Positions 1-64,000 of a DNA stretch of 64,000 nt are shown here, one piece after another. Source of the DNA: Saccostrea cucullata (taxonomy: Eukaryota); the NCBI RefSeq assembly GCF_032062105.1, contig NW_026926516.1, forward strand, positions 186,001-250,000. Reading direction: 5' to 3'. The translations under genes and the position numbers were made by a program. Under the pieces are notes generated by a model. That model worked only from the letters and a program-made list of their open reading frames with translations, was not told the origin of the DNA and ran no database searches. Positions within the stretch are counted from its first letter, which is position 1; each line of letters begins with the position of its first letter.

Positions 1-344
1 TCTCTTATCCCCCTATTACATGTACATGTATTTTAAAATCTCATTTCAGAAGTTGATGAGTTGTTAATTGGGAACAAACTTAATGTAATGCATTGATGAT
101 ACTTTAACATGAAAACAAACCTCCACGAAATATTTCATCTGCAAGGTGGAAACAAGTTTAGCGATGCTTTATCATAATGGTTGCAACTATAAGGACAAGT
201 TAAATTGTCTCCCTTTTTTTTAATAGCTTTTTGAATTCAAGTTTCCTTTATTTCATAGATTTTAATCAAAGAGCTTTGGACATATTTGACCAATACACAC
301 ATATATACCAGTATATTCATTATTTCTCCTTACAGAAACTCTAC

Positions 345-3300
345 CTTTTATGTGGTTTTTCGTCGACATTGTCAGCAACATATGTCTTCAACTCATAGTC
401 TACTCCACAGGGCTATATAGAAAAGAAATCGATAGACGATGAAACTTCACATGCTATTCTCCTTCAATGTATCAAAACCCCTAGGGAGGTGTGATATAAA
501 GTGTGAATCTTCTAGCTCTTTATATTTCTTCAATTTCAAATCTATAAAGCTGTTACATGAAGATATGTTATGGAGATCACGAAGAATCTTGAAAAGTCTT
601 TAAATCTGTCAATTAGTATATTGATTAAAATTAAGAAGCTTTTTTTTTATCCACCTGCAATTAAAAATTATGAAATTAAAAAAAAAAATAATTGAGTCAT
701 GGATAAAACTATAATTAAAAACAAACCATGAGTAATGTTGAAGAGAAGTATTTGTTTCAATATCGTATTTTGCGACTTGATTATCAGCAGCAATTATAAA
801 CAATGTGCATGCAATAACATTTATCTATTTCACTTAGGGAGAGTTTTATAAAGATTCTATGATGGTTCATAAGGATCTGCTTACAGGGCTGTTTTGCAAG
901 AGACCATTATTTCATTAAATTAATTAGGTATTGACATATTTTCTTACAAATATACTAGCTTCTCTATTTCCCTAGACGTCAATGCCATGATAGCTCAAGG
1001 GGCTCAATGTCGCTCTTCAAACTAATGATTAAGGTACATAAGCTTCAGTTATTAATTAAAACATATCTTTGATAAAATTTCTACCCTGTATGCATCAAAA
1101 TCTGATATATATGCCAATTTCTATAAAAAGAAGTTTATGTAGAGTTCATCAATATCTTGCTTCTGATTTTCAATAATTTGAAAAAATAATAAGTATTCAT
1201 AATAAATATTCATTTAAAAGTAATTTGTGTAAACTGTTTAAATATGTCCATTCAAAGCAGAAAATTTATAGTTTCTGTATCAAAAAATTTAATTTATATT
1301 GAATCTGCAGACAGCTGAGGAAAAAAAATCAACATCAATATATCATGAGTAAGACATTAATGTGCCAACAAAATCTGTTGTCATCATCCAAAAACAAATT
1401 GTTTCCATGTGGATTTTAATAACTTTTTTATACCTTTCATAACAGCAATTTTTTTTTTACATATTAACCAGTATAGTGCAGAAGAGCTATTTTCTTGCTT
1501 TATCTATTTAGTTTACACCTATATATGTACATGCAGATCACAAAATTTACAGGAAAAGAATTTTATGAGGTAGAACCAATATTTGCCCTTCAAATCAAAA
1601 TTTGAATGAGAAATCTTTTACATGAATATTGTTCTAAACCAAAGGCATATCTGCATACTTAAAAGCTGTAAATATTTTCCTCAGTCATATGACTCTAAAC
1701 ATTAGAGATGACATCCGGAAAAAGATGAAAATTCAAAATGTCCATGACTTATACAGTAACAAGATGTGTTTGTGAAACACTGAAACCCCATTATTACAGA
1801 CAGTTTATGGTGAGGGCTGAGGCTTTTTGAATGCAAGTCAAACTCCCAGGTTATGGTCAATAGGTCCAATTTGTTGGTATCTAATGGAAAGTCTTGTCAC
1901 AAGGAATATACCCGTGAAGTATGAAAGCCCTTGTAATTTTATGATATGTTATATCCAAGGATAGTCTTTTAAAAGTGGGTCAAACTCTAAGGTCAAGGTC
2001 AAAAATATTAATTTCAATTGAAAGTTTTTGTCACTGTGACAGTGAATACACAGTGAAGTGTTAAAGCTCTAGCACAGACTTATCAAAAGTTATGGCCAAG
2101 GTTAGAGTTCGTGTACTTTTGTAAAAAAGGGTCGAAGTTCAAGGTAAAGGTCAAGACCTGAAAAAAGGTCTTGTAACAAAATACAGATGTGAAATATGAA
2201 AGCCCTTGTCCCACCCAATAAAAAGTCATGAGGAAGGTTTAAGTTTTTGTGGACAAACATACAGATTTGGCAAAAACTATATACCCCCAAATCTTTGATT
2301 ATGGGGTCATAAAAATCTCAGTCTATATAATTCAAAATAACATCTATGAGCTATACATATATAATCTATAGGTTTTAAGACCACCACAAGATGTTCTTCT
2401 ATTGATCTGTATCCCCCAGATTACGACATCTGTTGTCACTTTTGGTCATGTATCAATCTGTTAAACTGTCATCTAAACCAACACTCTGTAGTCTTATTTT
2501 GTACCATTTGTCGTGGCTTTCTTCCCTGTAGCTTTCTTATTTTGAAATAAAAGATCGATATTTTCTTTTCCCCTTTTGACATCATGTCTATTCTATTCTA
2601 TATACATACTGCATACATATAAATAACTCGAAAGCTGTGTTTTATTACACATTGTGTGAAAAACTTGCATTTTACGTCTGCAATGCTACGCATTTAACGA
2701 TCGAGATGTACGTCACACTGTTTGTTTGAAAAAATAGATTTAAATTAAACTTTTTAAGTAACATGAGGTTAAAATATTAATAATGTAAATAAAAGCACAT
2801 ATGTGCTAATTAGTAATTTTGCACTTTACATTGTGACGTAATATATATCTTCCAACACAATTCTTATTATGCAACAATTACTACCTGACTAAGAAAAAAT
2901 ATTGAAGATGGAGTGATTATAAACTTTTGATTATTAAACACTATAGCCAATTTTTTTAAAGTTGTACACAAACTGAATTTAGGGATTTATTTTAGAAAAC
3001 AAAAGAAATCAAGCTCCAATATTTTTAAAATTATGTCTTAGATATAATGTATTTGATGTAACATAAAGGGTTTTTTTTTTACCCAAAGGTTGTATAAGAG
3101 AAATTCAATACATTTTTTTTATAACACGTTCCGAGATTTCATTTATTTTCAGAGAAAGGGAAAACAGCCGTAAATTGATTCAGAAGTTGTTAACAATGTT
3201 GTCACAGGTTATACTTTTAACTTACATGCTTTTAAGATTTGCTATTACTTATTATTTGTCTAAAATTCTTTAATAGTGAATCACAAATACCAAGTAAATA

Positions 3301-6300
3301 AACAATGTGAATGATAATTCAATAAAATTTATTTTAATTAACCATCTGAAGTTCCCTACCCCACCCTATCCCCAGAGTCAAATCAAAATATGTACTAACT
3401 GATCAAAGTAACATTGGGACAGAGAGACATATTAATATTGCAGTAAATTACAAAAAAATATATATTAGCTTTTTATCTCACAAATTCATTACGGAATTCA
3501 AAAATAAATTGAGAAATCGTGGCAATAAATTAAAATCAGCTGTTAAATCAGATCAACTCCCTAAGGAGTGGAAGTTTTTGAAAAACAATTTGCAGACTTG
3601 AATTAGGGAGTCATGACTTGGAGATAATCACAAACAGGATGTTATGTTGTCAACAACAAACATGGCAGAATCCCATTGTGACCTAAAAATTGCTTCAAAT
3701 ACATTTTCAGGGCTTTTTTATTAAAATTCTCTTATCCATTTTCTGATATTTTTTAAAATATGTTTTCTTTAACATAAATTTTTACCAATTAAATGAAACA
3801 AAAAAACAATTTTTTTTTCAGATTCTTACTTAAACCTTTTCTGTTTGGATAGCTACAATAAAATAGCTCTCCAACCTCCCAACCCCCCAAATAAAAGGGG
3901 GAGGAGGCTACATTATTGCAGCAAGTGTTTGGAAAAAAGATTTTTTTTTTTTAAATTAAAAATATTTGCCATATCCTACAAGTGACATGTATAAAGGAAA
4001 AATGCAATGTGTTTTTGACATTTTGAGCTTCAGATGACTGATGTCCTCTTGGGTCTCTTAGTCTGAGATGACGGGTTTGTTTTGAGACTTCTACCTCAGA
4101 CACATACTCCTAACTCTTACCTTGCCTGTGTCCCCTGGGGCTGGCTGGAGAGTGACAGAGGCTGGGGCATTGGGAGGAAGCTGGAGGGAAAAAGATAAAT
4201 ACTGGTCATTAATTGAATATAATCTTAGCATTAATGTGATGTCAATACTAAATATTAACCTATAGGGTGAAACTGGGTAATTTTGAACTACTTATGAATC
4301 ACTTACATTTCCTGTGAAAAACAAACAAGACACCACAGTGATATAACTGTGATATCATAAGCAGGAACTGAGAAAATATATTGACAAATTCTTTTTTTTT
4401 AGTACTGAATAGCAGACAAGAGGCTCAAGGGCCTTAAGGGTCACCTGAGTATTATATATTTACAACACCAAGAAGGATCTGTATAACAAAAATCAAAATA
4501 AATGATGAATTAAGGACTGTTGCCCAATTAAAATCAAGAGAAATAGGATGATCTGGATTAATAAATTAGTTAGTGTAGTACTTGGAAAACAAATCATAAG
4601 GTAATTTAAATTTTGCAAAACAATGACTGTTTGAGCACATGCATTGAAGCCATCTCATTCTTTTTTCACTTTGCCTCTCTTGATATTTGAAGAAAATTTC
4701 ATTGTATCACCAAAATCGGTAAAAATTGGTCCAACTGATTTATGAGCAGATGCGGAAAATATCTGATAATTTACAAACGTCTGACAACGTACAAATCAAA
4801 ATGGGTAGTGATATCTGTGACTCAGGTGACCTTACATTGTAAATAAAATATGTAAGGAAATTTTTCTCTTATTTAATTTCATGGTTTCATAAATCCCATT
4901 GAGATTATTCAACTTAATGCACCCTTTTATGTATTTTCATTCATTTTATGCAGTATATCATGCCGACATCATTCCTAGGACATACTCTATGACTTCATTG
5001 CTAGTTTTACCTCAAAGAAGAAAGGATAGGCATTGGATCCTAATTTCCTGATGAGCCGCTCCTGTAGATTTGTGAGGGGTTTAGCTTGATCCTCCACTGG
5101 GGGGTATACCTGAAAATTGGCCAAGTAAAGGTCTTTTCTAAAAGTCAGACCGAGAACGTCCAAATCTTCACGTCCATAACGAAATGCTGCCAACACATGG
5201 GCGAACACTTTCCTTCCTTGTAAATAATCGGGGTCAACCAGAACTATTCCATCTACAAATGAAGAAAACAACATTATCATATTGTAAGATTTTTTTTTTC
5301 GCAATTATTCTGCATAAACTAAAAACTAAGAGGAGGGGGGACATAAAAAAGGTATAATTAAGTAAAAGTTAAATCTTACAAATATCATCAAAGGAAGATA
5401 AGTTGTCATGGTCAAGGAAACTTTTGAATTTATAAAAATTAATATTCCAATATACCCGGTATGAGGGGTAGTTATGAGTGAGTGTTAAGAAGTTTTTTTT
5501 TTTAATTCCTTATGCATTGAAAACCTTTTCAAGGTTTAATTATGGTCAGTAAATGATTTTTCTGTGACCTGTCATAATCAAAAAGTCAGAAGATTCATTT
5601 AAATGGTAATTCATAGGTTACTCTGCCACTCATCTTGGGTTAACTAAAGCACTGTGTATCATTATTATAGGAAAAAAATACCATACTGTAGATTGCCAAA
5701 TTATGGAAACACAATATTTTTTCCAGATACAGTAAAACTCGTTTAGTACGAACACAGATAGTGTGCATTCATGGATATAGCGAAGGTTTCTTGGATCCCC
5801 CATTGTAAAATTTTAGATATTCCCTATACAGAGATATAGTGAAGTAATTTTTACACGTCCAAGTGACTTCATTATAACAGAGTTTTACTGTATTTATTTA
5901 GTACTTATATGCCACACAAAATGTTTCACAAATTCTGGCTAGTCAATCTCCAACAAAACAAAAAACAATAAAAGTGCGAAAAATAAATTTGTGAATAAGT
6001 CATTTACAATTCTGTAATGCATTTTATGCTGACATAAAAAATTGTCTGTGCATGTCCTTAATATTATTTTTAGCAAAAATTACATGCCATAAACATGATA
6101 AATGTAAAATCACCTGATTACTTTTTTCACATTATAAGCAAAAAATCTAGACACGAATGTTCACACCCCTAACCAACAGTACAGTACATTTGATAGGATT
6201 TCGTTATTACAATATCAAAGGTAATAGGTTCAAACAGGTTCATGTATGTACCTTTATTTAAACAAGAATTGGACATAGAAGTACATTATAAAATCCAATA

Positions 6301-9300
6301 CATTGGCTGTATATACCCAGTATCACTTTTATTACAATAAATTTTAAAGAATATGAACCTATAATTTTCGTAAAAGTGCACAATATTCTAAAGATATCAA
6401 GTTTAAAAAAAGAATTTTAAAAATGCACTTTATAAATTTTATAAAAGTACACAGAAATTTACTATTACTAGAGAGTGCCTTACCAATAGGGTCTATATGA
6501 GTTAAGTGATCAATGAAATCTCGTTTTCCCAGGTACGTTGTTATCTGAAAAAAATTTTAAAACATTATCGTTTTCCAATGAACTCCAAAAAACTATCAAG
6601 CTTCATGATCAATAAAATTATAATCTTGATTGCCACAAGAAATTATTACACTTAATTACTCTTCTCAATTAGAATCACTCATATGAATTAATTTTTATCG
6701 ATTATTTGCCTTTCAGTCAATCTTGGATGAATTTATTATTTTATGCATCTTAAATTTTTCAATTTTTTTATTACATTTTTTTTATTTTGGTTGAAAAATT
6801 TTGAAAGAAATCAAAAGAAGCCCACATGCAACAACACTCCATTTTCATGTACATCAATTTTTTTTCATGGACAAACTGCACTTTAAGTTTCTTTTATATA
6901 ATATGGAGATATGATTCCTCAGACATTAGCATAAAATTGATAACAAATAATTGCATTTCTATAACAAACTAGAGCATGGAGAATTGATGCAAGTAAATCA
7001 AAATTCTCTCACGACTTGCACATTATGACACCTGCTCTTGTTGATATACAAGAATCATTTTTGCCTCCGTTATTTCAACAATCATATTGGTTCTCCATTT
7101 TATTAATCTTTAAATTAAATATAAAATTTTCCCAATCTGAACGATTTAATTAAAAAAAAAAACATCCTAGATCATGAAGGAAAGTGACAGACAAATTAAT
7201 CTTCCTAAAATCTTTTTATTTAATATATTTTCCGAGTCATTAATAGCAAAACATAAACATGCAATTTCTTATAAAGAAAATATATATATAGGTATATGCA
7301 CTTTCTTTCTTTCATGAGCTACAGCTGACGAAAAACATAAATTAAAACCATAAAAATAAAATATGGAGCATATTTTGTGAATCAGAACCCAGTTAGATAT
7401 TATCTCATTGAAAGCATCTAACCTTGAAATTGTTAATCACGCTATAGCAATTACGAAAACCTTGAAGTGATGATTTATGTTTTTTTTTGTTTTTTTTTTG
7501 ATTCAGTATTGAAATGTACACACCTTTCCATTTGGGCTTGTCTTTTTAAAAACCCTGAAATGAAACAAAAATGTTTTTTTTTAAATTCTTATTAGGTATA
7601 TTTTAGAAGTGTAAAATCATTCATACTGTACTGAACATGCTGTATATCAATATGCATGAGTCTGTTTTTGAGCTGAGCAGTATATATAGATAATACTAAT
7701 TGTACACTTTCACAATAAATTGATATTTATATAAAGCTGATATTCCAGAGAAAAGGGACTGTTCAATATCTTAATCATATTACACAAAGCACTAATATTT
7801 TCATCAATTTTATGATATACTTTATGTATGTCTTTTAAATTCCTAGGAAGTTTAAATCTTCTAAAAAGAAAATTTTCATACACTCCGGTACCATATATCA
7901 CTATGTTTTTCCTGCTTAAAATTGCAACCAAATTAGGATTGTGTCCCCTGGTAAATTTTGTTCAAGTGTCTTTTTTCAAAATGCTGAAGAATTTTTTTTT
8001 TATTCATTTCTTTAAGTAAGTTAATAATTATGCATTGTATAAAGAAGAGACAAATTAACAATTCTTAAAAGCAATCCTGGCAGAAACTGCCTATCTTGGA
8101 GAGTTTGGCAATTTTTCTCGTAAGTGCCATCATCACACATACTCTTAGAAAAATATAAAACTTGATGTATACCTCTTAAAGAAGAACTATAGTAACTGCA
8201 TTCTTGTAGAAAGATTTATCATCAGACATAAAGTGAGCTTCTAATTCTGATTCTAGAAATTTTCACAAGACAAGGAAATAGTTTTAACAAAAAAAAATGT
8301 AAATAATGACTGTACATTGTACACATGATTTCATCTGATTTTTTTTAACACTGTTGATTTCAAAATTCAATTGATTTATGATCGCCCATATATAAAATTA
8401 ATCTCTTTTTTATGAGTGTGTGCACATAAAATTAGGTATGCAGAGATGTTCAAGTGTTTTGTTTCTTAAGCATGTGTGTTTTTATAGATCTACTATCTTC
8501 ACAGAATGTCAATGCTTTCAGCAGCCCCTTGGAAGTTAATACATCATTATCCGAGCTCAATAATGTCTCAATACCAGAACGATCTGATGTTATACTCTTG
8601 TACTCAGTTGAGTACGGATAATGCAAACATTACTTATGGAATGAACAACCAAGTATTTCTACTTAAATGCTTATCAATTTCTAACAGCCGTAACAGTCTA
8701 CTTCCACGATAATTTAAGAAACAGATGAAAAAGGTGTATTGAAAATATTTTGTGCACGCCTTAATTAACTGAATTTTCTTCAAAAACAAACACACTACCA
8801 TCCACTGTAGAATTTGAACTTTTCTTATTAGCATCATTGGCTAATTATCCATCAGTTAATTATAACAGTAAATAAATGCAGACTTGCTCTTGCCCATTAA
8901 CAAGTCTTATTTGGAGACTGTAAACAAACTATCAGTAAGCCATACAATTAGGTCAAAATGATTTTTAGTGACCATGCAATAATTCACAGGTCATTAGCTT
9001 TAACGTTCATTCCTTGAGAATATTTAGAGCCCTGGAGGTAATTCTCAATGCTGGACTATACAGCAGTTATTGGTTTTCTGTAATAAATGACCCACACTTT
9101 TACTGGAAACTGCTCATAAATCTGGGCCTCAATGTACCAATATACAAGGATTATAATGCAAGAGTAGATCCTAAATGAAAACCTGCAGTAAATAAGGATG
9201 AATATGTTTTGTACGTGGCAAAGGGCCAAATGAGTTTACAAGCATAATCTAATGGAATATCGTTACCAATAACACCCCCCCCCCAAAAAAAAATCCTATT

Positions 9301-12300
9301 GCTTCTTGCAGTGTTTCATCACTCCCCCCCCCAACACCACTTTCCAAGACCTCTGACAATCAGGAAATGGAATCAACAGAATCTCTAACTACTTCTTGCA
9401 CTACTGGAAATTTAATTAAAAAACAATGTTCTTAGTACAAGTGTTATCTCAAAATTTGTGCTTGTACATGTCAATTGAATAGAGTCGATCATGCTGAAAA
9501 TGCATTTATTTCCATTAAAAGTGTTGATAAAATTAGTATCCTCCCACACAGTGCAACAGCATGCATAAACTCTATACGTCAATAATAAGGCCTAGACCAG
9601 TATCATTAAGACTATAAATGGAGGGACCATTGCTGCACAATTAACCTCTAGGTTTCTGACCCCTGTCATTTTCCCAGGATTCTATCGAGACAACAAATGT
9701 AAACATAGAAGCCTGCACGTTATTGAGTGAGCTAATGTGAATTTTCCCTTGCAGTATCTGCAAGAATCTCATTCCCATCTTCCTTTGGTGAGCACTATTA
9801 AATTACAGATTTTGGTCTGATCACTGAAGTAATGAGCACAGATTTTAAACTTGATCAATTATAGATGACAGTTTCTCTCTGTTGACATTGCAGTCCCCAA
9901 GAATCAATAGTCCATAATGAGTTTCTCCTTAAAAGGATGGTGCTTAAAAGCTATGACTTTGATTTAAAGCATGTTCACCAAAACATAAATGCAAATTTAA
10001 ATTAAAGAAAAAAATTACTTTTTATAGATTTCCAAAGAAAATTTTCTTAACAAGTAACAAAAACAAAATTTTGCCATGCATGCTGACTTCAGTATTACTG
10101 TACAGTAGAACTTGGATGTCTCAAACACTGATTTATCTGAAATACCCTGTATCTGTTGAATTCATTCAAAAGCTTTCTTTACCTTTTTGTTAATTAACTC
10201 CAACTTCTCAAATCCTTGAATATTATCTTCAAGTCTTTTCATGGTTCCATCAAGTTCAAGATATTAAAGTTTGACTGTATATTAATTATATTTGAACCAT
10301 TAATTATCGAAACAATGATACTTCAGCTGCTTTTAAGTGGAATATTGTTATATTACATTCTCTTCTCTTCATCAAAATGTTGATAACTCATGGACAAAAT
10401 ATAAATATCGAAAAATCAATTACCTGCATTTAGGTGTTGTTGCTTTATTAACTGAAGGCATGTCCCAGAGAAGCAATTCCTTATCACTGTCTTATTATTA
10501 AGTCTCTTTTAATTAAGAATCACTATAAAGCTTATAAAAAAGGCAATAATTGCTTTGATGCTTTGTCAAGCAGTAAATACAGATCTTTATCAATTTTCAA
10601 ATTGATTTTTTCTTCTGGTTGCAATTCAGCTCCAGAGAGAAATTCTTCTCCAGAGTCAGTTAATAAAAGGTGATGACCATTATAATTACAGAATCCGAAC
10701 AGCTAAAAACAATGTTTTGCAGGGTCTAAGACTGAACTCAATTAATGACAGAAGATTGAACATGATATCATCTTCATGAAGTCCAACATCAAAGTCTATC
10801 ACTTTCCAATAAGGAAAAAAAATTCACAGAGAGAAGTCTTGGAACAGATCTGGTTTGTGATTTCACTAAGGAAGACCTTTTGATGACAAAAAGTTTATCT
10901 GTCTTTGCCGCTCTGAAGCCTGATCAAGATGCTGAAACAAAGTGTCTGGTCACAAGATATAACCGTCAGGGTTTCACACCTCAAAGTGACCAAACATCGG
11001 TCCATCTGGCCAATGAGACCGCTGGCTTGGTGTTAAATTCTTATGAGATGGCTTTCTTCGATTTCCATGGTGATGAAAATTAATTAAGCAGGATACGTTG
11101 TCATGTAATGGATGGCAAAGTTAATAAGCAGCTGATCCGATTGACGTATTATATACCTGCCAATCTTACCTGCTTGTCAACAGCAACTATTTTTAGACTC
11201 CCAAATCACCCCTGACCTTGTAAAATATCCTATTTAATGTTACATGAATCCCTAAGGATTGTTTATAGAGTGAGGGGCGGGGATTTTACATTTTATTGAT
11301 ATCAGTTCAATTTGTATTGTTCAGATCATGTTGGTTCCCTAAAAACCTTATCAATCACTTTCATGTTCTCTACAACTTTGAATCTCTACAATTCTTAAAA
11401 GATAATTTTGGTTCTCTGAAAATCTTTTAAAGCACTAACTGGTTCTCTACAACACTTATAAATCACTTTAGTGCTTCTCTACAACACTTATAAATCACTT
11501 AGGTTCTCTACAACACTTATAAATCACTTAAGTTCTCTAACTCTTATAAATCACTTTAGTGCTTTGATCTCTACAACACTTATAAATCACTTCAGTGCTT
11601 CTCTACAACACCTATAATTCACTCAGGTTCTCTACAACACTTATAAATCACTTAAGTTCTCTAACTCTTATAAATCACTTTAGTGCTTTGATCTCTACAA
11701 CATTTATAAATCACTTTAGTGCTTCTCTACAACACCTATAATTCACTTAGGTTCTCTACAACACTTATAAATCACTTAAGTTCTCTACAATCACTTTAGT
11801 GCTTCTCTACAACACTTATAAATCACTTAAGTTCTCTACAATCACTTTAGTGCTTCTCTACAACACTTATAAATCACTTAAGTTCTCTACAATCACTTTA
11901 GTGCTTCTCTACAACACTTATAGATCACTTAGCTTCTCTACAACACTTATAAATCACTTAGATTCTCTTCAACACTTATAAATCACTTTAGTGCTTCTCT
12001 ACAACTGTCTTATAAATCACTTTGCTTCTCTGCAACACTTATAACTCACTTTGCTTCTCTACAACACTTATGAATCACTTTGCTTTTCTACAACACTTAT
12101 AAATGAATCACTTTGCATTTCTACAACTCTTAATATAGAGCACTTTGCTTCTCTTACAACTCATACAGATTACTCTAGTTTCTTGTTCTCAGATAAAAAA
12201 TAATGTTATTAAGCAGACATGCATTATAACCTATCAGATTAAATCTATTAAGAGGCCGACTGCAGGTCTGGATCCATGCCTGATAATAATGCATCCCCTG

Positions 12301-15300
12301 CTGCAATTTTTCTTATATATTTTCTGAATCATTTGTGTTTCTGTAGGACCTGGTTATTCAATAAGATATTTTATACACCAGGGAGCACCAAGATAGAAAG
12401 CTGAGGCTGCAATACATTTAATAACTGCCTCTACTGTATATGTCATATTGTAATATGAAAGAACTCTGATATCAAATCTGTATTAAACAAAAACAATCTG
12501 CTCAAAAACCTTTTTTTTTCTTCAAGATTCAAACATAAGAAAAAGAGTTTTGAGTTCCGTTATTGATATAATGCCACTGAAATGAACTTTTATGTAATTT
12601 TGTATATTTTCTTAGCACATTTTTTTTTCAGTTAATCCGATGTGGATGAAAAATATGGAAGCTTGTTTGACATTTCATTATATAACAGCTTAATGATGTT
12701 TATGGTAACTGTTTATAGGTGTGATGCTGTCAACCCTCACCATGGTGAAAATAAAAAAAAAACTACACATCAGCTTATAATCAGTTGACATATCTTTCAC
12801 AACAAGTAGTTTGAAATGCAATTAAAACTCATAAACAAAAACACTGAGTGAATTGCCTCCCCTTCAATTAAAATTCAAATCAAATCAAAAGCAGAGGACA
12901 TAGTTTATACTGCATGTTTATATACTTAAAAAAAAACTAGCAAGAAAAGAAAGAGACCTGGTTAAGAAACAGGAATTATCACCTTTCCAAATAAAATAAA
13001 ATCAAATCATCAGCAAACCAGAGGACATACATGTAGTTACATTGGAGGATTTAGAGTGGGGCCCAGCATACCGCCTCTCTTTCCTGCCCAAAATAATAAA
13101 TTTTACTACATCAATTTTTTTTTGTGGCTATGGGCCCCTATCCCGACCCCCCCCCCCCCACCTTTTTCAAGATTTCTGGATCCGCCTCTGAAATAATGTT
13201 TATAGATATAATGTTTACTGTTCATATTTAAGAGAGAAAAAAAACTTCTCTGCAATACACTTCTAATCTGAATTTTTACCTGCAATCAAAAGAACTCCAG
13301 TCCGTTACAGCAATATCACTCATCTATATACATAAATACGGAAAATTTGAAATCCAAGACAACTGCATTCACAAATCTATTTACATTTTTTGTCGCAACC
13401 AGATTCGTAAACAAAATCCTTCTATGACCAGTGCATCTTCAAAAGAAAGCGAAGAGTGCACCATAATGCCTTTCCCTTCAGCACACATAGCATGTGGTAT
13501 CTGTGTAATTGCGTTTTGTCGAGGACAAACTGTCAGCAAAGTCTTGGGTATATTATAGTCACAGACACACTCTCGAAGGTCATTACTTACTCTGCCAAAA
13601 TACATATACATTCGACACTGCCAAAATGCAAATCAAGACACAGCATGGGGGCAGCGTGCTAAAATCAAACTCATCACCATGCACACCATGATCTTTTAGG
13701 AATTATCGTGATTTTTACTTCTTTCTCCCCCCGGTGGGCCTGATGGAGAGAAAGGAGGTACAAATTCCTTTCATATTTCATGTTTCTAAGTCAAGAGCAT
13801 TAAAACCCCCTCGCTGAATAATCAGAGAGAGAGAGAGAGATTACAGCAAATAAGGGGAAGTAACTCATGCTGTTGAAGATAAAGAAGAAAATGTACACGT
13901 ACAATACAAATTACTTTGAATCAATACCTGGAAATTTTTGTGTCCCAACATGTTACTGCTTAGGCAATATCTTGAACAAATAAAACATTTTAAAAATATT
14001 AGATTTTAAAATATAGTAATTTTCAATATTATTTCAGCATATTTTATTGAAAGACGACTATAAATACAGTTTTATACCCTTGGTTTTTTAATGTTGAAGA
14101 GACTTGTTTTAGAAGCATTTTTCAAATTTTATTGTAAATTATAAATTAAATTAAAATTGATTACTGAAACGATAAATTGCCTCCTGCTGCCCCTTATTTA
14201 GAAATCCCTTTTATATCTGACTTATAAAAATGTTATGCGAATTCATTTTCTAAGGAAATTATTACCCCTGTCCCTTATTTAGAAATCCCTTTTATATCAC
14301 TTATAAATATGTTATGTGAGTTCATTTTCTACAGAAAATTATTACCACTACCTGTTTACATCAGACATCATATTCACACATCCCTTCCAACATGAAATTA
14401 TTTCTCATTGCTGATGATAACTTTGTGCATTACCGGTAAGACAATTTGCCAAATTGCATGTCAATAACTTAATCGTTAATAAATATGATTTACAATTTAT
14501 ACAAATCACTTAATAAATACATTGTGACATATGATGTAAAGAAACTTTGGAATGACTAGTTGAAGTCTTCAATTTTTCTTGTTCACAATTCATTTCTTGA
14601 AGTCATTAAGAAATGATAAAGATTCAACTGTTAATGAATTGCGTACATGCTATTATTTTCGATCCCAGCATTTGTATCCAGAAATGTTTACTACAGCACC
14701 TAACCGCCTTTCATGCGCATCCCTAAAATAGGTTTTTGCGAGTAACGTACATCATTTGATCAAATTTGTGACGATGATTCCATCTGTTGCATGCTACATC
14801 TCCTGAACCCATTGATCAATGTTCAGTAAATCTACTTTGGTCATCATGGAAAAAATCATCGTACAAGAGGAAGCATGTAAGCAGATTGGGGCTGAAGTAA
14901 TGCTTATTTAGTACTTTTAATACATGCTTAGCATGAGTAGAGGATGAAGGTATAATAGATAAAAAAGATTCACGTGGAGGAAAATGCTTTTTTTTTCTTG
15001 GAAGTAATGCATTTATAAATCCATTGTGCGTAAAAAGTTGCGTAACAATATGGTTCGGTACTAAATGTCTAAATATATCTAATTAGTAATAACAGAGATT
15101 AAATTAGTCATTTCTCAATCTGAAATATCAGGAGATTTAGTCCCCATGCACTGAACTTTGCCTAGAAACTTCATTTTTTATGTCCAAGTGAATAAATTCT
15201 AAGAATACAATTGACATATGATTACCAAATTAATACAGTTAAACTTTGGTATCTCAAACACTAATATCTTGAATTCGATGAATATGTTAAAGTCATTTGG

Positions 15301-18300
15301 GAGTCGCAACCACTTAGTGACTTGGTCCCCTGCATGGCGCGGTGGTTAGCAGTATATCGCGAGGTAAGGAGTTGATCCTTAGGTCGTGGGTTTCAATACC
15401 ACTGTGGGACGTAAAGATTGGTCCTTCGGATGAGACCGTATAAACCAAGGTCTGGTGTCGCAGTAGGTGCTGGTGCAAAAAAGATCCCTCAATCCTGCTC
15501 ACAAAGGTCTTAGTCTCCATATGAGTTAAAAATTCTCCAGAGGGACATTAAACAACATACAAACAAACAATCAAAAACTAAAGTGTCTTACTCTTTAAAA
15601 GTATTATACCCTGAAAACCTGAATCCTCAGTTATTATGAAGTTTTTTCCTTGGTCCCATAAAGTTCAAGCTATCAAAGTTTGACTGTGTATACAATGTAT
15701 CAATACTGCAATTGTTTACAGAACACTGCCACTGAATGAAGAATCAAGGAACTACTGTATTTACTGTATACATAGTATACAGGGAAATTTTTGCTCCCAT
15801 TTAATTTTTACCCCTTTAAGTAACAAATGGGTAAATTTAAAATGAGACAAATAATTCAAAATAGAAGAAGAAATTTCTAAAATACAACTGTGTATGGGCA
15901 AAATTTTTAAAAGGGGGCAAAATTGTTTTCATGTGAGAGGGTGAAAATAACTCTTATAAACACGAACTTCAATATCCTTTCAATCTCATTTTCACAGATT
16001 TTCCCTTCAACACCTCCTTGAGAAATGAATCAGCAAAATAGAAAGGGTACTTTATCGGCTTAAATTAACCTGTTCAGTTATAAATCTACTCAAGTGTGCA
16101 TGTTCATCTATCATCAGAGAGATATTTGTGAAATAATGAAAATATGTCCATCATTGATGTTCCCTCACACTGAATCTGGTGACAAGCTGACTGACCATTA
16201 ATAGTCCACGCTGTCAGAAGCTCTGGAATCTGGACACTGGAAAATTCATCATGTTCATTATCCATTGACTAGATACAGCTTTGAAGACTAAGCTGTATGA
16301 GTTATCCATTATTATCCTTTAATTATCATGATTATCATCCTTACATTTCAAAACAAATGTCATAAAGGCCAATTTCAAAACATTGGGGGAAAAACAAAGT
16401 AATATTTTAAAGGGGCCTGGACACAGTTTTAACTGATTTTTTAAAACCAATTTTAATGTTTACAATTCCTATCTAAGGCATCATCTATTGATTAGCAAAA
16501 ATTTGAACATCATTTGTTGATTAACAAACAAGATACAGAACTTAAAGTTCTTCATAATGTAAACAAGGCTCGTGCCTTGTTTTTGTTTACATGTAGAAAA
16601 TATCATATTTATAACACAATGAAGTTCAGCAAATCAATAGTAACTGTCGAATCGTATTTTAAATTAACTTTTATTTGAAATTATCTACTTTGAACAAACA
16701 TATATTAGTATATTAACCTGTGTAAACAAAAACATGCCACTAGCCTTGTTTACATAACAAAGGTTTGGAGTTCTAAATCTATCTTGTATCTGGACAACTG
16801 GCGTTCAAATTTTTGATGACCATTAGACAGATTCTAGTTAAATATTCGTAAAAATGGAAAAATAAATTTTGAAATTTTAGCTGAAACTGTGTCCATGCCC
16901 CTTTAACCTATTCATCGATTCTTAAGTTTAAAAAACAAGGACAGTTATGACCGACCATCCACTAACATCACTAATTAAAATTGATTGAAAAACTCTTAAG
17001 GTTATAAATATGACCCATCCAATATTATCCCTCTGTTGAAAAAGGTTATATGACCCATACAGAATTTATAATCCTAAGACCTTCAGTTGAAAAAGGTTAT
17101 ACACTGCATGACCCATCCAATATATCCCTAAGTTGAAAACCAAGATCATATATGACCTATCCACTATATTCCTGAGGGGTAAAAAAGTAATATGGCCTAT
17201 AATCCACTATATTCATATATTGGACAAACACTTGGGCCAAGCAAAACATACACTTTTAAATTATTCATTTTGAAAACAAATGAAATTTAGTCCCCAAAAT
17301 TCCTACTGATACTTAATTCTCAATTCAAATCTGTGCCCATGTGAATACATATCTGAAAACATCTCCAAAAACAAAATATTTAAACCATTCCTCATATCTC
17401 CCTACATAATTCAAACAAAAACTACAATGTATGCCCAATCTTCAAAACATACCTCTGAAAACTCAGGTCATGCATGTACAGTGCTGCATTAGACTTCCCT
17501 TTTTTGTAAGCCTTGGTCTTAGAATCGTGAGATTTCCTTATCTCTGGTACAAAGTTCTTATTGAACAGCAGCATATGCATTATGAAGCTCCATTAAGGCC
17601 GTGTACACCGTCTGGAGCCATTATTCTGTTTTGTGTATATAGTCTCTGACATAAGTGATAATCACTCTCATTAGCAGCCCAGTCGAAGAGAGCTTCTTTT
17701 TTGCAAAACAACTTTAAATTGTTGACGAAAACCTTAAATAACTTTTCAAAATATTTATATAAATTAGTCAGATTTACTAGACAATATTGGATATGAAGAC
17801 TCCAACTGTGCAGTTTCCTAATATTTATTTCCATATTTATAAAATCAAATTTATACAAAAATATAGCCTCCTACAAAGCAGCTTTTATTAAACTGAAGAA
17901 CAATGTTGATAAACAATGCATACGTTATTAGACAATATAATTGCTTTTATATAGACACCAACAGCTAGCATCTGACTAATAATTCTAATATTTCAAAATT
18001 TAAATCAAATTTACACAAACAATGAAAAAAGCATTTTTTAATAACTTCATTTTTTTTAAATATTTGCCTGAATTATCAGATTTAGATTATATATGGGATA
18101 TGGCCTGCATGTAACAACTTTTAGCATTCCATATTTTAATCCAATTTCTACACTCTTGGCCCCTTTATCAACATACCTTTCGAAGAACAACAGCCATATT
18201 TCATACCTGTTGATTTCTATCCATTACAACAGGCTGGTTATTAAATACAGTAAATCCTTGTTATCACAACCTAAATGGGGCTGAGAAAAAACTAATATAT

Positions 18301-21300
18301 TCAAGGATTCAAAATACAAAGTGAAAAAGTGGTTGCATGGGACTTCCAAATTATTTCAACTATCCATGGTAAAGGAGGTAAATGAGATACTAATGTTCAA
18401 CCATATATACCGTATAATCCTTATTAACCGTCCCTGCCCCTATAAGCACCCCCTTAGGTCTTTTTCAATTGTCAGGAAATAAGAGCCCCCCCCCCCCCCT
18501 CTCCTGTGCAGTGATTAAAATCAACTAGAATTGTATCAAAAAATTGAAGAAAGTGAAAATGAAACATGTCTATTATCCAATTTCTCAATGGAAAATGAAT
18601 AATTTAGCATACTTTGGGTGGATTAGCTTCACTTAAGGTAAAGTTAGACATTATTTTAGTGGTTCCTTTTATCAATTTTTTTTTTCAAAAGATTTTTTGA
18701 AATTAAAATATGACATTAAATATTATAAAGAGAATACCATATACCAAAATAAACCAAAATAACCGCCACCTTTTTTGCAATTTTCTAACCGCCGTATAAT
18801 AGGGATTATACGGTATGTTCAATCTTTTAAAAAAAAAAGGGTATTTAGTGTCAAGGAAGGTGGAATTCTAAGTTTTAAAAGGCACTGAGCTAATTTTTTT
18901 TTTTTAGAAAACTGACTCAAAATATCTTTTCTTCCTCATATATACAAAAAAAAAGTTATTCAGTGTCAATCTTATTTTAGCTCTGTGTTCAAGATTTTAA
19001 ATTAACATTAACAAGAAACAAAAATTTTATTGAGAGGGAGGGGGGGGGGCATGTATGCATGGACATGTATTCAACCTACATATAAAATACTACAATTATT
19101 AAAAAAATCTTGGACATCTATAATTTGAACTACATGTACTTAAATAACAATATGTGAATGATGATCGAAGCCCCACTCACTGATATCAAAACCACAGACT
19201 CTTAATATACCTGCATGTTATGCAAATATAAACTGCTCTAGGCCAAAATAAAAAAATACTCTTGTTTCCTGTCACCCGATCTACCCTACATTTTACCCTC
19301 CGACCCTAAAAGTTTTTATTACATTTTCATTTTTTGGGTGACTATTTTCCTAAAATACTAAACAAATGCTTAAGTCGACCAACAATATAATTATACAGAA
19401 CTAATACATCACAAGTGTACAGGATACCTTTACTTTATAAATCTTCATTACCAAACTTGCTTTGTAAACTGTTAACATATCATTTTCTTGTTATTACATG
19501 ATATATGTTCTTCAGTCATTGAGTTTTCAAAATAAAATTTTTTCTCAACCTACCTACCCTAATTTTTTTGGTCAGGGGACAGGAAACAAGAGTATATTTT
19601 CTTTTGGCCCTAGTTAAATGTCAACTGGATCATAGCTGTACAATTTTCAAGCTGGATGTGTATCAATTGAGTATTGACTTGTGCTTTATAAGAGAATCTG
19701 TTCAAACAGAGAGTTGATAATTCAAAATAAAGCAAGGATCGAGTCCTTACAAGATGGCAGTAAAAACAAAATAAATTGAATATTCTGAGCAACCTGCGAG
19801 AGTGTGACATCATTTTAATGAATGAGTGGGCGAAAGACAAGGAAAGAAGGAAGTACCTCGGATGTCGACTAAGAAAAGGAAGGGTTAGCTCAAAAAATTT
19901 TAAAAATTACACATCATGATGAGCATCACTGAGAGTTTCTCCAATGACAATTATTACTTCTGCCCTAATTCCTGCACTTATTGCACTGAATCTAATTTTT
20001 TGTGCTGTGCTCATGCATACTTGGTGACCTCGTTAAGATCTAGGTTAATTACAAATGCTGTAATTTCTCCTGTCATAATTTTCTGTGATGCATGTATGAT
20101 TAAAAGCCATTGGTAAACATAATGCAGCTATGCACTACCTCGACTTTGTAGTATTGCAGTTTTCCAGAGAAATTATGTTGCATCAAAGACTTCATGAATA
20201 ATAGAGCCATGCACACAAAACATGCTAAATCCAATCCTTTTCTGTAACATTTTCTTAATTTTCAAGGCTTTGATAGATTACATATATATTAAGTTTCTCC
20301 ATTATTTAACATTACCTACAACAAAGTCTGATGCACTTTGCATTTCCACAAAATTTTCAGTAAACACTCGACTTAATGACGTAATGTTCATCCCACTTGG
20401 ATAAACAAAAATGAAAGTATGTATAATATTTAATGGCATACTGTCAAATACAATATGTTTTGTTTTACTTCTAGTACGATATCATTAATGTAAAATTATG
20501 TAATGCAATGTTATAGCAAAGAGCACAGCAAATAGTAGTCATTTCTAGTAAATTTACAATCTGCATTGAATATCTGGGCCTGATCCATACACCATGTACA
20601 CATCAGATGTTGAAAATCTATTATCATGTTTACTTTCATCTCAGGTGTGTAAAAAAAGAACAATTAACACAGCATCCCACTAAAACATACATAAGAGCAC
20701 ACTACATCCATTACTGCTCTCTGTTCATTAAGCACGAAGCTCTTGATTTTACCATTTTTTAGGGGGCATAACTCTTTCACTTAGTATATATTTCAACAAT
20801 TTGAACAAACGTCCTGAAATGGGCAGTTAGACAGACAGACAGATAGGTAGACTAGGAGGAAACCTATGGTCCCCACTTGTTTCACCAGTAGGGGACTAAT
20901 AAATATACCGCAACATGTCATTTTGGGGTCCCATAATTTTGTACAGAGTAATGGCTTCGATGTAAGAATGCTTCCTTCCCTTTTAGCTGCACATGCATTG
21001 TAAGAACTTCCTTTCTTCTATCATCATACCCCTGGCCCCAACGTTATAACGTAGGCAGTTCCTTATTGATCAGCAACTTTAATTTTTACAATTCTCGAAT
21101 GCCTCATGCAATGCAATAATCAACACATTACCCTTAATATATATACTTCTCAAAACCATATTGGGTTTGAGGCGAAAGCCTATTTTTCTGTAAAATCCAG
21201 AAAATGATCTGTTAAAAAGGCAATACATTGTGAAGGCTTTGGAAATAGGAATTCCTCTCAGAATTTCTTGCGACGCTAGGAAATTCCCCTGGTATCGAAC

Positions 21301-24300
21301 AGGAAGGAGTAGCAGGCAAGACAACGATTTGTCTTGCGTCTTCTTTATGACCATTTCTTGTCACCAAAATCTCGTTAGTTTTAAATAAACTCAAGTAAAT
21401 GCCAGCATTACTGACATAAGAGTATCATAATTTTCTTGCAGTTAACGAGTTATTGTAAAAAAAAATGTTAAATGACTCGATCATCTTAGCTATTTGCATT
21501 ATAATATTTTGTCAAGTTTTAAAATCTCTCTCTCTGAGATGAAATTTTAAAAACTCCTGAAAATCAAAACTTATTTTTTTCACTATACAAATTTTATATG
21601 GTTTTAAATATACAGAAAAAATATTCGAGTGCCACTGTGGTGTGAATATTATGCAATACTAAATAGATAAAACACAATCTTCACTTCAGCCAGCCCTCCT
21701 AGCATAATATAAACTCCTACTACACTTTATTTATGAAAACCTACAAGGTGCCAAGAATTCAAATACGTGCACACGACTCTGATAAAATTTCATATAATAT
21801 CATGATTTTATCGAATTGGGAGGCTGAATATGAGATTGCATAATCTTCATCATTGGATTAAAATTGAGTCAATCTTCCAATTGAGTTAGACTGAACTACA
21901 AAAATATGATAAGAAAAATGTCATCCCAAACAAATCACAGCTTTCTTAGATGATAAAAATATTGGTAGTCAGTTTCATATTGAATTTTTTCTGTTGTTTA
22001 GTTTGTTTTTGAGTTGAACTAGCCCATAGTTTCAAAATAAAATTCAGCAACATATTATTGCATTTTTAATCCCAGGTAATGCAATTAAGTTGCATTTCTT
22101 AAGTTAACTCGAAGAGGATTCTCATGAAATTTATAGCACAGAGCATTTTTTTTTTCATCTTGTATTTATATATATAATTAGAAATAAAAAAAAATAACTA
22201 TTCTCTATACATTTCAATGACTTATGCATATCATCATGCATATGAAATAAAGTATATGTCAAATATATTTTTACGAAAATAATTTTTACTGTGCACATGG
22301 TGCAATTGATGATGTTTCTCCGGATACATGATCAGATCATATTTTGTTCCTGAATGGAAGGGCGGGGAGGAATAACCTTTCTTTTCACTTGTTAGTTGTA
22401 ACTTGTAATCATTTTTTTTTCAGAACAGTCCAGTCCAATACGAAAAATCGTAATATTACTAAAATTCGTAATATAAGCAATTTCTAACTCTTCTAAGAGT
22501 TACTTCCCTTTTTTCTGATACAACCTGCTTGTTATGTTTCATGAGAGATTATACGTCTCTGGTTTCATCAAATCATCGTGGATATGCATGCATTTTCTTT
22601 GTTTTGATGCATTTGATCCAAGTGCATGCAGAGTCAGAGCCTAGTGAATGTTGTACAAGTTATCCCCCGTAATATCTCGTTGTTGGAGATAAGGGTCTGA
22701 TTTTTAGGGTAGACTTCGGGAAAAATATAGGGAATTCGGGGATTATAGAACACTATGACAAGTTCTAGGATACATTGAAGTTTTATGGAAAATTGTTCCC
22801 ATCCCTGGGAAAATTCTTATATAAGAATAATAATACAAAATTTTCACTCACCCATTACTATTGTTACTTTCTTCTTGCATTTTCATACTTTTCGATAGAC
22901 GTCACTGACCAAAATGACCACGTGATACTAGTACCATTGGGGCATAATGTATTTCTGACGTCATACTTTCCTTAACATCATTCAGTTTCTTTCAATGCTT
23001 AATTTTGTCTTACATTACGAAAACTCGTAATATAGTCTCTCACAACATGCTATATTACAAAATTTCGTAATTTAACTATACTACGAAAAATAGTAATATA
23101 AGAATAATATTACGATATTCTGTAATATTACGATTTTTCGTATTGGACTGGACTGCAGAAAGGGGGGTGGGTGGTGAGTGGGGGTGGGGTGGGGGAGCTA
23201 AAACTTTTCTTCTACAGCCTTTGGTCATCTTAAATCATTTCTAGGCTACTTGACTTGAGAAATTTTATTTCTAACACTACAAATTCAATGTCACTAGTAA
23301 TGTATCTATTTATGAATCTGCACATATGTGGCTGAAATTTGGAATTCATGTTTAATTGGTGCTTACCAGATGAATAATGATTTCCGAAATGTGTAATATT
23401 TGTTAGTTAATGTGTTTGTACTATTGACTCCATGCATCCTCTCCTTGAAGTTAAGATCGTATCTCATTCTATAATTGTACTCATTATAAGACTTCACAAA
23501 TGAACTATATCATGTATATGGGTCTTCGTGCTTATATATCACGTAGATATCATTTTGGAGTCTGTATGTCTTGCACATCTCAGTTTTCATATGCATGCAT
23601 TACTCCAGGAAGAAACAGTCAACTCAGTAATTCAACTATTTTAAGTATCAACAAAAACATTGGTACTTATAAGAATATGATAAATGTGCACTTCATTTTT
23701 TCTTTTAGACATAAAGGTGTAGATCATAATTTCAATTTTAAAAAAAACACAACAGCAACAAATTAATACAACGTTTTATACTATTTTGCAATTGGTTTGC
23801 TTGTCAAGCTCTGTGTACACTATTTAGTGTTTTATCACTGATGATCAATGATTGAAAACGACAGCCTCTCCCTATTTCTTGTTTGCTGGGTTAACACTTT
23901 ACAGTTTTTTCTGGGGAAGAAAGCTAGGTTTCAACCTCATTAGCACCTCCTTCTCCTTATTGTTATTATTGAATCAATGAATGACAAACATATCACAACC
24001 AATGAGGTTTTTGTGTCATAAATGAAAGCCAAGAACAAGGCACCACATGAAATGGGGGTGGGGTGGGTGAGGGGGGATAGGAAGGAGGGTACACAGAAAG
24101 TACTGGAGACAGTAGCATTATATCAACAGCTGGTTCTACTGTGTGTACGGTCGTTTATCAAAGTGACTGCAGACATGCACTGGACAGCACTTCCTGGCCA
24201 ATAATTAGCTATTATTATGATTCCATTATCAACACGTGCACTTAGATCTATCTAATTATACACTTGCAAAACTCTTGACAAACACGCAAATGGGTAGACT

Positions 24301-24341
24301 TTTACTTACTTGGTCCCTGTGGGCCCGTTTTGGTTTGCCAT
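345..24341 (-). CDS. ARRB: Beta-arrestin (non-visual arrestin), 5' part; spliced, continues beyond the left edge
   Basis: Exons, all GT-AG with consistent phases: 24341-24310 ([10 protein letters not shown]+AA), 7554-7524 ([11 protein letters not shown]), 6544-6484 ([20 protein letters not shown]), 5252-5011 ([10 protein letters not shown]...[19 protein letters not shown]...[19 protein letters not shown]), 4180-4121 ([20 protein letters not shown]), 412-345 ([22 protein letters not shown]). These are the arrestin N-domain motifs. Exon 1 is less certain than exons 2-6. Confidence 0.95.
1758..2315 (-). mobile_element. Degraded HINE with internal tandem repeats
   Basis: AACAAGATGTGTTTGTGAAACAC is the reverse complement of the end of 50586-51190; repeated AAGGTCAAGGTCA and GTGAARTATGAAAGCCCT motifs. 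Confidence 0.75.
4415..4835 (-). mobile_element. Degraded CvA-like HINE
   Basis: ACAAGAGGCTCAAGGGCC...GGTCACCTGAG and CTCAGGTGACC termini. Confidence 0.6.
5730..5890. mobile_element. Short pogo/Tigger-like MITE
   Basis: TA|CAGTAAAACTC...GAGTTTTACTG|TA. Confidence 0.75.
10103..10277. mobile_element. Degraded pogo/Tigger-like MITE
   Basis: TA|CAGTAGAACTT...AAGTTTGACTG|TA; interior similar to 15236-15686. Confidence 0.65.
11330..12170. repeat. Minisatellite, ~29-32-bp unit TTCTCTACAACACTTATAAATCACTT(T)AG(TGC)
   Basis: More than 25 tandem units, decaying at both edges, with higher-order sub-periods. Confidence 0.95.
14190..14346. repeat. Local ~81-bp tandem duplication
   Basis: CCCTTATTTAGAAATCCCTTTTATATC at 14191 and 14272. 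Confidence 0.85.
15236..15686. mobile_element. Degraded pogo/Tigger-like MITE interrupted by a SINE
   Basis: CAGTTAAACTTTG...CAAAGTTTGACTG; same family as 10103-10277 but about 270 bp longer. Confidence 0.65.
15325..15570 (+). mobile_element. tRNA-derived SINE with V-domain-like body
   Basis: A box TGGCGCGGTGG (15335), B-box-like GGTTTCAATACC (~15389), body CCTTCGGATGAGACCGTATAAACC...AAAGATCCCTC, (CAAA)n tail. Confidence 0.8.
16411..16902. mobile_element. Kolobok-like non-autonomous element (TTAA TSD)
   Basis: TTAA|AGGGGCCTGGACACAGTTT...AAACTGTGTCCATGCCCCT|TTAA; largely palindromic interior. Confidence 0.82.
16985..17215. repeat. Degenerate ~40-50-bp tandem repeat (AAAGGTTATATGACCCATCCAATAT...GTTGA)
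   Basis: About five diverged units. Confidence 0.65.
18410..18813. mobile_element. Tc1/mariner-type MITE (CCGTA...TACGG, TA TSD)
   Basis: TA|CCGTATAATCCTTATTA...TAATAGGGATTATACGG|TA. Confidence 0.8.
19241..19609. mobile_element. PIF/Harbinger-like MITE
   Basis: TIR GGCCAAAA..AAAATACTCTTGTTTCCTGTC. 3-bp TSD CTA at 19238-19240 and 19610-19612. Confidence 0.78.
19857..19868 (-). CDS. Candidate 12-nt frame-preserving microexon of beta-arrestin (GTK becomes GTNRHPR before VFKK)
   Basis: Minus strand reads agCTAACccttccttttcttAG|TCGACATCCGAG|GTactt: branch point, pure pyrimidine tract, phase-2 symmetric, no stop codon. Confidence 0.55.
20745..20902 (-). mobile_element. HINE 5' fragment
   Basis: GGGGCATAACTCT, (GACA)n, and a GTCCCC...GGGGAC hairpin followed by an A-rich end. 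Confidence 0.5.
22426..23155. mobile_element. MITE, CAG ends, 5-bp TSD
   Basis: Perfect 34-bp TIR CAGTCCAGTCCAATACGAAAAATCGTAATATTAC. TSD CAGAA at 22421-22425 and 23156-23160. Subterminal TTACGA/CGTAAT repeats. Confidence 0.9.
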
Positions 24342-24900
24342 GGTGAAGTGTCAGCCGATCTCCAAGGCTAATCTCAATCGCATCAGCAACTTGATTTAAA
24401 TGTCTCCTTTAATACAAGCCAACGGATTTTTATCAGTGAACAAAAACACTCCACATTTCACATACAAACGCCCTTCGGCGCAAGATTTCAGCAACAAGCA
24501 AAATTGAACAGTCAGGCGCCTTGTTTAGTTGTAATGTAAACAAGGATTCATAACTTATTTTTCCTCGTTTCGTTTTTACCAACGTACGAGTCGAATCTTC
24601 ATGGCGGATGATCGATAATTTGGCAGTCTCTCTCGAGTGATCTACTCTTTAGCTGTCCGTAGCACACTGGACACAATATAATATGTCATAAACACTGACC
24701 TTTCCTATTTGTTCAATCGGTCAATCCGTCTCTAATTGTGTCATATCATACCCTTGTAAAATAGCTAGAAATATGCCATTGATTGAAGAATGTCACGTGA
24801 TAAAATCCTAAATATGTGTATTGTGACGTCAATCGAGGAATCCCCATCGGGCACCTGTTTTACGACAGAGGGGCTTTTCCGCTCCAACTCGCGGTTCAAT
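24342..24900 (-). promoter_or_regulatory. Beta-arrestin 5' UTR/promoter region
   Basis: CpG-richer island upstream of the ATG, with ATGGCGG (YY1-like, 24601), palindromic E-box TCACGTGA (~24793) and CRE TGACGTCA (~24824). Confidence 0.45.
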
Positions 24901-25241
24901 AAACAAAATTTTCAACTACTTTCAGCGGTACTTAATCGTTTTTCTTTTCTTTGGTCACATAAAAATCAAAATTACTGCAAATTATGCAAATTATTAAGGG
25001 AAGTCTTTTTTTCGATGTGAGTTCACATTTGTTTTCGGGAATTGTCTAACATGAAATATCTTTAATTTTACTTTAAAAACATCATTAAAAGAGTTCTTCA
25101 TTTATTTGCAAATTTGAAAAACTATGAATATATTGCGCTGTAATATAAGAATGAAAAAAAAAATGAATCAAGGAAAGCTTGCACAATCACATGCTGCGGA
25201 AAGGGAGGCAGCTCTTGAATACATATGTGTCAGTGATTCGT

Positions 25242-25245
<4 letters not shown>

Positions 25246-25274
<29 letters not shown>
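25246..25274. repeat. (CT)n microsatellite
   Basis: Read directly from the sequence. Confidence 0.9.
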
Positions 25275-25276
<2 letters not shown>

Positions 25277-26929
25277 TTATTTATTTACATAAACATATTT
25301 TTTTTTATTATCAAATGTTGTTTTATACCATAAAATAGTGTAGAAGACAGAACCATTAAACAATTCTTTTCTAAAATCGCCCGATGAATATATCTTAACA
25401 ATCCTATATAATTTCCCTCAAAATAAACATCACGCGATACATGGAAATTGCGTTGTCAATTACAACAAAACTTAATATTCAATCAGATAACACCTTTCAA
25501 AGTTGTTCAAATCAAAATAAAATGTCGGGAAAATGTTTATGTTTATAGTATAATCTATAAATACTGAAATATAAAACAGTCTCAGAAACAGAGTTAAAAT
25601 ATATTTCTTATTTTGAATAATATGAATCAGATGTTACTCATTCGAACAATCATTGTGTCCTTTCTGATATATTATATTTTATTAAATAAATTAAATCTGC
25701 AACATGAAAATAGTAATGTTGCAGATTTCATTTGCAATTTTTATTAATAATGGTTAATATTTATCAAATAAAATCTGCAACATGAAAATAGTCAGGTTGC
25801 AGATTTTTTTTTTTTTTTTTTTTTTTGATAAAAAAAAAATACCAGAAAGGACAATTGGAAAAGAATCGTTTATCATTTATTACTCACATTTAAATAATTG
25901 CCTCTGCACTTTATCCTACGAAGTTTGATTCAATTTCCCACCCCATGCAAATTAAGCTCCATTGTTTACATTTACACATTATTTACTCTTATACATTGTT
26001 TATGCAGAAGAAGGAACAAGACCCAATATGATCCGTGACAGTTTTTGTTAAGTTATAAAATGTTCGTCACGAAGTTAACCTAATATTTAGAAGCTTTTAA
26101 AATTCTCAATCTTTAAAGCGAACTTTTTGGACAAAGTCATCCACAATTTGAATTACGATCATCAAATGAAAAATGTAACAGATGTCAATTTGTCCTTTGG
26201 TCATCAGATCTTCGTTTATACTTATTCATGTTCAGAATGATTAGAGCCTCGTTCAAAAATAAATTACATTTTGCATCATCGTATGTATTTTAAGTAATTG
26301 TTCTGCATCTTTGGTAAATAAATTCTTCCTTTTAACTGGGAGTTAAATTTTTTTGCTTAAAAATCGTTTTGTATTTTTCTATTTTTATAAGAAAGAACAC
26401 TAATTATATATAACTAAAAGAATTTACAAACGCAGATAACAACACAGTTAGTTATATCCATTCTCAAGACAAGCTAAAACTAGGAATAAAATATGAATTA
26501 TTAAAAATTAATTCTAAATACATGTATATGAGAGAATGTCGCCACATTCATGACTTCCGACTACTAAATGGCGACTATAGCTCGTAATTTGCTCTTGAGC
26601 ACATCTTGATATACGATTTTAATAAGGGGTAATGAAATAAATTGCATAAATTTTATAAAGTAACTCACGATAAAACAAACATCATACTTTGCAAATATAT
26701 GATGAAGATAAAATCAGTATATTTTTCTTTATCTATATATTTTTAGCCTGTCTGTCCGACTAGAAAATTAAATTTAGGTGAAAACTGGAATGAAATAAGC
26801 TACATGTATTTCCATTTCAAGAATTTAAATTTTCAAGAATAAAGATCTGAGTCAATTTTGAATCCAAGGCAGGCTAATGACAAATTAATTGATGTTCTAG
26901 GGTTTCATACAATTTTTTAAATCCAACAT

Positions 26930-27258
26930 TTCATCCGTCTAGCTGTATATCTGTCCGTCTGTAACACTTTCGTTTCCTCGCGATATTTCGAGAAGCCTTA
27001 GACTTTTTGCAATCAATATACTACAGCTCCCTATATACGACCTACGGAAGACTCCTTTTTATTTTGAGGTCAAAAGGTCAAGGTTGTACATTCATACATT
27101 CTTTGTATCTGTAAAACATTCATTTACTGGTGATATTTCAAGAAGATTTTGAGGTTTTGTATTGAAATGTTATACTCTGTAAATCCCTATGGCCCCGCAT
27201 GTTCTTCTAAAAACGCCTCTTAAGCGGGGAACACATATTCTCTGATATATTAGCTTGT
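26930..27258 (+). mobile_element. Degraded HINE fragment
   Basis: (CCGT/CTGT)n followed by GTAACACTTT, TTTTGAGGTCAAAAGGTCAAGG and a GCTTGT end. Confidence 0.5.
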
Positions 27259-27504
27259 CATTATAGGGATTGCATCTCCATCTGAACGGGATGTGCTATA
27301 TGCACCTTTTAAAATAATTTCCCTCGTGTGTTTGTGGAATGGACAATTATCAAATTGATCAAATGACCTAGTCAATGAAAATTGATGTCGAAAAACTTTG
27401 CTGAAGGGTGGAATATGAAAATCACGAACAGAATTCAAGCTAAAAAAAAGTTCAGTTGGAACATTGCAAAATGGGAGCAGTGCAAACGCAGAACTCTGAA
27501 AAAA

Positions 27505-27566
27505 TCAGAGGTGGGATCAGGTGCTATGGAGGCGTATGCATCCCCCTGCCGACCGGTCATGTCTGC
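27505..27566. repeat. Dispersed-repeat fragment (GAGGTGGGATCAGGTGC...CATCCC...GACC.GTCA); second copy at ~34520-34570
   Basis: Two diverged copies in the window, both interrupted by DNA transposons. Class not determined. Confidence 0.6.
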
Positions 27567-28494
27567 TATGGAAGGGAATTACCGCCAAAAGTCTATGTAT
27601 CTTGCTTTTATTTTTATTCTGCCTACTTCTTTATGCTTTGTTATTATTGTAATTATATGTCACTTTATTGTTTTCATATTCGTCTTTATTACATTTCACT
27701 TTGACTTTTATCCTTCTTCATTTTGACCTTACTTCTATGTTGCTTTATTCTTCTAAATTCATTTTACTTTCTTTTAAATTGATACAGTTTCTTAAATGAT
27801 TATAACTATTACGAACGTTAACTCAATCACGCAAACAATGTAGCATATTCAATGAAGACGAATACAAGTTGTCCGAATTTAGTGCCGCATTATAACGCTA
27901 GATGGCAGGGATGTTCGCTAAGAGTGTTGGTAAAATTAGGTAAGCATACCCGGGCCGGGTTATTCGAGTTTTTTTTCAATTTTCTCAAACTTAAATTTTT
28001 AAAAGAATGATGTTTGTTATAAGTCCAGGTATGTACTCGATACATGCCATTCCCTCGGGTCTCGCTAGATGGTAAGCCCCCCGGAAGACTGACTACATAG
28101 TGATGCTTCCTTCTGAAGACTATACAGTGGGACTCCTCCCCCTCCCCGGGGAAGTTTCAATATATAGCTAGTCTTCCGTGGGAAATCTCGCTATACATAG
28201 CAATTCGCCCCATTCCTAGCAACCCCTACCCCGAATAGTTTTTTTTTTGAATCGTAAAACAATGTTTATATATACTAACGTTTTCAATTTTTGAAGAAAA
28301 GTTATCCGTTCAAACAGGGACCTACCGGGTATATACTAGTATATAGGTCCCTGGTTATATATGAATAAATATTTAAATAATATCATTTTAATGGTGTTTT
28401 ATAATTAAATCATTTTAACCATTTAGTTAAACATAGATAATCTTCACGAGTAAATATGGATATGACTCTTTCTCCCCCCCCCCCTTTGGATGCA

Positions 28495-28820
28495 GTCGCC
28501 CGCGTGGCACTGTGGTTACGGCATCTGCTCTATATAGAGTCACGAAGTACAGTAGTAAGGAGTCGACCAATACGTCGTGGGTTCGAATCCCACTATAGGA
28601 TGTGGAGTTCGGTCCTTCGGATGAGATCTAGACTGTATTTTCCGAGGTCCCGTGTCGCAGTATAAGTGCTGGCACGAAAAAAGATCCCTCACTGCTCAAT
28701 GGCTGTAAGTGCCGAGTATATATGACAAATTTGCAGCTTTCCACCGGCAAGAGGTGGCTTCTCCATTTGAGTGAAAAATTCTCGAAAAGGAAATTATACA
28801 ATGTACAATCACACCACCAA
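28495..28820 (+). mobile_element. tRNA-derived SINE, same family
   Basis: A box TGGCACTGTGG (28505), B box GGTTCGAATCCC (28580), body GGTCCTTCGGATGAGA...CCGAGGTCCCGTGTCGCAGTA...AAAGATCCCTC. Confidence 0.82.
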
Positions 28821-30809
28821 AGTCTCAATATATATACTGACTTCCGGGTGGACAACCTCCTATGGGGTAAGTTTCATCGGTAGAGGGGAGGGTGGCCACG
28901 AAACATTTACCTATAGCTAAACGTAAGTTTTTACCACTGGAAAGGTTCAGCGAAAGGCTTGTTGCCCCCATCCCTTACACTTTTTGTTGCAGTACTAATA
29001 GTCAATTTATATATTAAAAGTCATGTACTTAGTGGCATATGAGTAAAATTTATTACTGAAAAAAGTTGACGACCCCCCCCCCCCCTTCACTACCACCCAA
29101 TAGAATTTTCGAGCTTTAAGATTTTTTTAGCTCTCCAGGTTGATGACAAACACGGTGCGTACTAAAGATATTTCTTTCTTTGTTGAAAAGTGCTATTTTA
29201 ATATAAAATATTTACGCAGAAAAAAAGACCGGGGTGTTTCTAGTATGCATGAGTGCATGTATTCTGGTTCCAACTTCGACTTCCTTGCGCGGATCTAGAG
29301 GGGGGTAGGACCCCTTGGAATTAACAAGGTTACTAAAACAAGGAAAAAAAGTTAACCCCCCCCCCCCCCAATGAAATAGAATTTTGACGTTTGAGCAAGT
29401 TTAGGTTTTTTTCTTCTCTTTATGCTTGTCACCTGAGATTGGATTTTTTTTTTGACTGAGTTGCCCCCCCCCCCGACCCCACTGGAAAAAAAATTCTGGA
29501 TCCGCGCCTGCCTACCCATAACGCTCCTCACTCATTTGCAAAGCCCTGTCCCTAGAATCACGCGCATAAGCAGTGACTATCTGTCGTGAAATAAAGTTCA
29601 CTTCATTGGAAGGTTCTGAAAAACAACCCAATTTATAAGGGTTAACTAGTTTCAAAATCTTTAACATTTTTATAACAATTAAACTTAATTCAAATATCCA
29701 ACAAATAACTTGAGTAGAACTATATTTTTCAGGCGAGAGAACAGTGACGTAGCATCGTTTTTGAAAGAGGGGAGGGGGGCAACAAGAGAATAAATATTCA
29801 AGCTACCCGACTGAAAACAACTTGACAAGCAAAAAATAACCCCCAGGAAATTGTCCAAACTTGAAAATACACCTATAGGCGTCGGTACCGGGGAGGGGGG
29901 GGGGGCTTAGCCCCCACTTCTTTCCAAAGATAGACTTAGTATAGACATTGAACATTCCTGCGTAGCTTTAGCCCCCCCCCCCCCCCCCACTTTCCATAGA
30001 CACGATGCAGTAAAGGTATAAAATAGGGAAACTGGTGGTATTTGGGAAAAAAAAACTTTGGCACTGGAGTTCAAACCTTCAACCCACCCCCACCCCACCC
30101 TCCTCACGAAATAGAATTTTTGTGTTTGGAAAATGGACATTGCTTGTCGTTTTTTTTTTTGGAAGGTCTAAAAAAAATTCGTATACTTACCCCCCCCCCC
30201 CCCCCATTTCAATTAGCTTACGACGCCAATGAAATCGTATTTCGGGGGCGTGGTGGGTTTTGAGTTAGATTCAACTTCTTCTATAGAATCAAATTTAAAT
30301 TTTCTTCCTACTATTCGTACTACATTTACTTATTTGACCCTTAGTCTTACAAAAAGTGGGTCGGCCTCTTAAATGAACATATAGTATAGTATAAAGTTAT
30401 GTCTGAAAAAAGAAGCCGCTATTCCTGTGTGCCCAGAGAAAATAAATATGGAGTTTCCATCATTGGATCGGGAGATCGGATCCGGCCTTCAGAAGTTCGA
30501 TTGATAAAGTATTAAGGCGTATAAGAATCTCAAATAACCCGACCCGGGTTTTCTTAAACCTAGTTTTACCAACACTCGTAGCGAACACCACACCACCTAG
30601 CGTTATAATGCCGCACTAAATTTTGACGGTTTGACAACTTCCATTCGTCTTCATTAAATATGCTTCATTGTAAGCGTGATTGAATTAATATTCGTAGTAG
30701 AGATAATGCTAATAATTTATTAAAGAAACTGTTTAAGTTTAAAAGAAAGTAGAATGAATTTACTAGAATAAAGCAACATTGAAGTAAAGACAAAATGAAG
30801 AATGATAAA

Positions 30810-32128
30810 CAGGTCTAGGCGGCCTCTGTTTTTGGAGGATAGATTTTATCCTTTAGAAACAGAGGATGGAGGTGTCGCCACCTACATGTACCGGACTTTT
30901 CAAAACAAAGGGCAGTCTAAACCAAACAAATAACAGCAACTCTTGCATCTCAAGTCCCAGTTTATGTACCGTACTCTGATTTTTCAACCAAAACAAATAA
31001 AAGGTTAAATTTCATACGATGATGGTTACATATAGGTATTTAAATCATTTTAACAAATTTTGGTAATTTGCTGTCAATAAATTATTCATTTGAAAGCTTT
31101 GTTAAAGACCCTTTCCTGTCTAGCCAACCTCATTTTCCGGTACCATAATTATGTGTTAGCAGCATAAAAGTTTTAAAAAACATATTTTTGAAAAATTCAG
31201 TTTCATTATTATTTCATTTAATAAGACGGTAGAGGAATTTTTCTTTGAAGTTTGCTCTTCTCAGACTTCTGCACGGGACTACAGTGGGCGGAGCTACTTT
31301 CCGTTCTGGTATTAGTCTTCTATACTGTTTTATGTGTATACATCTAATAAAACTGAAATATTAAGACCCCTGAAATAAATTAGGATCAATCTCCATCTAC
31401 AGCAAGGTTAGACCGTCCCCCTTATCAGTTAAGACTGACTTAAATTCAATTGCGTCTACCCGTTGTCAAAACTAATCTGACTGAAACTTACGTTGTCCGT
31501 GGAAATATATATACTGCGAATGCATGGTCCCCGTCGAGGCCTCATCTAAAAACTCTAGCGGAAGTTTAGATGCCGCACAGCTAAAAAGTGGGATTTTTTT
31601 TCTTATTTTCTCTAAATAATATTTATTTTATCTTTGCTTAAATTATCAGGCAGAGTGTATTTTGTCTTTACAGTACGTTTTCTTTTGTGTTTCCTTTTCC
31701 TCTAATCTTTAATTAAAAGAAATATGAAAGTAATGTTATTTATGTATTGTTTGAGCATTTAAGTGCCTTTTTATTTGTCCTGATAGGGAAAAAACATAAA
31801 AATTAAACAAAATAACAAGAAATATTAAGTAGAAATGAAGCGCAAGAAGTGCCAACTTTGAAAGCGTATTGTAAAAATTCTAGACATAGAATCTCAAATC
31901 GCCACATACAATTGATAGTTTAATGTCTGATCTTTTATTTAATTGTACTCTGGTGCTTGCACTTTTTGATTAAAGGTAGGCACGAGGCGTTTGAAAATTA
32001 CCTGTGCTATCCTCTGAAATCAAAAGATAAACTATCCGACATTGCATTGCGATTTCCATATATGGTAAAAAATTTGGCTGCCATATTGAATCTAGCTATC
32101 CTCCAAAAACGGAGGCCGCCCAGACCTG
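30810..32128. mobile_element. Non-autonomous DNA transposon, CAG ends, 5-bp TSD, inserted in the right TIR of the 27567-32273 element
   Basis: TIR CAGGTCTRGGCGGCCTCYGTTTTTGGAGGATAG. TSD ATAAA at 30805-30809 and 32129-32133. The opposite arm shows the empty site with a single ATAAA. Confidence 0.9.
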
Positions 32129-34270
32129 ATAAAAGTCGAAGTGAAATGTAATAAAGACGAATATGAAAACAATAAAGTGACATATAATTACAATAATAAC
32201 AAAGCATAAAGAAGTAGGCAGAATAAGAATAAAAGCAAGGTACATAGAATTTTGGCGGTAATTCCCTTCCATAGTCTGCTGTGTTGATCAGGCAATACTT
32301 GATATGAAACGTATCATATAATAAATATCTCAATGTCAAATTGAGAACCACTCGTTGAACCCCACAGGTACATTTTTTCCCTAGGAACATTGCATGTATA
32401 CAGTATAGTGGTTAGGGCAGATTAATAATTCATTAGTGAAAATGAAATGCAATAATGGAATCAAATATGTAAAAAGATGACACTGACGATTTTTTTTAAC
32501 TCAGTAGCTGAAAATATATTTTTTCTCTATACTTTTTATATTTGCGAAATATGTTGTCTCAGAATTGGGCATTGTAAACTATAGCTCCCATCCGTGGTGA
32601 TATATATTTTCCACCACTTTTGTGAATACAAGAAGACAAATTTTTTTTTGCCTGTCAATCTTTCAGTCTGCCACAAAAACTTAAATTTTGATCATGGCTT
32701 TTGAAAGAGAAGCTAGAGCTTTCATGTTTCAAATGCACAGATCTGTAACAGGTATTGCCTTGAATGACCTTGAATTTTGACCTACTTATAACAAATTAAA
32801 ATCCCTCAGTCATAACTTTTGATTGAGAAGAAAGAGTGCTTTCATATTTCACATGTGTATTATTTGGGATAAAAACTTTCCAAAAACTAATATTTTTCCT
32901 TCTATGGCCTTGACCTTAAAGTTTAAACTATAGTTAATTGTCAAAAATAATAATTATAACTTTGAAAAAAAAGACAGGACACTTATTTCTTTTGAAGTAA
33001 AAAAATCAAGGCAGTAAATTTTTGCATATGTGTTAAACTTTTATTCATGGGGATATGTCAAGAAGATTTTATGCTTTGCGATAAAATTTTACACCATAAC
33101 TCCCTAGGGCCCTGTCCATCCCTCTTTCAGTGCCCCTGAACCCCAAATCTAGAACTGTGTGTTCTCTTCTTTTTTCCTTAAGCAAGGGACAGAGATTCTT
33201 TGATTTACCTTGTTTACTTTTCAAGTGGGTGGATAAATGGTAAAAGCCACAGAAAATTATTGACATTTCCATTATTTGTTATATACCGGAAGGGGGGGTG
33301 GTAAACTATCTCCACTGAATAAAATTTAACCAGCCTTTCACAGAATTTTTTTTTTTATTACATTGTGTACCTTCATTTATTCGTTTTGGTCAGATAGATA
33401 TATATTTGAGGTTTTCCATGGCAAAACATGGACTCTTACATTCTTTCTATTGGAATGCTTTGGAAGCTTGAGTAGCTCAGAGTGTACAGCAGCTGATTAG
33501 AAGTGAAGTGGGGCAGGGGTCTCAGGGAAGATTGCAAGTCCAGCCATAAATATCTCCCTTCATGTTACACTGTTATATTGGGGGTACACAGCTCTTATCC
33601 CTTCCACCTCCTATACCACTGAATAAAACTTATGAAACTTTTAGAGAATTGATCTTTCTTACACAGACCCACTGTGCATCTCCTATAACATAACTTGGTT
33701 TTACCTTGACAAAACATGGATTATGTTATAATACTCACATTGAGGGCAGCAAGTATAATTTGTAAGCTCAGTGCTAATGAAGTACTTCTAGTTTTATTTT
33801 TCTACAATGGACCATGAAAATACATTGAGCACTCTAGCTTCCATGCATACTGATAAAATTACTTATGGAAATTAAGTTATTTCGCCTGCACTTAGGTGAA
33901 CAAAATAATCAAGCATGTGGAATGTGCAACTGATTTTGAATTTCAAAGTAAAATTTTACTGATATGAACACACATTTGGCTGGTGGCTATGTAGAAAAAA
34001 AGAAAACTTTATAATTTAAATCTCATTTAATATTCATATCAACAAAACAACATACTGCTATCATTACACTTTAAAACTTACACAATAAATTCAATTTCAT
34101 TTAATATTTCATGTAGTTTGTGTATACATGTAAGCAAAAGCATGTTTCTTCAAAAGAAAATCTTGTACTTTCAATGAATACCGAACATGAAACTTTTCAA
34201 AGATATTTTACTTGTGTGTCATAAAATACACTTTTATAGTTAATTAGTTAATTTAATTAGTAATGGTGTG

Positions 34271-37200
34271 TTAAGATATCCTTGTTGGGAAGATAGGTAG
34301 TCCTCTGACATATTCATCCAGTTTGTTTTGAAACAATTCACTTGTGATGGGTTGTCCTAATTCACATTGTGGATTCCGAATCACATATTCCACATATATC
34401 TGGAATTTAAAACAAATGAAATAGGTGAAGATAACGAAAAATGGCCAATTTAAAAAATATATACATATATTGAGAATATAAATCTGTGAAGTGAACTAAA
34501 ACAAATACCCCTGGAAATCATAGAGGTGGGATCAGGTGCCTGGGAAGATTAAACATCCCTTGTTGACCTGTAGGGCTGGGAATGTATATCGAAATATCGA
34601 TAGGATGATACACATATCGATACACTTGAAAAAATATCGAATTATTGCCCCAAAAATTTGACTTCTGTTTACTTTGTGTATTAACATTTGGGTTTAATAT
34701 AAAAAATAAATATTAAGTTAAATATAAATATAGATATGAAATAAATAATAAATTTCACCACTTGAGTAAAATGTTTTTGTTTTACAACATATAAACAACT
34801 ATTTTGAATAAATTATTCTCATTTGCAAAGAAATAATTTGTTTATTTCAATGTAAAAAAAGGTTTCATAAGCTATTAAACATCTTGTGATACATATCGTA
34901 TCGTGGCTCAAATATTGTGATACAAATCGATATAGAAAAAGTTGTATCGTCCCAGCCCTATTGACCTGTCACAAATGTTTGACATACCCTTTAATAAAGC
35001 CCTTTAACTTATTTTAAAACAATTCTATTTGATAGTAATAATATATGTCTCACATAAAAGAAGCAAATAAAATATAGTAAACAACTCACAGTGCTGTAGA
35101 TTTGATGTAAAACATCTTTGATGTTCCCCACTGATAAATCAGTTGTCATGATAAACTTCATACCACTAGGTGTCTCATAGAAATTCAGTTTGTATCTGCT
35201 AGTTCTAAAGCTTGAAAATCCTTCTTTTCTGTTAAAAAGTTAAGGTAAATCAAGCAATTTAAAATACCTGGTATTTGAATGAGAAAAGCCTTACAAATAA
35301 AGTCACGCCTGCTAATCGATCACTTGCACAACCAGCAGTTGTGTATAACAATCAAAAGAGATCGATTTCCGGTTGTGCACAGGTTGTAAATGGACTCGAT
35401 TCAGGCAATAATTTATATTTTTATTAAAATATAAGAATGTGATTCCATGAGCAATTTATTTTTCTTTAATTTTACACTCTCATAAAATGCAGTGATTGTC
35501 GATTAGCGACTATATTTGTTTTGAAGCAAGGACTGGTAGAGCGAAAACGCTGATTGAAATCAGTATTCGCCGACTAAAATTCATTTTAATCTCAACTAAC
35601 CTTGAATATTCAATGTCCACCATGAGTATGCTACAAGTGCATCCTATCCACCAAAATTGGGACTTCGATTTGTGTATAATTTGACAAATATTAGAAGAAA
35701 ATAACATTGCTTGTGCATGCGATCATTCAGTTGTGAAAGAGATCTCGGGTTGTGCATGAGATGAAGGACAAAAAGTTTCAAACTTTACGAATAAAATTAA
35801 ACATTATATAATTATAAGGTAGTCTTGCAAAATTTAAAACATAAAGCTATAGAATTTTCTTGCAAATAAGTTGAATTTGTGAGAAAAAAAGATATATAAG
35901 TAAACTGTTGAAGTATATCTGTTAGGGGAGGGGGTTAAAGTTTCAGTTACAATCAATATAATTACAGTAAAAAATTATGTGTGTATTATTTAAATCACAA
36001 ATCTTATGTGAATTATCCAATGCATCTTTAATATGATTATTCCGTATGCAAAAAAAAAAATAAATAATAAAAAAGAGAGATAAAATAAAATTAAAAAAAC
36101 AGCATATACTGGGCAGTATATCATTTTCTTTCAGTATGAAATTGTTTAACTCAAACATATCTTACCTTTATTTGGCGGTACTTCAACAAAAGTGGAGGGA
36201 AAGACCGAATTTTTCATGCTTTCATTTCATATATACATGTATTTTATAGTAAAAGTGCTGTCTGTGAAAAAAATAAGAGACAGGCTCTCGATGATATGTG
36301 TTTGCCAAGGGGTAAATATTTCCTGGTGTTTTGAAGCTAGGTATCCTGAATTTCGTTATCGACATGGAAAGGATCAAGATGACAACACCACATTACAGGT
36401 GCTTCTGGACAGGACACCCCCCGGACTTGTTGGGCACTTTTTTTCTCACAAATTATATTCATTACATTTATTCATCATGTGTACCATAGGGGAAAATCGT
36501 CAAAAATCCAAAATAATCGTTCAATAAAACATATCCCTATTAAACATTCCAAATAAAATTCATGTAAAGCACCAAATCAGCCGCAAAATTAATAATTTCA
36601 AAAATTACTAGTACTTTTTTTATTTCAAAAGCATCAATGCATGGGAAGCACAAAATATTCAAAGCTGAAATAGATCAATTTCATTTCAGACTGTCTTCAA
36701 AGCAAAAATAAATAAAATGTTTTTTTTAATTAAATAGAAAATTTTAGTGAATTTGTTCATCAAATGGAGTCATCAATGAATCAATAAAAAAGTCAATGAT
36801 GAATTATAAGAATGTATGAATGAAGATGTAGGTCTCTCAAGATGAACCACATGCCGAAACCCTGGATCTTTATCACGTGATAATACCCATGGTTTCTGCA
36901 GTGGGCTAATCAAGGCGCGTAGTTTGATGGAAAATGTAAGAAAAATATTTGTTGTCACATCTGTAGCACATTTAGCTGCAGATCTGTAGCGTTATGGTTT
37001 TATATATTTGTCTTTGAGCCAATATATATATTTTATCCACCTTTCAACCATATATAGTTGTCTCTACAGGCAATAAAATCTCTAGAAGTTAATTTTCAGC
37101 AATATAAAAAATAATTTTAATCAAGCGAGTTTATCACTTGTAGAGACGAGTATAAAGAGTTGGGAGGTGTATAAAATATACATATTGGCTACAGAATGTG

Positions 37201-40200
37201 TGTAGAACTAGGGAGTGAAAGGTAGTTGATTGACCAATGCTTGAAAGTAGAGGAATTCTCCCCCAAAACGCGCAAAAAATATTGCGCCGTAAATTGCCCT
37301 TTTTTGCATTACAGGCTCTGTAGCGTTATGGTCAAAGACAAATACATGTATATAAAACTATAACGCTACAGATCTGCAGCTATAGCACATTCAAAACAAT
37401 TTTTACAACAGTGTTGTTGAAAAACTTTTCAATCTTTATTCACCTTGCAACTTTAACCACTTCATTATTATCTGGAAAATCATGGCAATTTCCTTTCATA
37501 TCTTGATTACTCCCTGGTTAGGGAGTACCTATTGTAAACTCTTTCTATATAACCATATATTATTAATTACTCAGTAAGAAATGACAATGAAATTGTAACA
37601 ACAACAATAAATGCTCAGTTTAAATAAAGTTTTTAAAATTAAGACTGATTAGTTTACAGAACTTATGAAAAATAACGCCTCATTTCCCGATATAAGAGAT
37701 CGGCCGCTGCTGCTGAAAAAGTCAAAATGTGCTTGCAAATATGAATGTACATCATTGGCGGATCTAGAAGATGGTTCCTGGGGTTGGACCCCCCCCCTCC
37801 CCCCTCTATTTGATTGGAGAGAGTTATGTAAAACAAAACAGAATAAAATAAATACTTTGAATAAAAAAAAATTCGAATAAAATAAATACACTGTACATGT
37901 CGTTCAATCTCTGTCCTTTCTGGTCGCTATAAATAAAGTTCCCTCGTTTAATATGCTTTCCTCCGAGCCCTACTTGCTTGTTTGTGTTTTTGTTTTGTTT
38001 GTTTGTTATTGGATTGTCAAAGTCCCCCATAGAACTGTTGAAAATTCAGTGTTGCCATGTTTGAAGTGCCTATTTGCATGAGTGTTGGACACCTGGACAC
38101 CCTCCCCCTTTTTTTCAAAAAGTGCTGGATCTGCCCCTGCGATGTCTTCATACTGTAAATCACTTTTTATTCGCGAGAACTTTATTTTCGCGTAATTACG
38201 CGAGACAGTGTACTCGCGAAAATTAAATTCTCGCGTATTATAGTATTCCTTAAGAACATATAGAGCGATGACCACAGTTCGCGAAAATTTTGTCTCGCTA
38301 ATCAAGAGTCAATGACTATCTCGCGAAAATAAGGTGTCGCGAAAATTTTGTGATCTACAGTATTATAGACAATATTTAACGCTTTATAATTACGAAAAAT
38401 AAAATATAAGAGGTGAATTATAGATATTGTATAATACTTGCGTAACTTTTTATCCTTTATCTCATGCATAACCCGAGATCTCTTTCACAACTGAATGATC
38501 GCATGCACAAGCAATGTTTTTTTCTTCGAATATTTGTCAAATTAAACACATATTGAAGTCCCAGTTTTGGTGGATAGGATGCACTTGTAGCATACTCATG
38601 GTGGACACTGAATTTTCAAGGTTGGTTGAGATTAAAACGAACTTTAGTCGGCGAATACTGTTTTCAATCAGCGTTTTCGCTCTACCAGTCCTTGCTTCAA
38701 AACAAATACAGTCGCTAATCGACAATCACTGCATTTTATGAGAGTGTAAAATTAAAGAAAAATAAATTGCTCATGGAATCACATTCTTATATTTTAATAA
38801 AAATATAAATTATTGACTGAATCGAGTCCATTTACTACCTGTGCACTGGAATTATTCGCATCAACTGCACAACCGGAAATCGATCTCTTTTGATTGTTAT
38901 ACACAACTGCTGGTTGTGCAAGTGATCGATTAGCAGGCGTGAAAGTGCTAGACTACTTAAAAGGTGATAAATGTTGAATGGCACAGGCACTTGATGGTAC
39001 ATTTTTATTTCTTATCAATAAAAAGAATTTGAATCCCATACCTCATTATAATTATTAGGCATTGGACATTTTTTCCATAAGAAAAATGAGTAAGAGTCTG
39101 CAAAATTGAAGTTGGACAATTTCCTTATAATGTAAAACTTGAAATTCTTTCAGTTTTTAAATGTGCTCTTTAAAAAAGGAAACAAAAAGTTGAAACTTTA
39201 ATAGATGATTACTTGTATTTTTGTCAATTTTAATTATAACCTAGCAAATTTTTCCACATTTGTATCATATCATGACTTCCAATGTTATGTGGTTACAGTA
39301 CATATGTTATACACAATTTTTTTTCTGATTTATTAGAGGAATTGTTCTAATTAAGGATACAAATCCGTAGGTGAAATCCTCTGTACAAAAGACTTTATGG
39401 AATGTATCATGCCATACATCAACTTGAACTCCTGCAAAATAATAAAAATATGCAAGTGTAGACATGGTAGAATAATTTGAAATACTTTTGTCTATGATAC
39501 TGTATACAATGTACAAGGAAATCTTAATTTGGCCCTGCCTAATTTTCACTCCTTTCTGCTTATTAATGTGGGCGAATTTGAAACAGGCGTCCTGGCGATT
39601 TATAAGAACACAATATGATTTCTTAAACAAAACTGTGATTGGTTGAATTTAAAGTGGGGCATTAAAATTCTTTGCAAGTGTTAAAGGCTGAAAATAACAA
39701 GGGGCAAAAAATAACCCTGTATGCAGTACTGAAGTTCAACTGTATTTGCGTTAATCTAAATTTCCAAACTGTTGCATTTTAGTACTATGGTTCATTTCTA
39801 TAGGAATTAAAAGGAGAACAATTAATTAAAGTATTAATTTGAAGCAGACTATTGCTGAAACTGTGCAGTATCAGAGTTTTAAATGAATAGCATATTGCCA
39901 AGAAAAGTCAATAACTTGATATTTTATTGGATTTCAACCTTTCAGAGGTAAGAAATGAAAGTTTTATGGTGATAGGGAATTAAACGGACATCCAGAGCAA
40001 AAAGTTGAGGTGGATCGACAGCTAATTTATTTCAGCCTGTATTGATGGAAACAAGCAATCGAAGTCTGTGCACAAAACCCCAGATGAGATTATGTGACAC
40101 TGGTCTGAGATCGGTTGAGACACCTGGCCAGATCAAAATTTTTTATTCAGATCTCGCTGAGATTGCCCCTTTTTTTGTCTTCAAAATCATTTCAGAGAGG

Positions 40201-40513
40201 ATCCGCTCTGATTTGCTACATTGCAAGTATGTGGAACGTATTCTAACTGTGATGAGGGCTTGTACCTATACACAGTTAGATTACTCTAACCAACATAGAC
40301 CTATTTATTTAAAGCTACAGTACAAAATGCAATTTGCAATGAACATTCAGTCTGTCTTTTTCACAAGGCAAATTAAATGTCTTCAACTTGAAAGGGATTT
40401 CGGTATACATGTACCTCATCTTTGCTCATGCCCGACTGCTTTTTCCTATTCCACTCAGTGTAGTACAAACACGTTCCATTTCTGTCAAATATGTATAGGG
40501 TGTACACTGTCAT
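34271..40513 (-). CDS. TRAPPC1: Trafficking protein particle complex subunit 1 (BET5), 145 aa, 4 exons
   Basis: Exons 40513-40415 ([33 protein letters not shown]), 39431-39361 ([23 protein letters not shown]+TT), 35228-35090 ([46 protein letters not shown]), 34399-34271 ([42 protein letters not shown]). Phases join cleanly. Sequence and length match TRAPPC1/BET5 as recalled. Absent from the ORF track because the exons are short. Confidence 0.96.
34571..34960. mobile_element. hAT-type MITE in TRAPPC1 intron 3
   Basis: TIR TAGGGCTGGGA...TCCCAGCCCTA. 8-bp TSD TTGACCTG at 34563-34570 and 34961-34968. Confidence 0.9.
36973..37382. mobile_element. MITE with 9-bp TSD (Mutator-like length), nested in the 35304-38941 element
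   Basis: TIR TAGCTGCAGATCTGTAGCGTTAT. TSD TAGCACATT at 36964-36972 and 37383-37391. Confidence 0.88.
37753..38139. mobile_element. G/C-tract MITE (GGCGGATC...GATCCGCC type), nested
   Basis: CATTGGCGGATCTAG...CTGGATCTGCCCCTG imperfect TIRs. Related ends at 13042-13190 and 29286-29510. No TSD resolved. Confidence 0.55.
38153..38360. mobile_element. TA-targeting MITE (CTGTA...TACAG), nested
   Basis: TA|CTGTAAATCAC...GTGATCTACAG|TA with internal TCGCGA repeats. Confidence 0.8.
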
Positions 40514-41340
40514 TTTGATTAGCGGAAGTGCCCAGCAACAACTTCTTTCGTTTCTGACGCAATGAAAAATAGTTTTATTTTAGATTTTCAAGTTCCAAAA
40601 AATATGCAGAGATTTTACTTTTTTGTGAAATAAATGATGTTAATCCTTAAAAATTTAACTAAATTATTCTAAACTTTTCAAAAAATGGATCAATTTTAAA
40701 CCGGAAGTCAATATGTTTTGCGGATGAATTTTAAGGAATAATTTTCAAAACATGTTTTAGCGAATCATGCACAGGTAAACTGGGATTATTTACATTATCC
40801 ATAAGACGATTTCACTTAATGATCAACAAACATGTACATAGTAAAATCCTACAGAAAGTAGCGCATGCTTTAAATTTTGTGCGTATTTTCGTGATTGACA
40901 CATAGGCCTAGTTTTATTGCATTTCGAATTTTCTCTGTTGTTTACCTGAGCAATATAGTGCCATTAGTAGCATAAATGACATATGTTTCGTAGTAAAAGA
41001 TGCCAGGCATTAGTATTTGTATAAATGTATGTAGCAACTTATTTTAATTCGATTAACGGAGTTTCTACATGACATCATTCATAATTTTAAAATAAAAAGT
41101 ATACTCTCGTGTGCCCATATTTCGACGGTCTTTCAATGTATTGCAATATTTTATCTTATGTAAGCAAGAATCCATTGAAATAAATTGAGCTGTAAATACA
41201 TCATTCAAGTTGTATTCTTTCCTGTGTAAAGATATATCCAATTAGTCTTATCTACTTCTATTGGTGATGAGTTCGAAAGTGACATAAAAACAATGGGCGC
41301 CGCCATTACCGAGTCCTAATTTCGACGGTTACGTCATCGA
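40514..41340. promoter_or_regulatory. Putative bidirectional TRAPPC1/centrobin promoter region
   Basis: Lies between divergent genes. ETS-type GCGGAAGTG (~40522) and CCGGAAGT (40701), TGACGCAA (~40555), YY1-like CCGCCATT (~41299), TTACGTCA (~41329). Plus-strand donor CAG|GTAAAC at 40774/40775. Confidence 0.55.
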
Positions 41341-41708
41341 TCGATATGCAAGCAATCAGGAAGGCCAAGCAAAACAAATTTTTAGTAGAAATGAAATTGG
41401 ATTATTTTTTTATGCAATATAAGGTTATTTAATGGCCACTATTGTAAATTTAACACTTGATTTCATCATTTTGTCACTCCTCAATGCAATGACGACAGAT
41501 GAATTAGACATACGAGGCAGATAACCTGTGTGCTGCAACAGTATTTCAGTCTCAATATTGACAAGGCACCCCAATCTTCATTCCATCATACTGGGCCCAT
41601 TTTGTGAATAAAATGTTGTCATAGTTGAAAATTTGTTATGGCACAATGTGCAATATACACACAGATATGGTGTGTACAACATGTAGTTTGATGTCTTTAT
41701 TTTTATAG

Positions 41709-41734
41709 GATAAGCCAACAAATATAACCAATAG
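41709..41734 (+). other. Putative 26-nt non-coding 5' UTR exon of centrobin
   Basis: ttttatAG|GATAAGCC...CCAATAG|GTAAAC. Confidence 0.4.
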
Positions 41735-41893
41735 GTAAACTAATATCACCTTATCTTTTTTTTTTTACATATAATACCTTATAAAGTTATTAAATATCAT
41801 TTTAGTACCTTGTTAATGTAGGTAGAGAATGAAATAATTTTGTTTTAAAAAGTATGAAATGGTGAAAGAGTTTAAAAGAAACAAAATGTAATA

Positions 41894-42118
41894 CCGTATA
41901 AGTAGAATTTTTAGCGAGGATTTAATTTTGGCATTATTAGCGAGGGTGCTGACATCGCTCAAATTGAATATCGCTAAAATTTAATTGCGTATTATTTGTA
42001 ATAGCTTCTTTAGTTAGCAATTTAAAATCGCTAATATTAATTCTCGCTAAAAATAAAATACCAGATTTTAGGTAGAAATCGCTAAATTTGCGTCTCGCTA
42101 AAATTTCCACTTATACGG
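41894..42118. mobile_element. TA-targeting MITE in the centrobin 5' region
   Basis: TA|CCGTATAAGTAGAATTTTTAGCGAG...CTCGCTAAAATTTCCACTTATACGG|TA. Confidence 0.85.
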
Positions 42119-43424
42119 TATTCTAAGCATTGAAATAATTCTATGTAAAGATTCATTGTATTACTTAATTAAAAGGGAAAAAAAGTATTAAAAAAGATAG
42201 GAAGAAAATACAATTACATTTTCAGGATATTGCAGATGATACCAAAAATCATTAAAATTTAAGTATAACAACACTCTTAGTCATTGTGTTTTTAATTCAA
42301 AATATGATAAATTCATTATTTTCTTTTTAAAAAATATAGTTCTGATAAATTCAAAATAAAATTGGCTTGGCCTTATTTTCCATAACTTAGTCGCGCGAAT
42401 TTCATTACTGAATTGTCAGTCTATGCAGACGGCATTTGGCAAGTTATTTGTAGCAAACATATTCCAGTAATCAGATTTCATATCTGTGTCAAAAAGTGAT
42501 ATTACGCAAGGCAGACATTCCCCCCCCCTAAAATTATATGAAATGAAAGCTTTCCTGTTTGAAATGTATTTTCATCCATGATATAGGTAATATAATCGCA
42601 AGTGTACAGGGGTACTATGTTTACACAGACCAGCCTGATCTCGCGAGAACGAACCCGATATACACAAAAAAAGAAAACCGTCGAAATTCGGACCCTGTCG
42701 AATTTAGGACCTTCGACCATATACTCGATTCTCATTATATCGCGGGTTCCATAGTATCGCGGTATATTCCAAAAAATCATATACACAGCTCATATCATTT
42801 TTGTGGATAAATCTATCTATCTGTCGTCTGAATGTAAATTTTTGTGATGATTACAAAGAATGGAACATGCGTCGGAAAAGTTTTAATTCAAATAAAACGT
42901 ATTTTTCCAGATTTCCATTCCTGTTTTTAGTATATTTAGACCACTGAATTTATAATCTAGTAAAATGCATAATAAAGTTCATGTTTTGAAAGTCTTTAGT
43001 TTGGATGATTGTTTATTTTTTATGTAGAATTACATCGTAAAATTAAAAATAAGAATTGAAGTCCATGTCAAAAACAAGGTGGCATGTTTCTCCATACCGC
43101 GATACTATGAGACTCTCCAATTTAGGAGGTAAATAAGACTTCCTGTTTTAAAAATAGACTACAAATTAAACGATGCAAACTTGGGAAATAATTTGATACT
43201 AAAAGGATAGGCCATAGTTTGGTTTATGAATATCATTTGATGAAAGTTTAAGTAAACAATTGGAATTACACTTTTTATGCAAAAATTTTTAAGTACCGCG
43301 ATATAATGAGACACCAGTATACATCTGTTTGTAATAGAAATATATTCTTTTTTAAATGTACCAGTGTTAATTTTGTTAAATTGCATTTTAGGTAAGTTGA
43401 CACAGTCAAATAAATTTTTAACTT

Positions 43425-46400
43425 ATGGAAGACCTGCAGGATAGCTTGGAAGAGTATGAAGTGAATGAAGGAATTCCTACTGTGATTAGCAGAAATTCAG
43501 CCAGAATGGCAGATTACAACATGGACAGAACACAGTCTAACGCTCCTATGAACTTGATGCAGACAGGTCCATTTATGGTACAGGAATCCCTTGCACCTAC
43601 TGGTGGGGACTTTGATTTCACAAGAATCGGTATAGAAGAGAATCAGACTAGGTCGAGTTTAGTCTATCGACGGTCAGGCCCTGAAGGAAGTCCTGCCTTT
43701 AACACCAGCAGTGGGTTTCTGCCTCAGAGAACAACAGACGAGGAATCCGTCATCTTCAGGCCTGTTGGTCAGCTGGATTTCTCCGCTCTGGATGACACAG
43801 AAAGAAATGAAGACCTGAGCAGAAACAGATCGGTTTCAATGCCCCAGAAGAATCCCCCACAGGGTTCCTATTTGGTCGCAGAGAGAGAGGAGGTGTATGG
43901 ATCACAAGACATGGATAATAACAACTCGCGGAATGACTCGCCTGCTGCTGGATTTTTTGAAATGAATCAGTCTCCTCGCCAGAGCAGCGAAAGTGAGGAG
44001 GAATTGGACAGTCGTGTGATATTTTCTCCCTTACGTAAAATGGAGAATGGGGACTCGACAGAAAATATTTCAAGGTTTGAATTTGAGCGCCATGTCGTTG
44101 CCAGTAATAAATTTCAAAATGAGGAACAAAGATTTCATGAACCTTCACTTGCAAAGACCTCACCTAATGAAATGGGTAAATATAGTCCTGGGGCATTGCA
44201 AAAAACAAAATATATGATGTCACCAGGGGAGATAAATGTTAGTAGAAATCAACAAATTGTATCCCCTGTGTCACCTAAGAATAGACCTAACATGGAGAGA
44301 AGGGAGGTATTTGTATCAATGCCTGCTGTAGATCAACACAGAGAAAGTATTGGAACCCCACCAAATGCTGCTCAGAATACTTCAATGCAACACCAACCAG
44401 AAATCCAGAGGGAACATGTTGGTAAAGAACAACAAATTCACACTCAAGAACCTAAAGTGACTCATGTACATATTCATAGCAATGCATCATGGGATATTCC
44501 AGTGTCTGAGAGTTCACAGCAAACTCACGACAAAACATCGAAACATCCACAGAAAACGTTGAACGAGAGGCGTCCCTTTGTGTCCTCTGTAAGAAGCGAG
44601 TCCTACAATGCTTTTCTACAAAGCAAAGATTCCCATCTACCAAGGCCCAAAACCAAAGGTTCTGATGCTACAAAGTCAGCAGCAGACACTTCCAAAATAA
44701 ATACTCAAAGACCTGAAAATTCCAGGCAGGTTGCCGGTGAAAAGAAAATTTCTGGACCGATTCCTTCTCATGCTGAGAGTCGGATCATGGCAAGAAGAAA
44801 CATGGCTGCCGGCCAAAGTGAGCGACAGGTCAAGACTGATCAATCGAGGAAGACCATGGAAAGTATGGAGGAGAGACATTCAAGGTCATATCAAGGTGGT
44901 GTCAAGGTCAACGATCATTCTCCAGTCCATCCAGCGGCCAATGTAGTGACCCAGGTACAGCATTATCATTCTGAGGGAGAGGAGACCACTCACACTCATA
45001 GACAGGTCAAGGTCAGTTTTGAAAATTTTCATGTGTCTTAGTTCAGTTTAATTGGAGTTAAAACGTGGAAAAAGAGGGTGTATTACCTTTAATGTTATCT
45101 ACCCGGTACTTGTAGGACAATGTTGATGTAAAGGGAATGGAAGAGGTCCGGTATCAGTTACAGAATATGCTCAAGTTTTCTGCTGCATCAGGTCTGGGTA
45201 AGTATGGGGTCAAACTGTGGAATACATGCAACCAGTTGGTTAGAAGTTTTCACTAAAAGCTTTGTGATTGTAAAGAAGTTATTGTCTGTGCTGAATAACT
45301 AAAATGCATGCCCCTTGTATAATCTTTTCTGGTGGAGGTTCAGTGTACAGGTGTTGATTTTTACAGGTGAAAATCACATGGACTACAATGATAATGGGTT
45401 TATGCAGGAGATGCAGTCAGCCCCTGAAATGATGCACAATCCCGGAGATTACTCCATCATCAGGTACAAATACTAATAAACATGAAAATTTCATACAATG
45501 ATCATTTTGCCTGTAGTAAACATTGGGGAATAAACATTCTCATTTTCTTATTTACTGTATCAATAAGATTAAGTGAAAAGGAACTTAATACAGATAAATA
45601 TTTTCATTGATTCACAGTGGTAAGGGCGGAGAAGATGTGTCAGAAATATTGGAAAATTTTCCGAGTTTTACGTCTAAAATGTGGTCCGAGTCCTCCAACC
45701 AGAGCAGGAGTGAATCCTCCCTGTACGCGGAGAACCAAAGATTGCGGGAGGTGATGGAGAAGGAACGCTACAGGAGAAAGGTACACCTATACTGGGAGGG
45801 TTTATAAGAGGGGGTGTTTATGGTTATAAAGTACAGCCATACTAAAGGGTTTATAGGAGAAGGGGATCAGTGAAAAAGATACAGTCATACAGGAGCATGA
45901 TGAGAGGATGTAGTTCACTGATAATGGAGGTAGTAAAGGGGAGGGAGTTTTCTAATAGATAAGTAGAACATATATTCAAAGAGCATTTATACTGATATTT
46001 TATACACAATGTATACAGTTTGATTAGCTTATGGTGTTTCTTACTGACGGCTGTATTCATACCAGACTGGAAAGGTGTAATGTTTCATTTTAGATTTATT
46101 CATTTAAAATAATTTGTTAAAGTAATTCTTTTTCACTGCATTCCACAGTTTAATCCTGTTGAAAATACCAAATATAACTGCATATTACAGTACAAGTTGT
46201 AATATCCACTCCTTTTACATTTTCAGCATTGTGAGCAATACATTCAGAAGCTGAATGTAAAGGTAGGTCAAAATTTTATAGTACAGCATAATGTAAAGCA
46301 GTTTCATTTATGAATATAATATATACTTATATGTATATTACTGGAAAATTTTTAGCTAAAATTAAGGCTTAATTCACTTTGTCATGGAAGAAATATGATT

Positions 46401-49400
46401 TAAATAATGCTACTGTACATGTGACATGATAGTTAAGGTCATACGCAATGTAGTTTGAACTTTATTGGATTCTTCCTTGGAGTTGAAGAGTTCCACTGAA
46501 TGAAGGACCCGTGTGCAATTAATTTTAATATCTATATATGGATTTGTACACCTCTTCTAAAACAATTTTTGATAAAAAAAATTCTGGAATTTTTGTGCAC
46601 TTTTCTTTGAATAATGCAAAAATTTTCTCAATTTGATATCTTTTCAAAACCCCTGGTAATGCATGCTGATTTTGTGTCGAAGAACATATAATGATATTGT
46701 AAGTTTAAATTTAGAATATCTTGAAAAATTATCAGTACGTGAGGTACGTTGCGTATGTCCTTAAAGCATTGCTGTCCGTTTGTTCCAGTCACATTAAATG
46801 CCTCATCATTTGATTTTTTTGTCACACTTTAAAAAAACATAGATCTTTTTGATAAATCAGAAAAAAAATTGAACTGTGATATTGCAAACAGCACAAAAAA
46901 GGGTGATAAAGAAATCTCAAATTTGAAATCTTAAATACAAATATGCCTGAGAGCAAACATTTGGGAAAGACTTTGTGTTGTGATGTTACTTTGCGATTAC
47001 GTTTCAGTTACTGGAGACACAACAACAGCTAGCTGTGGCCATTTCTACAGACAAGAGGAAAGATATCATGATAGAACAGTTAGACAAGGTAAGTTAGGGG
47101 CAGTGTAGTACTGTAAATGTGGTTACTTGGAAGGGTGATAAAAGTGAGTGGAATCTTTGATAATTTATTAGTATCCAATAGTGCTCTTTAACAGGAATGT
47201 GGAAGTTGACAAATGGAATCTTTAATGTTTATTAGAGCTTTGTCAAAGTTTCCTCTTTTCAGTACTTGTACATACACTCAAATAATGTAGCAATTTATGA
47301 GATGCTTAAAGGATGTTAGTAATTACCAAAAAAATTATTTTTGTAGCAACTTGCTAAAGTTGTGGAAGGCTGGAAGAATCGGGATGAAGAAAAAGAAAGT
47401 ATGCTGATAAAGTTAAGAACAGAGAAAGTGAAAATAGAAGAGAAACTAGCCAAACAGAATGAGGTAAGGTTAAAGTGTCAATTATCTTACATTTTTTGCA
47501 TCAAGTTGGCTCATCAAAATTATTGGGAAGTGGCTGTTTAGTTCTCGACTGTTTCTTGCAAGAACTTGATATTATATTTTTCAGACGTGTATGGGATTAA
47601 ATAAATGTAATGCTAAAATAGCTTATATCTATTCTTAATGAATTCTTTTGGCATGGGAATTTGTCTCGGTTAGAATTACATTTATGAAGATTGGCAGTTC
47701 TTGATTTTCTTAAGTTTCTCATGATAATACATGTATTTCCAAATAAGTAAAAATTAAGATGTTTGTATTTATTACAAACATATTTCAGATGATTAAAAAC
47801 TTTGAGAAAGACATGGCAGAAGCCTTACAACAGATGAGAGATGAGAAAGACAGAGCCAGTATTGAGATTGACAAACTGAAGGCTCAGGTAAGTCAAATTC
47901 TGGCAGAGTACTTGTAAAAACAAAGTAGAAGGAAATTCTCAAGAAAAAATTAAGGTACACAAAAATATGATTGTTTATATAGTGCATTTTAAATGACGAT
48001 TGTGTAGATATCGGAGAAGGAGCGAGCTCGTTTCCATGCAGAGGAAATGCTGGATGCTGAGCGCGAGCGGACTCAACTGATCAACCAGGAGTGGGAGAAT
48101 CTCAAAGAGGCTCGAGACATGGCCGAGAAAAAGGTCCAACAGCTACAGGATCGTCTCCGCTCGGTGTGTACAAATTCATCCAGATTCTCATCAATTCAGA
48201 GGGTTTAGAATTTGGCTTGGTCTCAGGATTGACTTAGTTTTAAAATTCAAAATATTTTTCAGTTTCTAATGGTCCTTTTTATCAGTTTTACTGATTTTAT
48301 CTCTTTGAAGTTTGATTTTTCTCCATCTTGTATCTTGTCCTGTTGGTCATTGATGATTATTTTTTACTCTTGACCATCAAAATAGACATCAATATTTTTA
48401 AATTAATTATGATTTGTTTAAGTTTCATTGGTATACTTCAACGTTAAGTAAATTTTGAGTGTGGATTCTAGGAACAAGATGATTGGTTCAAAAGAGAGCA
48501 GGAACTGTTACAGAAGATAGATGAAGTGTCCGAGAGCAACCAGAAAGTCCTGAATCAAGAGAGGGTAAGTAAAATCAAGGGAGGGTCATTCTAGTGGATG
48601 GGTCACTTTATAAATGTTATCCTGTACTTGAGAAAGCTATCATATAATCTCCTATGGTATATGAGTATAATGTTTGGACATCATTGAATCAGATTTACAC
48701 GCATATCATAATTACAAGAGATATATATGTGTAGAGATGCACATGTATTTCAGGTATATTGTATTTGAGAATGTTTTCTGTGTATGTGTCTGATTAGACT
48801 AAATATTTGCATACTAGTATAATATACATGAAGAAGGATATGGAATATATTGCATAAAGTTAATTACAATGATAAATATACTTCACAAAAACCCTGATCC
48901 TTTCTTTTATCTCTGTATCTGATGTTAGTGACATTCCATGTTTTACAGGAGAAGTCAGAGGAGGCTGTGACCCTGTGTAAAGACATGGAAGAGAAGATCT
49001 ACTCCCTCCAGACTGAGAGTAGGAAATATCAGATGGAGCTGGATGCGGCCATCAGGGAAAAGGTGTCAGATAAAAACACCTAATAAATAAAACTTTCCCA
49101 ATGAGTTCGCAATTTTCAATTCTCCTAAAATAAGAACCCTGATCTTTTTTTTGCTGAGATATTAAAAAGTCTGTAAATGTATAGGGAACATCGTTAGACT
49201 TCTGTAAATTCTAATCAAGATTTGAATTCTTTGTTACAGGAGAGTATGAAGGTAGAGATGGGCATTATGGAGGCCAAGTTTGAGAGTTCACAGAGGACCC
49301 TAGAGGCCGAGTTACAATCCAAGATGGAGAAGGAGGTAGGGCCATATTACTCTTTTCAGTAGACTAGAGAACAAAATCTTTTCTTTTTAAGGAAAGAATT

Positions 49401-52400
49401 GATAAAATTGTCAAACAACTGTTTGAATTTTTTTTATGTACAATTCATAAGTTTAAAATATAAATTGCAATTATTTAAAATTTGACTGAGGATGGGTTTT
49501 ACATGAATACACATAAAAATACATGATTCACGACAAAAAATGTTCACAAGCAAGATAAAGTAAAGAAACAGATATTTCATAAACACAAATAAAATGTGTT
49601 TACAGTATTTTATGCATATGTTCTGTATTTATTTAATGGCATACAATGTACTAGAAAGATATACTAATCTGTGACGCACTATACGTAAATACACTTGGGA
49701 CAAAAAAAACATGCATGCACATATGTCTTTGTTCATAAACATGATTTATTTTATATTTTGTAGCTGTATTTATGTCCTGTCTAAGATTTCTTACTTTTCT
49801 TTAAGATTGCGGATCAGATAGCAGAGATTCACAGGAAGACAGAGGAATCAGAGACAGAACTACGGCAGAATCACAGACAGCAGATAAAGGAACTGAATCA
49901 GAGGTACACCAAAGACATGGAGCGAAACCTGGCCAAGTTCCACAGCGACCAGAAGAACAGGGAAGAGGAGTTCCGAAAGCTTACACTGGAATACGAGGAA
50001 AAGTAAGAGATGCTTAAAAAATCAGAAATAAGTTTAGTTTTTTGCTGTGCTGAAATTGATCATGCATGTAAGTCTGTTCGAAGACAGGCGAGCTGATACA
50101 TGTATATTTAGATAACCAGGCCAACATTCATGGTCCAAATAATCATACTGGTATCTTATGAATCTTTAATTTTAGATTGCAAGAGCAGAGGAATGAAATA
50201 ACATCTCTTCATACAGTTAAACAGAAACTAGAGTCTCAAAGGTAAGGTATTGAAAATGTTATAACTAGTGTATTCAATTTAAAAGTCTTTGTATCCACTT
50301 TGCCCATTGGTTTAAAAGTGAAAATGATGTATATGATCTCTATGGTAGGTCAGAGATTCTAATGAAACTCCAGTACATGATGCAGTCTCAGTGGAATGAA
50401 GCCGTACAGATGTTGGCCACTACTCCTCAGAGAAAGGTCAGAATTTGGAGTTTAGTGATAATGTACAAAATATATATTACTTCAAGTCAAGTTTTCATTT
50501 TTGTGGTTTGACTGTACCAATTAAAAGGAAATTGACTTGAAATCTATTTTCTCAAATTAAAACTATCAATTGTACTCTGAAGAGCTTTTTATGCGCCCGG
50601 ATCGATAGATCCAGGGCGTATATTGTTTTTGTCCTGTCTGTTTGTCTGTTTATCTGTTTGTCTGTTTATCTGTTTATCTGTTTGTCTGTTTGTCTTTCTG
50701 TCTGTTGTCAACTTTAACCTTCGCCATAACTTTTGAACCATAAGAGATAAAGACTTCATATTTGGTATGCATACTCCACTAATAAAGTCCTTTCAAATGA
50801 CATCAAGGTCAATGACCTTGTGACCTTGACTGTGACCTTTATGTTAAAAATAGCTTTTTCCACTGTTTGTCATAACTTTTGAACCATAGGAGATAGGGAC
50901 TTCATATTTTGTATACATACTCTACTAATAAAGTCCTTTCAAATGTCGTCAAGGTCAATGATCTTGTGACCTTGACTGTGACCTATATGCTAGAAATAGC
51001 TTTTTCCACTTTTTGTCATAACTTTTGAACCATAGGAGATATTTGGTATGCATACGCCACCAATTAAGTTATTTCAAACGACACCAAGGTCAATGACCTT
51101 GTGACCTTGACTGTGACCATTATGCTAAAAATAGATTTTTCGAACTTTGTTGCTGCCGGGCGCATAGTGTTTCACAAACACATCTTGTCTTGAAAATACT
51201 TTTTATGACTTCTGAAATCTTGATAAAGCAAATTCCTTTGAAAGGGAAAAAAAATAAGCATTTATGCTTTAACAATTTCTTGTAGACATACGCTAGTACA
51301 TCCTTTAGTTCCCAGACTAACACCACTACGAGTGCAGCCCTGAACACCAGTATTCCTAGTCAGGGGGCGTTCCCCATCACCAGCAGTCCGGGAAGGGACA
51401 GTCACACTGCCCCGCCCCTAGAGCCCAATATCAGTGACCTGACCACCTCCCTCCACATGCAGCAGTTCTTCCAAAGGTAGACATATTTTAAAAGTGTGTG
51501 GATAGATTAGAAAATTTTCATTTAATTACTAAAAACAGGTTATTGATCCAGAAAATGGATCTATGCTAAATAAATCAACAATATACTGTAAACCAACTTT
51601 TATTCGCGACGCCTTTATTTCGCGATTTACCAGGGGTAAACTAGTTAGAGACGACTAATTTTCGCGATAAAGCCTTTTTTGATCTGTTTCAAATAGACAG
51701 AGAGACTTTAAGTACTGGTTCGCGGCGAGAAATATTCGCGATAACAAGGCTGTCGCGAACTTTGCGATAATTTCTCGCACGCGAATAAAAGTTGGTTTAC
51801 AGTACTGTAAACGAATTGCATTTGGCTGTGTATTCTCTTTAGCGGCTTTGGCAGAACACAGCAACTGCTAAATCAAGTACAACGCTAAATGTCTTGCACA
51901 TATACACATAAATAAGAAAATGAAGAAATGCACTAAATCAAATCTACGCTAACTTAATATTCAAAAGTCAATTACCGCCAAATATTGTACATGCTAAATA
52001 TAATACATTATACAGTATTTACTTTGATTAAAATCAGTGTTTTCATTGATTGCCATTGAATTTTCTTTCTGCATTAATATAAATTGCTTTTGGACTATTT
52101 AACAATCACCTAATGACACCTGAGTTGAAGAATTATGATAACAATCTTTATAAAATGCTTTGTAGTCTTTCACAACCTCTGGTTTTTCCACATACATCCA
52201 TGCAAGCAGAAACCAGCACAAGCTCTAGGAATCCACCAGCCATCAGCGAGAGGAGGGTAGGCGAAACTTCTCAAGTTACAGAATCGCTGTTCAATGGAGT
52301 GAAAAACTCTTCTGAAGTATTCCATCGGAGGGAACAAGAAGACAGAGCATTACATAATGGCCTACAGGAAGACAGGGTACAGTCCAATACTCAGGAGGAA

Positions 52401-64000: not shown

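What the first reader, a model, noticed from the sequence alone, without database searches (positions are those of the whole stretch)
35229..39360. U12 minor intron inflated about 8-fold by a self-folding, nested transposon
Seen: a textbook U12 donor (GTATCCTT) and branch (CCTTAAC). 3638 of the 4132 nt belong to one element whose ~480-bp arms are inverted, and it ends about 59 nt from the branch sequence. Removing it and one TSD leaves a 489-nt intron. Inference: in the pre-mRNA the arms could pair and loop out ~2.7 kb, restoring roughly the original donor-to-branch distance and making the insertion tolerable. The same duplex would be an ADAR or Dicer substrate in a housekeeping gene whose minor intron may be rate-limiting.
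Basis: partly seen in the sequence, partly recalled or inferred. Interest (0 to 1): 0.7.

Follow-up and report, generated by a model that had tools for sequence, protein, structure and literature searches.

The report
P-like transposon inside a minor intron
A rare minor-class intron of a housekeeping gene holds one copy of a common jumping element whose long mirror-image ends are standard for its family and likely not needed for splicing; the more unusual part is that its intact relatives encode a predicted P-element-like enzyme with a built-in DNA-chewing domain.

Summary
A 4132-nt U12 intron of TRAPPC1 contains a 3638-nt element with 496/472-nt inverted arms and a 5-bp target duplication. 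RNA-type contigs join the exons exactly, and DNA of another animal shows the empty site. The splicing-rescue idea is poorly supported. All complete family copies have such arms (137 exact ends in the assembly). These arms are decaying (18 mismatches, 24-nt deletion). 39 of 188 human minor introns read are longer, and short, not long, minor introns are retained more. Against this: eight other U12 introns here are 163-1804 nt, two derived changes occur in both arms, and splicing of the inserted allele was not seen. The ends lead to intact 6.5-8.5-kb relatives. They encode a ~1400-aa transposase that folds like the P-element enzyme (Z 26.6) with a lambda-exonuclease domain inside, plus a convergent C2H2 zinc-finger gene. 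They have CAC ends and 5-bp duplications, unlike P (8 bp). The scan noted this protein design earlier in another genome (dead copy). Ends, duplication length, second gene and the non-coding family are added here. Not found in print; Repbase could not be checked.

The parts
40415..40513 (-). TRAPPC1 (Sybindin family) coding exon 1
39361..39431 (-). TRAPPC1 exon 2 (71 nt), upstream of the U12 intron
   Evidence: joint
35229..39360 (-). GT-AG U12-type intron, phase 2, 4132 nt (489 nt without the element)
39353..39360 (-). U12 5' splice site GTATCCTT
38942..38946 (-). 5-bp target site duplication, upstream copy
   Evidence: single copy at the empty site
35304..38941 (-). Non-coding DNA transposon, 3638 nt, one copy of a family that is typically ~3.1 kb
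   Evidence: no tblastn hit of the relatives' proteins
38446..38941 (-). 5' terminal inverted arm, 496 nt, begins CAC
38153..38360 (.). Nested 208-bp miniature element with TA duplication (Tc1/mariner-type by recalled rule), absent from the 18 other complete copies compared
   Evidence: many copies in runs
37755..38139 (.). Older miniature-element remnant with short inverted ends, shared by the family (limits approximate; Harbinger-like label recalled)
36973..37382 (.). Nested 410-bp element with TAG..CTA ends and 9-bp duplication (Academ-like label recalled); also present in copy L041, so inherited from the donor lineage
35304..35775 (-). 3' terminal inverted arm, 472 nt, with a 24-nt deletion not seen in 18 other copies
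35299..35303 (-). 5-bp target site duplication, downstream copy
35239..35245 (-). U12 branch sequence CCTTAAC, 10 nt before the intron end
35090..35228 (-). TRAPPC1 exon 3 (139 nt)
34271..34399 (-). TRAPPC1 coding exon 4 with stop codon

Best explanation
A 3.6-kb non-coding DNA transposon sits inside a U12-type intron of TRAPPC1; its long inverted arms are the family's standard ends, likely moved by a predicted P-element-like transposase of coding relatives, and the intron is likely spliced whether or not the arms pair. Shown: splice signals are intact and lie 419 and 59 nt outside the element; the empty site exists; coding relatives share the first 20 bases exactly and 76-82% of the arms. Inferred for the element: the DDE core (D109, D641, E1144 with D973-x-x-H976 in the modelled fragment) cuts at the CAC ends and inserts with a 5-base stagger. 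The inner lambda-exonuclease domain (D396, E410, K412 kept) would chew back 5' strands at the donor break and favour repair by copying, which would explain unrelated interiors and arm-to-arm copying. The convergent zinc-finger protein would supply the end binding that THAP supplies in P. Inferred for the RNA: the arms would form a ~470-bp duplex as a by-product, possibly edited, with little effect on splicing.
For: Family: 194 first-look candidates for a 152-nt arm piece; 137 exact 16-nt ends; 22 of 24 loci examined held complete copies, 19 distinct sites, with exact 5-bp duplication at 15, 6 bp at 2, one mismatch at 2. Decay: 18 mismatches, G-U 5, A-C 5, other 8, plus a 24-nt deletion; 9 of the 18 are shared with copy L041 and so inherited. 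Length: minor-intron length follows genome size (PMC7367187) and major-intron length, with a 4019-nt median in one fly (PMC10639083); shorter minor introns are retained more (PMC6717393); 39 of 188 human rows exceed 4132 nt; an 1804-nt repeat-filled U12 intron here has only a 31-nt inverted pair. Relatives: L078, L110, L111; model pLDDT 72.6; P transposase 6p5a Z 26.6, rmsd 4.7, 364 aligned over residues 1-1182; lambda exonuclease Z 15.2, rmsd 3.1, 182 aligned over 288-486; Transib Z 11.8; RAG1 Z 10.8; Pfam YqaJ in 9 of 15 frames; C2H2 fingers in 5 of 5 convergent frames tested.
Against: Eight other U12 introns measured in this assembly are 163-1804 nt, median 360, so 4132 nt is an outlier locally. 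Both arms share two derived changes, one found nowhere else in the assembly; independent mutation would give two with p of about 0.0005-0.003. Longer minor introns are more often alternatively spliced. The RNA-type runs share exon variants with the empty-site contig, so they probably come from animals without the insertion. The coding relatives are only 76-82% like the arms, so the exact mobilising family may be missing. No activity of any protein was tested.
Confidence: 0.75

Rival explanations
1. Loop-out rescue: the arms pair in the pre-mRNA, bring donor and branch to about 494 nt of effective distance, and this is what lets the insertion persist.
For: Geometry and a predicted -779 kcal/mol duplex; U12 introns here are mostly short; two derived changes stand in both arms and keep pairing; the U11/U12 particle bridges the intron (PMC3584512).
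Against: The arms are family-standard; 9 new mismatches and a 24-nt deletion were tolerated; no G-U excess. The two shared changes lie in one 154-nt stretch that holds a single mismatch, as one copying event between arms would give; conversion among long ends is proposed for Galileo (PMC3573991). Long minor introns splice well.
Confidence: 0.12
2. The duplex is a mild burden or regulator: it is edited or diced, or slows the minor spliceosome, so the inserted allele makes less TRAPPC1 mRNA.
For: A ~470-bp near-perfect duplex ending 59 nt from the branch sequence is predicted; U12 removal is slow and proposed to be rate-limiting; long minor introns show more cryptic splicing.
Against: The copy differs by 3.2-4.9% from its relatives and gained a private nested element, so it has persisted. 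No strong U2 donor and no second U12 donor lies in the element by simple patterns. Any transcribed family copy would form the same duplex.
Confidence: 0.1
3. The element is a Transib or RAG-like non-autonomous transposon, as CAC ends and 5-bp duplications suggest.
For: CAC ends and 5-bp duplications define protostome RAG-like elements (PMC7204232); a RAG1L-RAG2L pair is in this assembly.
Against: The ends differ from the RAGL consensus after CAC; no match of the element or its ends in six stretches around three RAG1-like loci; the relatives that share the arms encode a protein with no profile likeness to the local RAG1L and a much better fold match to P.
Confidence: 0.03

Closest known systems
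U12-type (minor) GT-AG introns carrying transposon insertions (PMC7367187, PMC10639083, PMC6717393; passages and one supplement part read)
   Same: Donor GTATCCTT, branch CCTTAAC close to the acceptor, phase 2, length of several kb within the published range.
   Different: 88% of the intron is one element with long inverted arms; TRAPPC1 is not in the mouse/human minor-intron tables searched, while TRAPPC2, 2L, 8 and 10 are.
P-element superfamily: Drosophila P transposase (PDB 6p5a), Anopheles P and P-MITEs (PMC1562414, passages), Galileo (PMC3573991, passages)
   Same: Best fold match over the whole core, DDE with DxxH, non-autonomous copies with shared ends and an unrelated interior, long arms as in Galileo.
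   Different: 5-bp instead of 8-bp duplication; no THAP found in six N-terminal stretches; lambda-exonuclease domain between the first and second catalytic D; convergent C2H2 zinc-finger gene.
KolobokE (PMC9587614, passages)
   Same: DxxH-type DDE transposase joined to a PD-(D/E)xK lambda-exonuclease-like domain.
   Different: There the nuclease lies downstream of the transposase domain, duplications are TTAA and ends are RR..YY; here it is inside, with CAC ends and 5-bp duplications of varied sequence.
Transib and RAG-like transposons (PMC7204232, passages)
   Same: CAC ends, 5-bp duplications, two convergent genes.
   Different: Enzyme is P-like, not RAG1-like; partner is a zinc-finger protein, not RAG2-like; no AAA at positions 8-10.

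Membership tests
U12-type intron | 5' splice site RTATCCTT | tested here: met
   GTATCCTT at 39360
U12-type intron | Branch sequence CCTTAAC shortly before the 3' end, no long pyrimidine tract | tested here: met
   CCTTAAC 10 nt before the end
U12-type intron | Junction used in RNA | tested here: met
   joint in X3, X8, X10 and X4; allele state of those animals unknown, likely empty
U12-type intron | Dependence on U11/U12 snRNPs; intronIC score | not testable with these tools
   no knock-down data or scoring program available
P-element superfamily | P-type transposase fold | tested here: met
   6p5a Z 26.6, rmsd 4.7, 364 aligned; next transposase Z 11.8; Foldseek E 3.7e-4
P-element superfamily | DDE triad with C/DxxH motif | tested here: met
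   D 7 of 7 rows with letters, D 13 of 13, D and H 13 of 13, E 11 of 12; roles assigned by motif and secondary structure, not by 3D superposition
P-element superfamily | 8-bp target duplication | tested here: not met
   5 bp at 15 of 19 non-coding sites and 9 of 11 coding elements; 8 bp for P in PMC1562414
P-element superfamily | N-terminal THAP domain | tested here: inconclusive
   no THAP hit in 6 of 6 N-terminal 300-aa stretches; upstream exons not excluded
Transib / RAG-like | CAC ends and 5-bp duplication | tested here: met
Transib / RAG-like | RAG1/Transib-type transposase and RAG2-like partner; end consensus CACTWMCAAA | tested here: not met
   no profile match to local RAG1L; Z 11.8 and 10.8 against 26.6 for P; partner is C2H2; end differs after CAC
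KolobokE | Lambda-exonuclease-like domain in the transposase protein | tested here: met
   Pfam YqaJ in 9 of 15 frames; profile hit to lambda exonuclease E 0.009; Z 15-16
KolobokE | Nuclease downstream of the DDE domain; TTAA duplication; RR..YY ends | tested here: not met
   nuclease at residues 288-487, between D109 and D641; CAC ends, 5-bp duplications; definition
Academ-type miniature element (410-bp insert) | TAG ends, 9-bp duplication, link to an Academ transposase | not tested
   ends and duplication seen; the family label is recalled, and the paper sought was not held

The most novel reading that the evidence does not exclude
The element marks an unnamed lineage of cut-and-paste transposons, diverse and intact in bivalves, that joins a P-element-like transposase with a built-in lambda exonuclease to RAG/Transib-like end chemistry (CAC ends, 5-bp duplication) and hands end recognition to a separate zinc-finger protein. 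The exonuclease would let the element steer repair of its own donor break.
Probability: 0.45. Interest if true: 0.65.

Novelty: new variant of a known kind. Interest (0 to 1): 0.45.

Why it matters
The intron itself is an ordinary tolerated insertion, though the filled and empty alleles make a clean natural pair for asking whether a long RNA duplex changes minor-intron splicing. The element lineage matters more. Superfamilies are sorted by enzyme, ends and duplication length, and this group pairs a P-like enzyme with Transib/RAG-like ends. Several copies have long open frames and near-perfect arms, so the role of a transposon-borne exonuclease can be tested directly by mutating one motif.

Tried and rejected
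Run search with 38950-39800 listed 17 runs, none on record as RNA and all with small word shares: no evidence on expression. Editing: kinds of change in RNA-type contigs were symmetric and like the DNA run (A>G 17-21, G>A 16-21), but these are contigs mostly from other copies, so this tests nothing. A second TRAPPC1 haplotype was not found in the assembly. The 14.4-kb copy on C18775 is not the coding partner: its extra 11.3 kb is a TTAA-flanked insert. RAG1-like loci share nothing with the element. Single-sequence Pfam and PDB searches of L078/L110 found nothing; profile comparison with a local P-like frame matched only 23 columns around DxxH, probability 0.8. Local folding of the intron's 3' end puts the branch region in a stem with exon 3, independent of the element; not pursued. 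Of 22 coding loci scanned 11 were left out of the end table: one end only or no inverted pair (L086, L110, L112, L113, L117, L122, L123, L124) or ends unresolved or at the locus edge (L127, L128, L129). Paper searches found no paper with TRAPPC1 and minor intron, none with 5-bp TSD, DNA transposon and oyster, and none whose listing describes this lineage (listings only). Repbase and most subscription papers were not searchable, and supplements of the transposon papers were not read.
Full report
Observation. The minus-strand interval 39360..35229 is 4132 nt, begins GTATCCTT and ends with CCTTAAC followed by 10 nt ending in AG. The joint between 35228 and 39361 stands in contigs of X3, X8 and X10, three studies, and not in DNA-type run X1; X4 shows it too. 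The element runs 38941..35304, 3638 nt, with the same five bases on both sides; the empty intron is 489 nt. DNA-type runs X2 and X13, one sample, hold the empty site. That sample may be another individual or a close relative species. Only one TRAPPC1 locus was found in the assembly. Earlier scan notes call this genome an oyster; homologues of the element's protein are named from a clam and a mussel.

The element is one copy of a common family. A 152-nt arm piece gave 194 first-look candidates, 40 scored, 97-100% identical; the first 16 bases occur 137 times exactly. Of 24 loci examined, 22 held complete copies, at 19 distinct sites: exact 5-bp duplication at 15, 6 bp at 2, five bases with one mismatch at 2. 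Most copies are 3.0-3.2 kb and all have ~500-bp arms. These copies were picked as the best matches to this arm, so they lean young. The window copy adds two inserts: a 208-bp TA-flanked element that the other 18 complete copies compared there lack, and a 410-bp element with a 9-bp duplication that L041 shares. The family labels for these inserts are recalled.

Do the arms serve splicing? They are predicted to pair at -779 kcal/mol and would leave 419 nt after the donor and 59 nt before the branch sequence unpaired, so the geometry is as described. The arms show decay: 454 pairs, 18 mismatches and a 24-nt deletion absent from 18 other copies; G-U and A-C mismatches are 5 and 5; nine mismatches are shared with L041. 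Over the first 480 nt this copy's arms are 440 of 456 identical, near the low end of the 22 copies. Two derived changes stand in both arms. One is found nowhere else in the assembly, the other in two more single arms. Chance is unlikely (p about 0.0005-0.003, rough). One copying event between the arms explains this more simply than selection, since larger defects were tolerated; conversion among long ends is proposed for Galileo (PMC3573991, passages).

Is the length a problem? Minor-intron length follows genome size and is not thought to be capped by intron definition (PMC7367187, passages). It follows major-intron length, and one fly has a median of 4019 nt (PMC10639083, passages). In mouse tissues shorter minor introns are retained more, while longer ones are more often alternatively spliced (PMC6717393, passages). 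In part 7 of 9 of that paper's supplementary file 8, 39 of 188 human rows exceed 4132 nt. The local control goes the other way. Eight U12 introns in Derlin, cullin and VPS35 genes of this assembly (families chosen from recall; introns accepted by motif and in-frame exons) are 163, 171, 279, 341, 379, 403, 1078 and 1804 nt, so this intron is 2.3 times the longest. The 1804-nt one is filled with repeats and has only a 31-nt inverted pair. The RNA-type runs X3, X8 and X10 share two exon variants, and X4 one, with the empty-site contig, so splicing of the filled allele is not shown. U12 removal is slow and proposed to limit expression (PMC3584512, passages), but nothing here tests that for this gene. 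Long-range intron structures are known to affect exon inclusion (PMC10691357, passages), so an effect is possible in principle.

What moves the element. Among 20 stretches taken at long or unpaired ends, L078 is an 8476-bp element with the same first 20 bases, arms 76-82% like the window's, a 1314-aa frame and a convergent zinc-finger frame. Its C-terminal 250 aa has 71 matches among 84 candidates in the assembly. Of 22 such loci, 11 gave both ends. All 11 begin with CAC; in two I trimmed the aligned repeat by 4-5 bases to reach it. Nine have an exact 5-bp duplication, one 4 bp, one none; lengths are 6.5-8.5 kb and arms 45-520 bp. Pfam YqaJ is found in 9 of 15 frames scanned, and weak TNP-like RNase H hits below cut-off in five. 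C2H2 fingers are found in 5 of 5 convergent frames tested and no THAP in 6 of 6 N-terminal stretches. A model of 1195 residues of L110 from 13 sequences has mean pLDDT 72.6. Its best matches are the Drosophila P transposase (Z 26.6, rmsd 4.7, 364 aligned, residues 1-1182) and lambda-type exonucleases (Z 14-16, residues 287-487), ahead of Transib (11.8) and RAG1 (10.8). D109, D641, D973, H976, E1144 and the nuclease D396, E410, K412 are conserved in nearly all rows that cover them. Neither protein has a tblastn hit in the short copies. Nineteen homologues were found, most unnamed, and one unnamed Atlas cluster of 58 members.

Mechanism. Shown: shared ends, 5-bp duplications, empty site, fold and conserved residues. 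Inferred: the P-like core cuts and pastes the element; the inner exonuclease resects the donor break and favours repair by copying, which fits unrelated interiors (as in P-MITEs, PMC1562414, passages) and arm-to-arm copying; the zinc-finger protein binds the arms in place of THAP. In the pre-mRNA the duplex is a by-product that leaves both U12 signals free, and the intron is most likely spliced as other multi-kilobase minor introns are.

Comparison. It works like a P element but fails the 8-bp duplication test, so I do not file it as P. It shares CAC ends and 5-bp duplications with Transib and RAG-like elements (PMC7204232, passages; PMC12730594, passages) but not their enzyme. KolobokE has a lambda-like nuclease downstream of the core, TTAA duplications and RR..YY ends (PMC9587614, passages). 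A bivalve survey lists its curated superfamilies without such a group in the passages read (PMC10294476). Searches listed no description, but I saw listings only, and Repbase was out of reach. The scan noted the same protein design in a dead copy from another genome (e1-7142953); that note is unchecked and is no independent proof. PMC7507305 was seen only as supplement hits.

Verdict. Observation confirmed; loop-out rescue unlikely (about 0.12) but untested; the intron is ordinary. The element belongs to what appears to be an unnamed P-like lineage with an inner exonuclease, CAC ends, 5-bp duplications and a zinc-finger partner. Interest 0.45.

Noticed in passing
L062:3787-8572 (G000 C20275): RAG1-like frame of 885 aa with a convergent 289-aa Kelch/RAG2-like frame: a RAG-like transposon gene pair of the kind reported in oysters. 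Ends not sought.
   Followed up: partly
L046:3019 to L047:5991 (G000 C18775): 11.3-kb TTAA-flanked insert with CCCTTTGTGTG ends inside a family copy; carries a 686-aa TNP-like transposase frame and a convergent 906-aa PIF1 helicase with a PHD finger.
   Followed up: partly
window 35229-39360: TRAPPC1 has a U12 intron here but is absent from the mouse/human minor-intron supplements searched; a class switch or loss in mammals is possible, not checked.
   Followed up: partly
window 35414/38807 and 35532/38689 (approximate): Two derived changes in both arms; the first is private to this copy in the assembly. Likely arm-to-arm copying.
   Followed up: yes
L115:1148-8445: One coding relative begins with CACAGTG, the RAG signal heptamer (recalled), with an exact 5-bp duplication.
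   Followed up: no
L142/L143 and L144/L145 (G000 C22155, C8576): Two VPS35 copies whose U12 introns (1078 and 1804 nt) have a degenerate branch sequence and largely different repeat content.
   Followed up: partly
L141 (G000 C12510:413766-416626): Another family copy lies about 7 kb after CUL1-like exons and may be inside that gene.
   Followed up: no
L035/L036, L043/L068, L044/L050: Three insertion sites occur on two contigs each, so the assembly holds some loci twice and copy counts are inflated.
   Followed up: yes
window 11441-12104, 50725-51141, 56287-57140, 61162-62233, 63104-63670: Tandem arrays, several with 146-166-bp units.
   Followed up: no
window 27707-27974 and 30523-30809: A second, older inverted pair (80% over 288 columns).
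   Followed up: no
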